Source: a virus | Lineage: Duplodnaviria > Heunggongvirae > Uroviricota > Caudoviricetes | IMG/VR virus record: IMGVR_UViG_640753024_000006 | Location: 1-27,584 of that record | Length of the DNA: 27,584 nucleotides | Direction: 5' to 3' (one strand) | In this document: positions 1 through 27,584 of the stretch, in pieces | Numbering within the stretch: the stretch's first letter is position 1 | Layout: every line of letters begins with the position of its first letter | Translations under genes and position numbers: made by a program | The notes under the pieces: generated by a model | What the model saw: only the letters and a program-made list of their open reading frames with translations | What the model was told of the DNA's origin: nothing | Database searches by the model: none

Positions 1-468
1 ATGCCAGATCAAAAAGAAAGTGAGAACACCAAACTCACTTGTGAAGAACAAAAGGATAATGAACTGGTTTCTCGAGTAATCGAAAATCCAGAGGTCTTAA
101 ACAGGGTTTTGGATAGTCCGCAGGTGCGGGCTATTGTTTGCCAGCATTTTCAGGGGCCTGTTCCGCCACCTTCAATGCTTAAAAAGTATGATCAACTGGT
201 GCCTGGGCTTGCAAATCGACTTGTTGAGTTGACCGAAAAAGAGCAGGCTCATCGCCATAAAACAGTGGCTGATAGCATTGATATTGCCAGAGATGGTCAA
301 ACAAAGGCTTTTTGGTTGGCAATATTGATCATCTTAGCTGCCACTGTCTTTGGCGTCATGGGGGAGACAGTTCTTGCCGGAACTCTCGTTTCAATAGATC
401 TTGTTGCATTGGTTACGGCATTTATTGTTGGAAAACATTATTCTAAGCAGGAACCTGATCAAGATTAG
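1..468 (+). CDS. Hypothetical protein with two C-terminal transmembrane helices (DUF2335-like by memory); may be host flank or prophage b-region
   Basis: Complete ORF starting with ATG at position 1; hydrophobic C-terminal stretches; followed by an intrinsic terminator. Family assignment is from memory only. Confidence 0.5.
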   Translation: MPDQKESENTKLTCEEQKDNELVSRVIENPEVLNRVLDSPQVRAIVCQHFQGPVPPPSMLKKYDQLVPGLANRLVELTEKEQAHRHKTVADSIDIARDGQTKAFWLAILIILAATVFGVMGETVLAGTLVSIDLVALVTAFIVGKHYSKQEPDQD

Positions 469-474
469 TCTCCG

Positions 475-500
475 AACCCCGGTTGATGCCGGGGTTTTTA
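475..500 (+). terminator. Rho-independent terminator
   Basis: GC stem ccccgg / ccgggg with loop ttgatg, followed by a T-run, directly after the stop at 466-468. Confidence 0.6.
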
Positions 501-544
501 CACTAGCAAAGCAATATCAACATTTTTCAGCTGTATTTATTTCG

Positions 545-1663
545 TCAAACAACCAATTTAACCCATTCCTGACCACGAGTATCGTTATAACGATCGGTGG
601 TTGCCTGGACTTTATGTCCCAGTAATGTTTTTGTATCAATACCCTGCGCACGGTACAGTCGTTCTGACAGGGAGCGTTGTTCATGAAATGTTGGCGGAGT
701 TTTTCCTGCTGGTGGAATTATCCTAGCCAGATCCCGTGCTTTGGCGAAGTAGTCGCTCAGGTTGTCTTTACTCATCGGCTTTGGTTGTTTCTGGTGCCGA
801 CTATGGATTAGATATGGACTTAATATTTTGTCTCGGCACCCATCAATAACTTCTTTTAACGTTATCCCAATAGCATCACAGCGTAGTGTAAGCGGTAACG
901 CCAGACGCATTCCGGTTTTTCCCTGGGTGATATGCAAGTGTTCGTTCCACACATCTGAAAAACGCATGTGGCAAATGTCATCACGGCGCTGACCAGTAAC
1001 AATCGCAAGGAGCATTGCGTTACGGATAAAGTGTTCTTCAGGCGTTGCGTTGTAAATTTTTTGCCAGTCTTCCAGGGTGAGTCTGGCTCTGGTTACTTTA
1101 GGGATCGGTTTACGGGTGGCCTCCGGAGGATTCCATCCAGGAGGAACTTCCCCTGCATGCTGTGCTTCTTTATAAATATCAACCCATAATCCACGATTTA
1201 CTCTCGCTGTGCTGACCATGTCTTTATCCAGCCACTCATCCAGTATTAATGCAAAGTCTCTTACTTCCAGTTCTTTCAATGGATGGTTTCCCAGACGGGA
1301 AACCAGGTGTGCAGCCATTCGGGCTTTTTCTTTGTGAGTTGTAGCTGCAATATCTCCATTTTTCAGTCGCGCGTCCTGTATTTTCAGATATCGATCAACC
1401 CATGCCTTTAATCTGATACCCCGACGTTTTGTTGCTGACGGACTTTCATCAATTTTGCGCATGAAATATTCAGCTTCTGCTGCAGCTATTCGCTGATTGG
1501 CTGTGGAAGCGATTTTTTCTGCTGTGCCTTTGTCTGTTCCGAGACCGTGAAATTTTCCAGTCACAGGGTTTTTATACTGGTAGTAAACCCTGCCAGTTCT
1601 GCGATCAAACTTTTCGTAAAGACCGGTTACGTCAGTGCTGTTTTTTCGTGGCCTCGGTGACAT
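545..1663 (-). CDS. int: Phage integrase, tyrosine recombinase family
   Basis: 372-aa ORF with lambda-integrase-like architecture (N-terminal arm-binding-like region, C-terminal catalytic region with R...H..R and terminal Tyr context); sits next to an excisionase-like gene at the prophage end. Confidence 0.85.
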   Translation of the reverse strand: MSPRPRKNSTDVTGLYEKFDRRTGRVYYQYKNPVTGKFHGLGTDKGTAEKIASTANQRIAAAEAEYFMRKIDESPSATKRRGIRLKAWVDRYLKIQDARLKNGDIAATTHKEKARMAAHLVSRLGNHPLKELEVRDFALILDEWLDKDMVSTARVNRGLWVDIYKEAQHAGEVPPGWNPPEATRKPIPKVTRARLTLEDWQKIYNATPEEHFIRNAMLLAIVTGQRRDDICHMRFSDVWNEHLHITQGKTGMRLALPLTLRCDAIGITLKEVIDGCRDKILSPYLIHSRHQKQPKPMSKDNLSDYFAKARDLARIIPPAGKTPPTFHEQRSLSERLYRAQGIDTKTLLGHKVQATTDRYNDTRGQEWVKLVV

Positions 1664-1901
1664 GAGTTAAAATCTCCTTCAGTGCATCATCATCGCCAGT
1701 ATGAATTTCCGGCGCAATTCCCGTTTCACCAGGTCCAACAAATACTGCCCGGCGATCTATCAGCCAACGCCCACGAATTTTTTGTGGTCTTGGAACGATG
1801 TATCCTAGTTTTCCGTATTTCACCAGGGTAGTGTTTGTTATTGGGAGACTGAACCGTTTTGGTTTCCACTCGTCGAGCGTTATCAGGTACTGTTCGCTCA
1901 T
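1632..1901 (-). CDS. xis: Excisionase (Xis-like)
   Basis: Small basic ORF just upstream of and overlapping int; resembles lambda Xis family; GGAG RBS about 9 nt upstream of the ATG at 1901 (the ORF-track start at 1910 is GTG). Confidence 0.65.
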   Translation of the reverse strand: MSEQYLITLDEWKPKRFSLPITNTTLVKYGKLGYIVPRPQKIRGRWLIDRRAVFVGPGETGIAPEIHTGDDDALKEILTHVTEATKKQH

Positions 1902-1962
1902 GGCTATCACTCCGGAACGCGCCAGTTGCAGAATACCAACGACAACTGGCGACGGTTGAACA

Positions 1963-2730
1963 TTAAAAATCAGCCTGACTCGGGATCAGTTTTTGCCAGA
2001 TAGCTGAAACGTATTTTGCCTGGTGACGAGCGTCATCAAGTGCATTATGGCGCTCACCTTCGAATGGAATAGCCGTTCTGGCATCGAAGCCTATGGCTTT
2101 CCCCAGCTCAACGATTGTGCGTACATCGCGATCGTTGTAGTAACGCCACGGGCAGGGGATCCCCTGCCGTTCGTATGAACGGCGCAAAATCGTGTTGTCG
2201 AAGTTGGCTCCATTTCCCCAGATCTGAACAAAAAATTCACCGGAGTTTTCGGCGATAAATTCCCGCAATTGCAGTAGTGCATCATCTAACGGGATTTCAT
2301 CGGTCAGAATGGCAGATTGCGCCTCGCGTGATTGCTTAAGCCACCATTTAATGGTGTCACGATCAATGACTCCGCCAGCTGTTTCCAGATCGATGGTCTT
2401 GCTAAATTCCGGCCCCATCTCTCCGGTTACTGGATCAAAAAACTTACCGCCAATAGAGTTGATTGGCGCATCAGGATTTTTTCCCATCGTTTCAAGGTCG
2501 ATCATCAGATGGTGCCACACTCTGCTGGTGGATGTGATTTCGTGATGACCGTTCACATTAATTAAGGGAGCTGTCGCCTCGCCAGTTTCATTATCGCTGG
2601 CGTGGTCCTGATACCTGTCAGCATTCTCCTTGTGTGGATGTTCAGCGCCTTCCATTTCCTCCGGATCATTTTCCTGAACTTCAACCTGATTCTCTTCATT
2701 GAATGTTTCCTGGTATGTTGCGTCGCCCAT
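1963..2730 (-). CDS. DnaQ-like (DEDDh) 3'-5' exonuclease with acidic N-terminal extension
   Basis: Motifs LMIDLETMG (Exo I, D-x-E), ...WGNGANFD... (Exo II-like) and H-x(4)-D (HNALDDARH, Exo III) in the translation; sits in the early recombination-gene position. Confidence 0.7.
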
Positions 2731-2807
2731 CACCGCGCCACAATCAGGGCAGTTGCCGCCATCGCTCTGACCGCAGGCGGTGCAGATCTTTTCCGGTTCC
2801 TGTTGCG

Positions 2808-4340
2808 CTACTGGTTCACAGAATCGCGGGTTTCAATCCCCTTCACCCATTTCGGATCATTCGGATCGCTAATCCCTGCAACAAATTCACCACGTGATAC
2901 TGCAAGCAGTTCATCGGCGTCAGGCTGGCTGATATTGGCTGCCTGCATAATGTTGTTTACTTCGTCAGCGGTAACTTTTACCGGCCCTGGTTGTGCGGTC
3001 GTGTCAGATGCACCAGTATTTTGTTGTGAACCTGAGTATGTACCGTTTTTGCGGACGAAATATTCTTCTTTCGTGATTTCAGTAGCCCCGGCAGCCAGTG
3101 CCTTATCCAGACCAGAAAGTTTGTTTGCGCGACCGTATTTTTCGCCATCCTTGTCGGTGAAGAGGAAGTAGAACGGCCCCTCACGCTCTACAGATGGTTC
3201 GACTTCCACTTTGCATTCGGTTTTTTCGTTGTCCGGAATTGCCGTTTCCACTGCATCAGTTTCTGGTACTGGCGACGAGAGAGTATCAGTTGCGATCTGA
3301 TTTGTTCCTTCATCTTCAAACACGCCCTTTGTAGTCAGGTATTCAGTAATGTATTTGTTCAGTGCCACAGGGTCTTTGTGAATGTCGATCGGACGCTCAC
3401 GGACAAGGCCAAAAATAGTCTGGCGGTCGTAGCGAAGGGCATCAGGCTGTTTGCGCATTGATGCCGAGATACGCTTCCAGTCTTCGCGGTCGTTGTTGAT
3501 AACTTCATTTTTTGCCCAGCGATGGATGCTGCCGTCAATGTTTCCGGCATCAATGTCACCAGGCCACAGAGCGTAGGCCAGTTCATCATCCAGTGTTTTC
3601 CATGTCTGCTTGTATTCGCGATGAGTGGCAGCAATGGCCGGGTTGATTTTTCCTGTTGAATTTTCAGTGTTCTGTTGATTGGCTCTGGCGCGGGCGAGAT
3701 CAACAACAGACGTGTATTTTCCGGTTTCCTTGCGTTCACCTTCGCGACGTTTTTTCCAGATGCGCATCTCTGCCTGAATTTCGGGCCATTTGGCACCAGG
3801 CTTACATTTATGCTTAACCCACCCGATGGTATGCAGCTTAAGCTCCGGATACATGGCGTTAACTTCTGGCATTTTCATCAACGCTTCAACGATATGTCCG
3901 TCGAATGTTGCCATGTCTTCCTGCAACAATTCCTGCGCGCTAATCACCATATCAACGGTGATATTTTCACATGTGTCGAACTTAACCATGACAGCGTTCT
4001 GTACTTCAGGGGCCAGCTTGTCAAAAGTGACGTTCATCGGATCTGATTCAGTCTCAACCGGTACAAAGGAAGCAGACTCCTCATCCCAGCGGTTTTCCTG
4101 CATATATTCAGCATCCCAGGAATCGAGGGCAGGGCGGGGTATACCGGGTTTATCCTCGCAAACAAGAAATTTATAAGCGCAGTCCTGAGCAGCCGGATAA
4201 TGTTCCAGGAATTGCCAGTGAAATTTTGCGCGGGCGCGACGTTCATCACCAGCTTCAATGGCAGTGGCTACAGCGACTGCACCTTCTTCCTTTATTGCCT
4301 GTTCGTCCGGAATGGCGGCGCAAATAAAGACTTTACTCAT
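2808..4340 (-). CDS. Hypothetical early protein (510 aa), function unknown
   Basis: Long uninterrupted ORF on the same strand as exo/xis/int; no motif recognised by eye. Confidence 0.6.
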
Positions 4341-4433
4341 TTTGTTTTAACCTCATTACAGATTTAAGGATGAACAAATCCCTGCCATTGCTGGCATATA
4401 AGAATGAAATCGGATGTTTATTACGGAACTGTT

Positions 4434-4625
4434 TTAAAGACCTGCCGGGATTTCGTTATTATCCTGGTGAATAACTTTATCGACCGGGTAACAGTTACCG
4501 GGAATTTTCTGTTCGGTTGCTGCAGTCATACATTCCTGCATTGTCCTGTGAACACTGACTGCAATATCAACTGGCTCTCCGGAAACAAGATAAACTGTCA
4601 GAACAAGCGCAAATGCTGAATTCAT
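4434..4625 (-). CDS. Small putative secreted/periplasmic protein (63 aa)
   Basis: Start ATG at 4625 with AAGGA RBS; hydrophobic N-terminal signal-like segment; start overlaps the stop of the upstream gene as ATGA (coupling). Confidence 0.5.
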   Translation of the reverse strand: MNSAFALVLTVYLVSGEPVDIAVSVHRTMQECMTAATEQKIPGNCYPVDKVIHQDNNEIPAGL

Positions 4626-4810
4626 TGTGCACATCCTTTTGGCATCAGACGTAAACGAGCCAGCATTGAAACAATGCATATTTTATTTAATAGCTCCCGT
4701 TCTTGTTTTCTCTTGTTAATGGCATCTTCAGTAAATACTGGGTTACTGATAGTGACACCAATTTCAAAACAACCTTCAGACGTATTAACGTTTGGTAATA
4801 ACGTTTCCAT
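4622..4810 (-). CDS. Small hypothetical protein (62 aa)
   Basis: ATG at 4810 with GAGGA RBS 8-9 nt upstream; stop overlaps the next gene's start (ATGA). Confidence 0.45.
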   Translation of the reverse strand: METLLPNVNTSEGCFEIGVTISNPVFTEDAINKRKQERELLNKICIVSMLARLRLMPKGCAQ

Positions 4811-4827
4811 TATCGCGTCCTCAACAA

Positions 4828-4975
4828 TGAATTTTGTGATGCGGTGCCTGGTGCCTCCAGGTGACGTTAACCAGTTAACAATTAACGCCGGATACAGAGA
4901 ACCCACCCATAACACTGTTTTTGGTTTTAACTGTTCCGCGTGCGCTTAGCCGCATTCACCGCATCACAAAATTCA
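4828..4975. repeat. Perfect 19-bp inverted repeat pair (tgaattttgtgatgcggtg / caccgcatcacaaaattca) separated by 110 bp
   Basis: Arms at 4828-4846 and 4957-4975 are exact reverse complements; the left arm abuts the RBS of the 4810 gene. Confidence 0.8.
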
Positions 4976-5373
4976 CTTTAAAAAGGGCGGCAGAGCAGTC
5001 ACGGAGTAAAACTGATACCGCCAAACGCCACCAGAAAATTGATAACAGAGGGCGTTGCAGCGGGGTTGTCACTTAAGCGTATGGTCAACCTGACAACCCG
5101 GTGTCCTCAACGGGGAAGGAATAACCCCGCCATACTTACCGCCGCGCCATTTCGCGGAGTGCCACAACCGGAAGCGCACGGTCGAATTAAATTTAACGAC
5201 ACCGTACAGAGAGACCAATTTCGCCGTGCGCTTTCGCGTTATGCTCTGGCTTTTCAGGGATATATCCTTTCAGTAAACTGTCAGTACCGGATTCTTATCC
5301 GTGTCCGGCGCACGACCACACGTGGCAGCGTGTTGGTCTCCATTTTTAACCCAGAACCTCAATGGAGGATAAA

Positions 5374-5583
5374 ATGCCAAACAAAAAAAGAAATCCGCTT
5401 ATTGAAAAACAGATTGAATGCCTGGTAAATCAACTCAGGCAATCAGGGTTATTAAAAACTCATTCAGAGTTGAGGCTAACAGAATCAGCATTCGACGATA
5501 AATTAAATAATGTCCTTTATAATGGCATTATTGATTTTAATCGTTCTGTTGGTCGCCGCGGCCCTGCTGGTGTTTCCTTATAA
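5374..5583 (+). CDS. Small hypothetical protein (69 aa), AT-rich
   Basis: GGAGG RBS 6 nt upstream of ATG 5374; ends tail-to-tail with zero spacing against the 5584-6222 gene, so one of the two might be spurious. Confidence 0.4.
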   Translation: MPNKKRNPLIEKQIECLVNQLRQSGLLKTHSELRLTESAFDDKLNNVLYNGIIDFNRSVGRRGPAGVSL

Positions 5584-6222
5584 TTACCAGTCAATCCAGA
5601 GCGGACCGTGTTCAGCGTAAATATAACTGTACACATCCAGGTTATATTTGTGGTCTGTTAAGAACAGGCCGCAAATACATGCCGAAGCTTCCAGGGCAGC
5701 GGCTCTGTTACTGAATAACCATGTAGCAACATTCCAGCGTTTTTCTGCATCCCAGTCTTTCTCAAGGCCTGATACCATGAAGAAACCGTTAGTGTTGCCA
5801 TCAAATAATTCTGTTTCCAGATTTTTAAGCAATGCCTGATGGACTCTTGCCAGGTATTCCGCCGGAATTTCGCCACGAATTCTGATGAGATTGTCATAAA
5901 CAAACATGTTCCCCGCATATGGCGATTTTTCTTTCTTGTTTTTTAAACCAGCATCATGAGCAAACTGATCAATTTCTTCTTCCGTTGGTTTCGTATTGAT
6001 GTTTTGCGCTGTCGTTTCTGCAATTTTATTTGCCACACTATCTGAGTCGTGTTTATTTACAGACGCACAGAAATACAATCCGGTAAACGCATCGCGCACA
6101 TTACGAGCTATATTATCAGTGTCTTTTTTCGTTACCGATTCCAATGCAAGTTCGTTCAGACGATGACGAAGTGTGTGTGCTGCAATCTCCTGGATTGAAG
6201 TAGGTAAATCTTTAAATTCCAT
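5584..6222 (-). CDS. Hypothetical protein (212 aa), AT-rich, in the position lambda/Rac uses for sieB/kil-type genes
   Basis: GAGG RBS before ATG at 6222; longer in-frame start at 6234 overlaps the upstream stop as TGATG; no transmembrane segments or recognised motif. Confidence 0.6.
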   Translation of the reverse strand: MEFKDLPTSIQEIAAHTLRHRLNELALESVTKKDTDNIARNVRDAFTGLYFCASVNKHDSDSVANKIAETTAQNINTKPTEEEIDQFAHDAGLKNKKEKSPYAGNMFVYDNLIRIRGEIPAEYLARVHQALLKNLETELFDGNTNGFFMVSGLEKDWDAEKRWNVATWLFSNRAAALEASACICGLFLTDHKYNLDVYSYIYAEHGPLWIDW

Positions 6223-6233
6223 CGTCAACCTCA

Positions 6234-6386
6234 TCAGTCAGAGTTTCTTGCTAACCAGCGATGCGCGCCAGCTTCGGTTTTAAACGTTTTACTTTTGGTA
6301 TACGTCATCGCGGTGAACGTGCCGTCCTGGTTGGGAAACACGCCGCACACCAGAGATTCGTTGTTGCCAAGATCGATAGTATCCAT
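6234..6386 (-). CDS. Small DUF1391-like protein (YdaF/YdfA-like, 50 aa)
   Basis: MDTIDLGNNESLV...TAMTYTKSKTFKTE...RWL..N matches my memory of Rac YdaF / Qin YdfA small proteins; GAGG RBS upstream of ATG 6386. Confidence 0.55.
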   Translation of the reverse strand: MDTIDLGNNESLVCGVFPNQDGTFTAMTYTKSKTFKTEAGAHRWLARNSD

Positions 6387-6616
6387 GTTGACCTCATTTC
6401 CCCTTAACGCCGGGGTGGCGGAACAAAAACCTGCTGCATAGTTATTAAAGTTGAACCCTGCCGTCATGTTCTTACGCCTCGGGCTGGCTACTTAACCCCT
6501 GACCACTGCCTGGTAACTCGAAGTATTGCCCTGCGTTCTGTGGGGCGGGGTGGGTTGGTATTTTTAGTTTAATAAACATTAAACTTAAGTCAAGTAAAAA
6601 CTAAACCTCGGGACAT

Positions 6617-6655
6617 AACAAACGCAACGCTTTTGATAAAGTCGTTGCGGTTGTT
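6617..6655 (-). terminator. Long hairpin (13-bp stem, one mismatch) downstream of the toxin gene; possible terminator
   Basis: aacaaacgcaacg / cgttgcggttgtt around a 13-nt loop; T-rich tract follows only after a short gap on the minus strand. Confidence 0.35.
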
Positions 6656-6677
6656 ATGTTTCTATTGGTAGTGAAAG

Positions 6678-6956
6678 TTAGGGAAACTGGCGTCTTGCGT
6701 GGATCACGTTTACTACTTCAACGCTTGATGTTGTTACGCGGTATAGAATTATATAGTTAGGGTGGGCTACAATCTCACGCAAGCCAGGTACTCTGTCGCT
6801 TGGTGGGTATAAATACGGATGTTCGGATAACGGCAGCACACAACCCCTTAATCGCTGCCATAAGCGTTCAGCCGCATCTATGTCGAAACGAGCAATATAA
6901 CTAGTTATATCATCTAGGTCGGTATCTGCGCTTTCAAGCCATAACACGGGTAACAT
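6678..6956 (-). CDS. Type II toxin, RelE/ParE superfamily
   Basis: About 92 aa; C-terminal IILYRV...VEVVNVIHARR is typical of ParE/RelE toxins; ATG at 6956 directly follows the antitoxin stop (6958-6960). Confidence 0.7.
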   Translation of the reverse strand: MLPVLWLESADTDLDDITSYIARFDIDAAERLWQRLRGCVLPLSEHPYLYPPSDRVPGLREIVAHPNYIILYRVTTSSVEVVNVIHARRQFP

Positions 6957-6957
6957 T

Positions 6958-7149
6958 TTACTGCTTGCTCCGTTCCTTGCGCATCTTAGCAAAGCGTTCT
7001 GCCATTCTGCGCTCAATTTCGTCATGGGGAATTGCTGGGCGCGGATCTGCAAGGCTCGCTGCTACTTTCGCACGCAGCCATTCGTTGTAACTGTTTTCTT
7101 GTTCAATGGTTTCAAATTCAGAAACCATTGGTGAAAGGGCTCTATTCAT
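6958..7149 (-). CDS. Putative type II antitoxin (family uncertain, ParD/stability-determinant-like)
   Basis: 63-aa acidic/basic ORF immediately upstream of and abutting the toxin; GGAGGA RBS before ATG 7149. Confidence 0.6.
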   Translation of the reverse strand: MNRALSPMVSEFETIEQENSYNEWLRAKVAASLADPRPAIPHDEIERRMAERFAKMRKERSKQ

Positions 7150-7169
7150 GTTTCCTCCGGTTTTATAAC

Positions 7170-7541
7170 TCAGGCGCGGCGGCATTTTTGCGCCGCAATC
7201 CATCTCGCTATGAGATCTTCCATTGATTCTTTTTTCTGCTTTAACTCGCTGATTATCTGGCGTTGCTCATCCTCAGGGAAGGCTGAAAAAATCTGCAATA
7301 ACTCCAGTTGATTAGACGTTAACCCTGCATGTGGTGGAGAAACCCCCGGTTGCTCTGAGTATTCCGCATCCAGATACCCTTCCGGCATCCCGTATGTTTG
7401 CTCTATTCTTCTGGCAGCCTTTTCTCCAAACGAGGCTCTCCCACTCATTAGTTGAGATAGGTAGCTCTTCTCTTTGGGTGGCAGAGTTTTATCTTTAAAC
7501 CACTCCTTGAGACGTAAACGGCGAATTTCTTTTTTTTGCAT
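7170..7541 (-). CDS. Prophage repressor, DicA/RacR-like (HTH_XRE N-terminus, DicA-like C-terminus)
   Basis: N-terminal HTH-like segment (SYLSQLMSGRASFGEKAARRIEQTYGM) and C-terminal LELLQIFSAFPEDEQ, similar to DicA as I recall it; divergent from a Cro-like gene. Start taken at ATG 7541; the longer track ORF would run into the operator region. Confidence 0.7.
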   Translation of the reverse strand: MQKKEIRRLRLKEWFKDKTLPPKEKSYLSQLMSGRASFGEKAARRIEQTYGMPEGYLDAEYSEQPGVSPPHAGLTSNQLELLQIFSAFPEDEQRQIISELKQKKESMEDLIARWIAAQKCRRA

Positions 7542-7639
7542 GCGGTAATTATCTTTAGTAATCACTAAACAAGCAAATACTTGACTTAATGGTTTATTAA
7601 ACACTAAACTCACAAAAAAAACACTAAACCGAGGAAGGT
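7542..7639. promoter_or_regulatory. Divergent immunity-region promoter/operator with three direct CACTAAAC repeats
   Basis: CACTAAAC at 7563-7570, 7602-7609 and 7622-7629; TTGACT -35-like hexamer at 7581-7586; lies between the divergent repressor and cro-like starts. Confidence 0.55.
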
Positions 7640-7942
7640 ATGACATTAAAAGAGTTTATTAAATCATTAAGGGTTGGTGATGCTAAGAAATTCGCGGCCA
7701 GACTTGGTGTATCGCCATCTTACTTATCGCAAATGGCGTCTGGACGAACAGCTATATCTCCAACCCGCGCCCTTATGATCGAATCTGCGACGGAAGGCCA
7801 AGTAAGTAGGGCGGAGCTACGACCCCATGATTGGGAGCTTATTTGGCCTGAGTATGCGAGCGGCATTCGTTTGGGGCAAACACATGTAGTTCATGCTGAA
7901 GGTGATTGTAGTGCATGCTTATCTGATGGAGTTGATTCATGA
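7640..7942 (+). CDS. Cro-like HTH regulator (YdaS-like)
   Basis: 100 aa; HTH-like AARLGVSPSYLSQMASGRTAISP; GAGGAAGG RBS; divergent from the repressor. Confidence 0.65.
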   Translation: MTLKEFIKSLRVGDAKKFAARLGVSPSYLSQMASGRTAISPTRALMIESATEGQVSRAELRPHDWELIWPEYASGIRLGQTHVVHAEGDCSACLSDGVDS

Positions 7943-8364
7943 AAATCAAGCATGAACACATCCGCATGGCGATGAATGCCTGGGCGCATCCGGACGGTGA
8001 AAAAGTTCCGGCAGCTGAAATAACCCGGGCTTATTTTGAGCTGGGTATGACGTTCCCGGAACTGTATGACGACAGCCATCCGGAAGCCCTGGCTCGCAAT
8101 ACTCAGAAAATTTTCCGCTGGGTGGAGAAAGATACTCCTGATGCGGTTAAAAAAATTCAGGCGTTGTTACCGGCTATCGAAAAAGCAATGCCACCTTTGC
8201 TGGTGGCCAGAATGCGCAGCCACAGTTCAGCTTATTTTCGGGAGCTGGTGGAGATGCGGGAACGACTGGTGAGAGACGCTGATGATTTTGTCGCAGTGGC
8301 GATCGCTGGTTTCAATCAGATGAATCGTGGTGGCCCGGCAGGAAATGCCTTGGTGATGCACTAA
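7939..8364 (+). CDS. YdaT-like protein (CII-position; Rac YdaT family is reported toxic when derepressed)
   Basis: 141 aa; ATGA overlap with the cro-like stop; position and size match Rac ydaT; family assignment from memory. Confidence 0.5.
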   Translation: MKIKHEHIRMAMNAWAHPDGEKVPAAEITRAYFELGMTFPELYDDSHPEALARNTQKIFRWVEKDTPDAVKKIQALLPAIEKAMPPLLVARMRSHSSAYFRELVEMRERLVRDADDFVAVAIAGFNQMNRGGPAGNALVMH

Positions 8365-8387
8365 AAGCACGGTGTTCGGAGTTTTTT

Positions 8388-9335
8388 ATGAGCAGCAAGC
8401 TTCATGGTCTTGTCTGGGAAGGGTGTGCCTTCACCGGCATGATCTTATCCAGGGTGGCAGTTATGGCTCGCCTTGCAGATTACAGCAATGACGAAGGTGT
8501 GTCATGGCCTGCAGTGGAGACCATTCGTCGTCAGATTGGGGCAAAGAGTGAATCAACGGTTAAAGCTGCGATAGCAGAACTGGAAAAGAACGGCTGGCTG
8601 ACGAAGGAGGAACGTAAGGTCGGTGGGCGTAATGAAAGCAATATCTACCGTCTTAATGTGGAAAAACTCGAAGCAGCAGCAGCGGCAGCGCGTGAGGCAT
8701 ATAAACCGAAAAGAAAAATTAGCCAGGCAAAAAATGACCCGTCAAATATTGACCCCTCAACGGTTGACCCGTCAAATTTTGATGGATCAACCGTTGATAA
8801 AAAACAGCCGGTTAGGGGGGCGATGGTTGGCCCTGATCCGTCAGTATTAAAACCTGATCCGTCAGATAAAAGATCTTTTCGTCCGGAAGCTTCGCAACCG
8901 GACATGCAGACGGCTGAACAGGATTTTTTAACCCGACACCCTGACGCGGTTGTGTTCAGTGCGAAAAAACGCCAGTGGGGTAGCCAGGAAGATTTAGCGT
9001 GTGCGCAGTGGATCTGGGGGCGAATCGTGAGTCTTTACGAGCAGGCCGCCAGCGATGATGGCGAGATTTCGCGACCGAAAGAACCCAACTGGACCGCATG
9101 GGCCAACGACGTGCGCACAATGCGGATGCTGGATGGCAGAACTCACAGACAAATTTGTGAAATGTTTGGTCGGGTGCAGCGGGATCCATTCTGGGTAAAA
9201 AATATCATGAGTCCGTCAAAGCTTCGCGAAAAATGGGATGAACTGGTTATCCGCCTGGGGCGTTCGTCTGTACAGCGTTGTGTGAATCATATTTCTGAGC
9301 CGGATACCGAAATTCCGCCGGGGTTCAGGGGGTAA
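8388..9335 (+). CDS. Replication initiation protein (lambda O-like role) with internal iterons
   Basis: 315 aa; N-terminal winged-helix-like region; central DPSNIDPSTVDPSNFDGSTVD peptide repeats encoded by DNA iterons; immediately upstream of a DnaC-like loader. Confidence 0.65.
   Translation: MSSKLHGLVWEGCAFTGMILSRVAVMARLADYSNDEGVSWPAVETIRRQIGAKSESTVKAAIAELEKNGWLTKEERKVGGRNESNIYRLNVEKLEAAAAAAREAYKPKRKISQAKNDPSNIDPSTVDPSNFDGSTVDKKQPVRGAMVGPDPSVLKPDPSDKRSFRPEASQPDMQTAEQDFLTRHPDAVVFSAKKRQWGSQEDLACAQWIWGRIVSLYEQAASDDGEISRPKEPNWTAWANDVRTMRMLDGRTHRQICEMFGRVQRDPFWVKNIMSPSKLREKWDELVIRLGRSSVQRCVNHISEPDTEIPPGFRG
8736..8865 (+). repeat. Putative origin iterons inside the initiator gene
   Basis: Four tandem 15-bp repeats (gacccgtcaaatatt, gacccctcaacggtt, gacccgtcaaatttt, gatggatcaaccgtt) at 8736-8795, plus two ctgatccgtcag repeats at 8833-8865. 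Confidence 0.65.
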
Positions 9336-9341
9336 CGGGCC

Positions 9342-10088
9342 ATGAAAAATATCGCGGCAGGTGGTGTTCTTGAGCGTATCCGTAAGCTGGCCCCGCAGCA
9401 TGTAATCGCGCCGTACCGGACAGTGGACGAGTGGCGCGAGTGGCAACTGGCAGAAGGGCGAAAACGTAGCGAGGAGATCAACCGCCAGAATCGCCAGTTG
9501 CGGGTGGAGAAAATCCTGAATCGTTCGGGCATCCAGCCTCTGCACAGCAAATGCTCGTTTGCGAATTATCAGGTGCAGAATGACGGGCAAAAACACGCGC
9601 TGAGCCAGGCAAAATCCATCGCTGACGAACTGATGACCGGGTGCACGAATTTTGTGTTCAGCGGTAAGCCGGGTACCGGAAAGAACCACCTTGCAGCCGC
9701 CATTGGTAATCATCTTCTGGCGAAAGGTCGCAGCGTGATTGTGATAACGGTGGCTGATGTGATGCTGGCGTTACACAACAGCTACGACAACAAAAACTCA
9801 GGCGAAAAATTTTTACAGGGGTTGTGTGATGTTGACCTGCTTGTCCTGGATGAAATCGGAATGCAGCGGGATACGCGCAACGAGCAGGTCACGCTGAACC
9901 AGATAGTCGACCGCAGAACGGCTTCGATGCGCAGTGTCGGAATGCTGACAAACCTGAACCACGTAGCGATGAGTACGCTTCTTGGTGAGCGTGTAATGGA
10001 CCGCATGGTCATGAACGGTGGTCGCTGGGTGAATTTTAACTGGGAGAGCTGGCGTTCGAATGTCAGGCACCTGAGGGTTGTGAAGTAA
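9342..10088 (+). CDS. DnaC-like helicase loader (AAA+ ATPase, IstB-like)
   Basis: Walker A GKPGTGKNHLAAAIG and Walker B DLLVLDEIG; 248 aa; follows the initiator gene. Confidence 0.85.
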   Translation: MKNIAAGGVLERIRKLAPQHVIAPYRTVDEWREWQLAEGRKRSEEINRQNRQLRVEKILNRSGIQPLHSKCSFANYQVQNDGQKHALSQAKSIADELMTGCTNFVFSGKPGTGKNHLAAAIGNHLLAKGRSVIVITVADVMLALHNSYDNKNSGEKFLQGLCDVDLLVLDEIGMQRDTRNEQVTLNQIVDRRTASMRSVGMLTNLNHVAMSTLLGERVMDRMVMNGGRWVNFNWESWRSNVRHLRVVK

Positions 10089-10109
10089 TTTTGTCCGGAG
10101 GAAATTTTA

Positions 10110-10871
10110 ATGGAAACCGTTTTTGACGCACTGAAAGCAATGGGAAAAGCCACATCCATAGAACTTGCTGCGCGACTTGATATCAGTCGTGAAGAAGTGC
10201 TGAACGAACTATGGGAACTGAAAAAGGCTGGTTTCGTTGATAAAAGCGCGTACACCTGGCGTGTGGCTGATAACAACGTTCAGCAGGAACAGCCAGCGCA
10301 GGCAGAACTGCCGGAAGAAACCTCCACGGCGACAGTAGCGAAAATCTCAGAGTGCGATTTAACCGCGACGATTGAACAACACGGACCACAAACGGCTGAT
10401 GAGCTGGCTACATTGTTTGGTACCACATCACGCAAAGTGGCTTCAACGCTGGCAATGGCAATCAGCAAAGGACGCCTGATTCGTGCAAATCAGGACGGTA
10501 AATTTCGTTACTGCATGCCGGGCGATAATTTACCAGCAGAGCCGAAAGCAGCATCGGTAGCGGAAACTGATGGTAAAGCCTTTCCTCAGCCTGCATGTGT
10601 TGCGTTACCAGTACAGGAGGCTGCAACACAGGAAGATATTAAAACAGAAACTGTGGCGGACATTGTGCAGTCGCTGCCATCGTTTACTGAAACGCGAGCG
10701 GATGACCTGGTTTTACCATCGCTGCATATGGCAAACCGCGAACTGCGTCGGGCGAAAAGTCATGCCCAGAAGTGGGAACGAGTCTGCGCCGCGCTGCGGG
10801 AGCTGAACAAGCACCGGGATATTGTTCGACATATTTTCGATTCCTCCAGTCATATTGTGTCGGAAAAGTGA
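10110..10871 (+). CDS. Hypothetical nin-region protein with N-terminal winged-helix-like segment
   Basis: 253 aa; GGAGG RBS; no catalytic motif recognised. Confidence 0.55.
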
Positions 10872-10886
10872 TTGCCGGAGGCGCTT

Positions 10887-11309
10887 ATGGCAAAAGTATT
10901 TACACAAGAAGAGCGAGAAAAAATTAAAGGGCAGGTTGTTGAGCTGGTACGCCGGAGTGGGCGCGAGACGTTACGACAACTGGAAGCCAAGACAGGTGCG
11001 ACAAGATATCTGGTGAGCGTTCTTGCCAGAGAGCTGGTTGCCAGTGGCGATGTATACAACTCTGGCTATGGGTTATTTCCCTCTGAACAGGCTCGTAAGG
11101 ACTGGCAAAATGCCCGTAAAAAACTATCAAGGGCAAAGGTGAAGAAACCGGTTGTGGTTGATCCTGACCTTATCTGGTCATTACCCGACGGAGAAATACG
11201 TCGTTACGACAGGCGTCTGAACATAATCTGTCGCGAGTGCCGGAAGAGTGAGGTTATGCAGCGAGTGCTGGCGTTTTATCAGGGTAATTTTCAGGAGGTG
11301 ATGGCGTGA
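10887..11309 (+). CDS. Hypothetical nin-region protein
   Basis: About 140 aa from ATG 10887 with GGAGG RBS (track start 10872 is further upstream in frame). Confidence 0.5.
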   Translation: MAKVFTQEEREKIKGQVVELVRRSGRETLRQLEAKTGATRYLVSVLARELVASGDVYNSGYGLFPSEQARKDWQNARKKLSRAKVKKPVVVDPDLIWSLPDGEIRRYDRRLNIICRECRKSEVMQRVLAFYQGNFQEVMA

Positions 11310-11656
11310 GGGTGAGGGTTTATATCGCTGGTCCGATGACCGGGTATAAAAATTTCAACCGTGAGGCGTTCCACAAGGCGGAAGAGGAACTGAAACGGGA
11401 AGGGCATACAGTCTTGAACCCGGCAGTACTTCCGGACGGGCTGACACAGCCACACTACATGGATATCTGCATGGCGATGATTCGTTGCGTGGATGCGATT
11501 TACATGCTGCAAGGCTGGCAGCGGTCAGCAGGCGCTAAAGCGGAACTGGCTCTGGCGGAGAAGCTAGGGCATGTGGTTGTTTTTCAGAGGGGGGCGATAT
11601 GCCGATTCTCTGGTTTCAGGAGGTGTGGGAAAAAGAAATGTGGGAAGGTCTTGTGA
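11306..11656 (+). CDS. DUF4406-like protein (nucleoside 2-deoxyribosyltransferase-like fold)
   Basis: N-terminal VYIAGPMTG motif typical of DUF4406 as I recall; GTG start overlapping the previous stop. Confidence 0.55.
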   Translation: MRVRVYIAGPMTGYKNFNREAFHKAEEELKREGHTVLNPAVLPDGLTQPHYMDICMAMIRCVDAIYMLQGWQRSAGAKAELALAEKLGHVVVFQRGAICRFSGFRRCGKKKCGKVL

Positions 11657-11751
11657 TTGTGGCCGAAACAGTTCTTTTATTATGGTCTGTGATTGCGTGT
11701 ATTTTTATGATTTATTGTGAATGATGTGAATCTCGCGGTGGCCACTGAATT

Positions 11752-11794
11752 GCAACCATTACCCCCTGTGATGTAATTGTGGGGTAATGGTTGC
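11752..11794. repeat. Perfect 14-bp inverted repeat hairpin (gcaaccattacccc ... ggggtaatggttgc), 15-nt spacer, no flanking T-run
   Basis: Exact reverse-complementary arms at 11752-11765 and 11781-11794, between DUF4406 and the next gene. Confidence 0.75.
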
Positions 11795-11827
11795 GCAGGC
11801 ATAGCGACAGGACTGGATGAGAAAAAT

Positions 11828-12250
11828 ATGACGAAATTTACCAGAGAGCAATTGATTGCTCATGCTAATGAAAGTGTGAAATCCATGGAATTTGCTGCGC
11901 GACAGACCGTGTTTAAGACTTCAAGAGTTGCCATTGAAATGGATCTTGCGCTTGCCCGTATTGCGCTTGCCTCACTTGAAGCAATGCCAGTTGCATGGTC
12001 CTGTGCTCACAATATGGTTTTGTTCAATGCTGAATCTGTTGCGGCATACGCAAAACACTCAGCCATTGCGCCAAAACCCCTGTACGCTGCGCAACCGGCA
12101 TCACTTTCACATGAGGAAGAGTTGACAATGCTGGTTAAACAATTGGTAAGTCAGTTGAAAAAAGCGAAACCAGATTGCAAATTACCGGATATGGCGATGG
12201 GGTATCTGGAGCGGAATGGGCTGATAAGCGCGGAGGATGTTTTACGATGA
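11828..12250 (+). CDS. Hypothetical protein (141 aa)
   Basis: ATG 11828 in frame with track ORF 11777-12250; no motif recognised. Confidence 0.5.
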   Translation: MTKFTREQLIAHANESVKSMEFAARQTVFKTSRVAIEMDLALARIALASLEAMPVAWSCAHNMVLFNAESVAAYAKHSAIAPKPLYAAQPASLSHEEELTMLVKQLVSQLKKAKPDCKLPDMAMGYLERNGLISAEDVLR

Positions 12251-12330
12251 CCTGGCCGGAGGCATTCACAACGACAGGAATTGCAATGGCGGTAGCACTT
12301 GTTGTGTATTCGATTTGCCGCTGGGGATAA
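12247..12330 (+). CDS. Putative small membrane peptide (27 aa), translationally coupled
   Basis: ATG overlaps the upstream stop as ATGA; sequence MTWPEAFTTTGIAMAVALVVYSICRWG has one hydrophobic helix; below the ORF-track length threshold. Confidence 0.3.
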   Translation: MTWPEAFTTTGIAMAVALVVYSICRWG

Positions 12331-12540
12331 AAACGGTTTGCAGTGAAAGGGGAGTTAAGTAGAATTGCTGCGGGTGCTTGAGGCTATCTGTCTCAGGCAT
12401 GAACACCAAAGGCAGATAGAGAAAAGCCCCAGTTAACATTACGCGTCCTGCAAGACGCTTAACATTAATCTGAGGCCCAATCTATGTCTCACAAATGTAG
12501 GTTAGCCTCTTACGTGCCGAAAGGCAAGGAGAAGCAGGCT

Positions 12541-12696
12541 ATGAAGCAGCAAAAGGCGATGTTAATCGCCCTTATCGTCATCTGTTTAACCGTCATAGTG
12601 ACGGCACTGGTAACGAGGAAAGACCTCTGCGAGGTACGAATCCGAACCGGCCAGACGGAGGTCGCTGTCTTCACAGCTTACGAACCTGAGGAGTAA
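12541..12696 (+). CDS. hok: Hok/Gef-family type I toxin (HokD/RelF-like)
   Basis: MKQQKAMLIALIVICLTVIVTALVTRKDLCEVRIRTGQTEVAVFTAYEPEE matches the Hok-family pattern (TM helix, conserved C..R..G.EVA.F) and my memory of RelF/HokD; AGGAGA RBS; structured leader upstream. Confidence 0.8.
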   Translation: MKQQKAMLIALIVICLTVIVTALVTRKDLCEVRIRTGQTEVAVFTAYEPEE

Positions 12697-12863
12697 GAGA
12701 CCAGGCGAGGGAGAAATCCCTCGCCACCTCTGATGTGGCAGGCATCCTCAACGCACCCGCACGTAACCCGCTTCGGCGGGTTTTGTTTTTTCCTGGCATT
12801 CTGGTTTACAATTCGCACGCCAGCCTGAACAACTGGCACCTGCTGCGCCAGCAGAGACAACCG

Positions 12864-13142
12864 ATGGCGCACGATACCAAATTACACAATTCTAATGATT
12901 CTGCCGTCTTTGCCAGTAGGTGCGGACGGCGTTTTCACGCATTCAAATCAGACTGGTTCCAGCATCCTCCATGCACTGAAGAGCAGGCGGAATGGATAAT
13001 TCAGTGTTACCGCAGGCGCGGATACGAGGTTAAGAAAGCTCTTAGCCTCGACTACCGTCACTGGATAATCTCAGTCAGACTCCCTTACTCCGAACGCCCA
13101 CCGCGTTCATCCCGCACATACCAGCAACGCATCTGGAGGTAA
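12864..13142 (+). CDS. Hypothetical small protein, translationally coupled to the DUF968 gene
   Basis: Stop TAA sits inside the GGAGG RBS of the next gene (GTG 13144); start is uncertain (track ORF begins 12735). Confidence 0.4.
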   Translation: MAHDTKLHNSNDSAVFASRCGRRFHAFKSDWFQHPPCTEEQAEWIIQCYRRRGYEVKKALSLDYRHWIISVRLPYSERPPRSSRTYQQRIWR

Positions 13143-13143
13143 C

Positions 13144-14199
13144 GTGCGGGTATTACTTCGACCTGTTCCGGTACCGGAACTTGGGCTGGTGGTGCTAAAA
13201 CCGGGCCGTGAATCCATGCAGGTATTTCATAACCCTCGAGTTCTGGTGGAGCCGGAACCGAAAAGCATGCGCGGTCTGCCGTCCGGAGTCGTTCCTGCTG
13301 TTCGCCAGCCGCTGGCGGAGGATAAATCATTACTGCCATTTTTCAGCGATGAGCGGGTGATTCGTGCTGCTGGTGGTGCTGGGGCACTGTCTGACTGGCT
13401 GTTGCGTCATGTCAAATCCTGCCAGTGGCCACACGGCGATTATCATCACAGCGAAACCGTTATTCACCGATATGGTACCGGCGCAATGGTGTTGTGCTGG
13501 CACTGCGACAACCAGCTGCGTGACCAGACCTCCGAATCACTCGGGCAACTTGCTCACCAAAATTTGTCAGCATGGATGATTGACGTCATACGCCATGTAA
13601 TGAATGGCGCGCAGGAGCGTGAATTATCGCTGGCTGAATTATCCTGGTGGGCAACCATAAATAACGTAGCGGACGCACTACCGGAGACGGTGTTACGTCG
13701 TTCGCTGGGATTACGCGCGGAAAAAATTCGCTCAGTATACCGCGAGAGCGACATCGTGCCGGGAGAGCAGACCGCCACCAGCATGCTGAAGCAGCGCACA
13801 AAAAATATTGCGCTACTGCCTCACGCCCACCAGCAAAACCCGCCACAGGAAAAGACGGTGGTAAGCATTGCCGTTGATCCGGAGTCACCGGCTCAGTATC
13901 TCCAGCGCCAGAAACCACGACGGGAAGAGATGCCTGTATACACGCGTTGGGTAAAAACGCAGAAATGCATGACGTGTGGTAATCAGGCAGATGATCCGCA
14001 TCACATCATTGGTCATGGACTGGGAGGGATGGGAACAAAGGCTGATGATTTGTTTGTTATTCCGCTGTGCCGTAAATGCCATAGCGAACTACACGCCGGG
14101 GTAAAAGATTTTGAAGAAAAACACGGCAGCCAGCTGTTGTTGCTGATTCGTTTTTTAATGCACGCGAGAAATTCGGGTGTCCTGAAGTGGAAAGCATGA
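13144..14199 (+). CDS. DUF968-like protein with C-terminal HNH-like Cys/His cluster (YdfU-like)
   Basis: 351 aa; C-terminal CMTCGN...PHHIIGHG...PLCRKCHSELH; GGAGG RBS with GTG start. Confidence 0.6.
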   Translation: MRVLLRPVPVPELGLVVLKPGRESMQVFHNPRVLVEPEPKSMRGLPSGVVPAVRQPLAEDKSLLPFFSDERVIRAAGGAGALSDWLLRHVKSCQWPHGDYHHSETVIHRYGTGAMVLCWHCDNQLRDQTSESLGQLAHQNLSAWMIDVIRHVMNGAQERELSLAELSWWATINNVADALPETVLRRSLGLRAEKIRSVYRESDIVPGEQTATSMLKQRTKNIALLPHAHQQNPPQEKTVVSIAVDPESPAQYLQRQKPRREEMPVYTRWVKTQKCMTCGNQADDPHHIIGHGLGGMGTKADDLFVIPLCRKCHSELHAGVKDFEEKHGSQLLLLIRFLMHARNSGVLKWKA

Positions 14200-14565
14200 A
14201 TGACTGAACGCATAGAATTTGTTTTGCCTTACCCGCCAACGGTGAACACTTACTGGCGACGTCGTGGCAGCACATATTTTGTATCAAAAGCCGGTGAGCG
14301 TTATCGCCGTGATGTGGCGCTTATTGTTCGCCAGCAGCGACTGAAATTAAACCTGTCCGGACGGCTGGTGATAAAGATTATTGCAGAGCCACCGGATAAA
14401 CGTCGTCGTGACCTGGACAATATCCTGAAAGCACCACTGGATGCGCTGACGCATGCCGGACTTCTCATAGACGACGAGCAGTTTGATGAAATCAATATTG
14501 TGCGCGGTCAGCTCGTTCCTGGTGGGCGGCTGGGGATAAAAATCACAGAACTGGAGTGCGCATGA
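14200..14565 (+). CDS. rusA: Holliday junction resolvase RusA
   Basis: 121 aa; VLPYPPTVNTYW... and D..DN..K..LDAL residues characteristic of RusA; nin-region position before Q. Confidence 0.85.
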   Translation: MTERIEFVLPYPPTVNTYWRRRGSTYFVSKAGERYRRDVALIVRQQRLKLNLSGRLVIKIIAEPPDKRRRDLDNILKAPLDALTHAGLLIDDEQFDEINIVRGQLVPGGRLGIKITELECA

Positions 14566-15251
14566 ATAACCAGTATTTACAGTTTGTGCGTGAGCAGCTC
14601 ATTATCGCCACCGCTGATTTGAGTGGGGCAACAAAAGGTCAGCTTGAAGCCTGGCAAGAGAATGCCATGTTCGATACAGGGCGTTACAGGCGTAAAAAAA
14701 TCCGGTACCGCGATGAAGTGACTGGAAAAATGATAACGCGGGATAATCCACCAATCCCGGGAAAGCAATCGCTGGCGAAAGGTTCATCAATTGCCCTGGT
14801 CAGTCCGGTTGAGTTTTCGACATCATCATGGCGACGCGCCGTTCTGTCTCTTGAAGAGCATCAGAAGGCGTGGGTGCTGTGGGTATACAGTGAAAATCCG
14901 AGTTGGGATTATCAGGTGGTCATTGCGAAATGGGCGTGGGATAAGTTTCAGGTGCATTTTGGCACCAGAAAAATTACAGGGAAAACGCTTGAGCGTCTGA
15001 AGAAATTAATCTGGCTGGCGGCGCAGGATGTCAGGGGGAGGATTACTGGGCGTGACGTCTACCAGCGACAGGAACTTGCCAGACTGTGTGGAGTTAAGCC
15101 TGACAACTGGAGCCATAATTATGCGAACTACTGGCGTGAGATGTGCGACATTTTTAAGAAACTCGATACAGAATCCTTGATTTGCACCGTGAAAATGAGA
15201 TCGCAACAAAAAGCGACCTTTTCACGACGAGATATTGCAAAAGTCAATTAA
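14562..15251 (+). CDS. Putative late-gene antiterminator Q (Qin QuuQ-like)
   Basis: Position after rusA and before a promoter plus short-leader terminator; ATGA overlap with the rusA stop; family assignment by position and memory only. Confidence 0.5.
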   Translation: MNNQYLQFVREQLIIATADLSGATKGQLEAWQENAMFDTGRYRRKKIRYRDEVTGKMITRDNPPIPGKQSLAKGSSIALVSPVEFSTSSWRRAVLSLEEHQKAWVLWVYSENPSWDYQVVIAKWAWDKFQVHFGTRKITGKTLERLKKLIWLAAQDVRGRITGRDVYQRQELARLCGVKPDNWSHNYANYWREMCDIFKKLDTESLICTVKMRSQQKATFSRRDIAKVN

Positions 15252-15297
15252 ATCGCATACATTTTATGTAAATGTGATATTTTGCCGTATAGTGTGT
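15235..15297 (+). promoter_or_regulatory. pR'-like late promoter and leader (putative qut region)
   Basis: TTGCAA at 15235-15240, 17-nt spacer, TACATT -10-like hexamer; also a TATAGT hexamer at 15288-15293; strong terminator immediately downstream. Confidence 0.4.
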
Positions 15298-15322
15298 AAA
15301 CCCGCTTAAATGCGGGTTTTTT
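15298..15322 (+). terminator. tR'-like rho-independent terminator
   Basis: aacccgc-ttaaat-gcgggtt stem-loop followed by TTTTTT. Confidence 0.8.
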
Positions 15323-15395
15323 GCTTAACTCTGTGGACCTTTTTATCTGTAGTTGTAAGATATGGATATTCTTACAATTTAGGTCGGTGAGCTTA

Positions 15396-16160
15396 ATGGA
15401 AGAACAGCACGGTAATTACTTTATAAAACGAATTCAGTTGATTGGAAGGGGTGCATTTGGCTTTGTTGAACACGTTAAGGTTTACAACCTCAACAAGGGT
15501 GAATGTGGGGATTATGCTAGAAAGGTTTTAGCCCCCGAAAAACCAGAGCTTTTGGCGCAAATAGAGCAGTTTAGAAGGCGTTTTAAAAGGGAGGTCGTGT
15601 ATCAATCACATTGCGTACATAGCAATATTGTTCCTATTTATTTGTGCGATTTGTTTGCCGAGAATCCATGGTTCATTATGGATAAAGCAGAATGTGATCT
15701 TGAGCACGAAATAACGAACAACCTTCTTACAACAGATCAAAAAATTTCAATAGTGAAAATGGTATTAGATGGTGTAGCTCACATCCATGCGAAAGGCTAT
15801 TTACACAGAGATATAAAACCATTTAATGTCTTGCGATTTAGCGACGGAACATACAAGGTGTCTGATTTTGGTCTGGTAAAAGATACAAATCCCGAAGGGG
15901 ATACCACTAAATTGACCGAGATCGGTACCCGTATGGGAAGTACAAGATATATGGCTCCCGAGATTTTATATAATGCCGAGTATTCAGTTAAGACTGATGT
16001 TTATGCGGTGGGGCGGTTAATTGAGGACTTAAATTTAGATGATAAAAAAATAAAGCCTATCATAGCGAAGTGTACCAGGATGGATAAAGATGATAGATAT
16101 CAGACAATAGATGATGTGGCGTTTGATTTTGTGCATTCTTTTTTAAGGAGTGAGTCATGA
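15396..16160 (+). CDS. Eukaryotic-like (Hanks-type) Ser/Thr protein kinase, minimal kinase domain (255 aa)
   Basis: Subdomain motifs GRGAFGFV (Gly loop), ARK (Lys), HRDIKPFN (catalytic loop), DFG, MAPE (APE), DVYAVG; AT-rich; ATGA overlap with the downstream gene. Confidence 0.85.
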   Translation: MEEQHGNYFIKRIQLIGRGAFGFVEHVKVYNLNKGECGDYARKVLAPEKPELLAQIEQFRRRFKREVVYQSHCVHSNIVPIYLCDLFAENPWFIMDKAECDLEHEITNNLLTTDQKISIVKMVLDGVAHIHAKGYLHRDIKPFNVLRFSDGTYKVSDFGLVKDTNPEGDTTKLTEIGTRMGSTRYMAPEILYNAEYSVKTDVYAVGRLIEDLNLDDKKIKPIIAKCTRMDKDDRYQTIDDVAFDFVHSFLRSES

Positions 16161-16900
16161 TTCAGCTGATAGCGACTTCATCATTCTCGTATCCAAAAGA
16201 ACCAGGTAGGGTCAACGAAGATTCATTGCTTCCTCCCAAAATTGTAGGGGATGGCATCTTATTTGCCGTAGCTGATGGTGTAGGTTCATACACTGGTGCC
16301 AGTCAGGCTTCATCAATGGCAATTGCTGAACTTTCAGCATTGACAAGCTTATCTTTTGACACAGTTCCGGATGTATTTGATGAAGTTAAGCGAAAGGTTA
16401 TGTCGTTAGCTGATGTTAATGATGAGTTCGATAAAGCTGCTACTACACTTACGTTTTGTTATGTTTGTGATAGCGGAATTATTATTGGTCATATTGGTGA
16501 TTGTCGTTTGTATTGCATTGGAGAGAAGAAAGCATACCAATTGACGAAGGACGATACCAGGCATCAGATGCTAATTGATCAGAATATTTTTAAACCCAGA
16601 GATTTGAAGGATAAACCGGGCAAAAATATCTTAACGACGGCGATAGCCTCAAATGTTGATATGGAATACGACTGTGATTTTATCACATGGAAAGATTTAC
16701 CTAGTATTAACGGGGTATATCATCTGTGTATCATGTCTGATGGGGTTCATAACGTTTGGGAAAAACGCCCCAGATTTACATCAAATACGATGAGTAATAG
16801 TCAGAAGTTTTCTAATGGCATTTTGCGTCGTATAGAGAGAGCCGGACCTGATGATGACTTTTCTTTAGTAAGTATAATGGTGCGTGTGACGTCAGATTAG
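16157..16900 (+). CDS. PP2C-family (PPM) Ser/Thr protein phosphatase
   Basis: Motifs RVNEDS, FAVADGVGS (DGxG), HIGDCRLY (GDSR-like) and MSDGV; 247 aa; coupled to the kinase gene. Confidence 0.8.
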   Translation: MIQLIATSSFSYPKEPGRVNEDSLLPPKIVGDGILFAVADGVGSYTGASQASSMAIAELSALTSLSFDTVPDVFDEVKRKVMSLADVNDEFDKAATTLTFCYVCDSGIIIGHIGDCRLYCIGEKKAYQLTKDDTRHQMLIDQNIFKPRDLKDKPGKNILTTAIASNVDMEYDCDFITWKDLPSINGVYHLCIMSDGVHNVWEKRPRFTSNTMSNSQKFSNGILRRIERAGPDDDFSLVSIMVRVTSD

Positions 16901-16973
16901 TTGTATAAACTCAGTAGGGAATGCTAATTTCACATACAACATAGTTAAAGAAAACTTAATTTTAATGTAAAAA

Positions 16974-16996
16974 GGCTGCCCTCAGGCGGTCTTTTT
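16974..16996 (+). terminator. Probable intrinsic terminator after the kinase-phosphatase pair
   Basis: ggctgcc-ctca-ggcggtc hairpin (with G-U pairs) followed by TTTTT. Confidence 0.45.
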
Positions 16997-17119
16997 ATGC
17001 TCGAAAATTGATGCAGTACGTTAAACGCGCTGGTGGTTGCGAATACCGGTCTTTCAGCTTGCTGGCTTTTTAGACAAGAGTTATTGGTATGTCACGTTAA
17101 CCAGAAAAGGGAAAAAGAC

Positions 17120-17317
17120 ATGCTAAAACAGCAGGATATGACCGAAACCGCCAGAGTGGTGTTTAATGAATTAAGCGTCACCGAACCGGCGACCGTCGGG
17201 GAAATTGCGCAGAATACTTACCTTTCACGCGAACGCTGCCAGTTAATCCTGACCCAGCTTGTTATGGCGGGTCTGGCAGATTATCAGTTCGGTTGTTACA
17301 GACGCCTTCTGCAGTGA
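17120..17317 (+). CDS. Small winged-helix DNA-binding protein (65 aa), possible methylase-associated regulator
   Basis: ATG 17120 with purine-rich RBS; MarR/wHTH-like TVGEIAQNTYLSRERCQLILTQL; immediately upstream of the DNA MTase gene. Confidence 0.45.
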   Translation: MLKQQDMTETARVVFNELSVTEPATVGEIAQNTYLSRERCQLILTQLVMAGLADYQFGCYRRLLQ

Positions 17318-17467
17318 AGGCTTTTTAATTTGTGGTAATGGGCGGCTGGTGGGTGTTAGCGGCACCTGCCAGCCATCTGCTCATGCGTTGGGGTCACAAG
17401 CAAACCTCAGGCCCATCTGCTTTGCGCAAAAGCAGTATGAGCCTATCAGAGAAGTGCTTATTGATCT

Positions 17468-18517
17468 ATGACTAATACTGTAAAAATATCCAGTTGTGAG
17501 TTAATCAACGCTGATTGCCTGAAATTTATCCAGACCTTACCGGAAAACTCTGTCGATCTGATAGTCACAGACCCGCCATACTTTAAAGTGAAGCCCGAGG
17601 GCTGGGATAACCAGTGGGAGGGCGACGATGATTACCTGAAATGGCTGGACCAGTGTCTGGCGCAGTTCTGGCGGGTACTGAAGCCTGCCGGAAGTCTTTA
17701 CCTGTTCTGTGGTCATCGCCTGGCATCTGACACCGAAATCATGATGCGTGAGCGCTTTAATGTGCTGAACCACATTATCTGGGCGAAGCCGTCCGGACGC
17801 TGGAACGGGTGCAATAAGGAAAGTCTGCGGGCGTATTTTCCGGCAACAGAGCGCATTCTGTTTGCAGAACATTATCAGGGACCGTATCGCCCGAAAGATG
17901 ATGGCTATGTGGCACAGGGGCGCGAGCTAAAACAGCACGTCATGGCCCCGCTGATTTCTTACTTTCGTGATGCGCGTAAATCACTGGGAATAACGTCAAA
18001 ACAGATAGCGGAAGCCACCGGAAAGAAAAACATGGCTTCGCACTGGTTTGGTACCAGTCAGTGGCAGTTACCGAACGAGGGTGATTACAACAAATTGCAG
18101 GCGTTGTTTGCGCGTGTTGCGGCAGAAAAACATCAGCGCGGGGAACTGGAAAAACCACACCACCAGCTGGTCAGCACATACAGTGAGCTGAACCGGCAGT
18201 ATACGGAATTGCTGAGTGAATATAAAAATTTGCGGCGGTATTTCGGTGTGACGGCGCAGGTTCCGTACACCGATGTCTGGACGCATAAACCGGTGCAGTA
18301 CTATCCAGGGAAACATCCGTGCGAAAAACCGGCAGAAATGCTGCAGCAGATAATCAACGCGAGCAGTCGTCCGGGAGACCTGGTTGCAGATTTTTTTATG
18401 GGTTCAGGTTCAACGGTAAAAGCGGCGATGGCACTGGGGCGTTGTGCGATTGGTGTTGAGCTGGAGACAGGACGTTTTGAACAGACAGTCAGGGAAGTTC
18501 AGGATTTAATCGTTTGA
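17468..18517 (+). CDS. DNA methyltransferase, N6-adenine (or N4-cytosine) beta-class
   Basis: DPPY motif (VTDPPYF) near the N-terminus and FxGxG SAM motif (FFMGSGST) near the C-terminus; 349 aa; same position as the methylase in Stx-type phages. Confidence 0.85.
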   Translation: MTNTVKISSCELINADCLKFIQTLPENSVDLIVTDPPYFKVKPEGWDNQWEGDDDYLKWLDQCLAQFWRVLKPAGSLYLFCGHRLASDTEIMMRERFNVLNHIIWAKPSGRWNGCNKESLRAYFPATERILFAEHYQGPYRPKDDGYVAQGRELKQHVMAPLISYFRDARKSLGITSKQIAEATGKKNMASHWFGTSQWQLPNEGDYNKLQALFARVAAEKHQRGELEKPHHQLVSTYSELNRQYTELLSEYKNLRRYFGVTAQVPYTDVWTHKPVQYYPGKHPCEKPAEMLQQIINASSRPGDLVADFFMGSGSTVKAAMALGRCAIGVELETGRFEQTVREVQDLIV

Positions 18518-18566
18518 AACGGATGAGATTGCAGAATTAATTACGCACCATTATTATTCTGCTCCC

Positions 18567-18642
18567 GGCCCTTTAGCTCAGTGGTGAGAGCGAGCGACTC
18601 ATAATCGCCAGGTCGCTGGTTCAAATCCAGCAAGGGCCACCA
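18567..18642 (+). tRNA. tRNA with anticodon CAU (Ile2/lysidine type, ileX/ileZ-like, or Met)
   Basis: Cloverleaf folds by hand: 7-bp acceptor GGCCCTT/AAGGGCC, D-arm GCTC..GAGC, anticodon loop CTCATAA, T-loop GGTTCAAATCC, CCA end. Confidence 0.8.
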
Positions 18643-18643
18643 A

Positions 18644-18720
18644 CCGTCACCAGTTCATCAGGAAAGAGCGTCAACCCTTTAAGTTGAGTGTGCGAGGTTC
18701 GAGTCCCCGGTGGCGGTCCA
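18644..18720 (+). tRNA. Aberrant tRNA-like element (anticodon-loop CCTTTAA, apparent anticodon UUU with C at position 33); possibly a degenerate tRNA
   Basis: Acceptor CCGTCAC/GTGGCGG (one G-U), T-loop GGTTCGAGTCC and CCA end, but non-canonical C33 and a mismatched T-stem. Confidence 0.35.
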
Positions 18721-18722
18721 GT

Positions 18723-18798
<76 letters not shown>

Positions 18799-18801
18799 TA
18801 T

Positions 18802-18876
<75 letters not shown>

Positions 18877-19153
18877 GCATTTGCAACAAGCCTTATTGTA
18901 TTGCGGCACTGGTGTATTTTTTATTACGTGGGAGCAGGTTGTTTTGAAAAAGCATTCTGTTCTCTGGCTATAATTTGAGGCCAGGTGTAGCCTCAGTGCT
19001 GATTTTTTTACGACAGCAGAATGGTGCATTATCGGTGGAGATTTTGTATTTCCTGGCAGGGTCGGTGATGCATCATTCCGATGTTGTAAGCATCGCTCAG
19101 AATAACGTTGAGATTAATCGCGTACTAAGCAAAACCTGGAAATACATCCTTAA

Positions 19154-19178
19154 CCGCCGCACCAGGCGGTTTTTTTTA
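19154..19178 (+). terminator. Rho-independent terminator
   Basis: ccgcc-gcacca-ggcgg hairpin followed by eight T. Confidence 0.7.
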
Positions 19179-19303
19179 TTCATTTTTTTTTCATGGCTCG
19201 CTACGGCGGGCCTTTTTCATATCCTCGCCACACCCGGCGCATATCACATCAAATAACGCCGCGCAAAAGGCATCTGCGGGTGCCTTTGACGGGGTGTTTT
19301 TAC

Positions 19304-19327
19304 GGGCCGCTGGCGGCCCTTTTTTAT
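19304..19327 (+). terminator. Rho-independent terminator just upstream of the lysis genes
   Basis: gggccgc-tg-gcggccc hairpin followed by TTTTTT. Confidence 0.75.
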
Positions 19328-19344
19328 TTACAGGAGAAAAACGT

Positions 19345-19737
19345 ATGTCTGAACCCTTATCCGGTTCCGGCACGGCTGCGGCGCTCGGTGGGGCGACGGT
19401 GTACGGGCTGTTTACCGGAACGGATTTCGGGATTGTGTTTGGTGCGTTCGCCGGGGCGTTATTTGTGGCAACGATGCCGCAGGCGCTTTCAGTCTGGCGT
19501 GTGGTGGCGCATTTTCTGGTGTCGTTTATTGTCGGCGTGCTGGGAGCGCGTGTGCTGTCAGCCTGGATTGCATCAAAAACAGGGTATGACGGTACATCGG
19601 CAGATGCGCTGTGTGCGGTGCTGGTATCGGTGGTGTCGGTGAAGGTTCTGTCGTTCATCCACCAGCAGGATATTGCATCGCTGGTGTCCGGTGTGTTCTC
19701 CCGCCTGCGGGGCGGAGGTGGCGGCAATGTTAAGTAA
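19345..19737 (+). CDS. Putative holin (multi-pass membrane protein, 130 aa)
   Basis: AGGAG RBS before ATG 19345; several hydrophobic helices; first gene of a cluster ending in an endolysin. Confidence 0.5.
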   Translation: MSEPLSGSGTAAALGGATVYGLFTGTDFGIVFGAFAGALFVATMPQALSVWRVVAHFLVSFIVGVLGARVLSAWIASKTGYDGTSADALCAVLVSVVSVKVLSFIHQQDIASLVSGVFSRLRGGGGGNVK

Positions 19738-20002
19738 CCTTCCCGGATTGCTGAATGTGGCGTTATGCACGGTTATCGTGCTGACGCTCTTTTTTTATCG
19801 TCGTCGCGATTCCAGACATAAGCCGCTGATGTCATGGCTGGCCTGGCTGCTGATGCTGCTGTATGCCTTTGCACCACTCAGTTATCTGTGCGGTCGCCCG
19901 TTAGCGGCGAACTGGCTGGCGGTGGGGCTTAATCTGCTGTTCTGCGTGCTGGTGATACGTGCACGCGGGAACGTTTCAAAAATCCTTTCATTACGGAGGT
20001 GA
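19727..20002 (+). CDS. Second small membrane protein of the lysis cassette (holin/antiholin-like, 91 aa)
   Basis: GGAGG RBS; start overlaps the previous stop; 2-3 hydrophobic helices; stop abuts the endolysin start. Confidence 0.45.
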   Translation: MLSNLPGLLNVALCTVIVLTLFFYRRRDSRHKPLMSWLAWLLMLLYAFAPLSYLCGRPLAANWLAVGLNLLFCVLVIRARGNVSKILSLRR

Positions 20003-20004
20003 GT

Positions 20005-20382
20005 ATGCCCGGTAAATTCAGATTCAGTCGTCGAAGTGAGAAAAATCTGGAGGGCGTCAAACCACAGCTGGTTGCTGTTGTTCGCCGTGCGCTGGAGCTG
20101 ACGGAGGTTGACTTCGGTATTACGGAAGGCCTGCGCAGTAAGTATCGCCAGAAGCAGCTGGTCGCGGAAGGGAAAAGCCAGACCATGAACAGCCGCCACC
20201 TGACCGGTGATGCGGTGGATGTTGTGGCCTACATTGGTAGCCAGGTGTCATGGGACTGGCCTCTGTACGAGAAAATCGCGCAGGCATTTAAGCAGGCTGC
20301 CGCAGAGCTGGGAACTGCCATCGAATGGGGCGGGGACTGGAAAACACTGAAAGACGGGCCTCACTTTCAGTTGAAGCGCTAA
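20005..20382 (+). CDS. Endolysin, peptidase M15 family (L-alanyl-D-glutamate peptidase, T5 Lys-like)
   Basis: Zinc-ligand pattern H..D (SRHLTGDAVD) and C-terminal H (GPHFQL); overall resemblance to T5 endolysin as I recall it; GGAGG RBS. Confidence 0.8.
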   Translation: MPGKFRFSRRSEKNLEGVKPQLVAVVRRALELTEVDFGITEGLRSKYRQKQLVAEGKSQTMNSRHLTGDAVDVVAYIGSQVSWDWPLYEKIAQAFKQAAAELGTAIEWGGDWKTLKDGPHFQLKR

Positions 20383-20396
20383 TAACCAGGTGGTTT

Positions 20397-20579
20397 ATGA
20401 GCCGAAAACACTGGACACACAGAATGCCGCGAACGGCGGCGAAATGGGCACTGGTAGCGATACTGGTGCCTTTTTTCCTGGTGGGATGCGTTAGCCTGGA
20501 TAAGGTGCGCCAGCTTTTCGATACGGCCTCGCAGGTCTGCGAAATTGTCGAAAGTGCCAGGCAGTGTATGCAGAACTGA
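20397..20579 (+). CDS. Small lipoprotein (possible o-spanin/Rz1-like or Cor-like exclusion lipoprotein)
   Basis: AGGTGG RBS; signal peptide ending in lipobox LVGC; 60 aa; directly after the endolysin. Confidence 0.4.
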   Translation: MSRKHWTHRMPRTAAKWALVAILVPFFLVGCVSLDKVRQLFDTASQVCEIVESARQCMQN

Positions 20580-20666
20580 TCGCCTGTAAGAGCAGAATAT
20601 TGTTGAATCTAAATTTACTTTGAACAGTGGCCCGGATGGAAAGGGCATCTAAATAGGAGCAGAAAA

Positions 20667-20876
20667 ATGTTAACTGTAAAAGTCATGTCTCAAAATGGTG
20701 GGGAAGAGCTCCATTGCGGGCGTAGCATTGGCTATCATCCAGAGCAGCGGAGTATTGCCGTATCGGGAAAGGATGGGAAAGTCATTCTGAAAGATGGAGA
20801 TATTGCTTATGTAATGAACCAAAACGCTCAAATAATATCTGTTTATCGGCCCAATAATAGTCAGAAAAACATTTGA
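20667..20876 (+). CDS. Hypothetical small protein (69 aa), AT-rich moron
   Basis: AGGAG RBS before ATG 20667; no recognised motif. Confidence 0.45.
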   Translation: MLTVKVMSQNGGEELHCGRSIGYHPEQRSIAVSGKDGKVILKDGDIAYVMNQNAQIISVYRPNNSQKNI

Positions 20877-20999
20877 ATTTCGCAAGTCCAAAGTTCAGTG
20901 GTGATCGTTATCAACTAATTGAAATAACAAGCTTATGTTTGTGTAATTGGTGATATAGCATGTTAATGCTGAATATCAGCGTCAACATGGAGTTATACA

Positions 21000-21215
21000 A
21001 TGGTTTTTAAACACTATTACGTGAACAAAAATGCTCAGAGCAATGGCGATCATGAGGTGCATGCTGAGGAATGTTCATATCTTCCTGCTGTAGCTAACCG
21101 CGATTACCTTGGTTACTATAGTGATTGTTCTTCGGCGGTAACAGAGGCAAAGGCCAAAGGATATTCCCGGGTGAATGGTTGCTATTGGTGTGCCAATAAG
21201 TGCCACACGTCTTAA
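21000..21215 (+). CDS. Hypothetical small Cys-rich protein (71 aa)
   Basis: Six Cys including a C-Y-W-C pair; followed by a clean terminator at 21238-21257. Confidence 0.45.
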   Translation: MVFKHYYVNKNAQSNGDHEVHAEECSYLPAVANRDYLGYYSDCSSAVTEAKAKGYSRVNGCYWCANKCHTS

Positions 21216-21237
21216 TCAATTGTCAATAAACCATAAA

Positions 21238-21257
21238 GGCCGCTCTGCGGCCTTTTT
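21238..21257 (+). terminator. Rho-independent terminator
   Basis: ggccgc-tct-gcggcc hairpin followed by TTTTT. Confidence 0.75.
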
Positions 21258-21519
21258 CATGTTAAAAAAGATTGCGGCATTACAGCAGCCCTTCACACTG
21301 AGTGGCTGCGATAATGTGAGAAATAAAAAACCGGCAGGGGAAATCCATTGAAGATTTGCCGGTGGCAAAAAGATGGCCATGCTTTCAACCTTAGTCGCAG
21401 GGTTACGGAGTGCAACTACGAATGCTGCCGGTATATGGCTGAATGGCGTTTCAATGATGTACGTCATCTTATCTGTAAATGTTAATGATAAAAGCTCTCA
21501 TTTGTGCGGGTCCTTCCGG

Positions 21520-21720
21520 TGGGGTGGCCTGCCACGGGGCGGAAGGCGCGCGGGTTTTCGCTATTTATGAAAATTTTCCGGGGAAAATCATGTCGGTACT
21601 TCTCGAACATAACTATTTGTTTTTTCTAATATCGAATCCGTAAAAGGTCCGACATGAAAACGCCTAAAAAAGTCATTTTCGGGCACTTTCATGTCGGACC
21701 CTGTGTTTGTTGTGAGACTG
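21520..21720 (+). other. Lambda-like cos site (cosQ-cosN-cosB) upstream of Nu1
   Basis: gggtccttccggtg (cosQ-like), then GGGCGGAAGGCG followed by cgcgggttttcgctatttatgaaaattttccgg, matching my memory of the lambda left end after cosN; 14-bp inverted repeat ggtccgacatgaaa / tttcatgtcggacc at 21646-21700 where lambda cosB has R sites. Confidence 0.7.
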
Positions 21721-21724
21721 TTTC

Positions 21725-22279
21725 ATGAAGGTTAATAAAAAGAAACTTGCCGAAATTTTCAACGTGGATCCGCGAACGATTGAACGCTGGCAGTCTCAGG
21801 GACTCCCTTGCGTCTCCGGAGGTGGTAAGGGCGTTGAATCTGTATTTGATACCTCCATGGCAATTCAGTGGTATGCACAGAGGGAGGCTGATATCGAAAA
21901 TGAAAAACTCCGTAAAGAGGTTGAGGATTACAGAGCTGCCAGTGAGGCAGATCTCCAGCCTGGGACTATTGAGTACGAACGCCATCGACTTACGCGTGCG
22001 CAGGCCGACGCACAGGAGCTGAAGAATGCCAGAGACTCCGCAGAAGTGGTGGAAACCGCATTCTGTACTTTCGTGCTGTCACGGATCGCAGGTGAAATTG
22101 CCAGTATTCTTGACGGGATCCCTCTCTCGGTACAGCGGCGTTTTCCGGAACTGGAAAACCGACATGTTGATTTCCTGAAACGGGATATCATCAAAGCCAT
22201 GAACAAAGCAGCCGCGCTGGATGAACTGATATGGCTTACAGCCGTGTTTCGACTTTCTCCGGGGATTATCTCCGCGTAA
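21725..22279 (+). CDS. nu1: Terminase small subunit Nu1 homolog, C-terminus replaced at a deletion junction
   Basis: N-terminal ~170 aa closely resemble lambda Nu1 as I recall it (conserved ...[60 protein letters not shown]...); the last residues run into lom-derived DNA. Confidence 0.85.
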
Positions 22280-22476
22280 CTGACAACAAGGGGAAAACGC
22301 ACGACGTGCTGACCGGAAGTGATGACGGTCGCCACAGCAACACGTCTCTGGCGTGGGGGGCTGGCGTGCAGTTTAACCCGACCGAATCCGTGGCCATTGA
22401 TATTGCTTATGAAGGCTCCGGCAGTGGTGACTGGCGCACTGACGGTTTCATCGTGGGTGTCAGTTATAAATTCTGA
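22240..22476 (+). pseudogene. lom: 3' remnant of lom (Ail/Lom outer-membrane protein family)
   Basis: Translation [25 protein letters not shown]...DGFIVGVSYKF is a Lom/Ail C-terminal beta-barrel end (terminal F); no N-terminal part or signal peptide present. Confidence 0.8.
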
Positions 22477-22502
22477 TTAGCCAGGTAACACAGTGTTATG
22501 AC

Positions 22503-22529
22503 AGCCCGCCGGTTCAGGCGGGCTTTTTT
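22503..22529 (+). terminator. Rho-independent terminator between lom and stf
   Basis: agcccgcc-ggttca-ggcgggct hairpin followed by TTTTTT. Confidence 0.8.
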
Positions 22530-22540
22530 GTGGGGTGAAT

Positions 22541-25500
22541 ATGGCAGTAAAGATTTCAGGTGTACTGAAAGACGGCACAGGAAAACCGGTACAGAACTGC
22601 ACAATCCAGCTGAAAGCAAAACGTAACAGCACCACGGTGGTGGTGAACACACTGGCCTCAGAAAATCCGGATGAAGCCGGGCGTTACAGCATGGACGTTG
22701 AGTACGGTCAGTACAGCGTTATTCTGTTGGTGGAAGGCTTCCCGCCGTCACATGCCGGGACCATCACCGTGTATGAAGATTCCCGACCCGGTACGCTGAA
22801 TGATTTTCTCGGTGCCATGACGGAGGATGATGCCCGTCCTGAGGCACTGCGCCGTTTTGAACTGATGGTGGAAGAGGTGGCGCGTAACGCGTCCGCGGTG
22901 GCACAGAACACGGCAGCCGCGAAGAAGTCAGCCAGCGATGCCGGCACATCAGCCCGTGAGGCGGCAACCCATGCGACTGATGCTGCAGGCTCAGCACGCG
23001 CAGCCAGCACGTCAGCCGGACAGGCCGCGTCGTCGGCTCAGTCAGCGTCTTCCAGCGCAGGAACGGCATCAACAAAGGCTACTGAAGCATCAAAAAGTGC
23101 TGCTGCTGCAGAGTCCTCAAAAAGCGCGGCAGCTACCAGTGCCAGTGCCGCGAAAACGTCAGAAACGAATGCGGCAGCGTCACAAAAATCTGCAGCCACT
23201 TCTGCATCCGCCGCGACCACAAAGGCGTCAGAAGCTGCCACCTCAGCCCGGGATGCGGCGGCCTCAAAAGAGGCAGCGAAATCATCAGAAACGAACGCAT
23301 CATCAAGCGCCAGTAGTGCAGCTTCCTCGGCAACGGCGGCAGGAAATTCCGCGAAGGCGGCAAAGACGTCCGAGACGAACGCCAGGTCTTCTGAAACGGC
23401 AGCGGGACAGAGTGCCTCAGCTGCGGCAGGCTCAAAAACAGCGGCTGCGTCGTCTGCCAGCGCCGCGTCAACAAGTGCCGGGCAGGCCTCAGCCAGTGCC
23501 ACCGCCGCCGGAAAATCGGCAGAAAGCGCCGCATCATCCGCTTCAACAGCCACAACGAAGGCTGGCGAAGCCACTGAGCAGGCCAGCGCAGCAGCGAGGT
23601 CTGCTTCTGCAGCAAAAACCTCTGAAACAAATGCAAAGACTTCAGCAGACAATGCTGCTTCCTCTAAGGCGGCAGCCGCATCGTCCGCTGGTTCAGCGGC
23701 GTCATCGGCATCATCTGCGTCTGCTTCAAAAGATGAGGCGACCAGACAAGCGTCAGCAGCGAAAGGTAGTGCCACGACAGCAACAACGAAAGCATTAGAG
23801 GCGGCAGGCAGTGCGACGGCTGCATCTCAGAGCAAAGTTGCTGCTGAATCCGCGGCAACGCGCGCCGAGACAGCGGCAAAACGGGCAGAGGATATTGCAT
23901 CCGCCGTGGCGCTTGAGGATGCGAGCACGACGAAAAAGGGGATAGTCCAGCTCAGCAGTGCGACCAACAGTACGTCTGAAACGCTGGCGGCAACGCCAAA
24001 GGCAGTAAAATCAGCCTATGACAATGCAGAGAAACGTCTGCAGAAAGACCAGAACGGCGCTGATATACCCGATAAGGGACGCTTCCTGAACAACATTAAC
24101 GCGGTCAGTAAAACAGACTTTGCTGATAAGCGTGGTATGCGTTATGTGCGGGTTAACGCTCCTGCAGGTGCAACATCTGGAAAATATTACCCTGTTGTTG
24201 TTATGCGTTCTGCTGGCTCAGTAAGCGAACTGGCATCAAGGGTCATTATCACCACGGCAACGCGAACCGCAGGCGATCCGATGAATAACTGCGAGTTTAA
24301 CGGATTTGTTATGCCTGGTGGCTGGACTGACAGGGGGCGTTATGCTTATGGAATGTTCTGGCAATATCAAAACAATGAACGAGCCATCCACTCAATAATG
24401 ATGAGTAATAAGGGCGATGATTTGCGCTCTGTGTTCTATGTTGATGGCGCTGCTTTCCCTGTTTTTGCGTTTATCGAAGATGGCCTGTCAATATCCGCAC
24501 CTGGTGCTGATCTCGTTGTTAATGATACGACCTATAAGTTTGGTGCAACAAATCCAGCGACTGAATGTATCGCGGCGGACGTTATCCTTGATTTTAAGAG
24601 TGGGCGTGGTTTTTATGAGTCCCATTCGTTAATCGTTAACGATAACTTGTCGTGCAAAAAACTTTTTGCCACAGACGAAATTGTAGCGCGTGGTGGTAAT
24701 CAGATTCGAATGATAGGTGGGGAGTATGGTGCATTATGGCGTAATGATGGCGCTAAAACTTACCTGCTGCTTACCAATCAAGGTGATGTTTATGGTGGCT
24801 GGAATACATTAAGACCGTTTGCTATTAATAACGCAACCGGCGAACTGGTTATTGGAACCAAACTGTCCGCAAGTCTGAACGGTAATGCATTAACAGCAAC
24901 AAAGCTGCAAACGCCAAGACTGGTTTCTGGTGTTGAGTTTGATGGTTCCAGAGATATTACTTTAACCGCTGCGCATGTGGCTGCTTTTGCCAGAAGGGCA
25001 ACGGATACATATGCCGATGCGGATGGTGGCGTTCCCTGGAATGCCGAATCAGGCGCTTACAATGTCACCCGCTCTGGCGACACCTATATTCTGGTTAACT
25101 TCTATACCGGAGTCGGAAGTTGCCGGACCCTGCAGATGAAGGCGCATTACAGAAATGGTGGTCTGTTCTACCGTTCCTCAAGAGATGGCTATGGTTTTGA
25201 GGAAGACTGGGCAGAAGTTTATACCTCGAAAAATCTTCCACCAGAAAGCTACCCAGTCGGCGCACCAATCCCGTGGCCATCAGATACCGTTCCGTCTGGT
25301 TATGCCCTGATGCAGGGGCAGACTTTTGACAAATCTGCTTACCCGAAACTTGCAGCCGCTTATCCGTCAGGTGTGATCCCTGATATGCGTGGCTGGACGA
25401 TTAAGGGCAAACCTGCCAGTGGTCGGGCCGTATTGTCTCAGGAACAGGACGGCATTAAATCGCACACCCACAGCGCCAGCGCATCCAGTACGGATTTGGG

Positions 25501-25954
25501 GACGAAAACCACATCGTCGTTTGATTACGGCACTAAATCCACGAATAACACCGGGGCGCATACGCACAGTCTGAGTGGCTCTACGGGGTCTGCCGGTGTT
25601 CATACTCATGGTAATGGTATTCGTTGGCCAGGAGGCGGCGGTTCTGCGTTATCATTTTATGATGGCGGTGGGTTCACTTATGTCCAGAATTCACAGTATC
25701 AAGTAAGCCCGGAGACTTCTTCCTATAGATCGTATTATCAACGTATTCAGACACAGTCAGCAGGTGCTCATACCCACTCGCTGTCTGGTACTGCAGCAAG
25801 TTCTGGCGCACATGCACATACTGTAGGTATTGGTGCGCATACGCACTCCGTTGCGATTGGTTCACATGGACACACCATCACCGTTAACGCTGCGGGTAAC
25901 GCGGAAAACACCGTCAAAAACATCGCATTTAACTATATTGTGAGGCTTGCATAA
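22541..25954 (+). CDS. stf: Side tail fibre protein Stf (long Ala/Ser-rich repeat shaft, C-terminal HxH-repeat tip)
   Basis: N-terminus [26 protein letters not shown]... matches lambda Stf as I recall it; ~350-aa Ala/Ser/Thr-rich low-complexity region with KxSETNA repeats; C-terminal GAHTHS/HxH repeats typical of fibre tips. Confidence 0.9.
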
Positions 25955-26538
25955 TGGCATTCAGAATGAGTGAACAAGCACGGACCATAAAAATTTATAA
26001 TCTGCTGGCCGGAACTAATGAATTTATTGGTGAAGGTGACGCATATATTCCGCCTCATACAGGTCTGCCAGCAAACAGTACCGATATTGCACCACCAGAT
26101 ATTCCTGCTGGCTTTGTGGCTGTTTTCAACAGTGATGAGGCATCGTGGCATCTCGTTGAAGACCATCGGGGTAAAACGGTTTATGACGTAGCGTCAGGGG
26201 ACGAGTTATTTATTTCTGAACTCGGTCCGTTACCGGAAAATGTTACCTGGTTATCGCCGGAAGGGGAGTTTCAGAAGTGGAACGGCACAGCCTGGGTGAA
26301 GGATACGGAAGCAGAAAAACTGTTCCGGATCCGGGAGGCGGAAGAAACAAAAAACAACCTGATGCAGGTAGCCAGTGAGCATATTGCGCCGCTTCAGGAT
26401 GCTGCAGATCTGGAAATTGCAACGGAGGAAGAAACCTCATTGCTGGAAGCCTGGAAAAAGTATCGGGTGTTGCTGAACCGTGTTGATACATCAACTGCAC
26501 CTGATATTGAGTGGCCTACGAACCCTGTCAGGGAGTAA
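25954..26538 (+). CDS. tfa: Tail fibre assembly chaperone Tfa
   Basis: 194 aa; start overlaps the stf stop (TAATG); conserved Tfa C-terminal region (...[25 protein letters not shown]...). Confidence 0.85.
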
Positions 26539-26592
26539 TCATTGGGATTATGCCGCAGCACGTCTTAAGCAAGAACGTGCTGCGGTTGGATG

Positions 26593-27249
26593 CTATTTTT
26601 TCCCTGAAGCGGAAAACATTACTACAGTACCTTGAACCTTGGTTTTAACATTCTCGAAATGCTCTGAGAGTATATGTGTTAAGCCTTCTTCGGAATCTTT
26701 TGTGTTTGAAAAGATGCCTTTCTGATTGTAAATGCGCATCAGTTTTTGACCGAAGCTATTGTGCACAACTCCATCGCCAAGAATTGTGGCTCCGTATAGA
26801 GTTCCATCGTCAGTTAAGGCCTGCGCCGCATTGCGTATTACACAGCTTTTTGTAGATATATTTCCAGGCAGGCAGTGAAGAAGGTAAAACATGGAAATGG
26901 AATCAAATTGACCATGTAACGCCGCGGGATAAGGTTCAAAAACATCATGGCTAATTTTATGTTTAATTTTTGATTCCCCAGCCCTTGTCGATGCCGCGTT
27001 CAGGCTAGCTTCGTTCAAATCCATTAAAGATATCAGACTACTCTCAGGTACGTGGGTAAGGTAAAACCCAGTTCCAACACCAATATCCAGATGGTTGTTA
27101 CCTACATGTTCCAGAAAGTGTGGAAGAAGGTGTTCCTTTGTAGGACATCCCCATGCAAGCCGATTTGATACTCCCAAAACCCACCAGTCATAAAGCTTTA
27201 GGGTAAGTGGTGTGTAAATTTTAGCCCCATCATCTGTGTTTTTTTTCAT
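26593..27249 (-). CDS. Class I SAM-dependent methyltransferase (substrate unknown), AT-rich
   Basis: Motif I HLDIGVGTGFY (hh-D-h-G-x-G-x-G); GGTGA RBS before ATG 27249; opposite strand to the fibre genes. Confidence 0.75.
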   Translation of the reverse strand: MKKNTDDGAKIYTPLTLKLYDWWVLGVSNRLAWGCPTKEHLLPHFLEHVGNNHLDIGVGTGFYLTHVPESSLISLMDLNEASLNAASTRAGESKIKHKISHDVFEPYPAALHGQFDSISMFYLLHCLPGNISTKSCVIRNAAQALTDDGTLYGATILGDGVVHNSFGQKLMRIYNQKGIFSNTKDSEEGLTHILSEHFENVKTKVQGTVVMFSASGKK

Positions 27250-27317
27250 TGATTTCACCATGTTATAGTTTTATTTGTGAATTAAATCAATTATGGCGAT
27301 GAATTACAAGGGGTTAA

Positions 27318-27584
27318 ATGCTGCCGCAGCATAGCGATATTGAAATAGCCTGGTATGCTTCGATACAGCAGGAGCCGAATGGCTGGAAGACCGTCACCAC
27401 ACAGTTCTACATCCAGGAATTCAGTGAGTATATTGCGCCACTGCAGGATGCTGTAGATCTGGAAATCGCAACGGAGGAAGAAAGATCGTTGCTGGAGGCA
27501 TGGAATAAATATCGGGTATTGTTGAATCGTGTTGATACATCAACTGCACCTGATATTGAGTGGCCGACTTCACCTGCAGAGTAA
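27318..27584 (+). pseudogene. Truncated second tfa copy (Tfa C-terminal domain only)
   Basis: C-terminal ~50 aa ([46 protein letters not shown]) near-identical to the Tfa C-terminus at 26383-26538; the N-terminal 35 aa are unrelated. Confidence 0.5.

Follow-up and report, generated by a model that had tools for sequence, protein, structure and literature searches.

A perfect 19-bp inverted repeat lying between the small RNA gene dicF and the toxic gene dicB very probably specifies a helix in the dicBF transcript that is a substrate of RNase III, whose cuts would yield the 72-nt form of DicF and separate this small RNA (sRNA) from the dicB message. The repeat was studied within a stretch of viral DNA of 27,584 nt, referred to here as the window, and it sits inside the dicBF operon of a Qin-like lambdoid prophage. 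An initial annotation, made from the letters alone, had offered two readings of the repeat: paired DNA sites for a regulator, or the two sides of an RNA stem acting on a ribosome binding site. The feature is real and the idea of an RNA stem is supported, but the RNase III site at this place is already known from Escherichia coli K-12. The novelty is low, since the feature matches a reported site in a well-studied operon.

The repeat search places TGAATTTTGTGATGCGGTG at 4828–4846 and CACCGCATCACAAAATTCA at 4957–4975. The arms are 19 nt each, 100% complementary and separated by 110 nt, exactly as first described, and they make up the longest exact inverted repeat in the 27.6-kb window among those with arms within 300 nt of each other. 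The remark that such a repeat is improbable by chance holds as well, with a rough analytic expectation of ~3e-5 (27,584 positions × 300 spacings × 4^-19). No second copy of the 19-mer exists within the window when up to 3 mismatches are allowed, and matches in 100 shuffles were 0. The left arm was correctly noted to lie near the ribosome binding site of the 62-aa open reading frame (ORF) starting at 4810, 5 nt separating the arm from GAGGA at 4818–4822. The placement of the repeat at the head of the operon was mistaken: it is operon-internal, downstream of DicF and its terminator, and the initial annotation had missed DicF. Two other local hairpins of the window are found at 21646–21700, with 25-nt arms 84% complementary around a 5-nt loop, and at 11752–11794, an exact 14-nt repeat with a 15-nt loop. 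In the order of the minus-strand RNA, the features of the region are the following.

5169–5236, minus strand: second, imperfect hairpin upstream of DicF (inverted repeat I2, fold).
4985–5037, minus strand: DicF small RNA in its 53-nt form, immediately 5′ of the repeat in the transcript.
4980–4984, minus strand: U-tract of the DicF intrinsic terminator, read from the sequence.
4957–4975, minus strand: upstream (5′) strand of the predicted helix, the right arm (repeat search, fold).
4847–4956, minus strand: enclosed domain with P2 (4941–4954), the variable P3 (4889–4938), P4 (4864–4888) and P5 (4847–4861), from the folds and RNAalifold.
4828–4846, minus strand: downstream (3′) strand of the predicted helix, the left arm (repeat search, fold).
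4818–4827, minus strand: helix extension and dicB Shine-Dalgarno sequence GAGGA (4818–4822), from the sequence and duplex prediction.
4622–4810, minus strand: dicB, the gene to which this leader belongs, encoding a cell-division inhibitor of 62 aa (Pfam PF05358, RefSeq).

The Rfam model of DicF (RF00039) matches 4985–5036 on the minus strand with 76.4 bits against a gathering score of 48, and the 62-aa ORF starting at 4810 is DicB (Pfam PF05358, 137 bits, E 1.4e-40). With DicF and the DicB start at these positions, the repeat fills the DicF-dicB spacer. An E. coli chromosome that matches a 281-nt query (window 4780–5060) at 100% identity has dicB annotated in RefSeq, and the same 281-nt region is 97.9% identical to K-12 with no gap. 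By annotation mapping, MG1655 dicF (1649382–1649434) corresponds to window 5037–4985, and MG1655 dicB begins from 1649609. At gathering thresholds, Rfam gave DicF alone in the dicF-dicB region. Both arms lie outside the DicF model, which ends at 4985, the arms starting at 4975; among the DicF forms only the 72-nt isoform would take in 10 nt of the upstream arm.

The ORF after dicB is YdfD-like (DUF1482). Upstream on the minus strand there are a 216-aa ORF, a DUF1391 (ydfA-like) gene and a PaaA2/ParE pair. The pair consists of a ParE-family toxin at 6678–7052 (minus strand, PF05016) and a PaaA2 antitoxin at 6958–7203 (minus strand, PF21217), above which lies a 158-aa ORF at 7170–7646 (minus strand) with no Pfam match. 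The gene order over 6678–7646 of the minus strand, just upstream of DUF1391/dicF/dicB, resembles what we take to be a paaR2-paaA2-parE2 module, with PaaR2 putative. A scan for promoters and terminators did not exceed the number of sites seen in shuffles, and no site fell at the arms. A 97-aa ORF with a GTG start (4622–4915), in frame with dicB, was considered and rejected; the length of the interior varies from 101 to 124 nt among relatives and shifts out of frame, and the interior is therefore taken as non-coding. Elsewhere in the window, Rfam places a sok antitoxin RNA (RF01794, 117.7 bits) at 12372–12546 on the plus strand, which suggests a hok/sok-type toxin-antitoxin locus in the prophage, and an IS009 RNA (RF02111, 225 bits) at 26297–26495 on the plus strand. 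Four tRNA genes, Met-CAT, Lys-TTT, Thr-TGT and Gly-TCC, were found by ARAGORN at 18567–18876 (plus strand), of which Rfam called three.

The dicF-dicB spacer is widespread: among 5,426 complete E. coli genomes 4,652 carry it, the copy number per genome having a median of 2 and a maximum of 9. It is also carried by phages such as mEp460, Tritos and PPompW prophages. Scanning genome contigs for a DicF motif gave 6 loci, all of Escherichia/Shigella-like sequence, 2 of them in metagenome-assembled genomes (MAGs) labelled Veillonella and Collinsella. The latter two (L005, Veillonella parvula; L006, Collinsella sp.) contain the exact DicF motif and an E. coli-type dicF-dicB spacer, and are probably mis-binned contigs of E. 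coli prophages. Similarly, Aeromonas phage AP1 (H61, MT713136.1, 249906–250152) and Actinobacillus phage vB_Apl-pPE4 (H65, 5840–6004) hold copies near-identical (98%) or close (88%) to the E. coli spacer, with recorded hosts that are non-enterobacterial; contamination, misassembly or recent transfer are possible sources of these copies.

RNase III needs about two helical turns of double-stranded RNA, and its cuts have a geometry that leaves a 2-nt 3′ overhang. Folding of the minus-strand RNA, which had been proposed as a check of the stem, was carried out on 5050–4790. The arms are paired in the minimum free energy (MFE) structure of −96.3 kcal/mol (z = −5.4), and 0 of 200 shuffles fold as well. 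In the MFE and centroid folds the arm helix closes a multibranch domain of ~110 nt with four hairpins. The helix is predicted to run over 21 continuous pairs, of which 19 are Watson-Crick and are followed by a G·U and an A-U, and past a 1-nt bulge the duplex prediction adds 7 more pairs to a total of 28 bp and −35.2 kcal/mol. At the helix bottom the U-tract of the terminator plus two A (UUUUUAA) is predicted to pair with UUGAGGA, including the dicB Shine-Dalgarno sequence. The extended helix thereby reaches the ribosome binding site in the model, in keeping with the first suggestion that a stem might act on it. Such a helix offers the ~20 bp or more of near-continuous double-stranded RNA by which an RNase III substrate can be recognized, and both arms belong to the same transcript, lying on the minus strand between DicF and dicB in the sense orientation. 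Transcription across the K-12 dicF-dicB spacer has been reported in a 2023 study of the operon.

The processing itself is documented for K-12. In the passages of PMC5069750 and PMC9438474 that cite Faubladier et al. 1990, the 72-nt DicF is given as an RNase III product. Because the K-12 spacer aligns gaplessly, counting from dicF at 1649382–1649434 puts the 3′ end of the 72-nt species at window 4966, position 10 of the upstream arm. If the ends of the 53-nt DicF are taken as uncertain by a few bases, the range becomes 4962–4966, still in the upstream arm. RNA sequencing of an rnc deletion listed a ‘dicF-dicB intergenic’ site at 1649470, with ~0 reads in the wild type and 26 in the mutant, which was flagged as known (PMC5371410 Table S1). 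This position corresponds to window 4949, between the arms, and at 26 reads the site has a coarse resolution. The dicA-dicF-dicB intergenic regions are also listed among RNase III substrates in a review (PMC2777011). For the window, the dependence on RNase III and the 72-nt end would thus be carried over from the literature on a K-12 copy of 97.9% identity.

The 2023 operon study also found RNase III to be involved, describing only a site upstream of DicF that gives a 190-nt species; a site downstream of DicF is absent from its account. The upstream site may be recognized in the window. The imperfect hairpin at 5169–5236 has 20-nt arms 80% complementary, folds with −33.6 kcal/mol (z −2.1) and is conserved with K-12. 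Counting 190 nt back from 4981–4985 leads to ~5170–5174, which is in the 3′ arm of this hairpin, and it is therefore probably the other RNase III site of the operon, where the 5′ end of the 190-nt DicF would be made.

Taken together, a course of processing can be proposed. Read-through past the DicF terminator would produce a transcript with both arms, and the arms would pair into the 21-bp helix, or 28 bp past the one-base bulge, taking in the U-tract and the dicB Shine-Dalgarno sequence. The 72-nt DicF would then receive its 3′ end from an RNase III cut in the upstream arm. With that end at 4966, a 2-nt 3′ overhang would put the partner cut in the downstream arm near 4836/4835. This putative second cut would leave a dicB-ydfD mRNA with a leader of ~25 nt, and the enclosed domain would be excised. 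As an outcome, the fate of the sRNA DicF would be uncoupled from that of the toxic dicB message.

As to which way cleavage acts on dicB, our best guess is that it uncovers the ribosome binding site. In the model, the Shine-Dalgarno sequence is unpaired with a probability of 0.10 in the read-through RNA versus 0.48 after the predicted cut, and only a weak duplex (−10 kcal/mol) would be left between the tail of DicF-72 and the new leader. An exposing cleavage, as at the lambda N leader, is favoured for these reasons. A decay of the dicB mRNA triggered by the cleavage is a real alternative. The occlusion of the Shine-Dalgarno sequence is not conserved in relatives upstream of Rha/Ash-type or tciA genes.

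The same pairing could be viewed in another way, in which the helix is a pure translational lock that hides the dicB ribosome binding site in read-through transcripts and cleavage by RNase III is incidental. This is in line with the extension that pairs the U-tract with GAGGA, with the modelled low accessibility of the site in read-through RNA, and with kilR-type copies, the helix of which ends within a base or two of the Shine-Dalgarno sequence. However, the pairs that cover the Shine-Dalgarno sequence are weak U·G and U-A pairs, and 19–21 perfect base pairs are not needed for hiding a site, whereas about two helical turns are needed by RNase III. Moreover, the reported RNase III-dependent 3′ end falls inside an arm. 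A lock of this kind without a role for the cut is accordingly thought quite improbable.

Comparison of relatives provides the evidence on what has been selected. Scanning viral contigs with the interior motif gave at least 120 loci, which with the earlier loci make 125 instances, 92 unique sequences and 44 arm types. The search for conservation, also proposed at the outset, had a clear result: a closing stem is present in every one of the 125 instances, and complementarity is kept though the arm sequence differs. A nine-pair core of the closing stem is predicted by RNAalifold in all 44 arm types. Its column pairs covary. Among the 44 arm types, one pair is AU in 26, UA in 17 and GC in 1; another is CG in 28, UA in 11 and UG in 5; a third is GC in 33 and AU in 5. 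Over the full structure, 83.9% of the cells are paired, compared with 75.3% in shuffles (0 of 500 reach it) and 37–42% with the partner columns slid, and the covariation score is 0.238 versus 0.134. P3, P4 and P5 covary too in the 44 relatives. The two smaller palindromes pointed out between the arms are real, and prove to be the RNA hairpins P5 (CCUGGAGGCACCAGG at 4847–4861) and P4.

The arms themselves change in a manner expected of paired RNA. Relatives keep the complementarity and not the sequence, for instance GUUGUGGUG/CACCACAAC, AUUGCGGUG/CACCGCAAU and AAUGCGGUG/CGCCGCAUU. In the 22 long-stem arm types, perfect pairing is departed from by G·U 25 times, by A·C 3 times and in another way 2 times, and these arm types include two compensatory double changes, U-A to C-G and A-U to G-C in L052. 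K-12 has U·G and G·U at two adjacent sites that are C-G and G-C in the window, and the relatives show each of the four possible combinations; the two adjacent changes of K-12 are wobble-paired as RNA and mismatched as a DNA repeat. An excess of 25 G·U over 3 A·C, G·U being tolerated in RNA only and on one strand, argues for selection on the dicB-sense transcript and against a site at the DNA level. This shows that the helix is maintained by selection at the RNA level, on the dicB-sense strand. Among the collected instances, the long helix is seen only in copies after DicF or a DicF-like terminator. Of the two original readings, the RNA stem is the one that stands, with arms that pair in the minus-strand RNA and a pairing kept in relatives by compensatory and G·U changes.

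The other reading, in which a regulator binds the arms as a pair of DNA sites and the 110-bp spacer is looped, is in agreement with the exact symmetry of this one copy and with nothing else. The arm sequence itself is not conserved in relatives, only its complementarity, and the one-sided changes, 25 G·U on the sense strand against 3 A·C, are not what a DNA site would favour. With up to 3 mismatches allowed, the window contains no further copy of an arm. The arms are internal to a transcription unit and not at a promoter, the promoter-like site upstream of the ydfA-like gene being more than 1.5 kb away. Looping is for these reasons hardly credible.

It is also extremely unlikely that the arms are the terminal inverted repeats of a MITE-like element inserted between dicF and dicB. 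The one observation in this direction is that homology to kilR-type phages starts exactly at the left arm, query position 47 corresponding to window 4826. However, no target-site duplication or direct repeat flanks the arms, and all the collected long-stem copies, whether dicB-, kilR- or Rha/Ash-type, directly follow DicF or a DicF-like terminator and are not scattered. The number of up to 9 copies per genome fits multiple lambdoid prophages, and the G·U asymmetry again argues for selection on RNA.

The domain enclosed by the helix has relatives of its own. In a permissive Rfam search of 801 nt, RF02076 (STnc100) matches it over the full length, the outer stem and P5 being in register, at a score of 38.4 bits (E 1e-6) that stays below the gathering score of 47. 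No STnc100 match at or above the gathering score was obtained in 13 loci with diverse copies of the domain. In the opposite direction, a covariance model (R1) was built from the spacer family and canonical STnc100 copies were taken from phage contigs; R1 matches these copies full length with 36–52 bits (E 1e-7 to 1e-11). In the window R1 finds one copy of the domain. A second match at 7964–8102 on the plus strand, with 14 bits and E 0.12, was taken as noise. The matches in both directions identify the enclosed domain as a diverged relative of STnc100/PasD, a family of prophage sRNAs; this relationship may be new. STnc100 and PasD have been reported as prophage sRNAs, PasD being recovered with Hfq by RIL-seq, and a connection between STnc100 and the PasD sRNAs, which belong to prophages of pathogenic E. 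coli, is drawn in a 2026 preprint that leaves the function open.

STnc100/PasD and the window element have in common a closing stem topped by GGUG/CACC, an AAU, P2, a variable P3, P4 and P5 (CCNGGAGGCACCNGG). They differ in the length of the closing stem, ~8 bp in canonical STnc100 and 21–28 bp in the window element, and in the terminator, which canonical STnc100 has and the window element lacks. The location is different as well: the window element is in the early leftward operon, while canonical STnc100 is reported near the Q/late region and downstream of stx2.

The domain interior is better conserved in sequence than the arms, and P2, P4 and P5 are near-invariant across dicB-, kilR-, tciA- and Klebsiella-type contexts. 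The gene that follows the domain is dicB in 64 instances and a KilR-like ORF of 73 aa in 15, a tested representative of which had no Pfam match. It is an Ash/Rha-type gene in 7 and the TerB-type tciA of P1-like phages in 5, with 1 further tciA-like ORF. Some copies precede small ORFs lacking an assigned identity, and in 29 instances the ORF search found no downstream gene; in the type inspected (L016-like) the domain leads to a DicF-like sRNA and a terminator. At such loci (L016 3493–3656, L018, L022, L035 and similar), the domain with the stem GUUGUGGUG/CACCACAAC precedes a DicF-like sRNA (GCUGUGUGUAGUC...GGUACCAGC...) that has its own terminator, the order of sRNA and domain being swapped relative to the window. 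One phage contig (L139, 2323–3353) carries four tandem STnc100-like domains in ~1 kb (R1, 36–44 bits).

In phage P7 (L008, 3001–3116) and phage D6 (L014, 1501–1621), the domain lies between tRNA genes and tciA/terB in the region of the ban operon, where it carries no annotation. The closing stem of these two copies has 9 bp only. A stem of 9 bp is too short for RNase III. With nothing beyond the nine-pair stem in the P1-type copies, cleavage cannot be a function common to the whole family. Processing by RNase III would then be a speciality of the DicF-adjacent lineage, and the domain itself must have another role.

It can be asked whether the main purpose of the helix is to release the enclosed domain, so that the operon has a third functional product, the DicF-72 end and the dicB leader being by-products. 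The domain would in this case be an STnc100/PasD-like RNA with an action of its own, for example as a regulatory RNA associated with Hfq. This reading shares the processing step with the explanation preferred here and differs only in what matters among the products. The interior that is more conserved than the arms, with P2, P4 and P5 near-invariant across gene contexts, is in its favour, as are the homology to STnc100 in both directions (38.4 bits to RF02076, 36–52 bits with R1) and the fact that STnc100 and PasD are prophage sRNAs, PasD having been recovered with Hfq by RIL-seq. The interior is moreover non-coding, with a length of 101–124 nt that varies out of frame. On the other hand, the K-12 interior gave ~0 reads in the wild type versus 26 in the rnc mutant, which suggests that the excised piece does not accumulate, although this is a weak counter-argument. 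The window copy also lacks a terminator such as canonical STnc100 carries, and a literature search, which yielded reviews only, found no published transcript or sRNA named for the dicF-dicB spacer. We regard excision as the main purpose as rather unlikely.

In its full form, that reading would have the spacer carry an independently functional RNA of an STnc100/PasD superfamily, which acquired the long helix beside DicF for excision by RNase III, so that three products arise from the operon. The module would precede host-takeover genes of the dicB, kilR, tciA/terB and Rha/Ash types in many lambdoid and P1-like phages. This is a tentative proposal that we regard as rather unlikely. The helix that releases the 72-nt DicF and parts it from the dicB message is the explanation retained here.

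Our analysis explains a striking repeat as an RNase III helix of the textbook type that parts the sRNA DicF from the message of the toxic DicB, in an operon that has been studied since the late 1980s. The additions, which were not found in the literature examined, are modest: the link to STnc100, the selection at the RNA level, and a stem that is lengthened only in the DicF-adjacent lineage. The enclosed domain recurs directly upstream of dicB, kilR and tciA/terB, and dicBF offers a well-studied, inducible operon in which the function of STnc100/PasD may be probed.

The nearest known system is the dicBF operon of the K-12 prophage Qin, which is the same locus, with the 72-nt DicF end in the upstream arm and the RNA-seq site between the arms. 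The arms of the window are Watson-Crick in 19 of 19 pairs, whereas those of K-12 Qin have two adjacent wobble pairs. The window operon also differs in having the 216-aa ORF in place of K-12 ydfB/ydfC and in the adjoining paaR2-paaA2-parE2-like module.

A further likeness is found in the lambda N leader, where cleavage by RNase III raises the translation of N. That site is reportedly the subject of work by Kameyama et al. in 1991 and by Wilson et al. in 2002. By analogy, both cases would involve a long hairpin cut in an early leftward lambdoid transcript, a short way ahead of the ribosome binding site that serves a small gene of regulatory or toxic function. In lambda the hairpin is simple and lies beside nutL, while the window helix closes a four-hairpin domain and follows the terminator of an sRNA.

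Intercistronic stems cut by RNase III are also known from T7 R1.1, rpsO-pnp and metY-nusA, where they separate products of different stability. The latter two are also listed as RNase III sites in the review cited above (PMC2777011). Unlike in these three systems, the product upstream of the dicBF stem is an sRNA that acts in trans, and a conserved structured domain lies within the stem.

Follow-up and report, generated by a model that had tools for sequence, protein, structure and literature searches.

A convergent two-gene cassette in the dicBF-type operon of a Qin/Rac-type prophage as a candidate defence/self-immunity pair

The closest described counterparts of the locus investigated here are prophage defence and counter-defence systems arranged as "non-contiguous operons". 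In the comK-prophage of Listeria monocytogenes, the TERi system encodes TerI, a protein of 65 aa whose gene runs antisense within the early lytic module and is under the control of its own promoter (bioRxiv 10.1101/2025.02.27.640495). The TERi promoter is kept in 96% of the comK-prophages and is followed by one or another of several unrelated ORFs. An overlapping self-immunity product of the early operon (anti-TerI1, anti-TerI2) binds TerI, and the target of TerI, TerS, its binding and the defence phenotype have been demonstrated (bioRxiv 10.1101/2025.02.27.640495). Tab of Pseudomonas and Tha/Ith of S. aureus are cited as related systems in the same preprint (bioRxiv 10.1101/2025.02.27.640495). 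Tai/Ati of phage phi80 is likewise a non-contiguous operon, in which the immune gene is transcribed against the lytic operon that holds the cognate counter-defence gene. Lysogens make the immune protein, the antidote is produced in the lytic cycle only, and the cognate proteins bind each other (PMC11364771). Another case of self-immunity is BstA/aba (PMC8585504). Outside of phage defence, the operons of ionophoric, pore-forming colicins have an immunity gene that is transcribed from a separate promoter on the other strand (PMC9517006).

A convergent gene is also found in the early region of the prophage Rac, where the order is racR, ydaG, ydaF (DUF1391), sieB on the opposite strand with a 4-nt overlap with ydaF, the sRNA kilS and kilR. 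In lambda and P22, Esc is an internal product of sieB that gives self-immunity.

The stretch of DNA analysed here (27,584 nucleotides, referred to as the window) represents an E. coli prophage of the lambdoid Qin/Rac type. Its minus-strand ydfA...DicF-dicB operon is interrupted by an antisense gene of 69 aa on the plus strand, which meets a 212-aa gene of the operon tail-to-tail. The layout of this pair matches that of TERi, Tai/Ati, Tab and Tha/Ith. Judging from architecture, linkage and analogy, we estimate a chance of roughly two in five that the cassette belongs, as one of its alleles, to a polymorphic locus of two convergent genes and that it combines a defence factor made in the lysogen (the 69-aa protein) with a cognate self-immunity factor (the 212-aa protein). 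In the lysogen the early operon would be repressed, and the 69-aa protein would be made and act against superinfecting phages. Upon induction or infection the early operon would yield the 212-aa protein, whose C-terminal domain (C212) would bind and neutralise the 69-aa protein. By this neutralisation the phage would avoid excluding itself. Convergent transcription from the early operon might additionally silence the 69-aa gene.

An exchanged interval in a dicBF-type early operon

The early-left operon of the window is of the dicBF type, is located on the minus strand and is repressor-controlled. It represents the DicA-repressed dicBF operon that has already been described (PMC5069750, PMC10448788), with the order ydfA (DUF1391), 212-aa gene, DicF, dicB and ydfD. 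On the same strand a PaaA2/ParE pair is located before ydfA, a putative repressor gene, assigned by its position, lies ahead of this pair, and a RecE-like exonuclease gene follows the DUF1482 gene (ydfD type). The first gene of the operon (6234–6386, minus strand, 50 aa) is the ydfA-type gene, which the first-pass annotation had rightly called DUF1391-like: it aligns with K-12 ydfA and matches PF07151 with an E-value of 1.9e-29. When scanned as the longer ORF 6234–6467 the match reaches 101.5 bits, above the gathering cut-off of 27.3. Upstream of ydfA a promoter-like site, TTGACT-16-TAAACT (6566–6593, minus strand), was picked up by consensus scan only and is a candidate counterpart of dicBp; its position corresponds to that of the DicA-repressed dicBp of Qin (PMC10448788). 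Downstream of the cassette, on the operon strand, follow the sRNA DicF (4985–5036, minus strand; Rfam RF00039, 76.4 bits) and dicB (4622–4810, minus strand; Pfam DicB, E 6.9e-40, with the same assignment in the RefSeq annotation of an identical locus). DicB is a cell-division inhibitor and its presence sets the operon context of the cassette.

When aligned with K-12 Qin, ydfA and the DicF precursor are conserved and the DNA between them is replaced. From ydfA to the DicF precursor the window gave no alignment to its K-12 Qin counterpart, which carries ydfB and ydfC in this interval. The proteins of these two genes are unrelated to the 212-aa and 69-aa proteins, neither of which belongs to YdfB or YdfC. 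The cassette is identical in strain 720632 and near-identical in EDL933, where it is annotated just as "hypothetical protein". Its GC content (5374–6222) is 40.5% compared to a window mean of 48.5%, corresponding to the 5.5th percentile among windows of the same size. The region is thus AT-richer than its flanks, as had been noticed earlier, but only modestly so; dicB together with ydfD is equally AT-rich. The cassette had also been placed in the slot of lambdoid exclusion genes. We confirm this position, which is promoter-proximal in the early-left operon with DicF and dicB downstream, and Rac sieB is found in the same convergent slot.

The 212-aa ORF (5584–6222, minus strand) is real. It is represented by RefSeq WP_012138129.1, matches phrog_2151 over its full length, and its exact sequence is that of the "Ybl81" protein of ETEC E24377A. 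An ATG at 6234, which overlaps with the ydfA stop codon (TGATG), would give a protein of 216 aa, and the 1-nt stop/start overlap with the DUF1391 gene described in the first-pass annotation belongs to this ATG. We prefer the start at 6222, 11 nt past the ydfA stop codon. It agrees with the homologues and with RefSeq, has a Shine-Dalgarno sequence (GAGG) 6 nt ahead of it, and fits the PHROG profile, whose match to the 216-aa ORF begins with residue 5. On the opposite strand, the 69-aa gene (5374–5583, plus strand; phrog_4274, RefSeq WP_001133037.1) encodes a basic protein with a pI of 9.7, by analogy the candidate defence factor. Its strong ribosome binding site was seen again, with GGAGG located 5 nt ahead of the ATG. 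The same applies to the zero tail-to-tail spacing: the stop codons of both genes abut at 5583/5584. Codons 4–6 of the 69-aa ORF comprise an A7 homopolymer (5383–5389, plus strand). A7 is found in 72 loci and A6, for which a sequencing error is possible, in 13; the A6 variant leads to a truncated protein of 17 aa.

Both ORFs are conserved. Their full-length matches to PHROG families have E-values of 1e-144 and 1e-52, and their Salmonella homologues reach 33–52% identity. The dN/dS ratio is 0.17–0.40 for C212 and 0.15–0.24 for the 69-aa gene, indicating purifying selection in both cases, and the pattern of conservation in the 69-aa protein remains protein-like among homologues with as little as 44% identity. 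An origin of the ORFs by mere chance in AT-rich DNA, for which the lack of Pfam domains might be quoted, is refuted by this conservation (dN/dS 0.15–0.40 overall, PHROG matches, Salmonella homologues) and by a confident AlphaFold2 model of C212, so that we give hardly any weight to this explanation.

An exhaustive HMM search against 1.8 billion representative proteins divided the 212-aa protein into two modules. The N-terminal "MEFKDLP" helical module (residues 1 to ~60; 6046–6222, minus strand) matches phrog_1363, 9419, 6937 and 33007. In this search it was common to many early-left prophage proteins of 42–201 aa with unrelated C-termini, including examples in Stx2 phages. The C212 domain (approximately residues 98–212, 115 aa; 5584–5931, minus strand) is the candidate partner of the 69-aa protein. 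It was found full-length in Escherichia and Salmonella only. Distant copies (~30% identity) occur solely in the Salmonella prophage proteins P0190 and P0182, in which another N-domain, accompanied by an HTH or not, precedes C212. The AlphaFold2 model of the full-length 212-aa protein from a shallow alignment was poor (pLDDT 62) and was left out of the fold search. With Salmonella sequences added, C212 gave a confident b-b-a-b-b-a-b fold (pLDDT 80, pTM 0.74), an acidic two-layer alpha/beta sandwich, and the fold search with this model returned no solved or viral structure that was specifically similar. C212 is acidic (pI 4.7–5.0) and the 69-aa protein basic (pI 9.4–9.9 across homologues), giving the two a complementary charge. 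Both the 212-aa and the 69-aa protein are hydrophilic with GRAVY values of -0.44 and -0.53.

Searches with the 212-aa and 69-aa proteins in Pfam, PHROGs, PADLOC and NCBIfam led to families of unknown function or to no match, and PDB sequence and profile searches with both proteins gave no match. The same was true for a scan of GTDB representative genomes with the 69-aa profile, and we found no literature on Ybl81 or on the RefSeq accessions of the two proteins. Sequence libraries and fold searches therefore agree with the first-pass annotation in that the 212-aa protein has no recognised motif. A mundane function did not emerge from Pfam, NCBIfam, PADLOC, PDB or fold searches; homology search and structure prediction together resulted in no function and in a confident alpha/beta fold for C212. 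Homologues of known defence or counter-defence proteins were detected neither in PADLOC, Pfam and NCBIfam nor in 50,697 phage records including phi80. Several identities were considered and rejected. A Prp-like cysteine protease was dismissed, as the Salmonella homologues do not retain the Cys residues, and a likeness to SUKH/SMI1 immunity proteins ("GxIPxxY...NG") was given up since there was no SMI1 match in Pfam or fold searches. Neither protein matches Pfam SieB at E ≤ 0.1 and both are hydrophilic, which speaks against the SieB family. A type II toxin-antitoxin module was also rejected: the genes are convergent, and Pfam, NCBIfam and PADLOC gave no match to a toxin-antitoxin family.

Co-inheritance of the 69-aa gene and C212

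Every locus with a homologue of the 69-aa gene (83/83) carries C212 tail-to-tail. Among 5426 complete E. coli genomes the two genes are present in 596 and 593 (~11%), at 743 and 740 places. Across E. coli and Salmonella we distinguished three flanking contexts of the pair, which is intact in each of them. In the E. coli context C212 is fused to the N-domain and follows ydfA. In the Salmonella locus L003 it forms a stand-alone ORF, missed by the gene caller, which is located after a Cox-like gene and has zero spacing to the 69-aa homologue. In the Salmonella loci L007 and L010 the pair follows Int, repressor and Cox, C212 is joined to another N-domain (HTH present or absent), and C212 and the 69-aa homologue overlap by 11 nt and 53 nt. 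Across loci the N-domain alleles range from 45 to 100% identity while C212 remains at 74–100%. Recombination breaks are located between the N-domain and C212 and none between C212 and the 69-aa gene. As N-domain alleles are swapped on a near-constant C212/69-aa unit, recombination is frequent 300 bp away and has not split the pair. Neither the 69-aa gene nor C212 was found by tblastn in the 50,697 GenBank phage records, phi80 included, and the carriers of the cassette may therefore be mostly defective prophages.

The main point had thus been missed in the first-pass annotation: the 69-aa gene and C212 are one co-inherited cognate pair in a polymorphic locus. It had proposed the 212-aa protein as an exclusion or anti-defence factor. 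The positional argument for this proposal holds; in analogy to TERi and Tai/Ati, however, exclusion would more plausibly be the role of the small antisense gene, with the 212-aa protein acting as its antidote.

Abutting genes can stay physically linked without functional coupling, and this was counted against the pair model, as were the loci in which one of the two genes is lost and the lack of both genes in the GenBank phage records. The two genes might then be independent, non-interacting "morons", with the 212-aa protein as an early host-modifying or anti-defence factor and the 69-aa protein as a lysogenic-conversion factor or regulator. Neither protein has a known function, zero-spaced genes are hard to part by recombination, and both single-gene loss states occur: in 13/85 loci C212 is intact and the 69-aa gene frameshifted, and the reverse state is found in a few. 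Independence is at odds with the transfer of the pair as a unit into at least three contexts, with flanks recombining right at its borders, and with the free exchange of N-domain alleles only 300 bp off. Furthermore the one-to-one pairing extends to several other families of small ORFs and tails (see below). Altogether we consider independence of the two genes unlikely, albeit not strongly so.

Linkage, cognate pairing and charge complementarity would be the same if the polarity of the pair were reversed in a colicin-like manner. The 212-aa protein would then be a lytic host-takeover or toxic effector and the 69-aa protein a constitutive immunity protein or antitoxin, guarding the lysogen against leaky expression as well as against the effector from superinfecting relatives. 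Ionophoric colicin operons provide a precedent with their opposite-strand immunity gene and its own promoter (PMC9517006), and the shared N-domain with variable C-termini resembles polymorphic toxins. In addition one of the small-ORF families in the slot is weakly similar to the antitoxin GhoS (E 1.2e-3, below the Pfam cut-off). However, the 13/85 loci with intact C212 and a frameshifted 69-aa ORF indicate that C212 is not acutely toxic when repressed. C212 is moreover a small alpha/beta sandwich in which no catalytic motif (e.g. Cys) is conserved between E. coli and Salmonella, and small ORFs are also located opposite N-domain stubs lacking any effector tail. Reversed polarity appears distinctly unlikely to us.

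A structured leader in front of alternating small genes

In all contexts the 69-aa ORF is preceded by a conserved stretch of about 90 nt. According to the RNAalifold consensus this region forms a three-hairpin leader of the 69-aa mRNA (5284–5377, plus strand), which matches our covariance model R1 with 106.5 bits. Hairpin H1 (5287–5308, plus strand) is bordered by CCGGA...TCCGG, and the middle hairpin H2 (5314–5338, plus strand) covaries. In H3, CTCCAT (5338–5343) is paired with ATGGAG (5362–5367, plus strand), by which the Shine-Dalgarno sequence is predicted to be sequestered. Ahead of the leader a promoter-like element can be read from the sequence (5251–5279, plus strand), with TTTTCA as -35 (5251–5256), a 17-nt spacer and TAAACT as -10 (5274–5279); in the consensus promoter scan it stayed below the threshold and was not flagged. 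In at least eight independent upstream contexts a -10-like hexamer, often with an extended TG, is located exactly 7 nt upstream of the CCGGA of H1. As this distance is maintained across differing upstream sequences, the transcript of the 69-aa gene is predicted to begin at H1, near 5286.

Single-sequence folds of the leader have z-scores from -2.3 to -4.5. In a model-fitted alignment double changes occur in 10/21 pairs (7/8 in H2), and none of 500 shuffles reached the observed values; slid controls stayed at ≤0.046 compared to a score of 0.142. For these figures it should be noted that the search pattern already prescribed H1 and H3 and that the alignment had been made to fit the structure. 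H2 was left free and comprises at least seven different stem sequences. The folding energies of the two strands are similar across the leader, so that the hairpins cannot be assigned to one strand by energy alone. In IMG/VR a pattern scan yielded at least 120 instances of the leader. Rfam contains no family matching it, and the sRNA svsR (PMC12803456), which sits at the 3' end of cI, was rejected as unrelated.

The same leader is found ahead of at least ten unrelated families of small ORFs (57–112 aa) without assigned function. Most of these ORFs converge on or overlap with the 3' end of a gene encoding a MEFKDLP domain with a family-specific tail, and the pairing between small ORF and tail is essentially one-to-one. 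The 69-aa family is located opposite C212 in 60/62 contexts. Small ORFs of the "MSEQELKL" family are found opposite tails ending in "...KMLSDQPIKISF", those of a zinc-ribbon family opposite tails containing "...HWFNPV...", and the remaining families obey the same pairing rule. In L003 two such cassettes are arranged in tandem. Some small ORFs are located opposite a mere N-domain stub, hence a partner tail is not universal, which weighs against the pair model. A more far-reaching proposal, which we regard as rather doubtful at present, is that the interval between ydfA and DicF constitutes a plug-and-play conflict hotspot. At least ten small proteins behind one leader would be countered by cognate antidotes of the early operon, mostly fused to a common N-terminal adaptor domain, and the leader would be a riboregulator that makes expression of the small protein depend on whether the early operon is on or off. 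If true, new families of defence and self-immunity would be present in about one tenth of E. coli genomes, EHEC and ETEC included.

Weak remnants of the leader are located antisense right after ydfC in K-12 Qin and after the N-domain gene of the Stx2 phage VT2phi_272. The persistence of leader remnants without an intact small ORF in K-12 Qin and in an Stx2 phage would fit a device acting at the RNA level. Through transcriptional interference or RNase III cleavage, the plus-strand antisense transcript would keep the toxic dicBF operon from leaky expression in lysogens, and the small ORFs would be secondary. The two transcripts must overlap, since the genes abut directly and are not separated by a terminator, and in K-12 RNase III affects the stability of the ydfA transcript (PMC10448788). 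The 69-aa ORF, on the other hand, is under purifying selection, shows protein-like conservation and has a strong Shine-Dalgarno sequence. As the explanation of the cassette an RNA device has a slim chance in our judgement; it can coexist with the defence/self-immunity model.

The cassette in comparison with known systems

If the defence/self-immunity model holds, the locus would comprise at least ten prophage exclusion/self-immunity pairs, all of them consisting of unannotated proteins. Pathogenic E. coli and Salmonella would carry these pairs in prophages that are cryptic or associated with Shiga toxin. The "non-contiguous operon" logic of Listeria, Staphylococcus, Pseudomonas and phi80 would extend to the dicBF operon, and the variable genes beside DicF/DicB, unexplained since the 1980s, would be given a function. 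The conserved leader is a genomic marker for finding further cargo genes. With 69 aa and a domain of 115 aa the pair is small and easy to test.

With colicin and polymorphic toxin cassettes the locus has in common a repressor-controlled gene (repressor or SOS in the case of colicins) with a small opposite-strand partner, as well as a constant N-terminus and a variable C-terminus. In contrast to these, its products are intracellular phage proteins that are not secreted, and no toxic domain was recognised. Within lambdoid prophages, Rac sieB occupies the same convergent slot in the same orientation as the 69-aa gene, preceded by the DUF1391 gene and followed by an sRNA and a division inhibitor. 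The 69-aa protein differs from Rac SieB (~162 aa) in being much shorter and hydrophilic and in having no Pfam match, and the region upstream of Rac sieB contains no H1–H3 leader. The variable slot that ydfA and the DicF precursor enclose is filled by ydfB and ydfC in K-12 Qin, with the leader remnant antisense after ydfC. Unlike the genes of the cassette both are located on the operon strand, their proteins are unrelated, and there is no intact convergent ORF.

Among the non-contiguous operons Tai/Ati differs from the 69-aa/212-aa pair by its Q-controlled late operon and its divergent genes, and there is no BLAST similarity between the two. The sequence homology to known members of such systems that might be expected was not found. 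TERi belongs to a Gram-positive host and shows no sequence similarity to the cassette either. Furthermore, in contrast to TERi, an N-terminal module is common to the partners in the dicBF-type locus, and a leader predicted to occlude the Shine-Dalgarno sequence is common to its small genes. The function of TerI has been shown by experiment, and that of the 69-aa/212-aa pair is proposed here from sequence and layout. The likeness concerns the layout: as in TERi, a small opposite-strand gene is located in the early module, the gene in this position alternates, and a partner with which it is co-distributed abuts or overlaps it on the operon strand. As in other non-contiguous operons, the candidate defence gene interrupts a lytic operon and is read in the reverse direction, and the adjacent cognate partner on the lytic-operon strand, C212, is co-inherited in 83/83 loci. 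Finally, at least ten small ORF families alternate behind the conserved leader and its promoter-like element, comparable to the conserved promoter region with alternating cargo of TERi.

The 69-aa gene and its possible antisense transcript

The 69-aa ORF carries a run of seven A residues in codons 4–6 (5383–5389, plus strand). A run of only six was found at this position in 13 of the 85 related loci, cutting the 69-aa protein to 17 aa (MPNKKEIRLLKNRLNAW). The difference between A7 and A6 could be due to phase variation or to a homopolymer sequencing error. Downstream of the gene the sole terminator-like site on the plus strand lies at 6534–6560, just before the candidate early-left promoter, so that a plus-strand transcript could run antisense across the entire 212-aa and ydfA genes.

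Neighboring features of the window

The interval from the putative repressor gene to the candidate early-left promoter contains a toxin-antitoxin pair on the minus strand (6678–7203), consisting of a PaaA2-type antitoxin gene (6958–7203) and a ParE toxin gene (6678–7052). The cassette locus of strain 720632, otherwise identical, lacks this pair. A RecE-like exonuclease ORF of 510 aa (2808–4340, minus strand) aligns to a PHROG profile of 823 residues at positions 1–510 only. Since its counterpart in strain 720632 comprises 2472 nt, the copy in the window may be truncated or frameshifted. Elsewhere in the window, Rfam matches on the plus strand were sok antitoxin RNA (hok/sok; 12372–12546), three tRNA genes (18567–18873) and IS009 RNA (26297–26495).

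Leader copies and small ORF families at other loci

With the covariance model of the leader, the three-hairpin RNA 5’ of the 69-aa ORF, weak antisense matches were obtained on the minus strand of the K-12 Qin locus (3545–3633, 26 bits), directly after ydfC, and of the locus from the Stx2 phage VT2phi_272 (4421–4503, 29 bits), directly after the N-domain gene. Given its match, K-12 may produce an antisense RNA to ydfC that has escaped annotation. In VT2phi_272 a truncated remnant of one small ORF family is still present.

One Salmonella locus contains two leader and small-ORF cassettes in tandem (4224–4508 and 4913–5627). Its stand-alone ORF (5211–5627, minus strand) for C212, the C-terminal alpha/beta domain of the 212-aa protein, is absent from the gene calls of the source record. 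Two alternative small ORF families from IMG/VR loci (e.g. MAKFTVRIELRD..., MHSKSNRYYVHV...) fall into phrog_8894, and for one of the two a match to Pfam GhoS, a type V antitoxin endoribonuclease, was obtained with an E-value of 1.2e-3, just under the gathering score.

Follow-up and report, generated by a model that had tools for sequence, protein, structure and literature searches.

A ParE-type toxin-antitoxin pair downstream of the repressor gene of a defective lambdoid prophage: very probably the known paaR2-paaA2-parE2 operon

[quoted passage not shown] The original prediction, which placed a toxin-antitoxin pair beside the prophage repressor gene, was right in its interpretation, but the system has already been characterised. 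It is of little weight as a discovery, the system having been named, crystallised and genetically dissected since 2010 and its rexAB analogy being in print. The operon structure, the CI-like PaaR2, bistability and the stabilisation of mini-F by addiction are all published (PMC8630535), and the work of Hallez (2010) is summarised in PMC4803016 and PMC8630535. What the window contributes is context, in the form of small additions: the limits of the cassette, its prevalence in E. coli, its occurrence in a live coliphage, and, elsewhere in Proteobacteria, a stand-alone two-gene form of the pair that would have been its source. The system illustrates clearly how a toxin-antitoxin pair can give up its self-regulation and be wired into the lysis-lysogeny switch of a phage, and a pair wired in this manner may explain the persistence of defective prophages and immunity cassettes.

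Results

Gene layout and identity of the three proteins

The three open reading frames are intact and tightly packed in the order repressor-antitoxin-toxin (Table 1), so that regulator, antitoxin and toxin follow one another on one strand with gaps of 20 nt and 1 nt. The claim that the pair lies directly downstream of the prophage repressor gene, all on the minus strand, was borne out by the reading of the open reading frames, the upstream gene being the CI-equivalent (PMC8630535). The repressor and antitoxin genes are as close as had been proposed, but the untranslated gap between the paaR2 stop and the paaA2 ATG is 20 nt (7169-7150) rather than 21 nt, the latter figure being a coordinate difference; this gap contains the Shine-Dalgarno sequence of paaA2, GGAGG, at 7158-7154. 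Similarly, the antitoxin stop and the toxin ATG are adjacent but do not strictly abut, as a single base (6957) intervenes. Given the 1-nt spacing, paaA2 and parE2 are likely to be translationally coupled. Chance open reading frames as the source of the three genes were ruled out by PDB identities and Pfam scores.

ParE2 was identical at all 92 of its 92 residues to chain B of PDB 5CW7 (E=7e-60); crystallised ParE2 is also found in 5CZE and 5CZF, and weaker matches were obtained with 3KXE, 6X0A and 5CEG (E-values 4e-5 to 8e-4). The identity to solved ParE2 structures answers the question of whether the toxin has the ParE/RelE fold. In the profile search, ParE2 scored 60.9 bits against Pfam PF05016 ParE_toxin (cut-off 23), covering profile positions 1-89 of 89, and 21.4 bits against the RelE/StbE NCBIfam model, under its cut-off of 27.9. 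This places the toxin in the ParE branch and not among the RelE mRNA interferases. The HMM check, together with the PDB identities and the Pfam assignment of PaaA2, confirmed the proposed ParE/RelE-type toxin with its antitoxin and placed it more precisely. ParE2 is known to colocalise with the nucleoid and to trigger the SOS response (PMC8630535).

The antitoxin, PaaA2, showed 61 of 63 residues identical to PaaA2 in PDB 3ZBE and 5CW7, the substitutions being T30A and V44I, and scored 72 bits against Pfam PF21217 ("stability determinant"; cut-off 27) and 82.7 bits against NCBIfam NF050103. No second domain was found in the Pfam search of this 63-residue protein, which lacks a DNA-binding domain; its profile, its short length, the lack of such a domain and the position of its gene directly upstream of parE2 are those of the PaaA2 family. 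PaaA2 is protease-labile (PMC8630535), its degradation by ClpAP and ClpXP being known from the literature on an approximately 99% identical locus. According to PMC4803016, PaaA1 and PaaA2 do not cross-neutralise.

Residues 1-61 of PaaR2 are identical to the solved PaaR2 N-terminal domain (PDB 7NKV, 8C3K and 8C3L), and the protein as a whole is 98% identical to those of O157:H7 and phage Evi. The differences from the O157:H7 protein, A62S and G67V, both fall in the linker between an N-terminal HTH domain and a C-terminal oligomerisation domain. An S24 autocleavage domain is typical of CI repressors. PaaR2 matched no Pfam family in the Pfam search, and there was no Peptidase_S24 match; its C-terminus weakly matches the DicA C-terminus. 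PaaR2 acts like CI and stands outside the CI/LexA family, in agreement with the literature: in the reference locus it shows CI-like behaviour, mainly represses PR and PL, and produces bistability together with YdaS (PMC8630535).

Table 1. Coordinates of genes and regulatory features of the immunity region (positions in the window).
Feature	Position	Strand	Description
paaR2 repressor	7541..7170	-	ATG at 7541, TGA ending 7170, 123 aa
paaA2 antitoxin	7149..6958	-	ATG at 7149, TAA 6960-6958, 63 aa
parE2 toxin	6956..6678	-	ATG at 6956, stop ending 6678, 92 aa
Stem-loop	6614..6658	-	20 nt past the parE2 stop, without U-tract
OL/PL region	6561..6610	-	Downstream of parE2
PL	6593-6566	-	TTGACT-16-TAAACT; hexamers identical to PR
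OR region	7542..7639		98 bp between paaR2 and divergent ydaS
PRM, predicted	7576-7548	-	TTGCTT-17-GATAAT; ends 6 nt before the paaR2 ATG; hexamers read from the sequence
PR	7581-7610	+	TTGACT-18-TAAACT
ydaS, Cro-equivalent	7640..7942	+	Pfam YdaS_toxin and HTH_3; function from PMC8630535
YdaT operator OM	7932..7949	+	TTGATTcatgaaAATCAA, at the ydaS/ydaT junction
ydaT, CII-equivalent PRE activator	7939..8364	+	Pfam YdaT_toxin; function from PMC9986795 and PMC8630535

Operators and promoters of the immunity region

The surroundings of the three genes showed the features of a lambdoid immunity region, namely divergent repressor and Cro-like genes, repeated operators, OL/PL, and a CII-like gene with its operator; the S24 (LexA-like) autocleavage domain is the feature absent, from PaaR2. 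OR contains three repeats of the GTTTAGT half-site (GTTTAGTG), at 7562-7570, 7601-7609 and 7621-7629, and differs from the O157:H7 sequence at three places (one extra T in a T-run and two substitutions). For the reference locus, footprints, transcription starts and leaderless translation have been published, the first base of the leaderless paaR2 mRNA being the A of the ATG (PMC8630535). On the other side of the operon, OL contains a half-site of the GTTTAGT type, GTTTAGTTT, at 6606-6598 and a palindrome, GTTTAATGTTTATTAAAC, at 6584-6567. PL drives the leftward early genes (a DUF1391 gene and others); its counterpart PL933P, with OL1-3, is repressed about 100-fold by PaaR2 and YdaS (PMC8630535).

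On the plus strand, ydaS and ydaT are followed by replication genes. The YdaT motif, TTGATTN6AATCAA, and its footprint are known (PMC9986795), and OM is the sole exact match to this motif in the window. OM is the site associated with PRE, at which the paaR2-paaA2-parE2 transcript can alternatively start (PMC9986795, PMC8630535).

Transcription of the pair with the repressor gene

Co-transcription of the pair with the repressor gene, as originally suggested, was supported by the consensus scan, in which no promoter-like or terminator-like site was found on the minus strand from 7541 to 7149, and by the single operon published for the approximately 99% identical O157:H7 locus. There, paaR2-paaA2-parE2 is transcribed as one operon from the leaderless PRM and from the YdaT-activated PRE (PMC8630535), and full repression needs PaaR2 (PMC8630535, PMC4803016). 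The paaR2 3' end can form a small hairpin without U-tract, which was no more stable than shuffled sequence (z=-0.86). A minus-strand promoter-like site inside parE2 (6937-6909) matched 9 of 12 positions, and was attributed to chance as the total for the region was within the expectation from shuffles. The sequence is consistent with a single transcript, which, by extrapolation from the O157:H7 locus, would be formed in this strain too.

The stem-loop beyond parE2 had a folding energy of -26.1 kcal/mol, as compared with -10.9±2.5 for shuffles (z=-6.0), and is kept in the O157:H7 and Evi loci with one G-C to G-U change. Its position resembles that of lambda t_imm, and it may form the 3' end of the operon or stabilise the transcript.

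Relation to known systems

The closest relative is RAE2 of the O157:H7 prophage CP-933P/Sakai Sp12 (Hallez 2010; Sterckx 2014, 2016; Jurenas 2021), which shares gene order, spacing, the layout of operators and promoters, ydaS, ydaT and the YdaT operator. Over the 1.18 kb of OL-parE2-paaA2-paaR2-OR, the mean column identity to O157:H7 strain Gim1-1 and to phage Evi was about 99%. The present locus differs by the few point changes in OR, PaaR2 and PaaA2 given above, and by the setting of its cassette in another mosaic backbone, for which the closest matches are in ETEC strains, beside a DUF2335 gene.

A paralogue of the paaR1-paaA1-parE1 type (CP-933M-like), exemplified by locus L004 of strain OkiPb01709, has the same regulator-antitoxin-toxin order in a prophage immunity region, divergent from YdaS-like and YdaT genes as in the paaR2 locus. 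The toxins of the two loci are 70%, the antitoxins 84% and the C-terminal domains of the regulators 53% identical, whereas the regulator HTH domain and the Cro-like protein of L004 have no detectable similarity to those encoded here; L004 is therefore a heteroimmune cassette. The PaaR C-terminal domain, PaaA and ParE are thus kept between heteroimmune cassettes while the HTH domain, the operators and Cro are swapped. To judge from these sequences, such a conserved block could reflect a functional coupling of the repressor oligomerisation domain with the toxin-antitoxin pair.

The proposal that the pair occupies the position of rexAB is already in print, the pair being said to "replace rexB and rexA" (PMC9986795). 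As in lambda cI-rexA-rexB, the accessory genes are distal on a leaderless PRM/PRE transcript and are flanked by the repressor gene and OL/PL; two sets of operators serve the repressor, and the Cro-like and CII-like genes are divergent (PMC8630535; PMC9986795). The resemblance is positional only, however, since there is no homology between PaaR2 and CI or between the pair and RexAB (Pfam matches being ParE_toxin and PaaA2 only). PaaR2 also differs from CI in being without the autocleavage domain, and the OR of RAE2 has four repeats as compared with three operators in lambda (PMC8630535). Whereas RexAB excludes phages, RAE2 has been shown to act in addiction only.

The toxicity of ParE proteins is usually due to gyrase poisoning. 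Canonical parDE systems (RK2 ParDE, Vibrio cholerae ParDE2 and Caulobacter ParDE1) share with this locus the ParE fold of the toxin and the upstream position of the antitoxin gene. They differ in that PaaA2 belongs to family PF21217 and has no RHH DNA-binding domain, regulation here being by a separate phage repressor, and in that ParE2 is reported neither to bind GyrA59 nor to inhibit gyrase (PMC10886550). ParE_SO/CopA_SO of the Shewanella prophage CP4So and PfiT/PfiA of the Pseudomonas phage Pf4 are likewise prophage-borne ParE pairs, with links to the maintenance or production of the prophage (PMC10886550, PMC13048266); compared by description, they differ in having two components and a DNA-binding antitoxin and in lying outside a CI/Cro switch.

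Cassette limits, prophage context and distribution

In a sister prophage, whose flanks are otherwise collinear with those here at 95-98% identity, exactly 6562-7932 is replaced by another cassette, which encodes a CI-type repressor with HTH and S24 domains and a P22-Cro-type protein and contains no toxin-antitoxin pair. The pair travels within a swappable immunity cassette, 6562-7932, extending from the PL +1 to the end of ydaS. The prophage of the window is defective, its RecE-like exonuclease gene being frameshifted and its head and tail genes deleted from the small terminase subunit gene to the tail-fibre gene. A host outside E. coli was ruled out, as the sequence on either side is 99.9-100% identical to E. 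coli chromosomes.

The pair was found at at least 95% identity in 592 records, and paaR2 with OR at at least 95% identity also in 592, among 5426 genomes, these counts being totals and not a measure of linkage per genome. About 11% of complete E. coli genomes contain the pair, which reaches at least 99% identity in 576 records. The same intact module is carried by Evi, an isolated, plaque-forming coliphage (isolation: PMC10910852). In other Proteobacteria, PaaA2 was directly upstream of ParE2 in 76 of 80 species loci; none of the 80 had homologues of PaaR2, YdaS or YdaT within 3 kb, and no consistent third gene preceded PaaA2-ParE2, the upstream open reading frames being heterogeneous and mostly spurious in appearance. 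A three-component layout as a general rule was rejected, as no upstream regulator is conserved in these loci. These data are evidence that the pair was acquired from a larger pool of two-gene pairs in Proteobacteria.

Discussion

On the model drawn from the reference locus, PaaR2 would bind the GTTTAGT-type operators at OR and OL and thereby repress PR, with ydaS, ydaT and the replication genes, as well as PL, while at a low level it would stimulate its own leaderless PRM. Without a promoter of their own, paaA2 and parE2 would be expressed from the distal part of the repressor mRNA, whether it starts at PRM or at the YdaT-activated PRE. PaaA2, an unstable substrate of ClpAP and ClpXP, would wrap around ParE2 and neutralise it, and the freed ParE2 would act as a nucleoid-associated, SOS-inducing toxin of the ParE fold. 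Since the antitoxin is less stable than the toxin, loss or replacement of the cassette would poison the cell. As an addiction module, the pair would thus hold the immunity cassette, and the defective prophage with it, in the chromosome. The suggestion that the pair stabilises lysogeny agrees with published work, in which the system stabilised mini-F by post-segregational killing and the authors proposed stabilisation of the immunity region (PMC8630535). In the same study, no ParE2 activity was detected in either expression state of the reference system (PMC8630535), so that its natural benefit is still a proposal. Extrapolated from the approximately 99% identical locus, both toxicity and addiction would probably apply in this strain.

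Several type II toxin-antitoxin pairs defend against phages, which speaks for a further reading, doubtful in our view, that the pair is, besides or instead of an addiction module, a RexAB-like device for abortive infection or superinfection exclusion. Infection would then lead to decay of PaaA2 and arrest by ParE2, the trigger being either the shut-off of host or prophage transcription by the phage or the activation of Clp or Lon proteases. The pair does stand in the rexAB slot, from repressor gene to OL/PL, and a lysogen would express it together with the repressor; PaaA2 is labile to proteases (PMC8630535), and the prophage has a Ser/Thr kinase that matches the PD-T4-6 and Stk2 models of PADLOC and is likely a further exclusion gene. 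However, PaaR2, PaaA2 and ParE2 matched none of the PADLOC 2.0 families at E≤0.01, the Pfam search did not relate them to RexA or RexB, the literature searched contained no experiments on phage defence by RAE2, and ParE2 was not activated in the reference study under its conditions (PMC8630535). A role in such exclusion, or in protecting the cassette from being replaced by heteroimmune phages, is given a low probability.

We consider it very unlikely that PaaR2, instead of being a prophage repressor, is the DNA-binding part of a "split antitoxin" that has become a separate protein and serves only to regulate the pair. This idea, discussed by the authors of PMC8630535, fits the lack of a DNA-binding domain in PaaA2 and of an S24 domain in PaaR2, but is at odds with OL/PL, where, 1 kb away on the far side of the toxin gene, the operator half-sites recur together with a promoter whose hexamers are those of PR. 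Also against it are the divergence of paaR2 from a Cro-like and a CII-like gene with replication genes behind them, the exchange of the cassette as a whole (PL +1 to ydaS end) for a classical CI/Cro cassette, and the primary repression of PR and PL by PaaR2, with YdaS-dependent bistability (PMC8630535).

It is likewise very unlikely that paaA2-parE2 is a self-contained pair of genes with a promoter of its own, and that its adjacency to the repressor gene is without significance for regulation. The 20-nt gap holds a Shine-Dalgarno sequence, and neither there nor inside paaR2 was a promoter-like site found on the minus strand; published expression is from one operon that needs PaaR2 for full repression, the record counts of the pair and of paaR2 with OR are equal (592 each at at least 95% identity, as totals only), and the divergent paralogous cassette keeps the regulator-antitoxin-toxin order. 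These observations outweigh the stand-alone arrangement in other Proteobacteria, with PaaA2-ParE2 in 76 of 80 loci, PaaR2, YdaS or YdaT in none and no consistent third gene upstream, and a partial repression of the paaR promoter by the PaaA-ParE complex, reported in PMC4803016. An operon governed by the prophage repressor, with the pair acting in addiction, is the reading that we prefer. That the module is a decaying, non-functional remnant of a dead prophage, as the frameshift in the RecE-like gene and the deletion of head and tail genes could suggest, is scarcely credible, since none of the three open reading frames is disrupted, ParE2 does not differ at any residue from the toxic protein that was crystallised, the pair is at least 99% identical in 576 records, and the plaque-forming coliphage Evi has the same intact module.

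Identity and organisation of the three genes

The three consecutive minus-strand genes are the paaR2-paaA2-parE2 three-component toxin-antitoxin system, whose first description is credited to Hallez et al. 2010 in PMC8630535 and PMC4803016. The toxin was identical over 92 of 92 residues to ParE2 of PDB 5CW7/5CZE, distantly matched other ParE structures (3KXE, 6X0A and 5CEG), and scored 60.9 bits against Pfam ParE_toxin; its score against the RelE/StbE model was under the model threshold. The antitoxin shared 61 of 63 residues with PaaA2 of PDB 3ZBE/5CW7 (substitutions T30A and V44I) and scored 72 bits against Pfam PaaA2. These HMM and structure matches bear out the predicted ParE/RelE-type pair, and place the toxin in the ParE branch. 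Residues 1-61 of the repressor were identical to the solved N-terminal domain in PDB 7NKV/8C3K/8C3L, titled 'Phage repressor protein CI', and the full-length protein was 98% identical to its O157:H7 homologue; the pair thus lies directly 3' of a prophage repressor. The original prediction had the gene coordinates right. Its 21-nt repressor-antitoxin spacing holds as a coordinate difference, but the actual gap is 20 nt and contains a GGAGG Shine-Dalgarno sequence. A single base separates the paaA2 stop from the parE2 ATG.

Features of the immunity region and of the surrounding prophage
Feature	Position	Strand	Basis or remark
RecE-like exonuclease gene	1963-4340	-	broken
DicF antisense sRNA	4985-5036	-	Rfam, 76.4 bits
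Second promoter, hexamers as in PR	6593-6566	-	scan; 3' of parE2
Strong hairpin 3' of parE2	6614-6658		-26.1 kcal/mol, z=-6.0, no U-tract
parE2 toxin, 92 aa	ATG 6956, stop ending 6678	-	ORF reading
paaA2 antitoxin, 63 aa	ATG 7149, TAA 6960-6958	-	ORF reading
GGAGG Shine-Dalgarno	7158-7154	-	paaR2-paaA2 gap
paaR2 repressor, 123 aa	ATG 7541, TGA ending 7170	-	ORF reading
Weak PRM TTGCTT-17-GATAAT	7576-7548	-	predicted; our reading of the sequence
PR-like promoter TTGACT-18-TAAACT	7581-7610	+	promoter scan; paaR2-ydaS spacer
T-run with extra T	7611-7620		between two OR repeats
ydaS	7640-7942	+	divergent from paaR2; Pfam YdaS_toxin and HTH_3
YdaT motif TTGATTN6AATCAA	7932-7949		exact match; ydaS/ydaT junction
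ydaT	7939-8364	+	divergent from paaR2; 3' of ydaS
hok/sok-type type I toxin-antitoxin locus	12372-12700	+	Rfam sok at 12372-12546, 117.7 bits
Ser/Thr protein kinase gene	15321-16160	+	3' of antiterminator Q region
PP2C phosphatase gene	16157-16900	+	overlaps kinase gene
tRNA cluster	18567-18876	+	ARAGORN
Tail-fibre assembly ORF	25954-26538
Rfam IS009 RNA family	26297-26495	+	225 bits

Operators, promoters and transcription signals

The paaR2-ydaS spacer is 98 bp long and carries three GTTTAGTG repeats. The predicted PRM ends 6 nt 5' of the paaR2 ATG, which fits the published leaderless transcript (PMC8630535). The promoter 3' of parE2, set within a GTTTAGT half-site and a palindrome of 18 bp, corresponds to the published PL933P/OL (PMC8630535). 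The YdaT motif, taken from PMC9986795, has its single exact occurrence in the window at the ydaS/ydaT junction; beyond ydaS and ydaT come an O-like HTH replication gene and a DnaC/IstB-like ATPase gene.

A 1.18-kb alignment from OL to OR, of the window with an O157:H7 genome and coliphage Evi, had a mean column identity of about 99%. In OR, the window differed from O157:H7 in three places, namely a T-run with one extra T, a C-to-T change, and an A-to-G change two bases 5' of the paaR2 ATG. The spacer is 98 bp rather than the published 97 bp because of the extra T. O157:H7 and Evi have one fewer T in this run, and the extra base shifts the spacing of the ydaS-proximal OR repeat to the next repeat by 1 bp.

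Function of the locus

Published work on the approximately 99% identical locus has shown that the three genes form an operon down-regulated by PaaR2, which is translated from a leaderless mRNA, that PaaR2 and YdaS footprint OR and both repress PRM, PR and PL, and that low PaaR2 levels activate PRM (PMC8630535). YdaT activates PRE, giving an alternative operon transcript (PMC8630535, PMC9986795). PMC8630535 further describes a bistable and heritable immunity switch, breakdown of PaaA2 by ClpAP and ClpXP, and SOS induction by ParE2; ParE2 was reported neither to bind GyrA59 nor to inhibit gyrase (PMC10886550). The position of lambda rexAB, to which the pair had been likened, is in print in the statement that paaA2-parE2 'replace rexA and rexB' (PMC9986795). 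The suggested stabilising role likewise agrees with the finding that the locus stabilises a mini-F plasmid equally to ccdAB, and with the authors' proposal that it guards the immunity region from loss or replacement (PMC8630535). Given this literature, all elements of the original interpretation except abortive infection had therefore already been published. Overall, the analysis confirmed the observation and supported its interpretation, for a system that was already known.

The best explanation is very probably the published one, in which the repressor-driven operon would serve as an addiction module that maintains both immunity cassette and prophage. An additional Rex-like defence function of the pair is improbable and unsupported; PADLOC gave no matches for the three proteins, and the literature search found no experimental paper on it. 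It is unlikely that the pair is autonomous and driven by a promoter of its own; neither a promoter-like nor a terminator-like site turned up between paaR2 and paaA2 in the scan, and a small GC hairpin at the paaR2 end was not significant in the folding test. The scan result and the published operon instead support the predicted co-transcription with the repressor. It is also unlikely that PaaR2 is merely a split antitoxin or that the module is a decayed remnant.

A swappable immunity cassette in a defective prophage

Both flanks of the window were 99.9-100% identical to E. coli, and the window is an E. coli chromosome segment with a mosaic, defective lambdoid prophage. Overall, ETEC prophages come closest to it (76% coverage, 97.5% identity), and their immunity cassette is different. 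In pairwise BLAST against an otherwise collinear ETEC prophage with 95-98% identical flanks (L001), homology broke at exactly 6561/6562, just past the PL -10 hexamer, and restarted at 7933, the ydaT start. Window 6562-7932 is replaced there by L001 9114-10177, which encodes an HTH+Peptidase_S24 CI-type repressor and a P22-Cro-type protein and lacks the toxin-antitoxin pair. These breakpoints show that the pair travels inside the classical swappable 'imm' unit, in the order OL/PL, pair, repressor, OR, cro.

Homology to the intact ETEC prophage stops at 22030, within the small terminase subunit gene, and a 1139-aa tail-fibre gene begins at 22535; the entire head/tail module is therefore missing and the prophage defective. 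Residues 1-508 and 540-823 of an intact 823-aa RecE-like homologue match different reading frames, indicating a deletion and frameshift, and thus a pseudogene.

Distribution and relatives

Among 5426 complete genomes, the pair and paaR2+OR were each found at ≥95% identity in 592 records, consistent with tight linkage, and the whole 2.1-kb region in 590 genomes (~11%). Coliphage Evi (LR597642), whose isolation from infant stool is noted in PMC10910852, carries an intact paaR2-paaA2-parE2-ydaS-ydaT module (L002 4119-5382), so the module is not confined to dead prophages. In Evi, ParE2 is identical, and K55R is the sole difference between PaaA2 and the O157:H7 reference protein; the Evi record leaves the parE2 ORF unannotated.

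A paralogous cassette of E. coli OkiPb01709 (L004 2473-4166) keeps the gene order. Its toxin, antitoxin and regulator C-terminal domain were 70%, 84% and 53% identical to those of the window, whereas the regulator HTH domain and the Cro-like protein were unrelated, making it heteroimmune; conservation thus covers a block made up of the regulator C-terminal domain and the pair.

A wider survey with one genome per species yielded 80 ParE2 relatives (47-74% toxin identity) across Alpha-, Beta- and Gammaproteobacteria, including Acetobacteraceae, Acidithiobacillus, Pseudomonas and Bartonella. A PaaA2-like gene lay directly upstream in 76 of the 80 loci. The pairs are widespread there as stand-alone two-gene modules with short, non-DNA-binding antitoxins (about 63 aa); none of the 80 loci had a PaaR2, YdaS or YdaT homologue within 3 kb, and no third gene recurred consistently. 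These loci lend support to the idea, already proposed in the literature, that the enterobacterial immunity region captured a two-gene cassette.

Other features of the prophage

The kinase matched PADLOC models mad6, PD-T4-6 and Stk2, with E-values as low as 3e-40, and is therefore likely a prophage-encoded exclusion or defence kinase. The hok/sok-type locus, at whose homologous place hokD is annotated in L001, is a second addiction-type module in the same prophage; IS1203 is inserted just 3' of this locus in L001 and is absent from the window. DicF lies in the PL-side early region, where related prophages have an annotated dicB cell-division inhibitor gene. In the tRNA cluster, ARAGORN called four genes, CAT (Met, or Ile2 if lysidine-modified), Lys-TTT, Thr-TGT and Gly-TCC, as against three by Rfam gathering score and homologous RefSeq annotation, the Lys-TTT call (18644-18720) being uncertain. 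The tail-fibre assembly ORF holds the IS009 match in its 3' portion.

Follow-up and report, generated by a model that had tools for sequence, protein, structure and literature searches.

The window analysed here is the whole stretch of 27,584 bp of viral DNA, and all positions refer to it. The locus of interest is a 98-bp gap between two divergent genes (Table 1). Leftwards, the repressor gene paaR2 is followed by the antitoxin and toxin genes paaA2 and parE2; rightwards, the cro-like gene ydaS is followed by ydaT and by genes for an O-like replication protein and a DnaC-like protein. On the minus strand, paaR2 has its start codon ending at 7541; ydaS begins with the ATG at 7640. Both start positions bear out the divergent control region delimited in the original prediction (7542–7639). 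PaaR2 matched no Pfam family. Its putative recognition helix contains SYLSQLMSG, which is closely resembled by SYLSQMASG in YdaS. At the start of ydaT, TTGATTCATGAAAATCAA fits the published YdaT site TTGATT-N6-AATCAA (PMC9986795).

Judged from its sequence, the locus is the paaR2–paaA2–parE2/ydaS–ydaT immunity region of a lambdoid prophage of the CP-933P/Sp12 type. The features on which this assignment rests are the N-terminal domain of PaaR2, the divergent order ydaS then ydaT, the position of paaA2–parE2 downstream of paaR2, and the placement of two inverted repeats, IR1 and IR3. CP-933P/Sp12 of Escherichia coli O157:H7 has the same gene order (parE2–paaA2–paaR2/ydaS–ydaT–O-like), and its half-sites, promoter hexamers, OL/PL sites, YdaT box and PaaR2 DNA-binding domain are all identical to those of the window. 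Alignment of window positions 6400–8400 with the genome of O157:H7 strain TR01 revealed only two differences in PaaR2, the linker substitutions S62A and V67G. In the intergenic DNA there are substitutions at 7543 (C/T) and 7612 (A/G), and the tract at 7613–7620 is one A longer in the window; none of these changes falls in a repeat. The tract, situated between IR3 and IR4, thus has eight A's in the window versus seven in O157:H7, which makes the IR3–IR4 spacing 20 rather than 19 bp. At the expected places, the window matches the oligonucleotides that were used on strain EDL933 for electrophoretic mobility shift assays (FL1/FL2), for footprinting and for the cloning of PR, PRM and PL. The 97-bp EDL933-type sequence, rebuilt from the published primers and the window, matched O157:H7 genomes at 100% and occurs in 592 of 5426 complete E. 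coli genomes. The same module is found in the sequenced phage Evi (97.9% identity). In the closest E. coli genome match, it belongs to a prophage beside potABCD with integrase, excisionase and exonuclease genes; the surrounding prophage may therefore differ from CP-933P.

The O157:H7 allele has been studied in detail by Jurenas et al. (mBio, 2021; PMC8630535), who applied mobility shift assays and DNase I footprinting to the 97-bp paaR2–ydaS fragment of cryptic prophage CP-933P (Sp12) of EDL933. PaaR2 and YdaS each shift this fragment specifically, forming several complexes. PaaR2 protects approximately 78 bp and YdaS approximately 65 bp in two stretches, in both cases over PRM933P and PR933P. 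Four equally spaced 18-bp inverted repeats with the half-site GTTTAGTAA were described, with IR1 over PRM933P and IR3 over PR933P, and with IR2 and IR4 lacking conserved left halves. Three direct 'operators', OR1–3, overlap IR1, IR3 and IR4. The exact recognition sequences were left to be determined, and it was considered that direct and inverted repeats might both serve. The paaR2 mRNA is leaderless in EDL933, as established by 5' RACE and N-terminal sequencing (MQKKE), and PR activity and 5' RACE were also published for the O157 allele. Both proteins repress PRM and PR, up to 45-fold; at low PaaR2, PRM activity rises approximately 4-fold and PR activity falls 2.5-fold. A further promoter, PL933P, with similar operators, lies beyond parE2 and is repressed approximately 100-fold by PaaR2 or YdaS. 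PaaR2 was reported to be an octamer in solution. Bistability, finally, was shown on this allele, which is near-identical to that of the window (PMC8630535).

The region is therefore already known, together with its repeats and promoters and the binding of both regulators to it, from work on a virtually identical allele. This includes the mobility shift and footprinting experiments that the original prediction had put forward as a check. The footprints agree with its placing of the repeats in the operator region of a repressor/cro-like switch. Binding of PaaR2 and YdaS to the window fragment itself is transferred from the 97-bp EDL933 allele and would be expected from the sequence identity of the proteins and half-sites.

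Table 1. Genes, predicted promoters and candidate operator sites of the paaR2–ydaS locus, in window coordinates.
Feature	Position	Strand	Remarks
OL/PL, predicted	6566–6606	-	Dyads GTTTAAT-aaac-ATTAAAC (6567–6584) and GTcaAGT-aaaa-ACTAAAC (6589–6606); -35 TTGACT (6588–6593), -10 TAAACT (6566–6571)
parE2, toxin	6678–6956	-	Pfam ParE_toxin, E = 4.8e-16; identical to O157:H7
paaA2, antitoxin	6958–7149	-	Pfam PaaA2, E = 6.7e-20; 2 substitutions relative to O157:H7
paaR2, CI-type repressor	7170–7541	-	123 aa, begins MQKKE; residues 1–61 identical to PDB 7nkv/8c3k/8c3l, named 'Phage repressor protein CI'
PRM, predicted paaR2 promoter	7541–7576	-	-35 TTGCTT (plus-strand 7571–7576), 17-bp spacer, -10 GATAAT (7548–7553); read from sequence
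OR, paaR2–ydaS intergenic promoter/operator region	7542–7639		98 bp here, 97 bp in EDL933; bracketed exactly by EDL933 mobility shift primers FL1/FL2
IR1 dyad	7553–7570		cTTTAGT-aatc-ACTAAAc; holds CACTAAAC copy 1 as right half; 1/14 mismatches; fills PRM spacer
IR2, weak	7573–7590		Right half ACTTAAT only; coordinates inferred from published even spacing; spans two back-to-back -35 hexamers
PR, predicted ydaS–ydaT promoter	7581–7610	+	-35 TTGACT (7581–7586), 18-bp spacer, -10 TAAACT (7605–7610); consensus scan; predicted start near 7617
IR3 dyad	7592–7609		GTTTAtT-aaac-ACTAAAC; holds CACTAAAC copy 2 as right half; 1/14 mismatches; covers PR spacer and -10
IR4, right half-site only	7612–7629		ACTAAAC (7623–7629) within CACTAAAC copy 3; after A-tract; left half ACAAAAA does not match
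ydaS, Cro analogue	7640–7942	+	100 aa; Pfam YdaS_toxin and HTH_3; identical to O157:H7 YdaS
YdaT box (OM)	7932–7949		TTGATTCATGAAAATCAA; spans ydaT start codon; sole match in window
ydaT, CII analogue	7939–8364	+	Pfam YdaT_toxin; 21 substitutions relative to O157:H7 (~85% identical)

When both strands of the whole 27,584-bp window are searched, CACTAAAC is found three times, at 7563–7570, 7602–7609 and 7622–7629. All three copies lie on the plus strand and inside the gap between the repressor and the cro-like gene, against a chance expectation of 0.67 per whole window. As predicted, the copies share one strand and their centres (7566.5, 7605.5 and 7625.5) are 39 and 20 bp apart; the TTGACT hexamer noted beside them is also present. 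The A that was proposed to precede the repeat stands before copies 2 and 3 only, as copy 1 reads TCACTAAAC. No other 8-mer in the window has three non-overlapping direct copies within 98 bp, and when the window was simulated 300 times with a first-order Markov model, any such triple appeared 7 times, i.e. with a probability of approximately 0.02 allowing for looking everywhere. The CACTAAAC repeat is thus real and moderately unlikely by chance.

The stronger signal is an 18-bp dyad. A scan of the whole window with GTTTAGT-N4-ACTAAAC, scored over 14 positions, gave only four sites with two or fewer mismatches, namely 7553–7570 and 7592–7609 in OR, and 6567–6584 and 6589–6606 in OL, just beyond parE2. 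The simulated mean for such sites is 0.06, and four were reached in none of 300 simulations. Only the limit of two mismatches is meaningful; for TTTAGT-N4-ACTAAA at up to three, the number of matches is at chance level. A fifth site inside ydaS (7654–7671) was suggested by a 21-nt inverted repeat (7585–7605/7651–7671) and was dropped, as it has 5 of 14 mismatches, a score equalled or bettered at 48 other places in the window. The idea that this region carries direct repeats instead of palindromes does not hold for copies 1 and 2, which are the right halves of the IR1 and IR3 dyads (1/14 mismatches each); only copy 3 is a lone half-site. In both IR1 and IR3, the left half-site agrees with the reverse complement at 6 of 7 positions, and the OL dyad at 6567–6584 is a perfect 7+7 palindrome.

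The sites are centred at 7561.5 (IR1), 7600.5 (IR3) and 7620.5 (IR4), with the weak IR2 near 7581.5. This regular spacing of 19–20 bp implies that the apparently irregular 39/20 spacing of the repeats reflects one skipped weak site, IR2. The promoter hexamers were assigned by a consensus scan together with reading of the sequence. TTGACT is the best candidate for the -35 element of the rightward promoter PR. PRM falls below the threshold of the scan, as expected of a weak promoter. Transcription from it is predicted to begin with the A of the paaR2 ATG at 7541; GATAAT is followed by six nucleotides and the ATG, the same geometry as in EDL933, where the start itself has been mapped. IR4 lies a short way past the predicted PR start and immediately before the ydaS ribosome-binding site. 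At the left end of the module, the PL933P cloning primers match 6560–6581 and 6657–6677, and both OL dyads lie inside that published fragment. The pair TTGACT/TAAACT is common to PL and PR here, in agreement with the identical PL and PR hexamers reported (PMC8630535).

In its overall layout, the region resembles OR of phage lambda (CI/Cro, OR1–OR3, PRM/PR). Both have a divergent repressor/cro gene pair, pseudo-palindromic operators overlapping both promoters, and a second operator set at PL. On the O157:H7 allele as in lambda, the repressor mRNA is leaderless, and a low dose of the repressor stimulates its promoter, which a high dose shuts down. The differences are that lambda has three 17-bp sites, whereas here there are four 18-bp sites about 20 bp apart, two of them with only one good half; that PaaR2 is without an S24 autocleavage domain and is reported to be octameric; and that the place of rexAB in the operon is taken by the toxin–antitoxin pair.

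The Qin and Rac prophages had been named as precedents for a direct-repeat mode of recognition and proposed for comparison. Neither serves as one, since the published operators of RacR and the DicA operator Oc are inverted repeats (PMC9638921, PMC3441716), and inverted repeats are carried by both control regions. DicA resembles PaaR2 in being a short repressor without a RecA-cleavage site (PMC10448788), and its C-terminal region is 30% identical to that of PaaR2 (BLAST, E = 1e-7). The N-terminal domains, in contrast, have no sequence similarity detectable by BLAST, and DicA gives a strong Pfam HTH_3 match where PaaR2 matches no family. Oc is a 20-nt inverted repeat, TTGTTAGTCATAACTAACAA, typical of dimeric repressors (PMC3441716), and is present in the Qin dicA–dicC region; in vivo, DicA binds only Oc, not Om or Oa (PMC3441716). 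Its core, TTAGT-N4-ACTAA, is also the core of IR1, TTAGTaatcACTAA. The Rac prophage has the same racR/ydaS–ydaT layout, with three operators (O1–O3) in or near the intergenic region, which are inverted repeats of the form T/ATAGGC-n3-GCCTAT/A (PMC9638921); TAGGC-n3-GCCTA repeats are present in the Rac racR–ydaS region. The RacR motif has no match in 7542–7639 and a single weak one in the window, at 5826, fewer than chance predicts. BLASTP of PaaR2 against RacR gave no significant similarity (E = 0.056), and the YdaS and YdaT of Rac are only 26% and 31% identical to those of CP-933P (PMC8630535).

A scan with the PaaR2 protein of one genome per bacterial species yielded 27 homologous loci (44–76% identity) in Xenorhabdus, Photorhabdus, Yersinia, Erwinia, Raoultella, Enterobacter, Morganella, Massilia, Mycoavidus and other genera. 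In 24 of them, both dyads and the block GTCAAGTATTTGCTT are kept upstream of the repressor gene. Read in the sense of the repressor, the shared order in these 24 anchored loci is GTTTATTAAACACTAAAC or a close variant, 4–6 nt, GTCAAGTATTTGCTT, and GTTTAGTGATTACTAAT or a close variant. The dyad centres lie approximately 20 and 58–59 nt upstream of the repressor start, as compared with 20.5 and 59.5 nt in the window. GTCAAGTATTTGCTT consists of two back-to-back -35 hexamers, and the two -35 elements inside it are the simplest explanation for the near-invariance of this block at IR2. Conservation spans the whole 18-bp dyads, including spacer-proximal bases outside the promoter hexamers. The proteins are conserved in parallel: the helix-turn-helix segment KEKSYLSQL is invariant in all 26 translatable homologues, and the divergent YdaS-like proteins keep SYLSQMASG or near variants. 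The promoter geometry also recurs. TTGCTT is 29 nt from the ATG in 14 of the 24 anchored loci and within one nucleotide of this in three more, and in 17 of 24 a -10-like CAAAAT or CACAAT is followed by about six nucleotides and the ATG; the remaining loci, those of Xenorhabdus and Photorhabdus among them, have longer repressor leaders. The long PaaR2 homologues (209–213 aa) carry a Peptidase_S24 domain, which indicates classical repressors of the CI/LexA type with the same N-terminal domain and dyads. PaaA2 and ParE2 were searched for in the 27 loci and neither was found; the association with a toxin–antitoxin pair is hence no general feature of this repressor family.

This picture of conservation does not extend to the orientation of the half-sites. 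In the sense of the repressor, IR3 of the window is GTTTAGTGTTTAATAAAC; six homologous loci carry precisely its reverse complement as their 18-mer, and in approximately 20 of 24 loci the perfect IR3 half-site is on the side opposite to that of the window. A typical homologue therefore combines a single GTTTAGTG with a single CACTAAAC in inverted arrangement. Three spaced direct copies of CACTAAAC occur in none of the 24 anchored loci (one locus scores three, which overlap in a single run), and a half-site at the place equivalent to IR4 is absent from all 24. The expectation that the repeats would be kept as direct units in homologous control regions is accordingly contradicted: what these loci keep is two dyads, mostly with inverted 8-mers and without the third copy. 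That IR3 can be flipped without loss of its place or its partner protein means that it behaves as a symmetric site, and its occurrence in both orientations among relatives is what such a site would tolerate. Two-fold symmetry over the divergent promoters, kept in relatives, holds for IR1 and IR3, not for IR4. From the sequences compared, the same-orientation layout of the repeats is specific to the E. coli lineage.

One reading of this layout is that the same-orientation half-sites arose within the E. coli CP-933P lineage and have a function there, with IR3 flipped relative to most relatives and an extra IR4 half-site past the PR start. The layout could then be an adaptation to the C-terminal domain of PaaR2, which is DicA-like and octamer-forming. 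This appears rather unlikely. If the layout is functional, the sites could be filled in a directional order, for example, or ydaS transcription could meet an added roadblock, and the logic of the switch would be unlike that of the S24-type relatives that share its DNA-binding domain and dyads.

Head-to-tail recognition, in which each CACTAAAC is bound by one domain, the PaaR2 oligomer aligns the domains and the palindromic partners are incidental, is less probable still. It would account directly for three perfect 8-mers in one orientation and for the 79% direct similarity over 24 nt between 7554–7577 and 7593–7616. It also agrees with the published designation of direct 'operators' OR1–3, the role of direct repeats having been left open (PMC8630535). 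As PaaR2 is reported to be an octamer and not a simple dimer, its DNA-binding domains need not sit as simple two-fold dimers. Against this stand the mutual inversion of the IR1 and IR3 8-mers in most of the 24 loci, the lack of three spaced direct copies in these loci, and the absence of the IR4 copy from all of them despite an invariant recognition helix. The 6/7 fit of the left halves of IR1 and IR3 to the reverse complement and the perfect palindrome in OL point the same way. The same N-terminal domain, moreover, is found in the homologues with an S24 peptidase domain, which is typical of dimeric CI/LexA repressors.

Very little credence can be given to the view that the repeats are mainly promoter parts, with TAAACT in copy 2 as the PR -10 and the other copies as incidental A/T-rich similarity: copy 2 does overlap the predicted PR -10 (7605–7610), TAAACT is also the PL -10 and part of the conservation among homologues coincides with promoter hexamers, but the other two fall where no promoter element is expected, copy 1 in the PRM spacer and copy 3 past the PR start, the conservation covers whole 18-bp dyads including non-hexamer bases, and DNase I protection by both proteins covers the repeat positions (PMC8630535). 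For the fragment as a whole, binding independent of RNA polymerase has largely been published.

The best explanation, with a probability of about 0.9, is that the region is the OR of the PaaR2/YdaS bistable switch, that its dyad operators are read by both regulators, and that IR1, IR3 and IR4 each have one of the three CACTAAAC copies as their strong half-site. What this analysis contributes as a basis is the identity of proteins and half-sites with the published allele, the dyad character of IR1 and IR3, and conservation across genera. PaaR2 would be the CI analogue, leaderless and co-transcribed with the PaaA2–ParE2 toxin–antitoxin pair; YdaS would be the Cro analogue and would use the same set of 18-bp dyads (consensus GTTTAGT-N4-ACTAAAC). 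The sites, about 20 bp apart, would place IR1 in the PRM spacer, the weak IR2 over the -35 hexamers, IR3 over the PR spacer and -10, and IR4 over the early PR transcript. Low PaaR2 would then repress PR and stimulate PRM, and high PaaR2 would shut both promoters, whereas YdaS would occupy the PRM side first; a matching OL/PL set lies beyond parE2. On each dyad, two PaaR2 N-terminal domains would probably bind as a two-fold symmetric pair. As IR4 has no left half, a strict model of one dimer per dyad needs cooperativity to explain the protection there, and its lone half-site may be filled cooperatively.

The discovery value of the locus is small, as the region was published in 2021 and the allele type is present in about a tenth of complete E. 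coli genomes. The addition made here is that conservation across genera concerns two 18-bp dyads, each of which keeps a fixed distance from a repressor gene that is mostly leaderless. Their conservation bears on the question of direct versus inverted recognition that the 2021 paper left open (PMC8630535). It also means that one DNA-binding domain and one set of operators are common to repressors with two kinds of C-terminal domain, an S24 peptidase or a DicA-like domain.

In six homologous loci from other genera (L016–L018, L020, L021 and L024), the 18-mer at the position of IR3, one of the two dyad operators between paaR2 and ydaS, is identical to the reverse complement of the window's IR3 sequence. 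It lies about 58 nt before the start of the repressor gene. Across about 20 homologous loci, the perfect IR3 half-site is found on the side opposite to that in the window. An in-place inversion of the operator seems to have occurred in the E. coli lineage.

The A-tract between IR3 and the lone half-site IR4 is polymorphic in length, with eight A's in the window and seven in O157:H7, which sets the IR3–IR4 centre spacing at 20 and 19 bp, respectively. Alleles that are 95–99% identical to the EDL933 type, the footprinted reference, occur in 81 of 592 E. coli genomes. The IR3 region also forms the left arm of a 21-nt inverted repeat (86% complementary) that extends into ydaS. An mRNA hairpin is unlikely because this arm precedes the predicted start of PR, the rightward ydaS–ydaT promoter; a candidate fifth operator in the right arm has 5/14 mismatches, which is background level, and was rejected.

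Coordinates of features in the window and in homologous loci
Feature	Position	Sequence	Remark
paaR2	7170–7541		minus strand
IR1 core	7554–7569	TTAGTaatcACTAA	
Inverted repeat, left arm	7585–7605		IR3 region
IR3	7592–7609		
A-tract	7613–7620		
Inverted repeat, right arm	7651–7671		ydaS codons 4–11
Rejected fifth operator	7654–7671		
YdaT box	7932–7949	TTGATTCATGAAAATCAA	perfect; across ydaS stop and ydaT start; matches published YdaT operator OM (PMC9986795)
DicA operator Oc	860–879 (L029, Qin prophage)	TTAGTcataACTAA	
Peptidase_S24-type repressor	2501–~3140 (L016, L018, L024)		

The core of IR1, the other dyad, and the DicA operator Oc agree in their half-sites and in the spacing between them. 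Despite this common core, the N-terminal domains of PaaR2 and DicA show no detectable sequence similarity. Cross-talk between the two prophages through these repressors is conceivable. YdaT shares only about 85% identity with its O157:H7 counterpart; YdaS is identical.

The PaaR2-type N-terminal DNA-binding domain, in which KEKSYLSQL is invariant, occurs with the same dyads but with two different C-terminal domains. Homologues of 209–213 amino acids carry a Peptidase_S24 domain, whereas the short C-terminal domain of PaaR2 is 30% identical to the DicA C-terminus; RecA-mediated autocleavage is therefore probably no route to PaaR2 induction. By analogy with DicA, PaaR2 may require an antirepressor.

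In the Xenorhabdus/Photorhabdus loci (L001, L002, L004–L008 and L013), 77–108 nt separate a PRM-like −35 hexamer (TTGCTT) from the repressor ATG, compared with 29 nt elsewhere; these homologues are probably not leaderless. In L012, repeats of about 20 nt, TGTTATGTGTACGGTAAATAG, form a tandem array upstream of the repressor gene.

Most of the 27 homologue loci from other species (L001–L027) contain a further dyad 0.46–2.3 kb downstream of the repressor gene, probably equivalent to OL, the operator set beyond parE2. Within the fetched flanks, PaaA2 and ParE2 are encoded in none of these loci, and a YdaT homologue in 11; the toxin–antitoxin pair therefore seems to have been inserted, in the E. 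coli lineage, into an immunity module that already existed.

What the first reader, a model, noticed from the sequence alone, without database searches (positions are those of the whole stretch)
8736..8865. Iteron array (putative replication origin) inside the initiator gene
Four tandem 15-bp repeats, followed by an A-rich stretch and two further related 12-bp repeats, lie within the initiator ORF and are translated as repeated DPS-x-hydrophobic peptides. This is the lambda-type arrangement of an origin inside the O gene.
Basis: partly seen in the sequence, partly recalled or inferred. Interest (0 to 1): 0.4.

Follow-up and report, generated by a model that had tools for sequence, protein, structure and literature searches.

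The report
Prophage replication-origin repeats inside initiator gene
The repeats are real and are almost certainly the binding sites (origin of replication) for the prophage's own replication initiator, placed inside that initiator's gene as in phage lambda, which makes this a well-supported but ordinary new example of a known arrangement.

Summary
Window 8734-8865 holds six copies of the core TGAYSSNTCA. Four are 12-bp dyad-symmetric sites spaced 15 bp apart, and the fourth is inverted. Two are exact CTGATCCGTCAG copies 21 bp apart.

They lie in ORF 8388-9335. This ORF encodes an O-like initiator with three parts:
- an N-terminal winged-helix HTH_36 domain;
- a linker predicted to be disordered, which is the part the repeats encode;
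- a C-terminal domain 37% identical to that of phage phi80 replication protein gp15.

A DnaC-like loader gene follows.

The constraint acts on the DNA, not the peptide:
- Every serine in a repeat uses the rare codon TCA.
- In relatives the site occurs in both orientations, which changes the peptide from DPS to EGS.
- Synonymous sites are frozen in the repeats but randomised in the conserved N-domain.
- Copy number varies by 15-bp steps.

78 of 81 homologous genes across Enterobacterales carry such arrays at the same place. Within the family, the bases flanking each site track the N-domain clade. More distant HTH_36 initiators carry quite different repeats at that place. phi80 has annotated gp15-binding sites at the equivalent position.

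Caveats: nothing has been shown experimentally, and no strong AT-rich unwinding element is present.

Verdict: this is a lambda-type origin inside the initiator gene and a new member of a known kind.

The parts
8388..9335 (+). Replication initiator gene (315 aa, O-like), made of an N-terminal winged-helix domain, a disordered linker and a C-terminal domain
   Evidence: ORF. phrog_391 at 2.5e-113. HTH_36 over aa 25-71. AlphaFold model.
8388..8702 (+). Coding region for the N-terminal winged helix-turn-helix domain (aa 1-105), the presumed iteron-binding domain
   Evidence: Pfam HTH_36. The model shows helices plus a beta-hairpin wing with pLDDT 72-88. Only generic dimeric wHTH regulators match it in the PDB.
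8699..8734 (.). A-rich, purine-skewed left flank (about 72% A+T), one of two weak candidates for the unwinding region
   Evidence: Sequence. AT skew 0.6-0.7. The 30-mer 8693-8722 has dG -34.5 against a window mean of -40.8.
8734..8745 (+). Iteron 1, ATGACCCGTCAA
8749..8760 (+). Iteron 2, TTGACCCCTCAA
8764..8775 (+). Iteron 3, TTGACCCGTCAA (perfect 5-bp arms)
8779..8790 (-). Iteron 4, TTGATGGATCAA: the same motif in reverse orientation (GG centre, peptide DGS). It contains a GATC.
   Evidence: Together with iteron 3 it forms a 41-bp near-palindrome (I1).
8794..8805 (+). Half-site plus A6 run, TTGATAAAAAAC, at the end of the 15-bp-phased array
   Evidence: Relatives carry the equivalent 'GGCAAAAAA'.
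8812..8834 (.). Degenerate relic of an inverted site pair: TTAGGGGGGCGA TGG TTGGCCCT, where Erwinia and Edwardsiella have TTAAGGGGTCAA TGG TTGACCCC
8833..8844 (+). Distal site 1, CTGATCCGTCAG: the same core as the iterons, with a GATC
   Evidence: In homologues the Asp codon here is GAT in 151 of 157 such units.
8854..8865 (+). Distal site 2, CTGATCCGTCAG, 21 bp after site 1, with a GATC
8845..8879 (.). Moderately A+T-rich stretch around and after distal site 2 (about 64% A+T). It is the least stable 30-mer inside the gene and the likeliest unwinding region by analogy with lambda, where the order is iterons then AT-rich region.
   Evidence: 8845-8874 has dG -34.2, in the top 3.3% of the window. 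The assignment is an inference and the signal is weak.
8881..8903 (.). Inverted repeat GTCCGG-N11-CCGGAC at the junction with the C-domain module
   Evidence: Sequence. A 23-nt element of this form was found in 46 of 81 homologues, in two variants. Its function is unknown.
8904..9335 (+). Coding region for the C-terminal domain (aa 173-315), homologous to phi80 gp15 and ending in a DnaT-like tail. It is presumed to contact the helicase loader or helicase.
   Evidence: 37% identity to phi80 gp15, E 2e-26. pLDDT about 90. The tail is 53% identical to the DnaT C-terminus. It is exchanged as a separate module starting at window 8868.
9342..10088 (+). DnaC-like helicase loader gene
   Evidence: phrog_50. 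NCBIfam PRK12377 at 1.7e-150. 50% identical to E. coli DnaC.

Best explanation
The repeats are the iterons of this lambdoid prophage's replication origin. They sit inside the initiator gene, in the segment that encodes the flexible linker between the protein's two domains.

**Proposed mechanism**
1. Rightward early transcription from the cro-side promoter makes the initiator.
2. Dimers of its N-terminal winged-helix domain bind the 12-bp dyad-symmetric sites. Four are packed at 15-bp spacing. Two more distal sites contain GATC.
3. The resulting nucleoprotein complex destabilises a neighbouring moderately A+T-rich stretch, most likely 8845-8879.
4. The C-terminal domain, which is phi80-gp15-like with a DnaT-like tail, brings in the phage DnaC-like loader and host DnaB.

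**Shown here**
- The sites exist, are dyad-symmetric and are statistically non-random.
- They are conserved as DNA rather than as peptide.
- They co-vary with the N-domain.
- Their number varies in 15-bp steps.
- They encode a linker predicted to be disordered.
- They occupy the same place as the annotated gp15 sites of phi80.

**Inferred, not shown**
- That the initiator binds them.
- That replication starts here.
- Where the DNA unwinds.
- Which protein contacts the C-domain makes.
For: 1. **Non-random cluster.** Exact TGAYCCNTCA matches number six, all in 8735-8864. Zero of 100 shuffles reach the observed TGAYSSNTCA count.
2. **Codon-level constraint.** In the window, 6 of 6 repeat serines are TCA against 3 of 21 elsewhere in the gene. 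Across 81 homologues, linker serines are 54% TCA plus 31% TCT (position-specific), against 16% TCA elsewhere, and the linker fraction is higher in 79 of 81 genes.
3. **Orientation.** In the closest clade the site TTGA-SSSS-TCAA occurs with CCCC and with GGGG centres, giving DPS/DPP or EGS/EGL peptides. Morganella L018 has only GGGG units and no DPS peptide.
4. **Synonymous sites.** At conserved residues of the N-domain the commonest codon averages 0.53, and Asp is about 50:50 GAT/GAC. In the distal sites Asp is GAT in 151 of 157, Pro is CCR in 156 of 157, and the third codon is TCA, CAA or TTA, so the amino acid changes while the DNA is kept.
5. **Presence in homologues.** 78 of 81 genes, retrieved through N-domain motifs only, carry at least three units in 15-bp phase, with a mode of 5 and up to 9.
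6. **Copy-number changes in unit steps.** L002 has one extra 15-bp unit. Edwardsiella L019 and L021 differ by 45 bp. E. coli proteins more than 90% identical carry 2, 3, 4 or 5 units.
7. **Co-variation within the family.** N-domain clade A (HTH 'QIGAKS..TV.AAI') has T-flanked sites with ATA or CGG spacers. Clade B ('GAG.STVRTAI') has C-flanked sites with AAT spacers.
8. **Co-variation with distant relatives.** Distant HTH_36 initiators have unrelated repeats at the same place: Min27 has 3 x GGGGTGGGGCAGGAGCTGCCC, ZF40 has 2 x 44 nt, and a Vibrio phage has GGTCAAATTCCGACC.
9. **Cassette swap with phi80.** phi80 gp15 has a homologous C-domain, but a Phage_rep_O N-domain and its own four annotated gp15-binding sites at the same relative position.
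10. **The protein tolerates it.** Residues 109-168 are predicted disordered, with pLDDT below 50.
11. **Precedents.** In lambda and Stx phages the origin lies in the middle of O (PMC7466680, PMC3349717). In pSK41 the Rep boxes lie centrally in rep and encode a dispensable linker, and the pPR9 Rep has a pfam13730 N-terminal domain with its own origin and a working mini-replicon (PMC5703833).
Against: - No experiment supports binding or origin activity.
- No lambda-like AT-rich unwinding element is present. The least stable 30-mers near the array are only in the top ~3% of the window.
- The 15-bp spacing is off the helical repeat. It differs from lambda (18-bp iterons, about 22-bp period) and from phi80 (about 21 bp).
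- The core motif is so widely shared among relatives with 45-65% identical N-domains that it could in principle be recognised by a conserved host or phage factor other than the initiator.
- The structure search returned only generic winged-helix regulators. The fold therefore supports DNA binding but not an initiator function as such.
- The prophage may be defective.
Confidence: 0.8

Rival explanations
1. The sites are bound by the initiator, but for control rather than initiation. Examples would be autoregulation by a transcriptional roadblock inside its own gene, titration or handcuffing. On this view the true origin lies elsewhere.
For: Iterons in plasmids serve both roles (general knowledge; review PMC4980987 was listed but not read). 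No clear AT-rich unwinding element lies next to the array.
Against: No other repeat array occurs near the replication genes: the other tandem repeats in the window have at most 2.6 copies and lie in unrelated places. The position is equivalent to the origins of lambda, phi80 and pSK41. The N-domain and its sites travel together as one cassette, as expected if together they specify an origin.
Confidence: 0.08
2. The repeats are a protein feature only: a repetitive, flexible DPS-rich linker that expanded by slippage, with no role for the DNA sequence.
For: The region encodes a linker predicted to be disordered. Unit number varies freely.
Against: The peptide is not conserved while the DNA motif is. 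Orientation flips give EGS in place of DPS. The distal-site codon changes among Ser, Gln and Leu while keeping xxA. Repeat serines are fixed on the rare codon TCA. Synonymous positions are frozen only here. Each unit is dyad-symmetric, which a peptide repeat does not require.
Confidence: 0.03
3. The sites are recognised by a different factor, and the link to the initiator gene is positional only. Candidates are a host protein, SeqA or Dam acting through the GATC sites, or another phage regulator such as the YdaT-like protein.
For: The core TGAnnnnTCA and the GATC-bearing distal pair are nearly invariant across N-domains only 45-65% identical. Four GATC sites cluster in 8785-8875.
Against: Site flanks and spacers track the N-domain clade. 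Distant HTH_36 initiators have quite different repeats. phi80, which has another N-domain but the same C-domain, has other sites. The upstream regulators differ among the homologous loci (RacR/YdaS/YdaT-type here; cI, cro and cII types) while the repeats stay.
Confidence: 0.06

Closest known systems
Phage lambda origin (ori-lambda) inside gene O, and its Stx-phage variants
   Same: - Several initiator-binding repeats with internal dyad symmetry lie in the middle of the initiator gene, downstream of the cro/cII region (PMC7466680, PMC3349717).
- The initiator has two domains.
- Iteron number varies between relatives: 4 in lambda, 6 in Stx phages.
   Different: - The N-domain is Pfam HTH_36, not Phage_rep_O.
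- The sites are 12 bp at 15-bp spacing, against 18 bp at about 22 bp.
- The array mixes orientations.
- There is no 38-bp highly AT-rich tract.
- The partner is a DnaC-like ATPase, not lambda P.
Phage phi80 origin inside gene 15 (four gp15-binding sites annotated in JX871397)
   Same: - The C-terminal domain is homologous: 37% identity, E 2e-26.
- The binding sites lie immediately upstream of that domain.
- The two share the junction sequence AAAAGATCT(T)TCGTCCG.
   Different: - phi80 has a Phage_rep_O N-domain.
- Its iterons are unrelated (TTCCCGAAAACGGGAA-type, about 21-bp period).
- Its partner gp14 is lambda-P-like.
pSK41-type RepA_N plasmid replicons, and the chimeric pPR9 Rep
   Same: - Four Rep boxes lie centrally within the rep gene.
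- The segment encoded by the origin is a dispensable linker between a winged-helix N-terminal domain that binds the boxes and a C-terminal domain that recruits host replication proteins.
- pPR9 carries a pfam13730 (HTH_36) N-terminal domain plus its own origin as an exchangeable ~500-bp cassette, and it replicates (all from PMC5703833).
   Different: - They are Gram-positive plasmids.
- The RepA_N domain is not detected here.
- The pSK41 C-terminal domain binds DnaG primase.
- Copy control there is by antisense RNA.
Iteron-regulated theta plasmids (Rep_3 family: pPS10, F, R6K, pSC101)
   Same: Arrays of repeated initiator-binding sites bound by winged-helix initiators.
   Different: - No Rep_3 domain is present.
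- Plasmid iterons are typically about 19-22 bp, phased with the helix, and lie outside the rep gene (my own knowledge).

Membership tests
Lambdoid origin inside the initiator gene (lambda/phi80 type) | Array of repeated sites inside the initiator ORF, between the DNA-binding and C-terminal domains | tested here: met
   Six sites at 8734-8865 lie within ORF 8388-9335. They fall in the linker predicted for aa 109-168.
Lambdoid origin inside the initiator gene (lambda/phi80 type) | Each site has internal dyad symmetry | tested here: met
   TTGAC-NN-GTCAA, with 3-4 of 4 outer arm positions complementary in all four units and in the distal sites.
Lambdoid origin inside the initiator gene (lambda/phi80 type) | Adjacent strongly AT-rich unwinding region (38 bp in lambda) | tested here: not met
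   There are only 64-72% A+T patches. The least stable 30-mers (8845-8874, 8693-8722) are in the top ~3% of the window, not outliers.
Lambdoid origin inside the initiator gene (lambda/phi80 type) | Genomic position in the early right operon after cro/cII-type genes, followed by a helicase-loading partner | tested here: met
   YdaS-like cro at 7640-7942, YdaT-like gene at 7939-8364, initiator, then DnaC-like gene at 9342-10088.
Lambdoid origin inside the initiator gene (lambda/phi80 type) | Initiator N-domain of the Phage_rep_O family (PF04492) | tested here: not met
   Pfam gives HTH_36 only. phi80 gp15 gives Phage_rep_O.
Lambdoid origin inside the initiator gene (lambda/phi80 type) | C-terminal domain related to a known lambdoid initiator | tested here: met
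   37% identity over 120 aa to phi80 gp15, E 2e-26.
Lambdoid origin inside the initiator gene (lambda/phi80 type) | The initiator binds the repeats, and the fragment supports initiator-dependent replication | not testable with these tools
   This needs EMSA or footprinting and a trans-complementation replication assay.
HTH_36 (pfam13730) replication initiators with an internal origin (e.g. pPR9 Rep) | HTH_36 domain above Pfam's gathering score | tested here: met
   33.1 bits against a cut-off of 25, E 5e-8, aa 25-71. Homologues in the protein database carry PF13730.
HTH_36 (pfam13730) replication initiators with an internal origin (e.g. pPR9 Rep) | The N-domain and its cognate repeats move together as a cassette | tested here: met
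   Megablast homology to other O-like genes starts at window 8868, just after the last repeat. Site flanks track the N-domain clade. Distant HTH_36 initiators have different repeats at the same place.
RepA_N plasmid initiators (pSK41) | RepA_N domain (PF06970) | tested here: not met
   No such Pfam hit at E <= 0.01. The resemblance is in architecture only.
Rep_3 iteron plasmids | Rep_3 domain (PF01051) and helically phased ~19-22-bp iterons outside rep | tested here: not met
   No Rep_3 hit. Sites are 12 bp with a 15-bp period and lie inside the gene.

The most novel reading that the evidence does not exclude
This origin family may work without a discrete AT-rich unwinding element. It would combine three features:
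- a tightly packed array of dyad sites at 15-bp spacing in mixed orientation;
- a near-universally conserved pair of initiator-type sites that each contain GATC;
- an adjacent conserved inverted repeat.

On this reading the Dam-methylation or SeqA state of the GATC sites gates initiator binding or origin firing, making it a methylation-timed phage origin. Several relatives encode their own Dam methylase right after the initiator, which would fit.
Probability: 0.15. Interest if true: 0.5.

Novelty: new member of a known kind. Interest (0 to 1): 0.3.

Why it matters
It assigns a concrete origin, with base-level sites, to a very common prophage replication module. Related initiator genes occur in 2945 of 5426 complete E. 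coli genomes and across Enterobacterales, where they are annotated only as 'helix-turn-helix domain-containing protein'.

It also gives a clean example of a DNA-binding domain and its binding sites being exchanged as one cassette on a common C-terminal domain.

Practical uses would include predicting replication incompatibility or cross-activation between co-resident prophages, building mini-replicons, and interpreting induced 'onion-skin' amplification around such prophages. It does not change how origins of this kind are understood.

Tried and rejected
- **AT-rich unwinding element.** I looked for a lambda-like element with a nearest-neighbour stability profile and found only weak minima.
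- **Internal promoters and terminators.** The scan gave nothing above shuffled expectation. One weak minus-strand terminator-like site overlaps iteron 1 (8741-8724), and I judged it to be chance.
- **Rac prophage oriJ/ydaU.** I tested whether this is the same element. YdaU has a DUF1376 N-domain, so it is not. The literature search for oriJ gave nothing usable.
- **Exact motif in papers.** A full-text search for TGACCCGTCA returned only unrelated primer hits.
- **SfIV genome paper.** It does not describe an origin. Within the searched library I found no description of this iteron family.
- **Sequence search of the PDB.** It matched only the DnaT-like C-terminal tail.
- **Foldseek search of the PDB.** It gave only generic winged-helix regulators, with no E <= 0.001. 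No specific structural relative among initiators was established.
- **Plasmid search.** Hits were mostly prophages on megaplasmids or chromosome-sized records. One 16-kb circular record (NZ_CP148542.1) holds the module but has homopolymer errors, and I cannot take it as proof of autonomous replication.
- **Alternative register.** I considered GTCAA-N3-TTGAC as the bound unit. I set it aside because the isolated distal sites have the TGAYCCRTCA form without neighbouring half-sites.

Full report
**Observation**

The sequence at 8734-8865 contains four 12-bp sites: ATGACCCGTCAA, TTGACCCCTCAA, TTGACCCGTCAA and TTGATGGATCAA. They start at 8734, 8749, 8764 and 8779, so the period is 15 bp. A half-site with an A6 run follows at 8794-8805. 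Two exact copies of CCTGATCCGTCAG sit at 8832-8844 and 8853-8865, 21 bp apart.

Tandem Repeats Finder reports the array. The core TGAYCCNTCA occurs exactly six times in the 27.6-kb window, all of them here. For TGAYSSNTCA, 15 strand-matches are observed against 2.08 +/- 1.82 in shuffles, and 0 of 100 shuffles reach 15.

Each unit is dyad-symmetric (TTGAC-NN-GTCAA). The fourth unit is the reverse complement of the motif. Iterons 3 and 4 together form a 41-bp near-palindrome.

**Context**

The window is an E. coli lambdoid prophage. The initiator gene is 99.7% identical to that of strain 720632, where it lies in a prophage with integrase, exonuclease, dicB, Q and lysis genes.

The ORF 8388-9335 lies after a RacR-like repressor, a YdaS-like cro and a YdaT-like gene. 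A DnaC-like loader follows it, 50% identical to E. coli DnaC.

The ORF product matches phrog_391 'replication initiation O-like' at 2.5e-113. It has a Pfam HTH_36 domain at aa 25-71.

An AlphaFold model built from 42 homologues gives three parts:
- a winged-helix N-domain, aa 1-105;
- a disordered stretch, aa 109-168, with pLDDT below 50;
- a confident helical C-domain, aa 173-290.

The disordered stretch is encoded by 8712-8891, which encloses the whole repeat array. The N-domain resembles only generic dimeric winged-helix regulators in the PDB.

**Is the constraint on DNA or on protein?** Four independent results point to DNA.

1. In the window all six repeat serines use TCA, against 3 of 21 elsewhere in the gene. 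In 81 non-identical homologues, linker serines are 54% TCA and 31% TCT. Each is fixed at its own position in the unit. Elsewhere TCA is 16%.
2. In the closest clade (Erwinia, Mixta, Edwardsiella, Morganella) the 12-bp site TTGA-SSSS-TCAA occurs with CCCC and with GGGG centres. These encode DPS/DPP and EGS/EGL respectively. Morganella has only GGGG units, so the 'DPS' peptide is absent while the DNA site is kept.
3. At conserved residues of the N-domain, synonymous codons are randomised: the commonest codon averages 0.53 and Asp is about 50:50 GAT/GAC. In the distal sites Asp is GAT in 151 of 157 and Pro is CCR in 156 of 157. The next codon is TCA, CAA or TTA, giving three different amino acids with the same last base.
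4. Copy number changes by whole units.
   - One extra 15 bp in an 89%-identical E. coli gene.
   - 45 bp between two Edwardsiella genes.
   - 2, 3, 4 or 5 units among E. coli proteins more than 90% identical.

**Are the repeats in homologous initiators?**

A scan of one genome per species, using patterns that lie only in the N-domain, returned 80 loci across Enterobacterales. Of 81 non-identical genes, 78 have at least three units in 15-bp phase at the same position. The mode is 5 and the maximum 9. Phages SfIV, SfII, phiP27 and YeP1 and several Klebsiella phages show the same.

**Do the sites follow the DNA-binding domain?**

Within the family, N-domain clade A includes the window and has the recognition region 'QIGAKS..TV.AAI'. 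Its sites are T-flanked with ATA or CGG spacers. Clade B ('GAG.STVRTAI') has C-flanked sites with AAT spacers.

More distant HTH_36 initiators carry unrelated repeats immediately after the N-domain:
- Min27: three copies of GGGGTGGGGCAGGAGCTGCCC;
- ZF40: two 44-nt copies;
- a Vibrio phage: GGTCAAATTCCGACC.

The C-terminal half behaves as a separate module. Megablast similarity to other O-like genes begins at window 8868, just after the last repeat.

Phage phi80 is the clearest comparison:
- Its gp15 C-domain is 37% identical to the window protein, E 2e-26.
- Its N-domain is Phage_rep_O.
- Its GenBank record annotates four gp15-binding sites with about a 21-bp period immediately upstream of the C-domain.

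The window gene is thus the phi80 arrangement with another [DNA-binding domain + sites] cassette.

**Mechanism**

Shown: the sites, their symmetry, their DNA-level conservation, their co-variation with the N-domain, their location in a dispensable-looking linker, and the neighbouring loader.

Inferred:
- Initiator dimers bind the sites and form a nucleoprotein complex.
- Nearby DNA melts.
- The C-domain recruits the DnaC-like loader with DnaB.

The inference rests on lambda and Stx phages, where the origin of iterons plus an AT-rich tract lies in the middle of O (PMC7466680, PMC3349717). It also rests on pSK41, where four Rep boxes lie centrally in rep and the origin-encoded linker is dispensable. 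pPR9 carries a pfam13730 N-terminal domain with its own origin and replicates (PMC5703833).

The weak point is the unwinding element. There is no 38-bp highly AT-rich tract. The least stable 30-mers near the array (8845-8874 and 8693-8722) are only in the top ~3% of the window. By the lambda order (iterons, then AT-rich region) I favour 8845-8879, with low confidence.

The 15-bp spacing puts neighbouring dimers about 154 degrees apart around the helix (my calculation, assuming 10.5 bp per turn). This differs from lambda and phi80.

**Rivals**

- A purely protein-level repeat is contradicted.
- Binding by another factor is made unlikely by the co-variation with the N-domain. The upstream regulators also vary among loci that keep the repeats.
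- A control-only role with the origin elsewhere cannot be excluded. No other array exists near the replication genes.

**Comparison and novelty**

It works like ori-lambda and ori-phi80, and architecturally like pSK41/pPR9. It is not a member of the Phage_rep_O, RepA_N or Rep_3 families, because those domains are absent. It is an HTH_36 initiator.

I found no description of this iteron family in the searched literature. The library is incomplete for older subscription papers.

My verdict is a new member of a known kind. Interest is modest.

Noticed in passing
window 9249-9335 and 9342-10088: The last 32 residues of the initiator (…VNHISEPDTEIPPGFRG) are 53% identical to the C-terminus of E. 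coli DnaT. The next gene is 50% identical to E. coli DnaC and lies in the same order and spacing as the host dnaT-dnaC operon. An '…IPxGFRG' tail recurs in most homologues whatever their C-domain type, which suggests a short motif that contacts the loader or helicase.
   Followed up: partly
window 8785-8875 (GATC at 8785, 8835, 8856, 8872): Four GATC sites fall within 91 bp, against one per ~405 bp in the window. The two distal sites contain GATC in 151 of 157 units across homologues. Several related phages (YeP1, vB_EcoS-733R5, ST101-KPC2phi6.3) encode a Dam-type methylase just downstream of the initiator. A link to Dam or SeqA is possible but untested.
   Followed up: partly
window 8881-8903: An inverted repeat GTCCGG-N11-CCGGAC lies at the junction with the C-domain module. 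A 23-nt element of this kind is present in 46 of 81 homologues in two variants (GTCCGG…CCGGAC, or GTCCGGTTGC-TGC-GCAACCCGAC). It occurs in genes with different C-domain types. Whether it matters as DNA or as peptide (…SCPxAxQPD…) is unresolved.
   Followed up: partly
window 8866-8885; L094 6770-6790 (phi80): The junction sequence AAAAGATCT(T)TCGTCCG is shared between the window and phi80 gene 15, although their N-domains and iterons are unrelated. It is a candidate recombination joint for cassette exchange, or part of the origin.
   Followed up: no
L095 (NZ_CP148542.1, whole 15,977-bp circular record): An E. coli record deposited as a plasmid consists only of cI, cro, this initiator (5-unit array), the DnaC-like gene, nin-region genes, Q and lysis genes. 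It has no structural genes. The initiator has two compensating homopolymer indels typical of long-read errors. It could be a lambda-dv-like circle or an assembly artefact.
   Followed up: partly
window 8812-8834: TTAGGGGGGCGA TGG TTGGCCCT is a decayed version of a perfect inverted pair of sites (TTAAGGGGTCAA TGG TTGACCCC) seen in the Erwinia, Edwardsiella and Mixta relatives. The window has therefore lost two sites that relatives keep.
   Followed up: partly
window 6678-7203 (- strand): Immediately left of the repressor gene lie a RelE/ParE-type toxin ORF (6678-7052) and an overlapping small ORF (6958-7203). The related locus L002 has an annotated RelE/ParE toxin and RelB antitoxin pair in the same position, just left of its repressor-side gene.
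   Followed up: no
L003 4120-4977 (E. coli K-12 Rac ydaU): The Rac prophage has the same layout (racR, ydaS, ydaT, initiator, DnaC-like ydaV). Its initiator YdaU has a DUF1376 N-domain instead of HTH_36, which is another cassette variant at the same position. I did not examine it for internal repeats.
   Followed up: no

Follow-up and report, generated by a model that had tools for sequence, protein, structure and literature searches.

The closest described relatives of the locus examined here are hok loci of prophages, a plasmid and the Escherichia coli chromosome. Experiments have established hokW-sokW as a type I toxin-antitoxin pair that needs the sokW promoter and, in part, RNase III and Hfq (PMC8621323); this near-twin of our locus was annotated in 1999 and experimentally characterised in 2021. 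In plasmid R1's hok/sok system, mok and hok start at positions 116 and 174, a spacing of 58 nt that places them out of frame (PMC9841398). We refer to the whole 27,584-nt stretch of DNA analysed here as the window, and its sequence from about 12331 to 12792 very probably constitutes a canonical type I toxin-antitoxin module that belongs to the hokD/hokW subtype and is complete for hok, mok and sok. The host element is a lambdoid E. coli/Shigella prophage, and the module occupies its nin-equivalent region, between the replication genes and antiterminator Q, as a preliminary description of this DNA had proposed. That description set the limits of the locus at 12250-12696, which end at the hok stop codon and leave out the 3′ hairpin, fbi (12746..12758) and the terminator (12765..12792). 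The cassette is already known and carries the annotation hokD in thousands of E. coli genomes; the module was matched in 4954 of 5426 complete E. coli genomes, with coverage of at least 80% in 4021, and single genomes carry up to 11 matches to the module query. The features of the locus are as follows.

12337..12365, plus strand: hok (mok-hok) promoter, sigma-70-like, from a promoter scan; −35 TTTGCA (12337..12342), 17-nt spacer, −10 TAGAAT (12360..12365).
12372..12792, plus strand: full-length hok mRNA, about 420 nt long and by prediction translationally inert (Rfam RF01794, terminator scan, fold).
12372..12383, plus strand: tac (translational activator element), GGGUGCUUGAGG, at the mRNA 5′ end (folds, alignment).
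12384..12419, plus strand: local hairpin of the tac stem-loop, holding the inverted repeat of the preliminary description (full-length and trimmed folds, Rfam structure).
12424..12432, plus strand: ucb (upstream complementary box, or anti-SD), AAGCCCCAG (folds).
12422..12492, minus strand: putative sok antisense RNA gene, about 71 nt, with a 5′ single-stranded tail, a long hairpin and a UUUUC tail (transferred from 933W sokW).
12472..12475, plus strand: mok Shine-Dalgarno, GAGG, conserved in the window, 933W, hokC and R1-like loci and invariant in the 50-locus alignment.
12476..12498, plus strand: hypervariable patch, comprising the mok SD-to-AUG spacer and mok codons 2-5 (column entropy).
12484..12696, plus strand: mok leader ORF of 70 aa, made up of 19 leader residues and Hok and read in the hok frame (ORF list).
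12499..12527, minus strand: candidate sok promoter, −35 TTGCCT (12527..12522), 17-nt spacer, −10 TAACCT (12504..12499), read from the sequence and aligned to 933W and R1-like loci.
12505..12509, plus strand: dcb (downstream complementary box), GCCUC, pairing with the mok SD once the mRNA is active (helix 3 in the Rfam consensus structure).
12528..12531, plus strand: hok Shine-Dalgarno, GGAG within AAGGAGAAG, invariant in all five aligned loci including the R1-like ones.
12541..12696, plus strand: hok toxin gene (hokD allele), 51 aa (Pfam PF01848, PHROG 251, identity to K-12 HokD).
12704..12725, plus strand: 3′ UTR hairpin, GGCGAGGGA-GAAA-UCCCUCGCC (full-length and trimmed folds).
12746..12758, plus strand: fbi (fold-back inhibitory element), CCUCAACGCACCC, complementary to tac apart from a single bulged C (fold, motif search).
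12765..12792, plus strand: intrinsic terminator of the hok mRNA, 12765..12782 plus a T run (terminator scan), common to K-12 Qin hokD.

The identity of the toxin is clear. The 51-aa ORF covers the full 42-position model of Pfam HOK_GEF (PF01848) with an E value of 1.2e-23 and 82.9 bits against a cutoff of 22, and matches PHROG 251, 'MokW-like host killing', at 2.8e-33. The preliminary description had seen a Hok/Gef signature and a likeness to HokD/RelF in this peptide and had staked its reading on alignment to the Hok family; the peptide does align, and it is 100% identical, residue by residue, to E. coli K-12 HokD/RelF, with one RefSeq product (WP_000813254.1) common to K-12 and the nearest genome. 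The NCBIfam Hok models also match, with scores under their strict cutoffs, and do not help to assign the subtype. A preprint lists HokD among the toxic controls, characterised earlier, of an overexpression assay in which toxicity was seen for 42 of the 45 homologs assayed (bioRxiv 10.1101/2025.08.07.668861).

The leader upstream of this gene is shorter than the roughly 290 nt first assigned to it. The Rfam hok leader model RF01794 matches 12372..12546 on the plus strand from end to end (model positions 1-157 of 157) with 117.7 bits against a gathering score of 59 and an E value of 1e-27, and its tac stem, Sok-complement hairpin, mok SD/dcb hairpin and hok SD hairpin are all found. Since the promoter lies at 12337..12365 and the 5′ end of the model falls at 12372, we place the mRNA start at about 12372, so that the leader measures 169 nt up to the hok ATG and 112 nt up to the mok ATG. 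The −10 sequence TAGAAT is retained in nearly all related loci, even those with unrelated upstream DNA. We rejected 12250..12371 as hok leader because a conserved 27-aa ORF and the hok promoter lie there and hok loci share homology only from the promoter onward; the ORF itself (12249..12330) is separate and translationally coupled. Weak matches to the isrK, rsmX and CsrC models and to one snoRNA model of Rfam in the 3′ UTR and leader all scored under their gathering scores and were treated as chance or hairpin-only resemblance.

The sequence elements of the published hok switch, their conservation and the two alternative predicted folds are shown here for this locus. The full-length mRNA has a predicted minimum free energy of −170.7 kcal/mol (z = −7.5 relative to shuffled sequences), and in this fold fbi, whose match is unique within the window, pairs with mRNA nt 1-12, while GCCCCAG of ucb pairs with CUGAGGC carrying the mok SD, a C/A mismatch included; the same mismatch is described for R1 (PMC9841398). 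In the trimmed fold it is AAGCCCC of ucb that pairs with tac. The predicted folds thus reproduce the published switch, tac/fbi when the molecule is full-length and tac/ucb after 3′ trimming, with the difference that the trimmed fold puts the mok SD on GUCUCA just past the AUG, not on dcb as in the Rfam/R1 model. The dcb sequence itself is conserved across the window, 933W and R1-like loci, and tac is conserved in hokC and R1-like loci. Inverted repeats thought at the outset to fit a folded hok mRNA did prove to do so in the Rfam alignment and in both folds: ggctatctg (12382..12390) and cagatagag (12413..12421) form the first hairpin of the mRNA. The hairpin at 12704..12725 probably acts as the 3′ end protector of the processed, active mRNA; the stem-loop in the equivalent position of R1 is one whose stability matters for the processed mRNA (PMC9841398).

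Conservation was followed in an alignment of 50 HokD-type loci. The tac element is invariant in 50/50, in loci that had been chosen on a tac motif; all 12 tac/fbi pairs are kept in 50/50, and fbi is kept even where the DNA further downstream differs. In the 3′ hairpin 99% of cells are paired, and in the hairpin at 12384..12419 one pair shows a compensatory change from A-U to G-C in 4 loci. Overall, 96.5% of cells are paired, compared with about 40% when the partners are slid, and only 5 pairs changed on both sides. Covariation support is thin because the 50 related loci are too similar (96% mean identity), and the result is consistent with pairing rather than decisive; the Rfam score carries the weight.

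The coordinates of the putative antisense gene were carried over, without indels, from the annotated sokW of 933W. The predicted Sok RNA folds at −30.7 kcal/mol (z = −5.9) into a hairpin flanked by a 5′ tail and a U tail, and its sequence complements ucb as well as the mok SD and AUG. The promoter hexamers and their spacing are identical to those of 933W/Sp5 sokW, a promoter validated by mutation (PMC8621323), and the position agrees with TTGCGC-17-TATCCT of R1-like loci; across the 50 loci the −35 does not vary and the −10 hardly does. A strict consensus promoter scan of the window did not report the sok promoter, because TAACCT fits the consensus at only 3/6 positions. Judged by its hexamers, the R1-like Sok promoter would fail the same scan. 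As far as sequence can tell, the locus therefore has an apparent antisense Sok with its promoter inside mok and with complementarity to the mok initiation region. The tac, fbi and sok promoter elements, for which the preliminary description had recommended aligning the leader to known loci, are all present.

By homology to R1 hok/sok and Sp5 hokW-sokW, the window locus would be transcribed, processed and toxic in its own context, and we propose the following mechanism. A stable mRNA of ~420 nt would be made from ~12372, in which tac pairs with fbi and ucb sequesters the mok SD, a form that would be neither translated nor bound by Sok. Slow 3′ trimming to the hairpin at 12704..12725 would take off fbi and let tac move to ucb, and the tac/ucb pairing would expose the mok Shine-Dalgarno and AUG. 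Ribosomes translating mok would then cross the hok start region and enable hok translation; since mok is in frame here, they would also make, we propose, a 70-aa extended Hok. The unstable Sok of ~71 nt, from the opposite strand, would pair over ucb, the mok SD and the mok AUG, blocking mok translation and triggering cleavage by RNase III. Should sok transcription stop, because the element is lost or the prophage induced, Hok would enter the inner membrane and kill or lyse the cell. Such a module might serve to maintain the prophage, to help phage release or to exclude phages.

A locus that is complete need not be active, since some intact chromosomal hok loci mediate no post-segregational killing, a finding of Pedersen and Gerdes 1999 given here as summarised in bioRxiv 10.1101/2025.08.07.668861. 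It is conceivable, then, that the window locus is structurally intact and functionally silent, a decaying chromosomal or prophage copy like hokA/B/C/E of K-12 that no longer kills. In earlier work summarised in that preprint, chromosomal hokA, hokB and hokC could not mediate post-segregational killing or respond to rifampicin, and the up to 11 query matches per E. coli genome could relax selection on single copies. However, no regulatory element is missing and all match those of the functional hokW-sokW; the locus has no IS element or truncation, unlike K-12 hokC, whose 3′ flank departs from the window right behind the stop codon, and K-12 hokD, truncated beside relE; and in 50 distinct loci little or no variation is seen in the hok CDS, tac, ucb, mok ATG, sok −35 and fbi. 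We consider silence unlikely.

The relative frame of mok and hok calls for separate discussion. The upstream ATG at 12484 does lie in the hok frame, as first reported: it is 57 nt upstream of the hok ATG (12541), through which the mok ORF reads, and it is invariant in 50/50 loci. The arrangement had been called unusual, a description that does not hold for the HokC/HokD-like branch, where 933W and hokC have mok in frame and our surveys find it so in most loci. Among prophage loci encoding exactly the window Hok, mok is in frame in 67/81. In species-representative genomes it is in frame in 37/58 scored loci, counts that are approximate since the survey was a regular expression (GAGG, 3-11 nt, ATG or GTG, 40-75 nt upstream of the hok ATG) that failed on 16/74 loci and may have mis-called divergent ones. 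Most R1-like loci share the out-of-frame spacing of 58 nt, and the window, with 57 nt in frame, departs from that R1-type layout (58 nt, +1 offset). Spacings of 56, 57, 58, 59 and 60 nt all occur, however, and relative frame is not a defining feature of the family; the 58-nt layout distinguishes sub-lineages and is not a criterion of membership. Nor can we retain the earlier suggestion of a variant regulatory layout, the layout being that of annotated mokW/hokW in 933W and of K-12 hokC.

These frame counts are also what speaks for a stronger proposal, namely that in-frame mok is a distinct regulatory or coding variant whose 70-aa Mok-Hok fusion is functional or a second toxin, with the frame under selection; if mok is translated, the sequence does entail a 70-aa product containing all of Hok. 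Yet one and the same Hok protein is found with spacings of 56, 57 and 58 nt, that is, in all three relative frames, and the 56-nt lineage yields just a 19-aa peptide whose UGA stop overlaps the hok AUG. Mok codons 2-5 are moreover the most variable part of the locus, so the Mok peptide is not conserved, and in R1 it is translation of mok up to the hok start that counts, not the Mok product (PMC9841398). We regard selection for the fusion as very improbable.

There is practically no probability left for the reading of the locus as a sok-less relic like Qin hokD (relF) of K-12, expressed only via read-through from upstream genes, which the preliminary description had entertained: the identical Hok and the about 98% identity of 3′ UTR, fbi and terminator to the K-12 copy would suit it, but the K-12 homology (query 197-460) begins only at window position 12527, the window keeps the sok promoter as well as tac, ucb, the mok start, the Sok RNA region (collinear with annotated sokW, hairpin and terminator included) and the sok −10, the last five missing beside relE in K-12, and it has a complete leader matched by the full Rfam model and no relBE.

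Within the complete canonical module that we prefer, the variation among related loci is concentrated around the mok start. The patch at 12476..12498 has a column entropy of 0.77 to 0.88 bit, compared with 0.02 to 0.30 elsewhere in the locus. It overlaps the site that the 5′ tail of Sok is predicted to target, as well as a small hairpin that surrounds the mok AUG. Most changes in it preserve base pairing through G-U or one-sided changes, and its indels switch the mok frame. We tentatively suggest that the patch may be under diversifying selection, each co-resident prophage copy of hok/sok answering only to its own Sok; frequent indels would then leave the mok frame evolutionarily free, and in-frame copies would yield the 70-aa extended Hok as a by-product. 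Variation placed at the Sok-tail target thus offers a testable idea, insulation among multiple co-resident copies.

As a discovery the locus has little weight, both the cassette and its near-twin hokW-sokW being already known. Its interest is that this prophage copy shows the intact form of the truncated Qin hokD (relF) locus of K-12, and that, in-frame mok being the majority layout in HokC/HokD-like lineages, out-of-frame R1 is unfit as a yardstick of what is normal.

Comparison with the known loci places the window locus as follows. Plasmid R1 hok/sok (parB) has all the named elements, arranged as in the window locus (tac, ucb, mok SD, mok, dcb, hok SD, hok, 3′ hairpin, fbi, terminator), and likewise an antisense sok read from a promoter inside mok. 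Its Hok is only 43% identical to that of the window, and tac/fbi differ in a compensatory manner, GGCGC/GCGCC in R1-like loci and GGGUGC/GCACCC in the window; R1 is plasmid-borne, with a proven role in post-segregational killing. The hokC/mokC (gef) locus of K-12, chromosomal and not in a prophage, has the 57-nt in-frame mok (69 aa and 50 aa), the tac sequence GGGTGCTTGAGGC and the element order of the window, with 82% identity between the Hok proteins. Its second leader hairpin is shorter by ~18 nt, and its 3′ flank departs from the window straight after the stop codon, with no fbi that aligns.

The two remaining loci are those of prophages. Qin hokD (relF) of K-12 encodes the identical 51-aa protein, is ~98% identical to the window from the hok SD to the terminator, 3′ hairpin and fbi included, and has the same downstream neighbours (a small ORF, the DUF968 protein YdfU and Q). 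It has no promoter, tac, ucb, mok start or sok, and relBE abuts the hok SD, whereas in the window the 5′ half is intact and relBE is absent. The hokW/mokW/sokW locus of Shiga-toxin phage 933W and Sakai prophage Sp5 (AF125520; PMC8621323) shares 92.5% DNA identity with the window over 438 nt, with no indels through the leader, the sok region included; its tac, ucb, mok SD, dcb, hok SD and fbi are those of the window, and so are the hexamers of the sok promoter. It differs in the Hok C-terminus (FTAYEPEE in the window, FVDYESEK in HokW), in Mok residues 2-4 (SHK in the window, LNT in MokW) with the corresponding part of the Sok 5′ tail, and in the K-12-type terminator after fbi, which the window has and 933W does not. 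Like the window locus, it lies in a lambdoid prophage, where the annotated mokW (70 aa) and hokW (51 aa) have the same 57-nt in-frame spacing and end at one common stop codon.

The window carries a complete hok locus of a well-known family, and a near-twin has already been characterised. Pfam HOK_GEF aligns along its entire length with the 51-aa product of the locus (E 1.2e-23, 82.9 bits against a cutoff of 22). The product also matches PHROG 251, 'MokW-like host killing' (E 2.8e-33), and is 100% identical, residue for residue, to the K-12 Qin prophage protein HokD (RelF), bearing out the Hok-type, HokD/RelF-like assignment made in the preliminary description. The closest genome shows 99.6% identity across a 470-nt query, with the identical protein accession given there by RefSeq, and the module was found in 4954 of 5426 complete E. 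coli genomes. Genes 5' of the locus encode an HTH replication protein, a DnaC/IstB-like ATPase, DUF1627, DUF977 and DUF4406, while those 3' encode DUF968, RusA and antiterminator Q. Since replication genes lie upstream and RusA and antiterminator Q downstream, the earlier placement of the ORF in the 'nin region' of a lambdoid prophage is right.

Elements of the hok locus (tac, ucb, dcb and fbi are pairing elements of hok mRNA; SD, Shine-Dalgarno)
12337..12365, + strand: hok promoter, sigma-70-like, TTTGCA-17-TAGAAT (promoter scan)
12372..12383, + strand: tac, GGGUGCUUGAGG
12424..12432, + strand: ucb, AAGCCCCAG
12472..12475, + strand: mok SD, GAGG
12484, + strand: mok AUG, opening a 70-aa ORF in the same frame as hok (ORF listing)
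12505..12509, + strand: dcb, GCCUC
12528..12531, + strand: hok SD, GGAG
12541..12696, + strand: hok toxin ORF, 51 aa, AUG at 12541 (ORF listing)
12704..12725, + strand: strong 3' hairpin (fold prediction)
12746..12758, + strand: fbi, CCUCAACGCACCC (= CCTCAACGCACCC) (fold prediction)
12765..12792, + strand: intrinsic terminator (terminator scan)
12492 to 12422, − strand: predicted sok antisense gene (transferred from the annotated sokW of 933W)
12527..12522 and 12504..12499, − strand: predicted sok promoter, TTGCCT and TAACCT with a 17-nt spacer (read from sequence and alignment)

The Rfam hok leader family RF01794, which carries the name 'sok' and is matched here on the hok mRNA strand, aligns over its full model length (117.7 bits, gathering score 59, E 1e-27), starting at 12372, exactly 7 nt past the promoter, and ending at the hok AUG. 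Promoter and RF01794 start therefore define a leader that reaches the mok AUG after 112 nt and the hok AUG after 169 nt, in place of the roughly 290 nt originally proposed; the first 80 nt of that longer stretch (12249..12330) are a separate 27-aa ORF. In a comparison of 80 related prophage loci (IMG/VR loci encoding the same HokD-type Hok), homology extends from the hok promoter onwards, and the sequence 5' of it is mosaic. Past the hok stop codon, the 3' hairpin, fbi and terminator all fall outside the interval first assigned to the locus (12250-12696). The ORF, the inverted repeat and the in-frame ATG of the preliminary description are thus real, but its leader extent and locus boundaries are wrong. 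The Salmonella prophage sRNA IsrK gives a weak Rfam match, below threshold, at 12705..12786 (+ strand; 27.9 bits, gathering score 50, E 0.0015); this match spans the hairpin of the hok 3' UTR and the terminator, and is probably a mere two-hairpin resemblance.

Every named element of the hok paradigm is present in canonical order and conserved in alignment with 933W hokW, K-12 hokC and an IncFII R1-like hok. The repeat ggctatctg (12382..12390) and cagatagag (12413..12421) is, by Rfam alignment and folds, the first hairpin of hok mRNA. For the full-length RNA (12372..12790), the lowest-energy fold (−170.7 kcal/mol, z = −7.5) joins tac (nt 1-12) to fbi, and GCCCCAG (ucb) to CUGAGGC (mok SD) with one C/A mismatch, the same mismatch as in R1 hok mRNA (PMC9841398). 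When the RNA is cut past the 3' hairpin (12372..12726), the predicted fold changes to tac/ucb pairing. These predicted folds agree with the published hok switch, and tac/ucb refolding is the published activation mechanism. The fbi pattern has only one match in the 27.6-kb window, the 12 tac/fbi pairs are unbroken in every one of 50 distinct related loci, and fbi persists even where the sequence beyond it changes. R1-like loci differ from the window by a compensatory change in tac/fbi (GGCGC/GCGCC versus GGGUGC/GCACCC). The second leader hairpin (12433..12468, + strand), which is complementary to the Sok hairpin, contains an inner GCGUC/GACGC stem. In length it exceeds its counterpart in hokC and R1-like loci by about 18 nt and the Rfam consensus by about 16 nt; a short, unrelated version occurs in 3 of the 50 related loci.

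The locus of phage 933W (AF125520), in which mokW, hokW and sokW are annotated, is 92.5% identical to that of the window over 438 nt. The leader alignment contains no indels, and sokW therefore maps to 12492 to 12422. Both hexamers and the 17-nt spacer of the sok promoter are identical in 933W, and the R1-like promoter (TTGCGC-17-TATCCT) is equivalent in position. The predicted Sok RNA begins with a single-stranded tail at its 5' end, continues into a long hairpin and closes with a UUUUC tail (−30.7 kcal/mol, z = −5.9). Its sequence is antisense to ucb, the mok SD and the mok AUG. By sequence, then, the antitoxin gene sok is present in the window. The suggestion of a sok-less relic suits only K-12 Qin hokD, in which homology to the window starts at 12527, at the hok SD, directly after relE.

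The in-frame upstream ATG had been considered unusual, a view that fits R1, where the mok ATG at 116 and the hok ATG at 174 are 58 nt apart and hence in different frames (PMC9841398), but the 57-nt in-frame layout is common elsewhere. MokW and HokW of 933W (70 and 51 aa) share one stop codon by annotation, and K-12 hokC (69 and 50 aa) and an IncFII plasmid with a Hok identical to the R1 Hok query are likewise in frame. Among 81 loci with this exact Hok (the window and 80 IMG/VR loci), the spacing is 57 nt in 67 and 56 nt in 11, and three have no mok start; the 56-nt lineage has a 19-aa mok ORF whose UGA overlaps the hok AUG. A cross-species survey of 58 loci, taking in only species-representative loci with a heuristically found mok start, gave 37 in frame (Escherichia, Shigella, Photorhabdus, Pantoea, Citrobacter and Sodalis among them), 16 at 58 nt and five at 56 or 59 nt, with 58 nt predominating in the R1-like clade. 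One co-resident HokD copy is at 58 nt, so the same toxin occurs with all three relative frames. This freedom agrees with the established finding that it is the translating of mok, and not its peptide product, that counts (PMC9841398).

Across 50 distinct HokD-type mRNAs, chosen by identical Hok (which lowers CDS variation) and by the tac motif, little or no variation is seen in tac, ucb, the mok ATG, the sok −35, the hok SD, the hok CDS and fbi. Variation peaks at 12476..12498 (+ strand), comprising the mok SD-to-AUG spacer and mok codons 2-5, where column entropy is 0.77 to 0.88 bit, compared with 0.02 to 0.30 elsewhere. This segment is predicted to pair with the Sok 5' tail and to form a small hairpin at the mok AUG; many of its changes keep pairing, and its indels are the source of the mok frame switches. 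Co-resident copies mostly differ here (3/3 in one E. coli, 3/3 in one S. flexneri and 1/2 IMG/VR genome pairs, an anecdotal sample), which may be compatible with insulation from each other's Sok.

The Hok Tyr47 codon, TAC followed by G (CTTACGAA, 12679..12682, + strand), is invariant in the 50 loci. A preprint reports Tyr-to-Cys recoding of hokB by TadA A-to-I editing, and similarly for hokC, hokD and hokE (bioRxiv 10.1101/2025.08.07.668861); by sequence, the Tyr47 codon looks like a site of this editing context. Hok loci the same or almost the same as the E. coli type also occur, mostly on short contigs, in assemblies labelled Veillonella parvula (a metagenome-assembled genome), Acinetobacter idrijaensis, Xanthomonas pisi and Streptomyces morookaense, most likely as contaminating E. 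coli, phage or plasmid DNA.

Several other features of the prophage were observed. The 27-aa ORF (12249..12330, + strand; MTWPEAFTTTGIAMAVALVVYSICRWG) is hydrophobic, has an ATGA overlap with the stop of a 157-aa ORF (11777..12250) and occurs, with variants, in about 18 of the 80 related loci. It has no match in Pfam, NCBIfam or PHROG; its differences from the commonest variant are mostly synonymous (about seven, with two non-synonymous, by the analyst's count), suggesting that it encodes a genuine small membrane protein missed by annotation. A DicF antisense sRNA gene lies at 4985..5036 (− strand; Rfam 76.4 bits, gathering score 48), and the immunity region of a closely related prophage has a neighbourhood of the dicB/ydfA/ydfC type. 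Directly after antiterminator Q, 15321..16900 (+ strand) encodes moron-like cargo, namely a Ser/Thr protein kinase of eukaryote-like type (Pkinase, E 2.8e-33) and then a PP2C phosphatase (E 2.1e-14), a pair also annotated in a related genome. Four tRNA genes (Met-CAT, Lys-TTT, Thr-TGT and Gly-TCC; all four found by ARAGORN, three by Rfam) cluster 3' of Q at 18567..18876 (+ strand), and 26297..26495 (+ strand) strongly matches the Rfam family IS009 (225.2 bits, gathering score 117).

Taken together, the reading as a Hok locus stands, but the locus is already known and is neither unusual in layout nor sok-less. Judged by homology, the module most likely works like those of plasmid R1 and Sakai prophage Sp5. 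Full-length mRNA would be made in an inert form and lose fbi by slow 3' trimming, and the trimmed RNA would refold; mok translation would then permit that of hok, except where Sok base-pairs with the mRNA and the duplex is cut by RNase III. Decay of Sok would lead to membrane damage by Hok. For the nearest characterised relative, experiments established hokW-sokW as a type I toxin-antitoxin pair, with a toxic HokW located in the inner membrane and protection that needs the sokW promoter and, in part, RNase III and Hfq; after mitomycin C, the locus about doubles the release of Sp5 phage (PMC8621323).

Follow-up and report, generated by a model that had tools for sequence, protein, structure and literature searches.

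Kinase-based defence against phages in Gram-negative bacteria rests on very few characterised systems, namely KKP, PD-T4-6 and the kinase components of larger systems. Stk of 933W is a lambdoid prophage exclusion kinase responsible for abortive exclusion of HK97, the TerY-P triad consists of a vWA protein (TerY), a PP2C phosphatase and a kinase, and stx lies in the Q-proximal late region of Stx phages. Single-gene anti-phage kinases have been validated in Staphylococcus (Stk2; PMC9519451) and, according to the KKP report, in E. coli (PD-T4-6; PMC11341870), the HMMs for the latter also tagging housekeeping PASTA kinases (PMC11514479). KKP (PfpC-PfkB-PfkA) was described by Guo et al. (2024, Nat Commun, PMC11341870) in Pf6 and in Mu-like, P2 and P4 prophages. 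In this system, the kinases are toxic and the PP2C acts as their antitoxin, defence is triggered by a phage protein that inhibits the phosphatase, and the kinase/phosphatase balance controls Pf prophage production through MvaU (PMC11341870).

The window considered here (the whole stretch of DNA that was analysed, 27,584 nt) is a defective lambdoid prophage of E. coli E24377A from which head and tail genes are absent, and in which a kinase gene and a PP2C gene are still intact. Its present order is Q, leader motif, a terminator (T1), kinase, PP2C, a second terminator (T2) and late genes, with the following features.

14562..15251, + strand: Q antiterminator gene (PF06323 type), resident backbone (Pfam Phage_antiter_Q E 4e-84; RefSeq WP_001064887.1; also in the cassette-free relative)
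15273..15293, + strand: conserved late-leader motif TG(T)GATATTTTGCCG-TATAG, which holds the left junction 15288/15289
15298..15325, + strand: terminator T1 (AAACCCGC-6 nt-GCGGGTTT, then TTTTTT), a scan match with a stem at 15298-15319 plus T-run, now the first terminator after Q
15326..15395, + strand: 5' untranslated region of the cassette, with palindrome, weak promoter-like site and ribosome-binding region
15396..16160, + strand: predicted compact Hanks-type Ser/Thr protein kinase, 254 aa (Pfam Pkinase, motifs, AlphaFold2, Foldseek)
16157..16900, + strand: predicted PPM/PP2C-type Ser/Thr phosphatase, 247 aa (PP2C_2, motifs, AlphaFold2, Foldseek)
16901..16965, + strand: AT-rich 3' tail of the cassette, with the right junction inside it or at its end (AF14 homology from ~16965)
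16968..16997, + strand: terminator T2 (AAAAAGGCTGCC-CTCA-GGCGGTCTTTTT), which aligns with AF14 AAAAAAAACTGCCGTCAGGCGGTTTTTTTTT and the backbone beyond
17120..18517, + strand: backbone 3' of the cassette, a small hypothetical protein (phrog_331) and an N6/N4 DNA methyltransferase (AF14 synteny; Pfam, PHROG, PADLOC)

An earlier note on this DNA had described a kinase with the full motif set in 255 aa and a PP2C phosphatase, and both assignments hold, with 254 aa for the first. The kinase matches Pfam Pkinase (PF00069) with E 2e-33 (116.4 bits, cut-off 31.7) and displays GRGAFG, ARK (K43), E66, HRDIKPFN, DFG and APE, the HRDIKPFN loop being of the Ser/Thr and not of the Tyr type. Across the 40 homologues (43-75% identity) in which the invariance of catalytic residues was assessed, G17xG19xFG22, K43, E66, H137RDxKxxN144, D157FG and R234 are invariant, while APE and T174 in the activation loop are nearly so. 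The AlphaFold2 model (pLDDT 90.1, pTM 0.87) has the bilobal fold expected of a protein kinase, and Foldseek aligns the whole domain with PknB, Stk1, Src and RET (TM 0.7-0.8). Profile, motifs and predicted fold concur in identifying this ORF as a Hanks-type Ser/Thr kinase, and a bare one, whose only domain matches are Pkinase and PK_Tyr_Ser-Thr. Pfam revealed no sensor or accessory domain in it, 254 aa leaving no room for a further domain.

The phosphatase matches PP2C_2 (PF13672) with E 2e-14 (54 bits, cut-off 24), and its motifs (NED, DGVG, GDCR, SDG and DD) include all the metal-coordinating acidic residues of PPM motifs I, II, VIII and XI. N20xD22, D40GxG43, H112xGDxR117, D195G and D233D234 are invariant in 40 homologues. 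Its AlphaFold2 model (pLDDT 93.3, pTM 0.91) is the expected PPM β-sandwich, for which Foldseek returns PstP, Stp1, S. agalactiae STP, tPphA and PppA (TM 0.75-0.80). The ORF thus qualifies as a PPM/PP2C phosphatase by profile, motifs and predicted fold. In NCBIfam, no specific family was found for kinase or phosphatase, equivalog scores falling far under the cut-offs (104 vs 450 bits, and 93.5 vs 230 bits). The window PP2C aligns to positions 273-520 of PHROG 5650, which is 565 positions long. This length and match position suggested kinase-PP2C fusion proteins, but the best 120 PP2C homologues are all 239-259 aa long; one 371-aa representative turned up elsewhere.

The two genes behave as one unit. 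They overlap at an ATGA stop/start (16157-16160), as had been noted, and this arrangement is conserved, with a 4-nt overlap in 51 of 65 distinct cassettes and genes that overlap or nearly abut (<=4 nt) in 62 of them. The PP2C gene lies directly downstream of the kinase gene in all 80 IMG/VR viral loci surveyed (80/80) and in all the genome contexts examined. Pairwise identities of kinase and PP2C correlate (r = 0.88; Mantel 0/999), and dN/dS is 0.03-0.04 for the kinase and 0.09-0.13 for the phosphatase. The pair is a strict, co-inherited unit under purifying selection (dN/dS 0.03-0.13), and its architecture is toxin-antitoxin-like (type VII-like), with two small, coupled and co-oriented genes inherited jointly on mobile elements.

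How the cassette sits in its host prophage can be read from the E. coli prophage AF14, which is collinear (RusA-Q-hypothetical-methylase) without the cassette. The comparison delimits an insert of ~1.7 kb in the late leader, from 15289 to ~16965: AF14 homology stops at ...TGATATTTTGCCG, the left junction being 15288/15289, and picks up again at ~16965. The AT-richness pointed out earlier is confirmed, GC being 0.37-0.40 over 15200-17000 (37-40%) vs ~0.50 on either side, and the 3' tail is ~91% conserved in a variant E. coli group. Absence from a collinear relative and deviant base composition are both marks of lambdoid morons; as for a moron's own promoter and terminator, there are terminators on both flanks, and the best promoter candidate scores 8/12, below the 9/12 threshold. 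Judged from the sequence, the pair entered the late region beside Q as foreign cargo. A MADS-like functional link with the downstream methyltransferase was rejected, since this gene and the small ORF occur in cassette-free AF14 too and are thus backbone genes. For the window Q type, no sequence relative of known structure was found. E24377A and similar strains carry several lambdoid prophages, the backbone matching at a median of 2 places per genome (maximum 10). The E24377A chromosome holds a second match place.

The two flanking terminators of the earlier note are both real, although the tR'-like label of the first calls for a correction of ancestry. T1 folds at -14.2 kcal/mol (z -3.9) and is not found at the corresponding position in AF14. 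A homologous terminator lies 5' of the kinase in loci L026-31 and L030, and phiES15 has a terminator at the equivalent position. By these alignments, T1 is part of the inserted DNA and travels with the cassette. T2 folds at -18.3 kcal/mol (z -3.7; 0/200 shuffles equal) and was missed by a simple terminator scan because the hairpin at 16968-16997 is imperfect. It matches the post-Q terminator of cassette-free relatives, which is presumably their tR'. Immediately upstream of T1, the window has a TGATATT..GCCG..TATAG motif followed by a terminator, as do L030, phiES15 and, in slightly degenerate form, the variant E. coli group. The leader motif at 15273..15293 probably belongs to the late promoter or to the Q-loading site; the scan for the late promoter yielded no consensus site, and this conserved motif is all that could be defined. 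The cassette would have entered by recombination between related Q leaders, carrying its own terminator along. Recombination in the conserved late-leader motif would thereby have doubled a tR'-type terminator around the cargo, an anatomy that illustrates how lambdoid phages may exchange cargo at the region that bears stx.

Between T1 and the kinase, the 5' untranslated region contains a ribosome-binding region (GGTGAG, 15386-15391) and a weak promoter-like TGGACC-16-TAAGAT (15334-15361, 8/12 positions by reading), no promoter of at least 9/12 matching positions being found by scan upstream of the kinase and downstream of T1. The 8-bp palindrome described earlier (TTGTAAGA-9 nt-TCTTACAA, 15353-15360/15370-15377) is exact and extends to 10 pairs (15351-15379), but is kept only in the closest relatives. 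When the 144-nt Q-kinase spacer is shuffled, 2.2% of the shuffles contain a repeat of this type, and there are 24 in the whole window, which puts its frequency modestly above chance. The hairpin folds at -11.8 kcal/mol (z -3.45), and the entire 75-nt region has a z of -1.2. In the variant E. coli group, one pair is changed from G-C to T-G. A conserved operator was rejected, the palindrome being retained only in these closest E. coli variants and lost in L030. The 5' regions of the Yersinia copy, L034 and L035 are unrelated to that of the window cassette.

A survey of relatives, which the earlier note had called for, reveals a pair that is constant in composition and varied in position. At least 450 relatives were confirmed in IMG/VR among the 599 pattern matches listed, and the pair is present in 50 of 5,426 complete E. 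coli genomes. Of the 80 IMG/VR loci, 22 have the pair close to Q and at least 14 have it between lysis and terminase genes, on the late strand in every case; further late-region copies occur in phiES15, Flotzy, and Yersinia, Enterobacter and Photorhabdus prophages, and the cassette is found behind three unrelated Q families. In at least nine IMG/VR loci, the pair is directly behind a cI-like repressor, which is the position of λ rexAB, and one of these (L044) reproduces the λ cI-rexAB layout, with no terminator between repressor and pair and a strong one after. Other positions are after N, beside SieB and, in Haemophilus, near int. Outside phages, the pair adjoins RelE/ParE, or an AAA ATPase and HNH pair, on Acinetobacter plasmids of 10-19 kb, and a NACHT ATPase and SymE toxin in a Xanthomonas chromosomal islet. 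The association with defence-type neighbourhoods in these plasmid and island cases is suggestive, if anecdotal. Insertion in the late-operon slot thus stands for the window, as the cassette-free AF14 shows, but this slot does not define the pair, which has at least four other phage slots in addition to plasmids and islets. The pair is horizontally mobile among temperate phages, small plasmids and chromosomal islets, and is not tied to the late operon.

We see about an even chance that the pair is a self-contained phosphorylation switch, with the kinase as effector and the phosphatase as brake, acting in abortive infection, phage exclusion or addiction. The minimal Hanks-type kinase is translationally coupled to its cognate PP2C phosphatase; it would autophosphorylate on the activation loop (T174) before acting on proteins of the host or of a phage, and the phosphatase, translated from the shared mRNA, would hold it in check. 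An invading phage, or loss of the element, would upset this balance, whereupon the unchecked kinase would halt the cell or stop the invader, an outcome that experiments have shown for the three-gene KKP. Such an exclusion switch is the best reading, one that draws on context and analogy, and within it we infer kinase toxicity, the antidote role of the phosphatase, the trigger, the defence phenotype and the timing of expression. Since the kinase is without a sensor domain, the sequence offers no proposal for the trigger. Moreover, the window cassette may be silent in lysogens, because it lies behind a terminator in a Q-dependent late unit and has no convincing promoter of its own, and most enterobacterial copies are placed likewise. 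Such silence sits awkwardly with a role in protecting lysogens.

A bolder version, to which we lean appreciably less than evenly, is that the two genes form an immune or addiction system in their own right, of a hitherto undescribed kind, which would be a minimal phosphorylation defence without a sensor domain. Invading phages would disturb the phosphatase itself or the kinase-phosphatase complex, one of which would serve as the sensor. Copies in repressor operons would be always on in lysogens, and copies behind Q would be armed only during induction, protecting the producing cell from competitors.

Placement behind Q could also mean that the pair serves the lytic cycle, being made only upon Q antitermination and reprogramming host or phage proteins late in infection (lysis timing, host-function shut-off and protection of the producing cell are examples), with the phosphatase limiting or timing the kinase. 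T1 between leader and kinase, the lack of a promoter reaching the scan threshold beyond T1, and the late-strand position of all Q-proximal and lysis-terminase copies, as well as of those in phiES15, Flotzy and the other late-region prophages, are consistent with this. We nevertheless find it unlikely, since copies in the cI operon, after N, near int in Haemophilus, on non-phage plasmids and in islets have no late operon, and purifying selection is strong in a prophage unable to make virions. The copies directly behind a cI-like repressor speak for a regulator of lysogeny or of prophage crosstalk, whose kinase would target a phage repressor, or else a nucleoid or regulatory protein of the host, with the balance setting the induction frequency of carrier or co-resident prophages. 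KKP does govern Pf prophage production via such a balance (PMC11341870), and E24377A and similar strains carry several lambdoid prophages. This reading is quite doubtful given that plasmids and phage-free chromosomal contexts leave no prophage to regulate and that the domains which KKP uses for joint kinase activity (FHA and CSD) are absent.

In counter-defence, the kinase would inactivate host defence proteins and the phosphatase would erase the phosphorylation set by kinase-based host immunity such as Stk2, KKP or PD-T4-6. Temperate phages do carry the pair widely, and kinase-based defences exist in the same hosts (PMC11341870; PMC9519451). This is nevertheless improbable: two anti-defence tools that work independently would not be expected to show such strict pairing, coupling and co-divergence, the neighbours of plasmid copies are toxin-antitoxin and defence genes, and no anti-defence family was matched. 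That the kinase is virulence cargo, i.e. a secreted effector aimed at an animal host, is suggested by its position in the Q-proximal late region, where Stx phages have stx, by carrier strains that are mostly human enterotoxigenic-type isolates, and by a weak NCBIfam resemblance to LegK1, an effector kinase of Legionella (E 2e-13, far under cut-off). This seems scarcely credible, because many Gammaproteobacteria from the environment or from insects have homologues (among them Pseudomonas putida, Vibrio, Photobacterium, Gilliamella and Xenorhabdus), secreted kinase effectors do not come with an obligate phosphatase partner, and no signal sequence is apparent at the N-terminus of kinase or phosphatase.

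This pair is a good experimental entry point: it is ~1.5 kb long, strictly paired, common, and present in classic exclusion-gene slots. It could (i) reveal how infection switches on a sensor-less kinase, (ii) show whether a phosphatase can be the guarded component and (iii), if used only in the lytic cycle, be one of the rare cases in which a temperate phage phosphorylates its host reversibly and by late expression. As for novelty, literature searches found no published description of this kinase-PP2C pair (papers on phiES15 and a bee-prophage paper were uninformative on the pair), in line with the earlier note. However, the concept is not new, since KKP, a prophage-borne kinase/PP2C module with defence and toxin-antitoxin functions, has already been described (PMC11341870), though its architecture differs.

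Set against known systems, the pair resembles several and coincides with none. Its best sequence and fold matches are PknB/PstP, Stk1/Stp1 and PrkC/PrpC, which likewise are adjacent, co-transcribed genes for a kinase and an opposing PPM phosphatase. However, the PASTA kinases among them (PknB, Stk1 and PrkC) are housekeeping membrane proteins of 560-660 aa with PASTA sensors, whereas the window kinase is sensor-less and, unlike these chromosomal partner pairs, the window-type pair is mobile and phage- or plasmid-borne. Like 933W Stk, which the earlier note had brought in as a relevant relative, the window kinase is eukaryotic-like and encoded on a lambdoid prophage, and some relatives of the pair share the immunity-region slot of Stk, whereas the window copy is in the late leader. 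That kinship turns out to be generic: identity is 26% over 68% of the query (E 5e-7), which places the window kinase outside the 933W Stk family, and the annotations under 933W Stk matches, which cover the matches and not their flanks, include no PP2C. Unlike the pair, Stk2 and PD-T4-6 are one-gene systems that have additional C-terminal regions and lack a phosphatase of their own. PADLOC matches the kinase to PD-T4-6 (E 1e-34) and Stk2 (E 5e-28) over the kinase core only (e.g. profile positions 11-201 of 327); these matches and that to mad6 were rejected as indicating a known defence system because they cover the generic kinase core. The phosphatase gave no meaningful PADLOC match (best E 0.007) and there was none to TerY-P, in keeping with the absence of a vWA/TerY neighbour in the window and every examined locus, which sets the pair apart from the TerY-P triad.

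With λ rexA-rexB, bor, lom and stx, the pair has in common that it is accessory cargo of deviant composition, bounded by terminators, in equivalent slots (behind cI, the Q-lysis gap and the lysis-packaging gap are shared with λ morons), an analogy that is only positional, the λ rexA-rexB and moron proteins being unrelated to the pair. KKP is the closest system described so far: both are prophage-borne accessory cassettes combining Hanks-type Ser/Thr kinase activity with a PF13672 PP2C (activities that are predicted for the window), and both are mobile horizontally among Gram-negative bacteria. The differences, taken from the gene order, domains and location described for KKP, are that (i) KKP has three genes, ordered PP2C-kinase-kinase, whereas the pair has two, with the kinase first, in 80/80 viral loci, (ii) KKP kinases are 300-430 aa long with needed FHA (PfkB) and cold-shock/CSD (PfkA) domains, whereas the pair has a bare kinase of 254 aa and (iii) KKP resides in P2, P4, Mu-like and Pf prophages, whereas the pair occupies lambdoid late and immunity regions, small plasmids and chromosomal islets. 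By this comparison, the pair is probably an undescribed minimal relative of the known kinase-phosphatase phage-defence modules.

The kinase gene and the PP2C phosphatase gene found behind the late-gene activator Q form a strictly paired cassette that is autonomous, mobile and strongly conserved. Everything that the earlier note had seen in the window is present (ORFs, enzyme motifs, terminators, palindrome and low GC), and its interpretation is partly supported. The two proteins are encoded as follows.

15396-16160: kinase ORF, 254 aa (Pfam Pkinase, E 2e-33, above the curated threshold)
16157-16900: phosphatase ORF, 247 aa, overlapping the kinase gene as ATGA (Pfam PP2C_2, E 2e-14, above the curated threshold)

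In an alignment of 40 kinase homologues (43-75% identity), G17xG19xFG22, K43, E66, H137RDxKxxN144, D157FG, D201 and R234 are invariant, activation-loop T174 and APE are near-invariant, and the catalytic loop HRDIKPFN is of the Ser/Thr type. The phosphatase alignment (40 homologues, 40-82% identity) has an equally invariant metal-binding set, i.e. N20xD22, D40GxG43, H112xGDxR117, D195G and D233D234. Both AlphaFold2 predictions are confident (pLDDT 90.1 and pTM 0.87 for the kinase, with disorder in the activation loop only; pLDDT 93.3 and pTM 0.91 for the phosphatase), and Foldseek matches the kinase model to the complete kinase domains of PknB, Stk1, Src and RET (TM 0.7-0.8), and the phosphatase model to PPM partners of bacterial Hanks kinases such as PstP, Stp1, S. 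agalactiae STP, tPphA and PppA (TM 0.75-0.80). NCBIfam holds no specific model for either protein, its top matches (PknB PASTA kinase, Stp1/IreP) lying far under the cut-offs. The assignments as Hanks-type kinase and PP2C were therefore right, since Pfam thresholds, invariant motifs and fold models all agree, and on these grounds both proteins are very probably active enzymes, the kinase being a bare catalytic domain devoid of a sensor.

That the two genes are inherited as one unit is clear from a survey of IMG/VR, in which at least 450 relatives were confirmed among the 599 pattern matches listed. In all of the best 80 of these loci, a PP2C homologue follows the kinase directly, in the same orientation. 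The proposed coupling through ATGA holds well beyond the window, with a 4-nt overlap in 51 of 65 distinct cassettes (1-nt overlap in 3, other overlaps in 4, gaps of 0-4 nt in 4, disrupted in 3). Pairwise identities of kinase and PP2C are strongly correlated (r = 0.88, Mantel 0/999), and dN/dS is low, both against a 96%-identical variant E. coli group (kinase 0.037, PP2C 0.131) and against the more distant locus L030 (0.030 and 0.085, dS ~1). Both families consist of ~250-aa proteins in Enterobacterales, Pasteurellales, Vibrionales, Aeromonas, Pseudomonas, Acinetobacter and Xanthomonas. Judged from its sequence clusters (50% identity), the phosphatase clade is discrete, with 19 at E <=1e-30 vs 527 at 1e-10 among 1.84 billion representatives. 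Across the loci examined, no further gene accompanies the pair consistently.

Over the 1.7 kb in question, the window matches E. coli O139:H28 E24377A (NC_009801.1) at 100% identity; in this strain the lambdoid prophage is integrated between potC and potB (RefSeq annotation). Among 5,426 complete E. coli genomes, 50 carry the pair, at 95-100% identity and on the chromosome in every case. The prophage is laid out as follows.

Upstream (RefSeq): int/xis, DicB/YdfD, RelE/RelB pair, replication genes, HokD, DUF968, RusA, Q
Downstream of kinase and PP2C (RefSeq): small ORF, DNA methyltransferase, tRNAs, lysis genes
Right end, ~21700-27600 (22426-28285 in locus L001): small terminase subunit, directly followed by a Lom fragment, stfR tail fibre and tail-fibre assembly genes
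4985-5036 (-): DicF antisense RNA (Rfam)
6678-7149 (-): RelE/ParE-RelB toxin-antitoxin pair in the immunity region, adjoining repressor-like genes and a YdaT-family gene
12372-12546 (+): sok antitoxin RNA beside hokD (Rfam)
18567-18876: tRNA cluster 3' of the methyltransferase, i.e. anticodon CAT (Ile in RefSeq), Thr(TGT) and Gly(TCC)
26297-26495 (+): IS009 RNA family (Rfam)
26593-27261 (-): class I SAM-dependent methyltransferase gene in the right-end stretch of tail-fibre assembly remnants, likely a further cargo gene

RefSeq annotates no head or tail morphogenesis genes, and the prophage is defective since only the small terminase subunit, the Lom fragment and tail-fibre genes lie beyond the lysis genes. 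Near its left end, an exonuclease gene is frameshifted; DicF, sok and IS009 RNA, together with DicB/YdfD, make this a Qin-like left arm. A fourth tRNA, Lys(TTT) at 18644-18720, is called by ARAGORN alone, unsupported by Rfam at the gathering threshold or by RefSeq. In the cassette-free E. coli prophage AF14, the tRNA-cluster position is occupied by Ile-Arg-Arg instead.

AF14 also reveals how the cassette sits in its backbone. RusA-Q and the methylase are common to thousands of E. coli prophages, and in AF14 the gene order RusA, Q, small ORF, methylase is unchanged but ~1.65 kb is missing, which bears out the idea of foreign cargo; GC content is 0.37-0.40 over ~15200-17000 vs ~0.50 on both flanks. 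Homology to AF14 extends on the left to ...TGATATTTTGCCG (window 15288) and restarts on the right at ~16965, at the hairpin AAAAAGGCTGCCCTCAGGCGGTCTTTTT, whose counterpart in AF14 is the terminator directly 3' of Q. Two terminators flank the cassette.

15298-15325: T1, upstream terminator (stem 15298-15319 plus T-run; terminator scan)
16968-16997: T2, downstream terminator (imperfect hairpin missed by the scan; fold -18.3 kcal/mol, z -3.7)

Because the T2 hairpin corresponds to the post-Q terminator of AF14, T2 reads as the resident terminator, presumably tR' of this lineage, and T1 as part of the AT-rich insert. Both terminators proposed by the earlier note thus exist, but their roles are exchanged, T1 having been taken for the resident tR'. 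The left arrangement (leader motif TGATATT..GCCG..TATAG, terminator, 5' untranslated region, kinase) is kept by other carriers with the same type of Q, i.e. the variant E. coli group, L030 and the inducible Cronobacter phage phiES15, and the motif coincides with the recombination junction. The simplest account of the insertion would be that two Q-related phages, one of which already had the cassette behind its own tR', recombined within this conserved leader, which would leave the present order of Q, leader, T1, kinase, PP2C, T2 and late genes. The motif, as TGATATT(T/A/G)..GCCG..TATAG directly followed by a terminator, occurs in several PF06323-type Q leaders (window 15273-15293; L003 5820-5850; 5' of the kinase in L030). 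At 15273-15293 it may serve this Q family as late promoter or Q-loading site; scanning detected no consensus promoter, and no relative of known structure was found for PF06323-type Q by which a Q-loading site could be placed.

As reported, the 8-bp palindrome (15353-15377) has no mismatch; it lies 18 nt 5' of the kinase start codon. Such repeats arise in 2.2% of spacer shuffles, yet there are 24 in the window. As RNA it forms 10 pairs (-11.8 kcal/mol, z -3.45), whereas the whole 75-nt region around it is not unusually structured (z -1.2). In the variant E. coli group one G-C pair has become T-G, which keeps the RNA pair (U·G) but not the DNA symmetry; the palindrome is lost in L030, and further afield the 5' regions of the cassettes are unrelated. 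A weak promoter-like TGGACC-16-TAAGAT (8/12, by eye) overlaps its left arm. The palindrome could be either an operator or an mRNA hairpin and, from these comparisons, is not a conserved feature of the cassette.

The most informative result is the spread of the cassette over different slots.

Slots occupied by the cassette elsewhere
Behind Q, before lysis genes: 22 of the best 80 IMG/VR loci (Q proteins PF06323 or PF03589); three Yersinia pseudotuberculosis prophages (Q: two PF03589, one PF06530); phiES15
Spanin-terminase interval: 14 or more IMG/VR loci; phage Flotzy; Photorhabdus; Enterobacter prophages whose packaging modules are of two kinds
Immediately 3' of a cI-like repressor gene, co-oriented: 9 loci or more
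Behind an N-like antiterminator: 4 loci
Beside SieB: L052 and L056
Between SSB and antirepressor, near int: one Haemophilus prophage
Non-phage settings: PLSDB plasmids (12); P. putida, in an island rich in transposases; Aeromonas, as a bare islet in the chromosome; Xanthomonas arboricola (L100, 5148-10646), between a SymE toxin gene and the gene for a 654-aa NACHT/STAND ATPase

The late-operon position, to which the earlier note drew attention, is therefore incidental, since the cassette is also found behind repressors, on plasmids and in chromosomal sites. Locus L044 has the order divergent cro-like gene, repressor, 95-nt terminator-free gap, kinase, PP2C and strong terminator, which is the layout of λ cI-rexA-rexB, and the X. 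arboricola locus looks like a small defence islet. On 10-19 kb Acinetobacter replicons the pair sits beside a RelE/ParE system, and in another case beside an AAA ATPase and a "retron system putative HNH endonuclease"; on the small non-mobilisable plasmids plas3_LRT of A. baumannii (L099, 3944-7738) and pAJ4132 of A. johnsonii (L098, 4378-6762), it is directly 3' of the AAA ATPase and HNH pair, or of the RelE/ParE pair. In Vibrio vulnificus (L010, 7418-14801), the pair lies right next to a small prophage-like block with a double-jelly-roll major capsid gene (Pfam P2_N/P2_C), as in corticovirus-like elements, and carriage is thus not limited to tailed phages.

The cassette turns up again and again at sites that, in temperate phages and plasmids, house genes for exclusion, defence and addiction, and the exclusion hypothesis of the earlier note seems reasonable by analogy. 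By analogy with KKP, a three-gene PP2C-kinase-kinase module (PfpC-PfkB-PfkA), the compact kinase would be the effector and the coupled phosphatase its brake, disturbance of which would lead to exclusion or abortive infection, a reading to which we give an even chance. The main objection is that in the window, as in most enterobacterial carriers, a terminator precedes the cassette within the Q-dependent unit and the cassette itself shows no convincing promoter; expression may be restricted to induction. This keeps in play a role of the pair in the lytic cycle, which we nevertheless consider unlikely, since it accounts neither for copies found in repressor operons, on plasmids and at chromosomal sites nor for purifying selection in a prophage making no virions. 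Other possible roles rank lower: regulating lysogeny is rather more doubtful, counter-defence improbable and action as a virulence effector scarcely credible. As a candidate for a minimal conflict system based on phosphorylation, the pair is well defined, widespread and easy to test.

Our literature searches found no description of the present two-gene kinase-PP2C cassette, and the claim of uniqueness holds to that extent, but it is reduced by the precedent of KKP. The latter is, to our knowledge, the sole phage-borne kinase/PP2C system with experimental characterisation. Its two kinases are jointly toxic via broad phosphorylation of essential proteins, its PP2C is the antitoxin, T4 protein Gp59 sets off defence by inhibiting the phosphatase, and the kinase/phosphatase balance also tunes prophage induction (PMC11341870). 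The present pair differs on every count from KKP as defined there, namely a three-gene module that starts with the phosphatase and has FHA and CSD domains (PMC11341870). 933W Stk is not close either (26% identity to the kinase). PADLOC matches to mad6, PD-T4-6 and Stk2 were rejected as identifying a known system, being kinase-core matches; PD-T4-6 models also pick up housekeeping kinases (PMC11514479). TerY-P has a vWA neighbour, unlike the pair, and the YegI/PphC pair of E. coli K-12 is chromosomal and a separate case. By sequence and fold, the present pair comes closest, among characterised systems, to the PknB/PstP-type pairs of Gram-positive bacteria, whose sensor domains it lacks.

Follow-up and report, generated by a model that had tools for sequence, protein, structure and literature searches.

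A conserved and potentially bistable RNA leader precedes an M.EcoGII-family adenine methyltransferase gene among the late genes of a lambdoid prophage

A palindrome situated between the genes of a small winged-helix protein and an adenine methyltransferase, which the initial annotation had suggested to be the operator of a controller protein, appears from the current analysis to be one hairpin of a conserved and apparently undescribed RNA leader. The spacer between the two genes is predicted to encode two mutually exclusive and near-isoenergetic RNA folds, a structure that is supported by covariation. In the reading that we favour, and hold to be probable, transcription of the methyltransferase gene depends on the late antiterminator Q and translation of the toxic enzyme is gated by the bistable leader.

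The window, by which we refer to the whole stretch of 27,584 nucleotides analysed, carries on its + strand a module (17120-18517) comprised of a 65-residue ORF, a spacer with the palindrome and the methyltransferase (MTase) gene (Table 1). The prophage is lambdoid, and the module forms part of its late region, which runs from Q through terminators, the module and tRNAs to the lysis genes for holins and endolysin. The same placement is seen in phiP27, SfV, 1720a-02 and Stx2 phages, and the neighbours of the MTase gene include Q, a kinase, PP2C, tRNAs and holins. Some phages have the leader and the MTase gene directly after Q and the terminator of Q. In the Stx phages the module is encoded immediately upstream of the toxin genes, with which it shares the late transcript. 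About 40% of the complete E. coli genomes contain the module, often in several copies. Homology to other phages starts just past the intrinsic terminator that precedes the module, and a counterpart of this terminator is found at the same place in all the aligned loci.

Table 1. Coordinates of the module, the leader segments and the neighbouring features in the window
Feature	Position	Strand	Basis
Antiterminator Q gene (start of late region)	14556..15251	+	phrog_304 Q-like, E 9e-103; RefSeq annotation
pR'-like promoter TTGCAA-17 nt-TACATT (inferred), then tR'-like intrinsic terminator (stem 15298-15319 and T-run)	15235..15327	+	Terminator from scan; hexamers read by eye
Intrinsic terminator just upstream of module	16968..17003	+	Inverted repeat, 13-nt arms and T-run
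Conserved 5' motif CTTGCTG-N12-AGAGTTATTGGTATGTCAC upstream of small ORF	17058..17095	+	Invariant columns, alignment of 17 species
65-residue protein, predicted winged helix, phrog_331 (no known function)	17120..17317	+	ORF list, AlphaFold2, homologues
P0 hairpin GCCTTC/GAAGGC around small ORF stop codon (17315-17317), then TTTTTAATTT; terminator-like	17304..17331	+	Terminator scan; covariation at five of six stem pairs
Leader 5' domain	17338..17416	+	RNAalifold; pair counts
Segment a; P2 hairpin; segment b	17338-43; 17344-55 with 17363-74; 17378-85	+	Within leader 5' domain
Segment c; segment d	17392-17402; 17410-16	+	Within leader 5' domain
P4, the palindrome of the initial annotation, CTGCTTT/AAAGCAG around GCGCA	17417..17435	+	Perfect 7-bp inverted repeat, 5-nt loop
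Leader 3' part: segment e 17437-43 (d:e in state B); segment f 17455-66 (c:f in state B), GTGCTTATTGATC	17437..17467	+	MFE fold of the leader in the window; pair counts; compensatory changes
M.EcoGII-family beta-class N6-adenine DNA methyltransferase, 349 residues	17468..18517	+	DPPY 17570-17581; FxGxG 18395-18409
tRNA cluster downstream of module	18567..18876	+	Position at which tRNAs and stx are found in Stx phages

The MTase shares significant similarity with the Pfam family PF01555 (N6_N4_Mtase; 152.5 bits over residues 29-340, cut-off 26.7) and has the motif order of the beta class, with DPPY at residues 35-38, a central TRD and FxGxG as F310-M-G-S-G314. Its beta-class relatives in PDB are M.RsrI, CcrM and M.MboIIA. 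No restriction endonuclease is encoded in the window or in the related loci, the DUF968/HNH domain of the NinG region being the sole endonuclease domain. The earlier description of a beta-class DPPY orphan adenine MTase of phage origin is thereby upheld. Over the full length 316 of 350 positions are identical (90%) to M.EcoGII, with about 34 substitutions, both proteins having 349 residues; the comparison sequence was machine-read from the supplement of PMC11551740 and contains a few OCR errors. M.EcoGII is a sequence-non-specific N6-adenine MTase encoded in a prophage of E. coli O104:H4 C227-11 (Murray et al. 2018, PMC5778455). It is described as silent in lysogens and as harmful once expressed (PMC5778455; PMC12707154). 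The homologue of phage 1720a-02 named by Murray et al. (PMC5778455) has been matched in the present search. Judged by its sequence, the MTase of the window is a close relative of M.EcoGII and so not a new enzyme. Since it is 90% identical to a non-specific enzyme no new site-specific motif is expected, and the new methylation motif anticipated in the initial annotation is unlikely to be found.

The spacer between the small ORF and the MTase gene is 147-154 nucleotides long at 27 loci, in 27 of 28 species, even where the small proteins are 41-55% identical; a further locus (L025), in which the MTase is frameshifted and the small ORF runs on, was set apart. Across the Enterobacterales the spacer is more strongly conserved than the small protein and many of its columns are invariant. 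A search of Rfam 15 with positions 17300-17470, at gathering as well as permissive thresholds, revealed no match at E-values up to 10. The prophage sRNAs of Tree et al. 2014 (PMC4104026), also considered for the leader, are located elsewhere and are convergent to moron genes. An MTase-anchored search for distant relatives returned only sequences of at least 90% identity, and the association of leader and MTase has been followed to about 56% MTase identity. Metagenome and viral scans with a loose gapped pattern gave chiefly chance hits, 46 true divergent loci being left after a tblastn filter.

The leader can be drawn in two states. State A is a three-way junction formed by P1 (a:d), P2 and P3 (b:c), with conserved unpaired nucleotides AACC and AU. 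In state B, segment c (GGUCACAAGC) pairs with segment f (GCUUAUUGAUC, -12 to -2 before the AUG), a pairs with b, and d pairs with e, by which the palindrome hairpin is lengthened. Segment f ends one base before the AUG of the MTase. Chi as the cause of the conservation of the P2 arm (GCTGGTGG) was rejected, as Chi-destroying changes are compensated on the opposite arm. A further stem, of ATCAG (17445-49) with CTGAT (17461-65), was dropped because its T/C variation is uncompensated.

Both states are supported by pairing in the aligned sequences. Helices specific to state A are paired in 98% of the cells as against 18-45% in slid controls, and those specific to state B in 87-93% as against 23-42%. 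One pair of P3 shows CG, UA, AU and UG, while the compensatory changes of state B comprise c-f pairs with AU/GC/GU and GC/AU and a d-e pair with GC/AU/GU. The G-to-A change at 17400 is compensated in f and not in b, and positions 17378 and 17402 covary in P3 only; there is therefore separate evidence for each state. The covariation of state B is limited to a few clades and thus represents few independent events. The c-f pairing near the AUG is missing in the clade of L027, L162 and L188 and partly so in that of L170. G.U pairs are found on the sense strand only, as exemplified by three pairs with G.U in 34-40 of 57 sequences. When folds A and B were imposed as constraints on 45 sequences the mean difference was -1.3 kcal/mol, each fold being usually near the minimum free energy (MFE). 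The MFE structure of the leader as it stands in the window is state B (z = -4.1), and P1 with P3 is the optimal fold of the isolated 5' domain in 38 of 57 sequences.

The protein encoded by the small ORF was modelled by AlphaFold2 with a pLDDT of 91 as alpha1-beta-alpha2-alpha3-beta-beta, that is, a winged helix, in agreement with the earlier annotation of this ORF. The ATG is kept in all the homologues (MLKQQDM...) and the same start is given in RefSeq. The top fold matches are winged-helix domains of MarR/OhrR and IclR proteins, with TM scores of 0.75-0.81 (OhrR 0.81, IclR 0.76). With 65 residues the predicted fold consists only of three helices and a two-strand wing, without the N- and C-terminal dimerisation helices. 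An R-C-Q sequence opening helix 3, a basic pair in the wing and two cysteines are conserved, and the net charge calculated from the sequence is about -1. Pfam gives sub-threshold similarities only (TrmB, 18.3 bits against a cut-off of 25.6; MarR_2, 14.7 bits against 27). The protein matches no NCBIfam model and not HTH_3, and a sequence search of PDB with it gave nothing meaningful. An exhaustive HMMER search against 1.84 billion representatives retrieved a narrow enterobacterial family only, with no informative distant relatives; the family is confined to phages of Enterobacterales. Small ORF and leader are both present at 70 of the 73 loci of the MTase-anchored sample, and the leader and MTase occur without the small ORF in about seven loci. 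As far as sequences indicate, the small protein is a frequent yet dispensable companion of the leader and MTase.

The MTase is likely to serve in the broad methylation of progeny phage DNA, which would allow escape from many restriction systems. Like M.EcoGII, it would be toxic to the host and silent in the lysogen, and it is probably kept off, by way of the leader, until late phage growth. In the reading favoured here two layers of control would act. In the first, Q and three intrinsic terminators (15298, 16968 and 17304) precede the module, and only a Q-modified, terminator-resistant polymerase should reach it. The second layer would be the 150-nucleotide spacer, acting as a bistable mRNA leader whose structure is supported by covariation. 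State A would be formed first during transcription, leaving the region before the AUG free, and state B should block ribosome loading through the c:f pairing at -12 to -2. As the AUG of the MTase is preceded by no canonical Shine-Dalgarno sequence, the stretch that must be free for initiation is a putative one. For the same reason UGAUC in segment f, whose complement GAUCA is found close to the 3' terminus of 16S rRNA, may be the sole ribosome-binding determinant. The regulated timing of methylation proposed in the initial annotation draws support from the anatomy of the late region and the covariation of the leader, from which we infer the function.

The conserved motif that precedes the small ORF is a poor match to sigma-70 in the promoter scan and is without a dyad; inspected by eye as a sigma-54, sigma-E or CII-type site, it fits none of these. 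Were it a dedicated promoter, it could weaken the case for purely Q-dependent transcription. The small winged-helix protein may possibly tip the switch as a trans-acting factor, much as Com does for Mu mom, which is offered as speculation. A more far-reaching proposal is put forward only tentatively: the leader of about 130 nucleotides might represent a regulatory RNA class of its own, bistable and with a three-way junction that is locked by a specific effector, so that translation of a genome-wide adenine MTase is licensed. The effector might then be a small molecule, or else the neighbouring winged-helix protein, which would be a functional analogue of Com that binds RNA but is unrelated to it in fold.

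The palindrome P4 does lie between the small ORF and the MTase gene, as had been noted earlier, and is the sole repeat of its kind between 17100 and 17500. About 0.06 such repeats are expected by chance per 150-nucleotide spacer, so the palindrome by itself is only mildly unusual. It is kept in over 100 different sequences, which come from many genera. The outer stem varies as U-A, U.G and C-G, while the centre is self-complementary in every variant (GCGC, AACGTT, ACGCGT, GTGCAC, GTCGAC) and many species have the perfect 16-nucleotide palindrome GCTTTAGCGCTAAAGC. Such a centre fits a dyad-symmetric DNA site and not a hairpin loop; an RNA hairpin does not account for it, and the sequences thus keep a possible role as DNA operator alive. 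A dimer of the winged-helix protein would then bind the palindrome and repress or activate transcription of the MTase gene in the manner of a C-protein or a MarR-type regulator. The confidently predicted fold, the conserved start of helix 3 and basic wing pair, and the adjacency of the small gene and the MTase in about 90% of the contexts agree with this explanation, which we nevertheless regard as unlikely. The palindrome follows the small gene and does not precede it, it is unchanged in the phage loci that are without the small gene, and the sigma-70 scan revealed no promoter near it or in the spacer. A TGTG-n-AAAT string before the leader, resembling an extended -10, is considered non-functional because its -11 position varies. 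The protein itself is not of the HTH_3 type, is devoid of the dimerisation helices and is slightly acidic in net charge. The tolerance of U.G in the outer stem in more than 20 distinct sequences, and the pairing of the palindrome flanks as an RNA helix with compensatory changes, point instead to a helix within a larger RNA fold that covaries and has G.U pairs on the sense strand only. The controller protein and operator suggested before are therefore not supported.

A role of these structures in transcription or RNA processing, with P0 as an attenuation-type terminator and the rest of the leader as a stability or RNase-processing element, appears somewhat less likely still. P0 encloses the stop codon of the small ORF in all species, whichever stop is used; ribosomes finishing the small ORF would, on this premise, prevent the terminator from forming. 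P0-like hairpins precede the leader even behind a different upstream gene, and a T-run follows P0 in the E. coli-type sequences. Outside E. coli the T-run is degenerate (TTTCTGCTG), and such a role leaves unexplained why segment c covaries three ways, with b as well as with f, beside the AUG.

That the leader is a metabolite riboswitch, with the three-way junction as an aptamer for a ligand such as SAM or SAH and the small protein uninvolved, is considered improbable. The junction with its conserved unpaired nucleotides, the alternative pairing that could serve as an expression platform, the use of SAM by the product of the downstream gene and the presence of the leader without the small ORF in some phages are all in keeping with it. 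The leader resembles no riboswitch of Rfam, its sequence points to no ligand, and it is not evident why a late phage gene, expressed as the cell dies, should sense a metabolite. Lastly, a 47-residue protein encoded in the spacer (ORF 17332-17475), possibly coupled in translation to the MTase, is present in the window with its TAA overlapping the MTase start (ATGACTAA), and is most improbable: TAG follows after seven codons in most species, one-nucleotide indels change the frame between close relatives, the substitutions have no 3-nucleotide periodicity and Pfam gives no match. Early stops and frame-shifting indels in most species likewise rule out a 70-residue ORF of the spacer.

M.EcoGII is in wide use as a tool for chromatin and RNA footprinting. 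We know of no description of the means by which phages silence this toxic enzyme. The bistable leader of the favoured reading, if true, would add a new cis-regulatory RNA to those of the best-studied bacterium and could be reused as a tight expression switch, and its parallel to com-mom of Mu would suggest convergent evolution of post-transcriptional locks on anti-restriction DNA modification. On the more far-reaching proposal it would also be a second, independently evolved combination of small activator and mRNA switch for toxic phage DNA-modification enzymes, and the element that natively controls an enzyme in wide biotechnological use.

Among the known systems, M.EcoGII and M.EcoGI, both non-specific N6-adenine methyltransferases of E. 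coli O104:H4 C227-11, are likewise prophage-borne and endonuclease-free, and share with the present MTase the length, the 90% identity and the beta-class motif order. The present allele differs by its approximately 34 substitutions and its non-specific activity is a prediction from sequence; the upstream small ORF and leader are not described in the published work on M.EcoGII (PMC5778455). The C proteins of restriction-modification systems, such as C.PvuII and C.AhdI, are also small HTH-type proteins beside a methyltransferase with a palindrome nearby. They have an Xre/HTH_3 fold and a linked endonuclease, neither of which applies to the present small protein. C-boxes overlap the promoter upstream of their own gene, whereas the palindrome described here is 100 nucleotides downstream of the small ORF, has no promoter and, unlike C-boxes, persists without the small gene. 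Translational riboswitches and other RNA switches that occlude the ribosome-binding site, such as the SAM-III/SMK box, resemble the leader in having a structured 5' domain, alternative pairing over the pre-start region and near-isoenergetic folds. The leader differs in having no Rfam match and no canonical SD/anti-SD pair; in place of the latter there is a UGAUC / GGUCA(C) pair, which would mimic GAUCAC of 16S rRNA.

A parallel can be drawn with com-mom of Mu and with com-hin1523 and com-hia5 of Mu-like prophages (Hattman 1999; Drozdz et al. 2012, PMC3299994). In Mu also a small ORF lies directly upstream, on the same strand, of a toxic, late DNA-modification gene of broad specificity, and an mRNA structure at the start of that gene is implicated in the control of its translation; for the present leader such a role is a prediction. 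In FluMu and Hia the downstream gene likewise encodes a non-specific adenine methyltransferase (PMC3299994). Com of Mu is a zinc finger with four cysteines, while the present protein is a predicted winged helix with two conserved cysteines and its RNA binding is putative. Mu is under the control of C and of Dam/OxyR, and the present phage is lambdoid, with a probably Q-dependent module. The leader described here is longer (about 130 nucleotides), is predicted to form a three-way junction and to adopt either of two complete folds, and can occur without the small protein. The module would thus be analogous to com-mom of Mu, built from unrelated parts.

The methyltransferase (MTase) matches PF01555 (152 bits) and has its DPPY (residues 35-38) and FxGxG (residues 310-314) motifs in the beta-class order; related solved structures are M.RsrI, CcrM and M.MboIIA. 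No endonuclease partner is found in the window or in the related loci examined, in agreement with the initial annotation of an orphan enzyme. It is 90% identical (316/350) over the full length, with equal lengths, to M.EcoGII (sequence from the supplement of PMC11551740), so that its family is one already described. M.EcoGII is a characterised non-specific adenine methyltransferase of an E. coli O104:H4 prophage; it is silent in the lysogen, and its expression is deleterious (PMC5778455; PMC12707154). The phage 1720a-02 homologue named by Murray et al. (PMC5778455) is also matched by the window MTase. Based on this sequence identity the window enzyme is assigned to the M.EcoGII family, a known kind, and a discrete new methylation motif is unlikely. 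A weak HTH_3 match (E-value 0.17) at residues 167-189 (17966-18034) of the central target-recognition region, LGITSKQIAEATGKKNM, may be a non-specific DNA-binding element of the family.

The window is an E. coli lambdoid prophage, identical (100%) in 14000-21000 to five complete genomes such as NZ_CP025892. All the elements named in the initial annotation are found in it, which confirms the observation itself. The kinase and phosphatase genes overlap by 4 nt and form a moron between a tR'-like terminator and the MTase module (small ORF, leader and MTase). The kinase matches PD-T4-6, Stk2 and mad6 in PADLOC (E-values 1e-40 to 1e-28) as well as phrog_2361, and the two genes probably encode an anti-phage kinase of the prophage and the phosphatase belonging to it. 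The tRNA cluster, comprising CAT (annotated Ile2), Thr, Gly and a degenerate Lys-like tRNA found by ARAGORN only, lies where Stx phages have ileZ-argN-argO followed by stx; at the stx site the window has only an 86-aa hypothetical ORF and several terminators. The Nu1 terminase small subunit (21725-22279) is directly followed by a 1139-aa tail-fibre gene (22535-25954), and in NZ_CP025892 the identical left part runs on into terminase large subunit, portal and head genes. Head and tail genes have apparently been lost from the window prophage, which seems to be cryptic. A second methyltransferase cargo gene, unrelated to the MTase, encodes a class-I SAM-dependent enzyme (Methyltransf_12/23/25) on the minus strand (26596-27261), after the tail-fibre assembly gene.

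Genes of the prophage region and helices of the two predicted leader folds
Feature	Position	Remark
Q antiterminator	14556-15251	phrog_304
Promoter-like TTGCAA-17-TACATT, then intrinsic terminator	15298-15319 (terminator)	after Q
Ser/Thr kinase and PP2C phosphatase	15396-16900	
Second terminator	16968-16997	upstream of 65-aa ORF
65-aa ORF	17120-17317	
Spacer (leader), 150 nt		between 65-aa ORF and methyltransferase
Methyltransferase, 349 aa	17468-18517	
tRNA cluster	18567-18876	3' of methyltransferase
Holins, M15 endolysin, terminase Nu1		3' of tRNA cluster
P1 (state A)	17339-43 : 17411-15	UGGGC : GCCCA
P2 (state A)	17344-55 : 17363-74	
P3 (state A)	17378-85 : 17395-17402	
a:b (state B)		AUGGGC : GCUCAU
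c:f (state B)	17392-401 : 17456-66	GGUCACAAGC : GCUUAUUGAUC; f stops one base short of AUG
d:e (state B)		GGCCCA : UGAGCC; lengthens palindrome hairpin P4

The winged-helix assignment of the small protein is upheld by a confident AlphaFold2 model (pLDDT 91). Its top fold matches are the winged-helix domains of MarR/OhrR and IclR, along with those of O-methyltransferases and the SelB winged helix, which binds SECIS RNA. TrmB and MarR_2 are matched below threshold in Pfam, PHROGs assigns it to phrog_331, which is without known function, and no match is found in NCBIfam or PADLOC. The family is narrow: 1.84 billion proteins contain 335 clusters of it at 90% identity and 61 representatives at 50%, and every member is encoded by an Enterobacterales phage or prophage. 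All the homologues keep the N-terminus MLKQQDM, and the conserved features include R-C-Q at the start of helix 3, a hydrophobic LILTQLV(M)AGL, a basic pair in the wing and two Cys. Upstream of the ORF a motif, CTTGCTG-N10-(A/C)CAGAGTTATCTGTATGTCAC (17058-17095), is kept in 17 of 17 species examined, 45-90 nt 3' of the terminator and about 25 nt 5' of the ORF. It has no good sigma-70 promoter match and no dyad; it may represent a promoter that needs an activator, or an element of the 5'-UTR.

An M.EcoGII-like gene lies 3' of the small-protein gene in 27 of the 28 species representatives encoding the latter. The module occurs in 298 phage records, for the most part of Stx2 phages but also of phiP27 and SfV; 2185 of the 5426 complete E. 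coli genomes carry it too, in up to 7 copies per genome. Wherever both genes are intact and correctly delimited, the small-ORF stop and the MTase ATG lie 147-154 nt apart, including loci with a small-protein identity of 41-55% (Plesiomonas, Mixta, Scandinavium). This spacer is more conserved than the small ORF and has long invariant runs, e.g. AATGGGCGGCTGG; no Rfam family is matched. About seven viral contigs carry leader and MTase without any detectable small gene, two of them directly 3' of Q and its terminator. The leaders are unchanged there, so the small protein is dispensable for their maintenance. One viral contig, L097 (IMGVR_UViG_2698536677_000006), has two complete modules 3 kb apart on the reverse strand (~6376 and ~9362), which differ in leader allele. 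In four other loci (L052, L093, L120, L139) the homology ends inside the leader just 3' of P2, with unrelated AT-rich DNA beyond, which looks like a recurrent recombination junction.

RNAalifold predicts for the leader a three-way junction (state A), whereas energy minimisation of the window sequence gives another fold (state B; -78.3 kcal/mol, z = -4.1). From the pairings listed, each segment is partnered in both of these mutually exclusive states. Covariation was assessed in 57 sequences (<95% identity) including a divergent clade at 56-75% MTase identity. Two-sided changes are counted in 49 cells of the state-A-specific helices (score 0.171 vs 0.02-0.10 in slid controls) and in 41 of the state-B-specific ones (0.185 vs 0.03-0.10). 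Each state has private evidence: pair 17378/17402 (CG 22, UA 15, AU 7, UG 5) covaries in P3 only, and G17410-C17443 (GC 43, AU 7, GU 7) is present in state B only. Where 17400 has changed from G to A (12 sequences), f carries a compensating C-to-U change, while the pairing with b is left with a C.A mismatch. In a narrower set of 45 sequences pairing is 98% for state A and 93% for state B (18-45% in slid controls), and the enforced states are about equal in energy (mean difference -1.3 kcal/mol), usually within a few kcal/mol of the minimum. The 5' domain folded alone gives P1 and P3 in 38 of 57 sequences, so state A should form first during transcription. The frequent G.U pairs are present on the sense strand only, which indicates that the constraint acts on RNA transcribed in the MTase direction. 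In all species the small-ORF stop codon lies inside a further hairpin, P0 (17304-17321 and a T-run), whose stem covaries. The Chi octamer GCTGGTGG has 12 copies in the window (0.8 expected), among them 17029-17036 and 17345-17352; 8 are on the plus strand, and one copy is the 5' arm of P2. Chi-destroying variants in P2 are compensated on the opposite arm, and hence RNA pairing rather than Chi is conserved there.

The palindrome noted between the two genes (17417-17435) has arms that match perfectly over 7 bp and a 5-nt loop, and is the sole such repeat in 17100-17500; as about 0.06 are expected per 150 nt, it is by itself just mildly unusual. The initial annotation proposed it as a possible operator of a controller protein. 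Its centre is self-complementary in every variant (GCGC, AGCGCT, AACGTT, ACGCGT, GTGCAC, GTCGAC), a symmetry not required of a hairpin loop but expected for a dyad-symmetric DNA site or for loop-loop kissing. However, the outer stem shows a U-A / U.G / C-G series and the flanks pair as RNA. Because no promoter is found nearby and the palindrome is kept where the small gene is absent, we consider the controller/operator model quite improbable. A self-complementary centre is also seen at homologous positions in loci L015, L027, L033, L112, L143 and L168. The companion proposal of a restriction-modification controller protein finds no support, the 65-aa protein being without HTH_3 fold, upstream C-box or endonuclease. 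The spacer is rejected as coding sequence, with a stop after seven codons in most species and 1-nt indels among close relatives.

The preferred reading is a switch between the two leader folds. No canonical Shine-Dalgarno is found upstream of the MTase AUG; the string conserved there reads GCUUAyUGAUCyAUG. Its UGAUC is complementary to the GAUCA that is present in the 16S rRNA 3' tail. Segment c is GGUCAC, literally GAUCAC in the divergent clade, and from its sequence looks like an rRNA mimic sequestering the sole ribosome-binding determinant; on this ground state B is taken to be the OFF form and state A the ON form. Whatever in this mechanism goes further than sequence, fold and covariation is our inference: the leader would lock the translation of a toxic enzyme, on top of the control exerted by Q-dependent read-through of three terminators, and small-ORF translation may also affect downstream events.

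Winged helices are able to bind RNA hairpins, as in SelB, and by analogy a role of the 65-aa protein similar to that of Com is conceivable, if doubtful. The nearest functional precedent is com-mom of Mu together with com-hin1523 / com-hia5, and the arrangement is alike in outline. In these systems a small translational activator is encoded 5' of a toxic broad-specificity modification gene, and the 5' end of the modification gene has structures to which Com binds (PMC3299994). The conserved bistable leader, possibly with its winged-helix companion, appears to be an undescribed variant of this Mu mom-type control by a small ORF plus mRNA switch.
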